A stretch of DNA of 9,776 bases from Octopus sinensis (lineage: Eukaryota). Each line of letters begins with the position of its first letter. Position 1 is the stretch's first letter. A program made the translations under genes and the position numbers. The notes beneath the pieces are model-generated. The model saw only the letters and a program-made list of their open reading frames with translations, was not told the DNA's origin and made no database searches. The stretch spans positions 1 through 9,776 of the forward strand of contig NW_021827666.1 in NCBI RefSeq assembly GCF_006345805.1. Direction: 5' to 3'. Shown here piece by piece: positions 1 to 9,776 of this stretch.

Positions 1-98
1 ATAGTAGAAGACAGTTGTCCAAGGTGCCAAACAGGGGACTGAACCCGGAACCATGTTGTTGGTAGGCAAGCTACTTACACACAGCGACTCCTGCGCCT
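1..98 (-). mobile_element. tRNA-derived CORE-like SINE (family A, octopus OR2-like), 5' part; continues off the window edge
   Basis: The minus strand reads AGGCGCAGGAGTCGCTGTGTG (A-box-like), then GGGTTCAGTCCC (B box), then TGGCACCTTGGACAACTGTCTT, which resembles the CORE domain GTGACCTTGGGCAAGT. It is homologous to 131-261 and 6068-6230. Confidence 0.85.
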
Positions 99-130
99 AT
101 ATATATGTATATATACATATACATACATAA

Positions 131-261
131 GACGGGCTTCTTTCAGTTTCCGTCTACCAAATCCACTCACAAGGCTTTGGTCGGCGCGAGGCTATAGTAG
201 AAGACAGTTGCCCAAGGTGCCATGCAGTGGGACTGAACCCGAAACCATGTGGTTCGTAAGC
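131..261 (-). mobile_element. SINE family A copy, missing about 35 nt of the 5' head
   Basis: Shares ATAGTAGAAGACAGTTG.CCAAGGTGCCA...GGGACTGAACCCG.AACCATGT with 1-56. Similarity stops at about 261. Confidence 0.85.
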
Positions 262-271
262 ACATCTCAAA

Positions 272-655
272 TTACTTAATTATTTCTGCAGTCAGTCGTC
301 GCGACTATGGCCGTTTATAGCTTTGGCCAGACATGATGAGCTTTCTCTGTACTGGTCGGTCTTCAAGCTTGGGTTTGCCATTCATTGCGACCAGTTCCTT
401 TCCACTTCACATCCTTTTTTTTTTTGCAGTATCTTTGAATCTCAGTTTAGGTTTTCCGTACTTTCTTTTCCCCTAGCATCGTTGGGAGGAAAGGAATTGT
501 CTGGGGAGTCTGCTCCTGCACATCTTATATATGTGTTCCACCCAACATAAATTTCTATCAATGAGGCTTTCCATCGTGGGTAGCAGGCCAGCACGCCGTA
601 AGATCTCTCCATTCCTGATCTTGTGAAACAGAGTAATGTTCATAATTCGTCGTAA
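272..655 (-). mobile_element. Degenerate 3' fragment of an RTE-clade LINE (ORF C-terminus plus 3' UTR)
   Basis: Manual minus-strand translation gives (Q)LRRIMNITLFHKIRNGEILRRAGLLPTMESLIDRNLCWVEHIYKMCRSRLPRQFLSSQRC*GKRKYGKPKLRFKDTAK. This matches the RTE post-RT pattern LRRIL.I.W.D.I.N.EVL.RA...RLRW.GHV.RM...RLP....Y..L..GKR..GRP.LRFKD. There is an in-frame stop and a probable frameshift in the poly-T at 415-425. Confidence 0.85.
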
Positions 656-900
656 CTGGAAAGAGTAGTCGATACATATACGACGCTATAGTAAGGTTTC
701 ACTGCGTATATACTGATCAAATTTACGCTGTCAAACGTATTTGAAGAGTCTGAAACCTAAGTACTGGATTATCCGATTCTGGGTTGTCCATTTATCTAAT
801 GTTCTTTCTAGAGGTATCACAAATTTTTCATGTTTGCTGCACTCACACTTCTTTGCCAGTATATACGCAGCGTCGTATATGCATCGACTGCTATTTCCAG
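656..900. mobile_element. Putative MITE (~245 bp) with ~45-bp terminal inverted repeats
   Basis: The left arm 656-715 CTGGAAAGAGTAGTCGATACATATACGACGCT[16-nt insert]GCGTATATACTG pairs with the right arm 857-900 CAGTATATACGCAGCGTCGTATATGCATCGACTGCTATTTCCAG. TAA flanks both sides (653-655 and 901-903). The superfamily is uncertain (Harbinger-type TAA or degenerate piggyBac TTAA). Confidence 0.65.
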
Positions 901-937
901 TAAATATTGGTGCCTTGATGTACCACTAATCTGTATT

Positions 938-1004
938 TATATATATATATATATATAAATATATGTGTGTGTGTGTGTATGCATGTATATATATACATAT
1001 ATAT
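938..1004. repeat. Compound (TA)n/(TG)n microsatellite
   Basis: Direct reading of the sequence. Confidence 0.95.
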
Positions 1005-1325
1005 AATAACAAAGGGTAAAACTAATTAATTACGAAGTAATCAATAAATTTCACCAAGTAGGATTCGGTATGGAAACAGGACCGCTAACACGGTAAAATT
1101 TAGTAATACTAATAAAAAGGGTTCGGCAAAAGAATTGCTTCCCCGCATACCGAAGTTCAGAAATAGCAGCCAAAATCTTAGCCATTTCTTCTACTTTAAA
1201 AAGGGTCTTCCAGAGAAACCCAAAATACTTGAAGTTTAAACACACAGGCAGAGGGTAAAGCAAACAGAAATCAATCGATATCTGATCATCCATAGACGCG
1301 CGTTCTGAACCCTTTTTATTAGTAT

Positions 1326-1330
<5 letters not shown>
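1003..1330 (-). mobile_element. 5'-truncated Penelope-like/retrozyme-like element, a diverged relative of the 596-bp unit, with a 24-bp 5' inversion
   Basis: Colinear with 6533-6837, sharing blocks CACCAAGTAG, AGTAATACTAA, GAATTGC, CATACCGAA, AGAAATAGCAG.CAAA and ATTTCTTCTACT. It ends within the 3' half of a hammerhead (minus strand GAACGCGCGTC, 1305-1295). 1307-1330 is a perfect reverse complement of 1101-1124. (TA)n lies on both sides. Confidence 0.7.
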
Positions 1331-1370
<40 letters not shown>

Positions 1371-1395
1371 CCGAGCAACGCGGGCGATACTGCTA

Positions 1396-1431
<36 letters not shown>

Positions 1432-1462
1432 TATATATATATATTATATATATATATATATA
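1329..1462. repeat. (TA)n tracts interrupted by an inverted copy of the Helitron 3' end (1368-1398)
   Basis: AATCCGAGCAACGCGGGCGATACTGCTAGTA is the reverse complement of 1461-1492 apart from a 1-nt indel. Confidence 0.9.
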
Positions 1463-1848
1463 CTAGCAGTATCGCCCGGCGTTGCTCGGATTGTAAGGGA
1501 AATAACTATACAGCATTTTTAGAGAGTTATAGCCAAAAAATAGCATAAAATGCATTAAAAATGAAAAAAAATATGATGGTAAATTTTTTTAATCGTTGAC
1601 TCATCGTAGACATTTTTAGAGAGTTACTTCCCTTTAAAAAATATGCATGAAAATGGAAAAAAATGATGGTAAATTTTTTAAATCGTAGACTCATCGTAGA
1701 CGCGCGCTAATACCCAGAAGGGCTCGATATGAATCACGACTATAAGATACCCGGTTTTGGTTACACTGCACCGCAAAATGTGGGAGTAGTTAGGAATCTA
1801 AATCGAAGGGGACAGACACTCACACAACTACAGTTTTATATATAAAGA
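1463..1848 (-). mobile_element. Non-autonomous Helitron (386 bp)
   Basis: The minus strand begins A|TCTTTATATATAAAA and ends CCGAGCAACGCCGGG-CGATACTG-CTAG|T. This gives 5' TC, a GC-rich subterminal hairpin-like motif, 3' CTAG, an AT target and no TSD. There is an internal ~90-97 bp tandem duplication (1514-1610 / 1611-1700). Confidence 0.85.
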
Positions 1849-3310
1849 TATAATTTTATCTCGCTTAATGCAATGTCAGATTGGTTCTGGTGACCTTAAT
1901 GTCATATATGCATGCATACACAATAATCTCTACTTCAAATAACTTCACGCTATAAATTAGTCCCCACTCTTCTCTTCTACGTGTGCTCATCGATTACAAA
2001 TATTTACATGATATTTTCTGTGTGCACGTACGTGTGTGTGTTGATGTGTCTTTACCAACTGAGTGTTACTACGTAGACGAGTTTGCATGTGTCTCGCTGT
2101 CTTTTTGTGTGCGTGAATTTTGGCATACGAATTCTGTGTCATGACACATGCATACTCTTGTAAAATTTCACTTTAAGAAGGATTAGTGTAACCAAAGGAG
2201 GACAACGGAAAGTCCAACTGGGAGGAATGTTGGTGAGGCGCTACTTGTTTGTCTGTGGTGTATGCAGGAGATTTGAAATAGAGACACCTGCCTTCTCTTC
2301 GTCGACGTAGACCTCCCCAGCGGTAATGCGCCCTTCCACGTGGCCCGATCCGAACGCTAGAAATAGTAGCTGCTTTCTCCCTACCTTGACAAAGCGCTCA
2401 CACGTCCAGCTCCGTCTGCTACCCCGATCGAAAAGGCCCGATCCTCCCCTGCCTGCGCGCTTCTCGCTCCTAACCCTTCCTCTTCCGGTCAGCTCCCCAG
2501 CTGCTGACGTCATCCTACATTGTCTACAGCAAGGAAAAGTAAATTCTTTTCCATGCTGCAGTGATGACCGGTTAACATACTTTTGTTTAGAAATGTATCA
2601 AAGAAATTGATCGCAAAGAAGAATCTGCAGCCTGTGCAAATCATGTGCTAAACCTTGATAGTTCTAAATGCAGCATTTGTTGCTGTGAATTCTGTTACTT
2701 TCTGGGAAGTGTGGATTGTTTGTTTAAATTTTTTCTTTATCCATCAATCGTTGAGATCTTCTGATTTCAGTCAGTAGCCAAGGTATCAAATACGAAATAG
2801 AAACTTGGTGGAATGGAAGGGGAGAAGTGTGGATATTGTATAAAAATGTTTCTCAAAAATATGAAGCACTTTAAAGCAGTTATCTTGTGAAGAGAAAAAT
2901 ATAGCTACAAGGTCAGACGTTATGCGGCTTAGTACATAATAATTGTTGATCTTTTTTGTGCTTGGCTTACGAGACATCGTTCTTCTTGAAATTTACGATA
3001 TGCAGTTTAACTCCAAACTAAAGGATGGAATTTACAACAGTGTGATATAAAAGAGCATTTCAGATCGAAAATATGTGCGAGCCAGTGAGCAATGCAGTAA
3101 CCTATGCCGAAAGAATCTAGGCAAACTAGGATATTAATGAAGCGTCGGTATAGATGTCGACAGAAGAAACAAAAGGTTTGTGAAGTATTCAGGGATGTTT
3201 AATTCTTATATGAAACAGGGTTGACAAGAGAGATGTTTTCTTCACAAAGCAGAATGATCCAAGAAATTATTTGGAGATTTCGATAACTTGTTAATAGCAT
3301 ATATAAAGAA

Positions 3311-4060
3311 GGCGGAGAGGTGACAGACACGTTTGCACGCCGGGCGAAATGCTTAGCCGTATTTCGTCTGCCGCTACGTTCTGAGTTCAAATTCCGCCGA
3401 GGTTGACTTTGCCTTTCATCCTTTCGGGGTCGATTAAATAAGTACCAGTTACGCACTGGGGTCGATATAATCGACTTAATCCGTTTGTCTGTCCTTGTTT
3501 GTCCTCTCTGTGTTTAGCCCCTTGTGGGTAGTAAAGAAAAAGGTATTTCGTCTGCCGCTACGTTCTGAGTTCAAATTCCGCCGAATTCGACTTTGCCTTT
3601 CATCCTTTCGGGGTCGATTAAATAAGTACCAGTTACACACTGGTGTTGATATAATCGACTTAATCCGTTTGCCTGTCCTTGTTTGTCCTCTTTGTGTTTA
3701 GCCCCTTGTGGGTAGTAAAGAAATAGGTATTTCGTCTGCCGTTACGTTCTGAGTTCAAATTCCGCCGAGGTCGACTTTGCCTTTCATCCTTTCGGGGTCG
3801 ATTAAATAAGTACCAGTTAGGCACTGGGGTCGATATAATCGACTTAATTCGTTTGTCTGTCCTTGTTTGTCCCCTCTATGTTTAGCCCCTTGTGGGTAGT
3901 AAAGAAATAGGCATTTCATTTCTTTCATGTTCTGGGTTCAAATTTCGCCGATGTTAACTTTGTCTTTCATCCTTTCGGATCTGATAAAACAAGTACTGGA
4001 ATCTTTGCAATAGGCTTAGTCCCTTCCCCGAAATTGTTAGCCTTATGCCAAAATTTAAAA
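3311..4060 (+). mobile_element. tRNA-derived SINE family B: one head followed by three 184-bp tandem body units and a fourth diverged unit
   Basis: The head is GGCGGAGAGGTGACAGA...GCTTAGCC and the B box GAGTTCAAATTCC is at 3383-3395. The central GCCTTTCATCCTTTCGGGGTCGATTAAATAAGTACCAG resembles a widespread SINE central domain (Meta-like, from memory). Units start at 3359, 3543, 3727 and 3911. Confidence 0.88.
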
Positions 4061-4245
4061 TCAATAATATATATAAATATGAATGTCAGTTGTATCACCA
4101 TCACGGTAACATTCATAAAGAAGTGTTTCTCGTTGAGAGAGAAAAACGTAAGCATCTTATTGCTGTCGCTGCAACACAACCGAAACAGAGAATGGATAAA
4201 GACCCCTTTAAAATTTTAACCGTCGAAAAACATTCTAATAATTTT

Positions 4246-4548
4246 GTTTGTTCCTTCTCGTGCCATGCCTAGCTCATAAGGGCCGGTTTCCCGGTTTCTT
4301 GGCGTATAGGTTACCCACCTGGACGGGACGCCAGTCCATCGCAGGTGAGCTGCAAGATGCAGGTGGAAAGAGTGAGAGAAAGTTGTGGCGAAAGAGTCAG
4401 CAGAAGTTTCACCATTACCTTCTGCCGGAGCCGCGTGGAGCTTAGGTGTTTTCGCTCATAAACACACACATCGTCCGGTCTGAGATTCGAACCCGCGATC
4501 CCTCGACCACGAGTCCGTTGCTCTAAACACTAGGCCATGTGCCTCCAC
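4246..4548 (-). mobile_element. tRNA-derived SINE family C, copy 1 of a head-to-tail dimer
   Basis: The minus strand has GTGGAGGCACATGGCCTAGTG (A box), GGGTTCGAATCTC (B box, 4494-4482) and CCTGCGATGGACTGGCGTCCCGTCCAGG (V-domain-like, 4345-4318). Confidence 0.88.
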
Positions 4549-4574
4549 ACACACACGCACACATTAATATAGTA

Positions 4575-4879
4575 GTTTGTTCCTTCTCTAGCCACCCCTG
4601 GCTCATAAGGACCGGTTTCCCGGTTTCCTTGGCGTATAGGTTTCCCTCCTGGACGGGACGCCAGTCCATCGCAGGTGAGCTACAAGATGCAGGAGGAAAG
4701 AATGAGAGAAAGTTGTGGCGAAAGAGTCAGCAGAGGTTTCGCCATTACCTTCTGCCGGAGCCGCGTGGAGCTTAGGTGTTTTCGCTCATAAACACACACA
4801 ACGTCCGGTCTGAGATTCGAAACCGCGATCCTTCGACCGCGAGTTCGCTGGCTCTAACCACAAAGCCATGTGCCTCCAC
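4575..4879 (-). mobile_element. tRNA-derived SINE family C, copy 2 of the dimer
   Basis: Highly similar to 4246-4548 over its full length. The pair is flanked by the direct repeat ATTCTAATAATT (4232-4243 and 4881-4892). Confidence 0.88.
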
Positions 4880-5070
4880 TATTCTAATAATTGTAATACC
4901 GCAGCAGATTTTTCTCGCAATCATCGTTGGTTTTACTAGCTGTGCGTGGAGTTTTTTTCTGAACTGAAGCGAATTATGGATTACCCAAGAACAACTGAAA
5001 GCATCTTACAGAAAAAAACAGCTTTTGACAGAACGAAATAAACTCAGAAAATTGTTACAAAATGCTGTGG

Positions 5071-5114
5071 GTGGATGGATCGATCGATCGATGGGTGGAT
5101 CGATGAATCGATCA
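5071..5114. repeat. Degenerate (GGAT)/(CGAT) tetranucleotide repeat
   Basis: GTGGATGGATCGATCGATCGATGGGTGGATCGATGAATCGATCA. Confidence 0.8.
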
Positions 5115-5775
5115 AGCAATGGAGCGGCCGTCCCTGTCAATCCTTCCGTTACTTTACGTTTCATGAAATCTCGCTTTCAAACCGGACGTTAATCATCAGC
5201 CATGATGATTTACAGCTTTCAATGCTACGAAGCTGTAAAGCCATATTTTCTTCTTTCTCTTTTGTCTCATTATCAGATTGGTATATCTACTCTTCTTTTC
5301 CCCTTTTCTCTACTTCATATCAATCGTTTCATTTAAAAATTGACTGGGACATTTTCCATAAGGAGCATATACCATTTGGTATGAATTATGAGTTACCTTG
5401 CTTTGGTCATAAACTGTAAAATTAACCGACTAACTGAAAATTTCTCAGGCTACTTTCGATTGATTTATTTAGTATTTTGGTTAAAGCAGTCTTCTGCTAA
5501 TGCGTTAAAAGAATCATAACATTTGTATGTGTATGTCTGTAAGTGTATCTGTCAGTCAGTTTGTCTGGCTGTCTGTACGTATACATACATATATATAGTT
5601 GAAATTTATAGAAAAACAAAAGACGATGACAGGTGTATGAACAAGCAAGTATATTAGTTTGATACTCGAGAAAATGAAACAGACTTTTAGGTTTCGTACC
5701 TACGCTCTTCAACAGAAAGGAATAAGAGAAAATAAAAAAAGACTTGTAGATTTCAGCAGTCCAACATGTCGAATC

Positions 5776-6066
<291 letters not shown>

Positions 6067-6067
6067 C

Positions 6068-6230
6068 GAGTTCGTTTCTCAGATTCCGTCTATCAAATCT
6101 ACTCACAAACTATTGGTCGGTCCGAGGCAATAGTAGAAGACACTTGTCTGAGGTGCAACGCAGTAGGACTGAACACTGAGCCGTGTGGTTGGGTAGAGCA
6201 AGCTTCTTAACACTCAGCCATGTCTGGCCT
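6068..6230 (-). mobile_element. Older, diverged SINE family A copy
   Basis: CCGTCTATCAAATCTACTCACAA...ATAGTAGAAGACACTTG...GGACTGAAC...TGTGGTT aligns with 131-261 and 1-98. Confidence 0.85.
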
Positions 6231-6251
6231 ATGGGAAAGTGGGAAATATTG

Positions 6252-6410
6252 CTACATCGACCCAAATACTAGACTGGTACATATTTTGTCCACCCCGAAA
6301 GGACGAAAGGCAATATCTACCTCGGCGAAATTTGAACACAAAATGTAAACGCGGACTAAATGCCGCTAAGCACTCTGTCCGGTGGACTAGCGAATCTAAC
6401 ACCTCGCCTT
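6252..6410 (-). mobile_element. Older, diverged SINE family B copy
   Basis: CTGGTAC...CCCCGAAAGGACGAAAGGCAA...CCTCGGCGAAATTTGAAC...GCTAAGCA is the reverse complement of the 3311-3465 motifs. Confidence 0.85.
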
Positions 6411-6416
6411 ATACAT

Positions 6417-6449
<33 letters not shown>

Positions 6450-6497
6450 GACACAAACACTGGCATACACACATATATATATATATATAAATACTCG

Positions 6498-6525
<28 letters not shown>
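6411..6525. repeat. (CA)n/(TA)n microsatellite
   Basis: Direct reading of the sequence. Confidence 0.95.
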
Positions 6526-6529
<4 letters not shown>

Positions 6530-6820
6530 TCCGTAATAATAAGGGTGAATTAATTAATTTGGAATAATTATCAATTACACCAAGTAGTCTTCGGCATGTA
6601 AAAGCCTCATTCGAGGAAAATTTAAGTAATACTAAGCAATAAACAGGGTTAGCAACGAATTGCCTTACCCCATACCGAATTTAGAAATAGCAGTCAAAGA
6701 GTTATAGCTATTTCTTCTACTAAAAAGGGAGATCTCAGTAAAAACAGCATTGGAAGGCAGACACAAACAGGTAAGAGAGAATGAATTGACGGCAATCTAT
6801 CATACATTTTAAGTTATCTA

Positions 6821-6923
6821 CTACGGACGTACGTTTCGAAATCAAGTTTTTGGAAAGCATAAGAATTAAATTTAAATATTAAATAATTCTATCTTACCGA
6901 AACTTCTTTTCTCTTCAGCGTAG
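6821..6923 (-). ncRNA. Type I hammerhead ribozyme with extended stem II
   Basis: The minus strand reads CTACG-CTGAAGA-[GAAAAGAAGTTT...AAACTTGATTTC, 74 nt]-GAAAC-GTAC-GTC^CGTAG. Stem I is CTACG/CGTAG, the CUGANGA and GAAA cores are intact, and stem III ACGTACGT is palindromic. Predicted cleavage is between 6826 and 6825. Confidence 0.8.
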
Positions 6924-7415
6924 AATACTATAATCATAAATGATTATATATTGAATTTTGAGATACTAGAAGGCACCAACTCAACTCAGTATCAGAGTGA
7001 GCTAGAATCCGCAACTAGTATCACCAAATCAATGTGTGAATGAAACGATTGTGTCACCAGCCCCTTCCCACCCGCGTGTAGCCAAAACAAGATGCTGTGG
7101 TCATCTACTGAGATAAAATATGGTTTCCGTAATAATGAAGGGTGAAATTAATTAATTTGGAATAATTATCAATTACACCAAGTAGTCTTCGGCATGTAAA
7201 AGCCTCATTCGAGGAAAATTTAAGTAATACTAAGCAATAAAGGGTTAGCAACGAATTGCCTTACCACATACCGAATTTAGAAATAGCAGTCAAAAGAGTT
7301 ATAGCTATTTCTTCTACTAAAAAGGGAGATCTCAGTAAAAACAGCAATTGGAAGGCAGACACAAACAGGTAAGAGAGAATGAATTGACGGCAATCTATCA
7401 TACATTTTAAGTTAT

Positions 7416-7520
7416 CTCCGACGTACGTTTCGAAATCAAGTTTTTAGGAAAGCATAAGAATTAAATATTAAATATTAAATAATTCTATCTTACCGAAACT
7501 TCTTTTCTCTTCAGCGGTAG
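7416..7520 (-). ncRNA. Second copy of the extended hammerhead, with stem I disrupted by indels
   Basis: CTGAAGA (7514-7508) and CGAAACGTACGTC (7432-7420) are intact. The flanks read CTACCG / GGAG, so stem I pairs poorly. Confidence 0.55.
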
Positions 7521-7933
7521 AATACTATAATCATACATGATATTATTGAATTTTGAGATACTAGAAGGCACCAACTCAACTCAGTATCAGAGCGAGCTAG
7601 AATCCGCAACTAGTATCACCAAATTCAATGTGTGAATGAAACGATTGTGTCACCAGCCCCTTCCCACCCGCGTGTAGCCAAAACAAGATGCTGTGGTCAT
7701 TACTGAGATAAAGTATGGTTATCCGTAATAATGAAGGGGTGGGAGGGGGGGGCTGGTGACACAATCGTTTCATTCACACTGAATTTGGTGATACTAGTTG
7801 CGGATTCTAGCTCGCTCTGATACTGAGTTGAGTTGGTGCCTTCTAGTATCTCAAAATTCAAATATAATCATTTATGATTATAGTATTCTACGCTGGAAGA
7901 GAAAAGAAGTTTCGGTTAAGATAGAATTATTTA

Positions 7934-7963
<30 letters not shown>

Positions 7964-7968
<5 letters not shown>

Positions 7969-8550
7969 GAAATATTAAATTTTACTAAGTCTCTATAAAA
8001 GAAATTACCGGCAGCGTTTACTGGAAATTAATTGTTATCGCCATATTAATATGGCATTCTTATAGATATAAGAATAATCGCTGCCGCTGGTTAGCTCCAT
8101 GAGGCCACCGCCTTAAGATAGCTATTGATACACGATCTGTATCCATTATAACCTTCGAACAAGGGAGGTCAGCCGCTTCACACTGCCAGTCCGACAAGTG
8201 GATGTATTCCACTGAAACTAGGTAAATAGAAACCTTCGAACAGAGACTCAGTGGCGACACCTGCGGGGTCTCACTGCGCTACATTGACAAGGGGCAATAC
8301 CCCGAAACGCGTCTGTAGCTGTCGGACTGGCAGTGTGAAGCGGCTGACCTCCCTTGTTCGAAGGTTATAATGGATACAGATCGTGTATCAATAGCTATCT
8401 TAAGGCGGTGGCCTCATGGAGCTAACCAGCGGCAGCGATTATTCTTATATCTATAAGAATGCATATTAATATGGCGATAACAATTATTTTCCATAAACGC
8501 TGCCGCGTATTTCTTTTATAGAGACTTAGTAATTTTAATATTTCTATTAT
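7964..8550 (+). mobile_element. Foldback Penelope-like element: ~232-bp inverted arms around a 123-bp spacer containing a hammerhead
   Basis: 7964-8196 is the reverse complement of 8320-8550, essentially perfect in the inner part with a few indels distally. (TA)n lies on both flanks. Confidence 0.8.
8278..8319 (+). ncRNA. Minimal type I hammerhead ribozyme, U3-A8 core variant
   Basis: GCTACA-TTGACAA-GGGG-CAATA-CCCC-GAAAC-GC-GTC^TGTAGC. It has a 6-bp stem I, a 4-bp stem II and a palindromic ACGCGT stem III. The core is UUGACAA instead of CUGANGA. Predicted cleavage is after 8313. Confidence 0.85.
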
Positions 8551-8682
8551 ATATATATAGATATATATATATATATATATATACTGGTTTTGTATATAAA
8601 CACACACATACACAAACTTATATAAATACACATAATCACTATGTATGTATGTATATTCTATGTATATATATATATATATATA

Positions 8683-8718
<36 letters not shown>

Positions 8719-8730
8719 ATAATAATATAA
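8548..8730. repeat. (TA)n-rich compound microsatellite
   Basis: Direct reading of the sequence. Confidence 0.9.
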
Positions 8731-8734
8731 TGTA

Positions 8735-9270
8735 AGGATTCTCCCCACATTCGATGACGGATGAGGGTTGTGCAATCCTTTGCTGAACAACCATACAGAT
8801 GATTTAGTTTTAATACTGATCAAATGGTTGTGTAGACATAAGCTCACTCCCTCCACCAAATCGACATTACCTGTACAGGTGCCACAGGTACCACATGTCA
8901 GACGATGAAATGATCACAGAGGAACGTGAAATGAAGTGTGTGTTTTGCTCAAGAACACAATGATGCAACGCCCGGTCTGAGCTGGGAATTGAACTCACGA
9001 TCTGACAATCATGAGTGCAACACTCTAACCCAGTGCTTTTTAAACTTTTTGCTGGAGCGGAACCCCAAGGAAGCATTCCAGTAGCTCGGAGAACCCCTGT
9101 GCAATAATTTAATAGTCTTATGCACACATGTCTGTATAGGAAAATTAAAAATTACTGCAGATTTTAGCAGTTTTGTAACTTCTTGCGGAACCCCTGGACT
9201 GTACTGGCGGAACCCTAAGGTTCCGCGGAACCCTGGTTGAAAACCACTGCTCTAACCAATAAGCCATGTA
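8735..9270 (-). mobile_element. Old tRNA-derived SINE family D (CORE-like), interrupted by a hAT MITE
   Basis: After removing the MITE, the minus strand reads CATGGCTTATTGGTTAGAGTGTTGCACTCATGATTG...GTGAGTTCAATTCCC (A and B boxes)...GACCGGGCG...TGTGTTCTTGAGCAAAACAC. The head is related to family C. The 3' boundary is approximate. Confidence 0.72.
9031..9249. mobile_element. hAT (Charlie-like) MITE, 219 bp
   Basis: The TIRs are CAGTGCTTTTTAAAC / GGTTGAAAACCACTG. There is a perfect 8-bp TSD CTCTAACC (9023-9030 and 9250-9257) and repeated subterminal GGAACCC motifs. Confidence 0.92.
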
Positions 9271-9273
9271 TTC

Positions 9274-9397
9274 TGTGCGTGTGTGTATGTGTGTGTGTTT
9301 GTGTGTGTGTGGGAGAGAGAGAGAGAGAGAGAGAGAGAAGAGTGTGTGGTGTGTGTGTGTGGTGTGTGTGGTGTGTGTGTGTGTGTGTGTGCGTGTG
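9274..9397. repeat. (TG)n/(GA)n microsatellite
   Basis: Direct reading of the sequence. Confidence 0.95.
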
Positions 9398-9520
9398 GCA
9401 GACTATGCAATTTCCATCTTAGCAAACTCGCTGACGAGGCATTAGTGCTGTGCAGATATGCAGAGGCGCTGAAACTTCGCTTATACGTATGCATCAGTGT
9501 AGGTATCTGCGTATATAATG

Positions 9521-9750
9521 TCCTCTACTCTAGGAACATCGACTCCAGTACGCAACTGGTTCTTAATTTATCGATCCCGAAAGGATGAAAGGCAAAGTCG
9601 ACCTCGGCGGAATTTGAACTCAGAACGTAACGGCAGACGAAATGCGGCAAAGCCGACATCGGCTGAATTTGAAATCAGAAAGTAAGGGCAGACTAAATAC
9701 CGCTAGGCATTTCGCCCGGCGTGCTAATGTTTCTGCCAGCTTGCCGCCTT
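9521..9750 (-). mobile_element. SINE family B copy with an internal 55-bp tandem duplication
   Basis: The minus-strand head is AAGGCGGCAAGCTGGCAGAAACATTAGCACGCCGGGCGAAATGC. 9591-9645 is repeated at 9646-9700. Confidence 0.88.
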
Positions 9751-9776
9751 GTATCTTTTCTACTCTACTTTAAGCC

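What the first reader, a model, noticed from the sequence alone, without database searches (positions are those of the whole stretch)
7964..8550. ~590-bp palindrome with a U3-A8 minimal hammerhead in its loop
Seen: the ~232-bp inverted arms enclose a 123-bp spacer, and the right arm begins at 8320, immediately after stem I of the hammerhead (8278-8319). The core has two coordinated changes (C3U and G8A). Known: positions 3 and 8 form a tertiary Watson-Crick pair, so U3-A8 preserves it, and tail-out inverted pseudo-LTRs are typical of Penelope insertions. Inference: the compensatory pair suggests selection for catalysis in the source element. A transcript would form a ~230-bp dsRNA hairpin that can be nicked in its loop, making it a potential substrate for ADAR editing (extensive in coleoids) or small-RNA processing. 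It looks unrelated in sequence to the adjacent 596-bp family.
Basis: partly seen in the sequence, partly recalled or inferred. Interest (0 to 1): 0.75.

Follow-up and report, generated by a model that had tools for sequence, protein, structure and literature searches.

The report
Mirror-image retrozyme insertion, swapped hammerhead core
The palindrome is two overlapping pieces of a very common 364-base non-coding repeat joined head to head; the repeat carries a predicted self-cutting hammerhead RNA with an already described core swap and was likely pasted in by Penelope-type retrotransposon enzymes, so this is an ordinary insertion of a known kind of element.

Summary
In detail: arms 7964-8196 and 8320-8550 (227 of 235 columns identical) and a type I hammerhead at 8278-8319 with U3-A8. 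It is not a unique structure. Both arms and the spacer are pieces of a 364-bp, ORF-free tandem unit with at least 1,449 exact hammerhead copies in three subfamilies, all U3-A8. In a 68-locus sample, 39 of 73 inserts are head-to-head like this one, mostly beside TA repeats, and their outer ends fall at two fixed sites about 62 bp apart: the Penelope 'tail' signature. The unit fits an animal non-LTR retrozyme likely mobilised by a Penelope-like element; the partner was not found. U3-A8 is in print for natural and Penelope hammerheads. The cut site is not a strong stop for reverse transcription (47 of 56 arms read through). One oddity: this copy has the long end on both sides (0 of 58 other inverted inserts) and identical inner arms, and no read confirms it. 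Cleavage, transcription of this locus, editing and small RNAs are untested. The scan found this family before on other DNA.

The parts
7964..8196 (-). Left arm: inverted, 5'-truncated copy of the unit, positions m7-m238 (m1 = first base after the predicted cut); outer end at site B
8194..8196 (.). 3-bp overlap (microhomology) at the head-to-head junction
   Evidence: arm 7964-8196 and direct piece 8194-8550 overlap; 28 of 39 sampled pairs overlap by 1-8 bp
8197..8550 (+). Direct copy, 354 bp of the 364-bp unit (m248-m364 then m1-m237); holds the 123-bp spacer and the right arm; outer end at site B
8278..8319 (+). Type I hammerhead motif with U3 (8284) and A8 (8289), palindromic stem III 8307-8312; predicted cut between 8313 and 8314
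   Evidence: sequence; numbering and cut site from the established hammerhead consensus
8231..8366 (+). Predicted long interrupted helix that extends stem I (m282-335 with m1-53); in a transcript of this copy it would compete with the palindrome
   Evidence: z -5.9; double-sided changes between subfamilies
8486..8550 (+). 'Tail' between end site A (about m173-179) and end site B (about m238-239), about 62 bp
7935..7963 (.). Left TA microsatellite flank (likely target)
   Evidence: most sampled ends abut TA repeats
8551..8582 (.). Right TA microsatellite flank (likely target)

Best explanation
The palindrome is a head-to-head pair of two overlapping pieces of a 364-bp non-coding tandem repeat that carries a U3-A8 type I hammerhead motif, and it likely arose when Penelope-type reverse transcriptase/endonuclease, supplied in trans, cut a TA microsatellite and likely primed DNA synthesis from both target ends on the repeat's RNA. 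Shown: unit, copy numbers, geometry, two fixed outer ends, TA flanks, no ORF, conserved core. Inferred: the family is a non-LTR retrozyme; its RNA is transcribed as multimers, cut by hammerheads working in pairs through the palindromic stem III, and likely circularised; each target end starts a cDNA at site A or B; the two cDNAs stop at variable points and are joined by short microhomology. This copy has one hammerhead, is about 10 bp short of a full unit, and its arm would pair with the part needed for the native fold, so it is likely a dead end. The hairpin is a by-product, not a selected structure.
For: Tandem period 359-364 bp, arrays of up to 9 anchors. 190 + 1,193 + 66 exact hammerhead matches, reversed controls 0. 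Sample of 68 loci picked by a 3' motif: 73 inserts, 32 simple (16 end at B, 15 at A, 1 elsewhere), 39 head-to-head (32 A+B, 1 A+A, 0 B+B, 6 with an off-site end), 2 complex left out; A+B in 11 of 11 and 5 of 8 in the other subfamilies. This matches the 'tail present at one end only' and the inverted 5'-truncated copy of Penelope-like elements (PMC8557442, PMC3846280; passages) and the two internal start sites and two-strand priming shown in vitro (PMC11167929). An ORF-bearing family in the same genome shows the same two ends, about 70 bp apart, on TA repeats (11 short, 18 long in 29 of 30 loci). Circular monomers fold with z -4.2 to -9.4 (4 of 4). U3 and A8 in 59 of 59 flank-anchored copies. 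Units of one array differ by 1.1% against 3.2% between arrays. Size, GC 40-43% and fold match mussel and axolotl retrozymes (PMC7229834).
Against: No autonomous partner sharing sequence was found: the unit matched none of the two coding families' ends apart from its own insertions (60 loci). The predicted cut site is not a clear stop: 47 of 56 arms that reach it read through, hazard 0.65 against 0.38 per 100 nt, p 0.065, so there is no genomic footprint of cleavage of linear RNA. This copy breaks the family rule: B+B was seen in 0 of 58 other head-to-head inserts. The count of pairs with double-sided changes is not above the shuffle control (5 against 3.7, 81 of 500), and few independent events underlie it. 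Only 1 of 9 predicted Xenopus retrozyme dimers cleaved in vitro (10.64898/2026.07.22.740005), so a motif does not prove activity. Array homogeneity also fits local DNA duplication.
Confidence: 0.8

Rival explanations
1. The family is real, but this copy's second B end and identical arms come from a later or different event: fold-back copying of one cDNA, or gene conversion between arms.
For: B+B in 0 of 58 other inverted inserts; 0 of 165 differences between arms against a mean of 1.8%; the only rare allele shared by both arms in 74 rare-allele sites is this copy's. L008 also has identical arms (223 of 223) and an atypical end.
Against: Four other arm pairs of 30 also show 0 differences, so youth explains identity; both outer ends sit exactly at site B and the junction has the usual short overlap.
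Confidence: 0.2
2. The palindrome is an assembly artefact (fold-back or chimeric long read, or polishing) on a small unplaced contig.
For: The contig is 9,776 bp and unplaced; one-base indels are frequent in the outer arms and between the neighbouring 596-bp copies (13 gap openings in 602 columns); atypical B+B; no listed piece bridges the junction.
Against: The mirror stops at the element's own end site plus the TA repeat; the flanks beyond are not mirrored. Head-to-head inserts are common on chromosome-size contigs (39 of 73).
Confidence: 0.07
3. The unit is the pseudo-LTR of an autonomous Penelope-like element, and the copies are 5'-truncated ends of it.
For: U3-A8 hammerheads are described in Schistosoma Penelope repeats, also as close inverted pairs (PMC4209133); retrozymes are reported to be kin to pseudo-LTRs.
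Against: Where arms are longer than one unit, what lies upstream is another unit, in arrays of up to 9; the upstream flanks printed for arms that stop at m28-58 show no shared coding sequence; the hammerhead has the canonical, not the minimal, architecture.
Confidence: 0.08
4. The locus is a host-useful hairpin RNA (editing or small-RNA substrate) that the ribozyme nicks in its loop.
For: A transcript would fold into a long duplex with stem I intact on top (predicted). Contigs of four runs guessed to be RNA lie on the family unit.
Against: No sign of conservation or transcription of this locus; such hairpins are about half of all inserts; a lone hammerhead with a 2-bp stem III is expected to cut poorly without a partner (PMC4209133, PMC7229834).
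Confidence: 0.04
5. A MITE-like DNA transposon with long terminal inverted repeats.
For: Long inverted arms around a short spacer.
Against: Arm length and junction differ at nearly every locus, 32 of 73 inserts have no second arm, and the two outer ends are usually different sites.
Confidence: 0.01

Closest known systems
Animal non-LTR retrozymes (PMC7229834, parts 2-3 of 6 and passages read; bioRxiv 10.64898/2026.07.22.740005, parts 1-3 of 5 read; supplements not seen)
   Same: ORF-free tandem unit of 350-390 bp as in mussel, one canonical type I hammerhead per unit, GC under 50%, strongly self-paired predicted circle, dispersed monomers to multimers, coexistence with Penelope-like elements.
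   Different: U3-A8 core fixed in the family; RNA circles and cleavage not shown here; the word 'inverted' does not occur in the main text of PMC7229834, whereas here over half of the inserts are head-to-head with two fixed ends.
Penelope-like element insertions: inverted 5'-truncated copy, optional tail, microsatellite bias (PMC8557442, PMC3846280, passages) and two internal start sites of Poseidon from Anolis (PMC11167929, parts 1-2 of 4)
   Same: Tails-out inverted pair, tail at one end only in 32 of 33 scorable pairs, AT-rich targets, read-through of the hammerhead site.
   Different: No RT-GIY-YIG ORF; tail about 62 bp against 30-40 bp in print; this copy has the tail at both ends.
U3-A8 hammerheads: natural covariants (PMC3088659, passages) and about 1,300 minimal motifs tied to Schistosoma Cercyon elements (PMC4209133, parts 1-2 of 4)
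   Same: The same core swap; reported as active in vitro in earlier work cited there (that paper was seen only in the reference list).
   Different: Here it sits in a canonical 6-bp stem I / 4-bp stem II hammerhead of a tandem unit, not in the minimal form with a long stem II.

Membership tests
Animal non-LTR retrozyme | Type I hammerhead motif in each repeat unit | tested here: met
   26 distinct full monomers each end in the motif (they were cut at its 3' half, so only the 5' half is a test); U3 and A8 in 59 of 59 flank-anchored copies
Animal non-LTR retrozyme | Tandem unit of 150-450 bp, from monomers to multimers | tested here: met
   Period 353-364 bp, up to 9 anchors in an array. The window copy itself is not a tandem.
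Animal non-LTR retrozyme | No protein-coding capacity | tested here: met
   No ORF of 100 aa inside the unit; the one frame that overlaps runs out into TA repeats
Animal non-LTR retrozyme | GC below 50% and strongly self-paired circular fold | tested here: met
   GC 0.40-0.43, circular z -4.2 to -9.4 in 4 of 4 monomers; a prediction
Animal non-LTR retrozyme | No LTR, primer-binding site or polypurine tract | not tested
   No LTR-like structure in the parsed inserts; PBS and PPT were not searched
Animal non-LTR retrozyme | Self-cleavage as monomer or dimer | not testable with these tools
   Needs an in vitro assay; cofold predicts the paired stem III of a dimer
Animal non-LTR retrozyme | Expressed as monomer-size linear and circular RNA | tested here: inconclusive
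   Only contigs of runs guessed to be RNA were available; they cannot show strand, ends or circles
Penelope-type insertion | Inverted 5'-truncated copy at the 5' end, tails outward | tested here: met
   Window; 39 of 73 sampled inserts
Penelope-type insertion | Two fixed 3' ends; tail usually at one end only | tested here: met
   Family: 32 of 33 scorable pairs are A+B. The window copy is the exception (B+B).
Penelope-type insertion | AT-rich or microsatellite target | tested here: met
   TA repeats on both sides of the window copy and after most listed ends (read by eye, not tallied)
Autonomous Penelope-like element | RT and GIY-YIG ORF between pseudo-LTRs | tested here: not met
   None in the window; sampled arms consist of unit sequence only
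Autonomous Penelope-like element | A coding partner that shares the unit's end signals | tested here: inconclusive
   Two coding families checked at 30 loci each, no shared sequence; other families not examined
Minimal Penelope hammerhead (PMC4209133) | Stem II 7-8 bp, stem I 4-5 bp, extra base before stem II | tested here: not met
   Stem I 6 bp, stem II 4 bp, no extra base

The most novel reading that the evidence does not exclude
One Penelope protein dimer primes both ends of the cut target on a single, circular retrozyme RNA, one subunit at site A and one at site B. This would explain the near-strict A+B pairing (32 of 33, where independent choice gives half), the 5 of 32 pairs whose B arm stops 24-32 nt short of site A, the read-through of the ribozyme site, a 2-nt insertion at that site repeated in all 3 units of one array, and an array that repeats a two-unit pattern three times. 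The family would then be a natural test bed for how retrozyme circles are copied into genomes, and this B+B copy a rare exception.
Probability: 0.35. Interest if true: 0.55.

Novelty: new member of a known kind. Interest (0 to 1): 0.28.

Why it matters
As a locus it matters little: it is one of many such insertions. As a family it ties an ORF-free hammerhead repeat to the Penelope two-site priming signature, which supports in a mollusc-type genome the proposed dependence of retrozymes on Penelope-like elements, and it offers over a thousand natural U3-A8 hammerheads in three subfamilies for testing whether the swapped core cleaves in a dimer. I did not find this family in print: a search for octopus + Penelope + hammerhead listed 4 of 5 papers, none about it by title or abstract; PMC7229834 has no 'octopus' or 'cephalopod' in its main text; one search gave nothing further. 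Supplements of PMC7229834 and PMC4209133 were not read and may list cephalopod motifs.

Tried and rejected
Twin priming on a ribozyme-cut linear RNA: suggested by this copy (left arm stops 6 nt from the cut, direct piece starts 7-10 nt after site B) but not supported by the sample; arm starts are unrelated to the other arm's end in most pairs and the cut is not a significant stop. A second element type behind the pile of stops at m30-57 (27 of 103 arms; window chosen after seeing the data): the upstream flanks share nothing; a stall at the predicted long helix is my guess. C3-G8 sister family: 3 single C3-A8 copies only and 3 matches without a stem II. Rfam: no hammerhead hit. Autonomous partner: not found; the 717-aa ORF of one candidate family had no Pfam or PDB match, and I call it Penelope-like from RT and GIY-YIG-like motifs recalled from memory; the other gave a weak GIY-YIG hit below cut-off. 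Allele or haplotig of this contig: none. Sequencing runs: no RNA holder listed; no piece listed that bridges this junction; no cover at 8551-8800 (skipped repeats). Editing: contigs of a multicopy family cannot show it. Similar-sequence look-up in earlier findings: nothing. In my notes I called the stem III variant with a 3-nt duplication palindromic; it is not a perfect palindrome.

Full report
Observation. The arms 7964-8196 and 8320-8550 align with 227 identities, 2 mismatches and 6 gap columns; the inner 143 bp are perfect and enclose 123 bp. The type I hammerhead is at 8278-8319: 6-bp stem I, core U3 U4 G5 A6 C7 A8 A9, 4-bp stem II, GAA, a 2-bp stem III that with its loop forms the palindrome ACGCGT, and C17 at 8313 (numbering from the established consensus). 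Rfam misses it. By the definitions of PMC4209133 (parts 1-2 of 4 read) this is the canonical metazoan type I form, not the minimal Penelope form. The mirror stops at the TA repeats; the flanks beyond are not mirrored.

What it is made of. A DNA search of the window's genome (2.72 Gb; the window is a whole unplaced contig of 9,776 bp) scored 40 of 1,969 candidates and gave 111 matches. Arms and spacer belong to one tandem unit of 359-364 bp. With m1 as the first base after the predicted cut, the window is an inverted piece m7-m238 followed by a direct piece m245-m364-m1-m237, overlapping by 3 bp. The unit has no ORF. Exact hammerhead matches number 190 for the window's form, 1,193 with another base at position 7 and 66 for a third form; reversed controls gave 0. 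The subfamilies are about 86% identical. I take the animal to be octopus-like from genome size, contig number and earlier scan notes; this was not tested.

The ribozyme. Anchoring on flanks only, U3 and A8 are present in 59 of 59 copies (part of these loci came from a search that included the motif, and related copies are not independent). In four public DNA runs the only core change listed at 10% or more is at position 7, the free position (62-84% of depth). No C3-G8 form was found: 3 single C3-A8 copies and 3 matches without stem II. Among 20 loci of the third subfamily, stem III reads ACGT in 4, ACATGT in 5, ACGT plus a 3-nt duplication at the cut in 9, and is broken in 2: the palindrome needed for a double hammerhead is kept with other letters. 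Circular monomers fold far better than shuffles (z -9.0, -9.4, -4.2, -6.5), with a long helix extending stem I. On 14 monomers this helix has double-sided changes at three clean column pairs (11/334, 20/324, 49/296); cells with such changes exceed all 500 shuffles, but the number of pairs does not (81 of 500), and relatedness inflates the first. So selection on an RNA structure is likely; cleavage is not shown. U3-A8 is in print as a natural covariant (PMC3088659, passages) and in Schistosoma Penelope repeats (PMC4209133).

How it inserts. I took the first 100 of 364 matches to a 3' motif, fetched the 68 loci and parsed them against a natural multimer. Of 73 inserts, 32 are simple 5'-truncated copies (16 end at site B, about m239; 15 at site A, about m177; 1 elsewhere), 39 are head-to-head pairs, and 2 complex ones were left out. 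Of the 39, 32 are A+B, 1 is A+A, none is B+B, and 6 have an off-site end; 32 of 33 against an even chance gives p 8e-9. The other subfamilies give A+B in 11 of 11 and 5 of 8. Most ends abut TA repeats. This is the Penelope pattern: an inverted 5'-truncated copy and a tail at one end only (PMC8557442, PMC3846280; passages), explained in vitro by two internal start sites and priming on both target strands (PMC11167929, parts 1-2 of 4). A young family with a 717-aa ORF in the same genome has the same two ends, about 70 bp apart, on TA repeats (11 short and 18 long in 29 of 30 loci); I class it as Penelope-like from recalled motifs, since Pfam and PDB gave no match. It shares no sequence with the unit, so the partner is unknown.

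Results against a simple cleavage model. If the template were RNA cut by the ribozyme, arms should stop at m1. They mostly do not: 47 of 56 arms that reach the site read through, and the stop rate there (11 stops, 0.65 per 100 nt) is not clearly above the mean (0.38; p 0.065). The largest pile of stops is at m30-57 (27 of 103 arms), on the 3' strand of the long helix. The template is therefore likely uncut multimer or circle. Units within an array differ by 1.1% (54 pairs) against 3.2% between arrays (352 pairs); one array repeats a 2-nt insertion at the cut site in all 3 units, one alternates two unit types three times, each with a change in a hammerhead stem. This fits rolling copying of circles but also local duplication.

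What is odd about this copy. It has site B at both ends, seen in 0 of 58 other head-to-head inserts (39 + 11 + 8). Its arms differ at 0 of 165 inner positions against a mean of 1.8% over 30 pairs, and it holds the only rare allele shared by both arms among 74 rare-allele sites. Youth, fold-back copying, gene conversion or an assembly effect could each explain this. The outer-arm indels look like long-read noise, as between the neighbouring 596-bp copies. No piece listed from four DNA runs bridges the junction and no second copy of the flank tested is in the assembly, so the locus is unconfirmed.

Function. The copy has one hammerhead and lacks about 10 bp of the unit, so it cannot release a monomer; in a transcript the left arm would pair with m7-m238 (predicted) and displace the native helix. 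Contigs of four runs guessed to be RNA cover 30, 19, 26 and 25 of 30 bins of a family dimer, a weak hint of family expression that says nothing on this locus, strand, editing or circles. The editing and small-RNA ideas remain untested.

Comparison and verdict. The unit meets the sequence-level features of animal non-LTR retrozymes (PMC7229834; bioRxiv 10.64898/2026.07.22.740005); cleavage and circles are untested, and in that preprint only 1 of 9 dimers cleaved. It works like a Penelope insertion but is not an autonomous element. Earlier, unreviewed notes of this scan describe what appears to be the same family in this and other genomes; I looked at them after reaching this reading. Verdict: real as assembled, ordinary, new member of a known kind; interest 0.28.

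Noticed in passing
window 6527-7735 (two copies, element on - strand) and 7737-7946 (inverted piece): The 596-bp family has the same head-to-head geometry, no ORF, and a C3-G8 type I hammerhead motif on the - strand (about 6820-6924 and 7418-7520) with a very long stem II insert and a palindromic stem III; likely a second retrozyme-like family. The inverted piece breaks off inside the stem II insert at the TA repeat. A 75% relative lies at 1004-1205.
   Followed up: partly
window 5690-5715, - strand: Hammerhead-like motif of another repeat with position 6 apparently changed and a short stem II; a cleaner copy is in L027. Read by eye.
   Followed up: no
window 1370-1490: Short inverted pair (about 28-bp arms) around a TA repeat; it gives spurious miRNA hits in Rfam below gathering score.
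   Followed up: no
window 3359-3978, 4287-4850, 6254-6371, 9536-9750: Other repeat families: a 184-bp tandem (3.4 copies) with dispersed inverted relatives, and a 330-bp-spaced direct pair.
   Followed up: no
L120:4112-4332 and L077:3977-4063: Two outward-facing arms enclose unrelated DNA (about 220 bp in L120, a TCTA repeat in L077) instead of meeting directly.
   Followed up: partly
L273 and L274: Higher-order periodicity in arrays: strict two-unit alternation in L273, partial four-unit repeat in L274.
   Followed up: partly
L258:796-2946 and L228-L257: Young family with an intact 717-aa RT plus GIY-YIG-like ORF, two 3' ends about 70 bp apart, TA targets and a hammerhead-like motif near its end; no Pfam match.
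   Followed up: partly
L002:1142/1679, runs X11 and X17: An opposite-strand joint close to the predicted cut site appears in contigs of two runs guessed to be RNA, from two studies: possibly a transcribed head-to-head copy elsewhere.
   Followed up: no
window 8247 and 8272: Two letters of this copy differ from nearly all other copies and from the four DNA runs: private changes or assembly errors in the long helix.
   Followed up: partly
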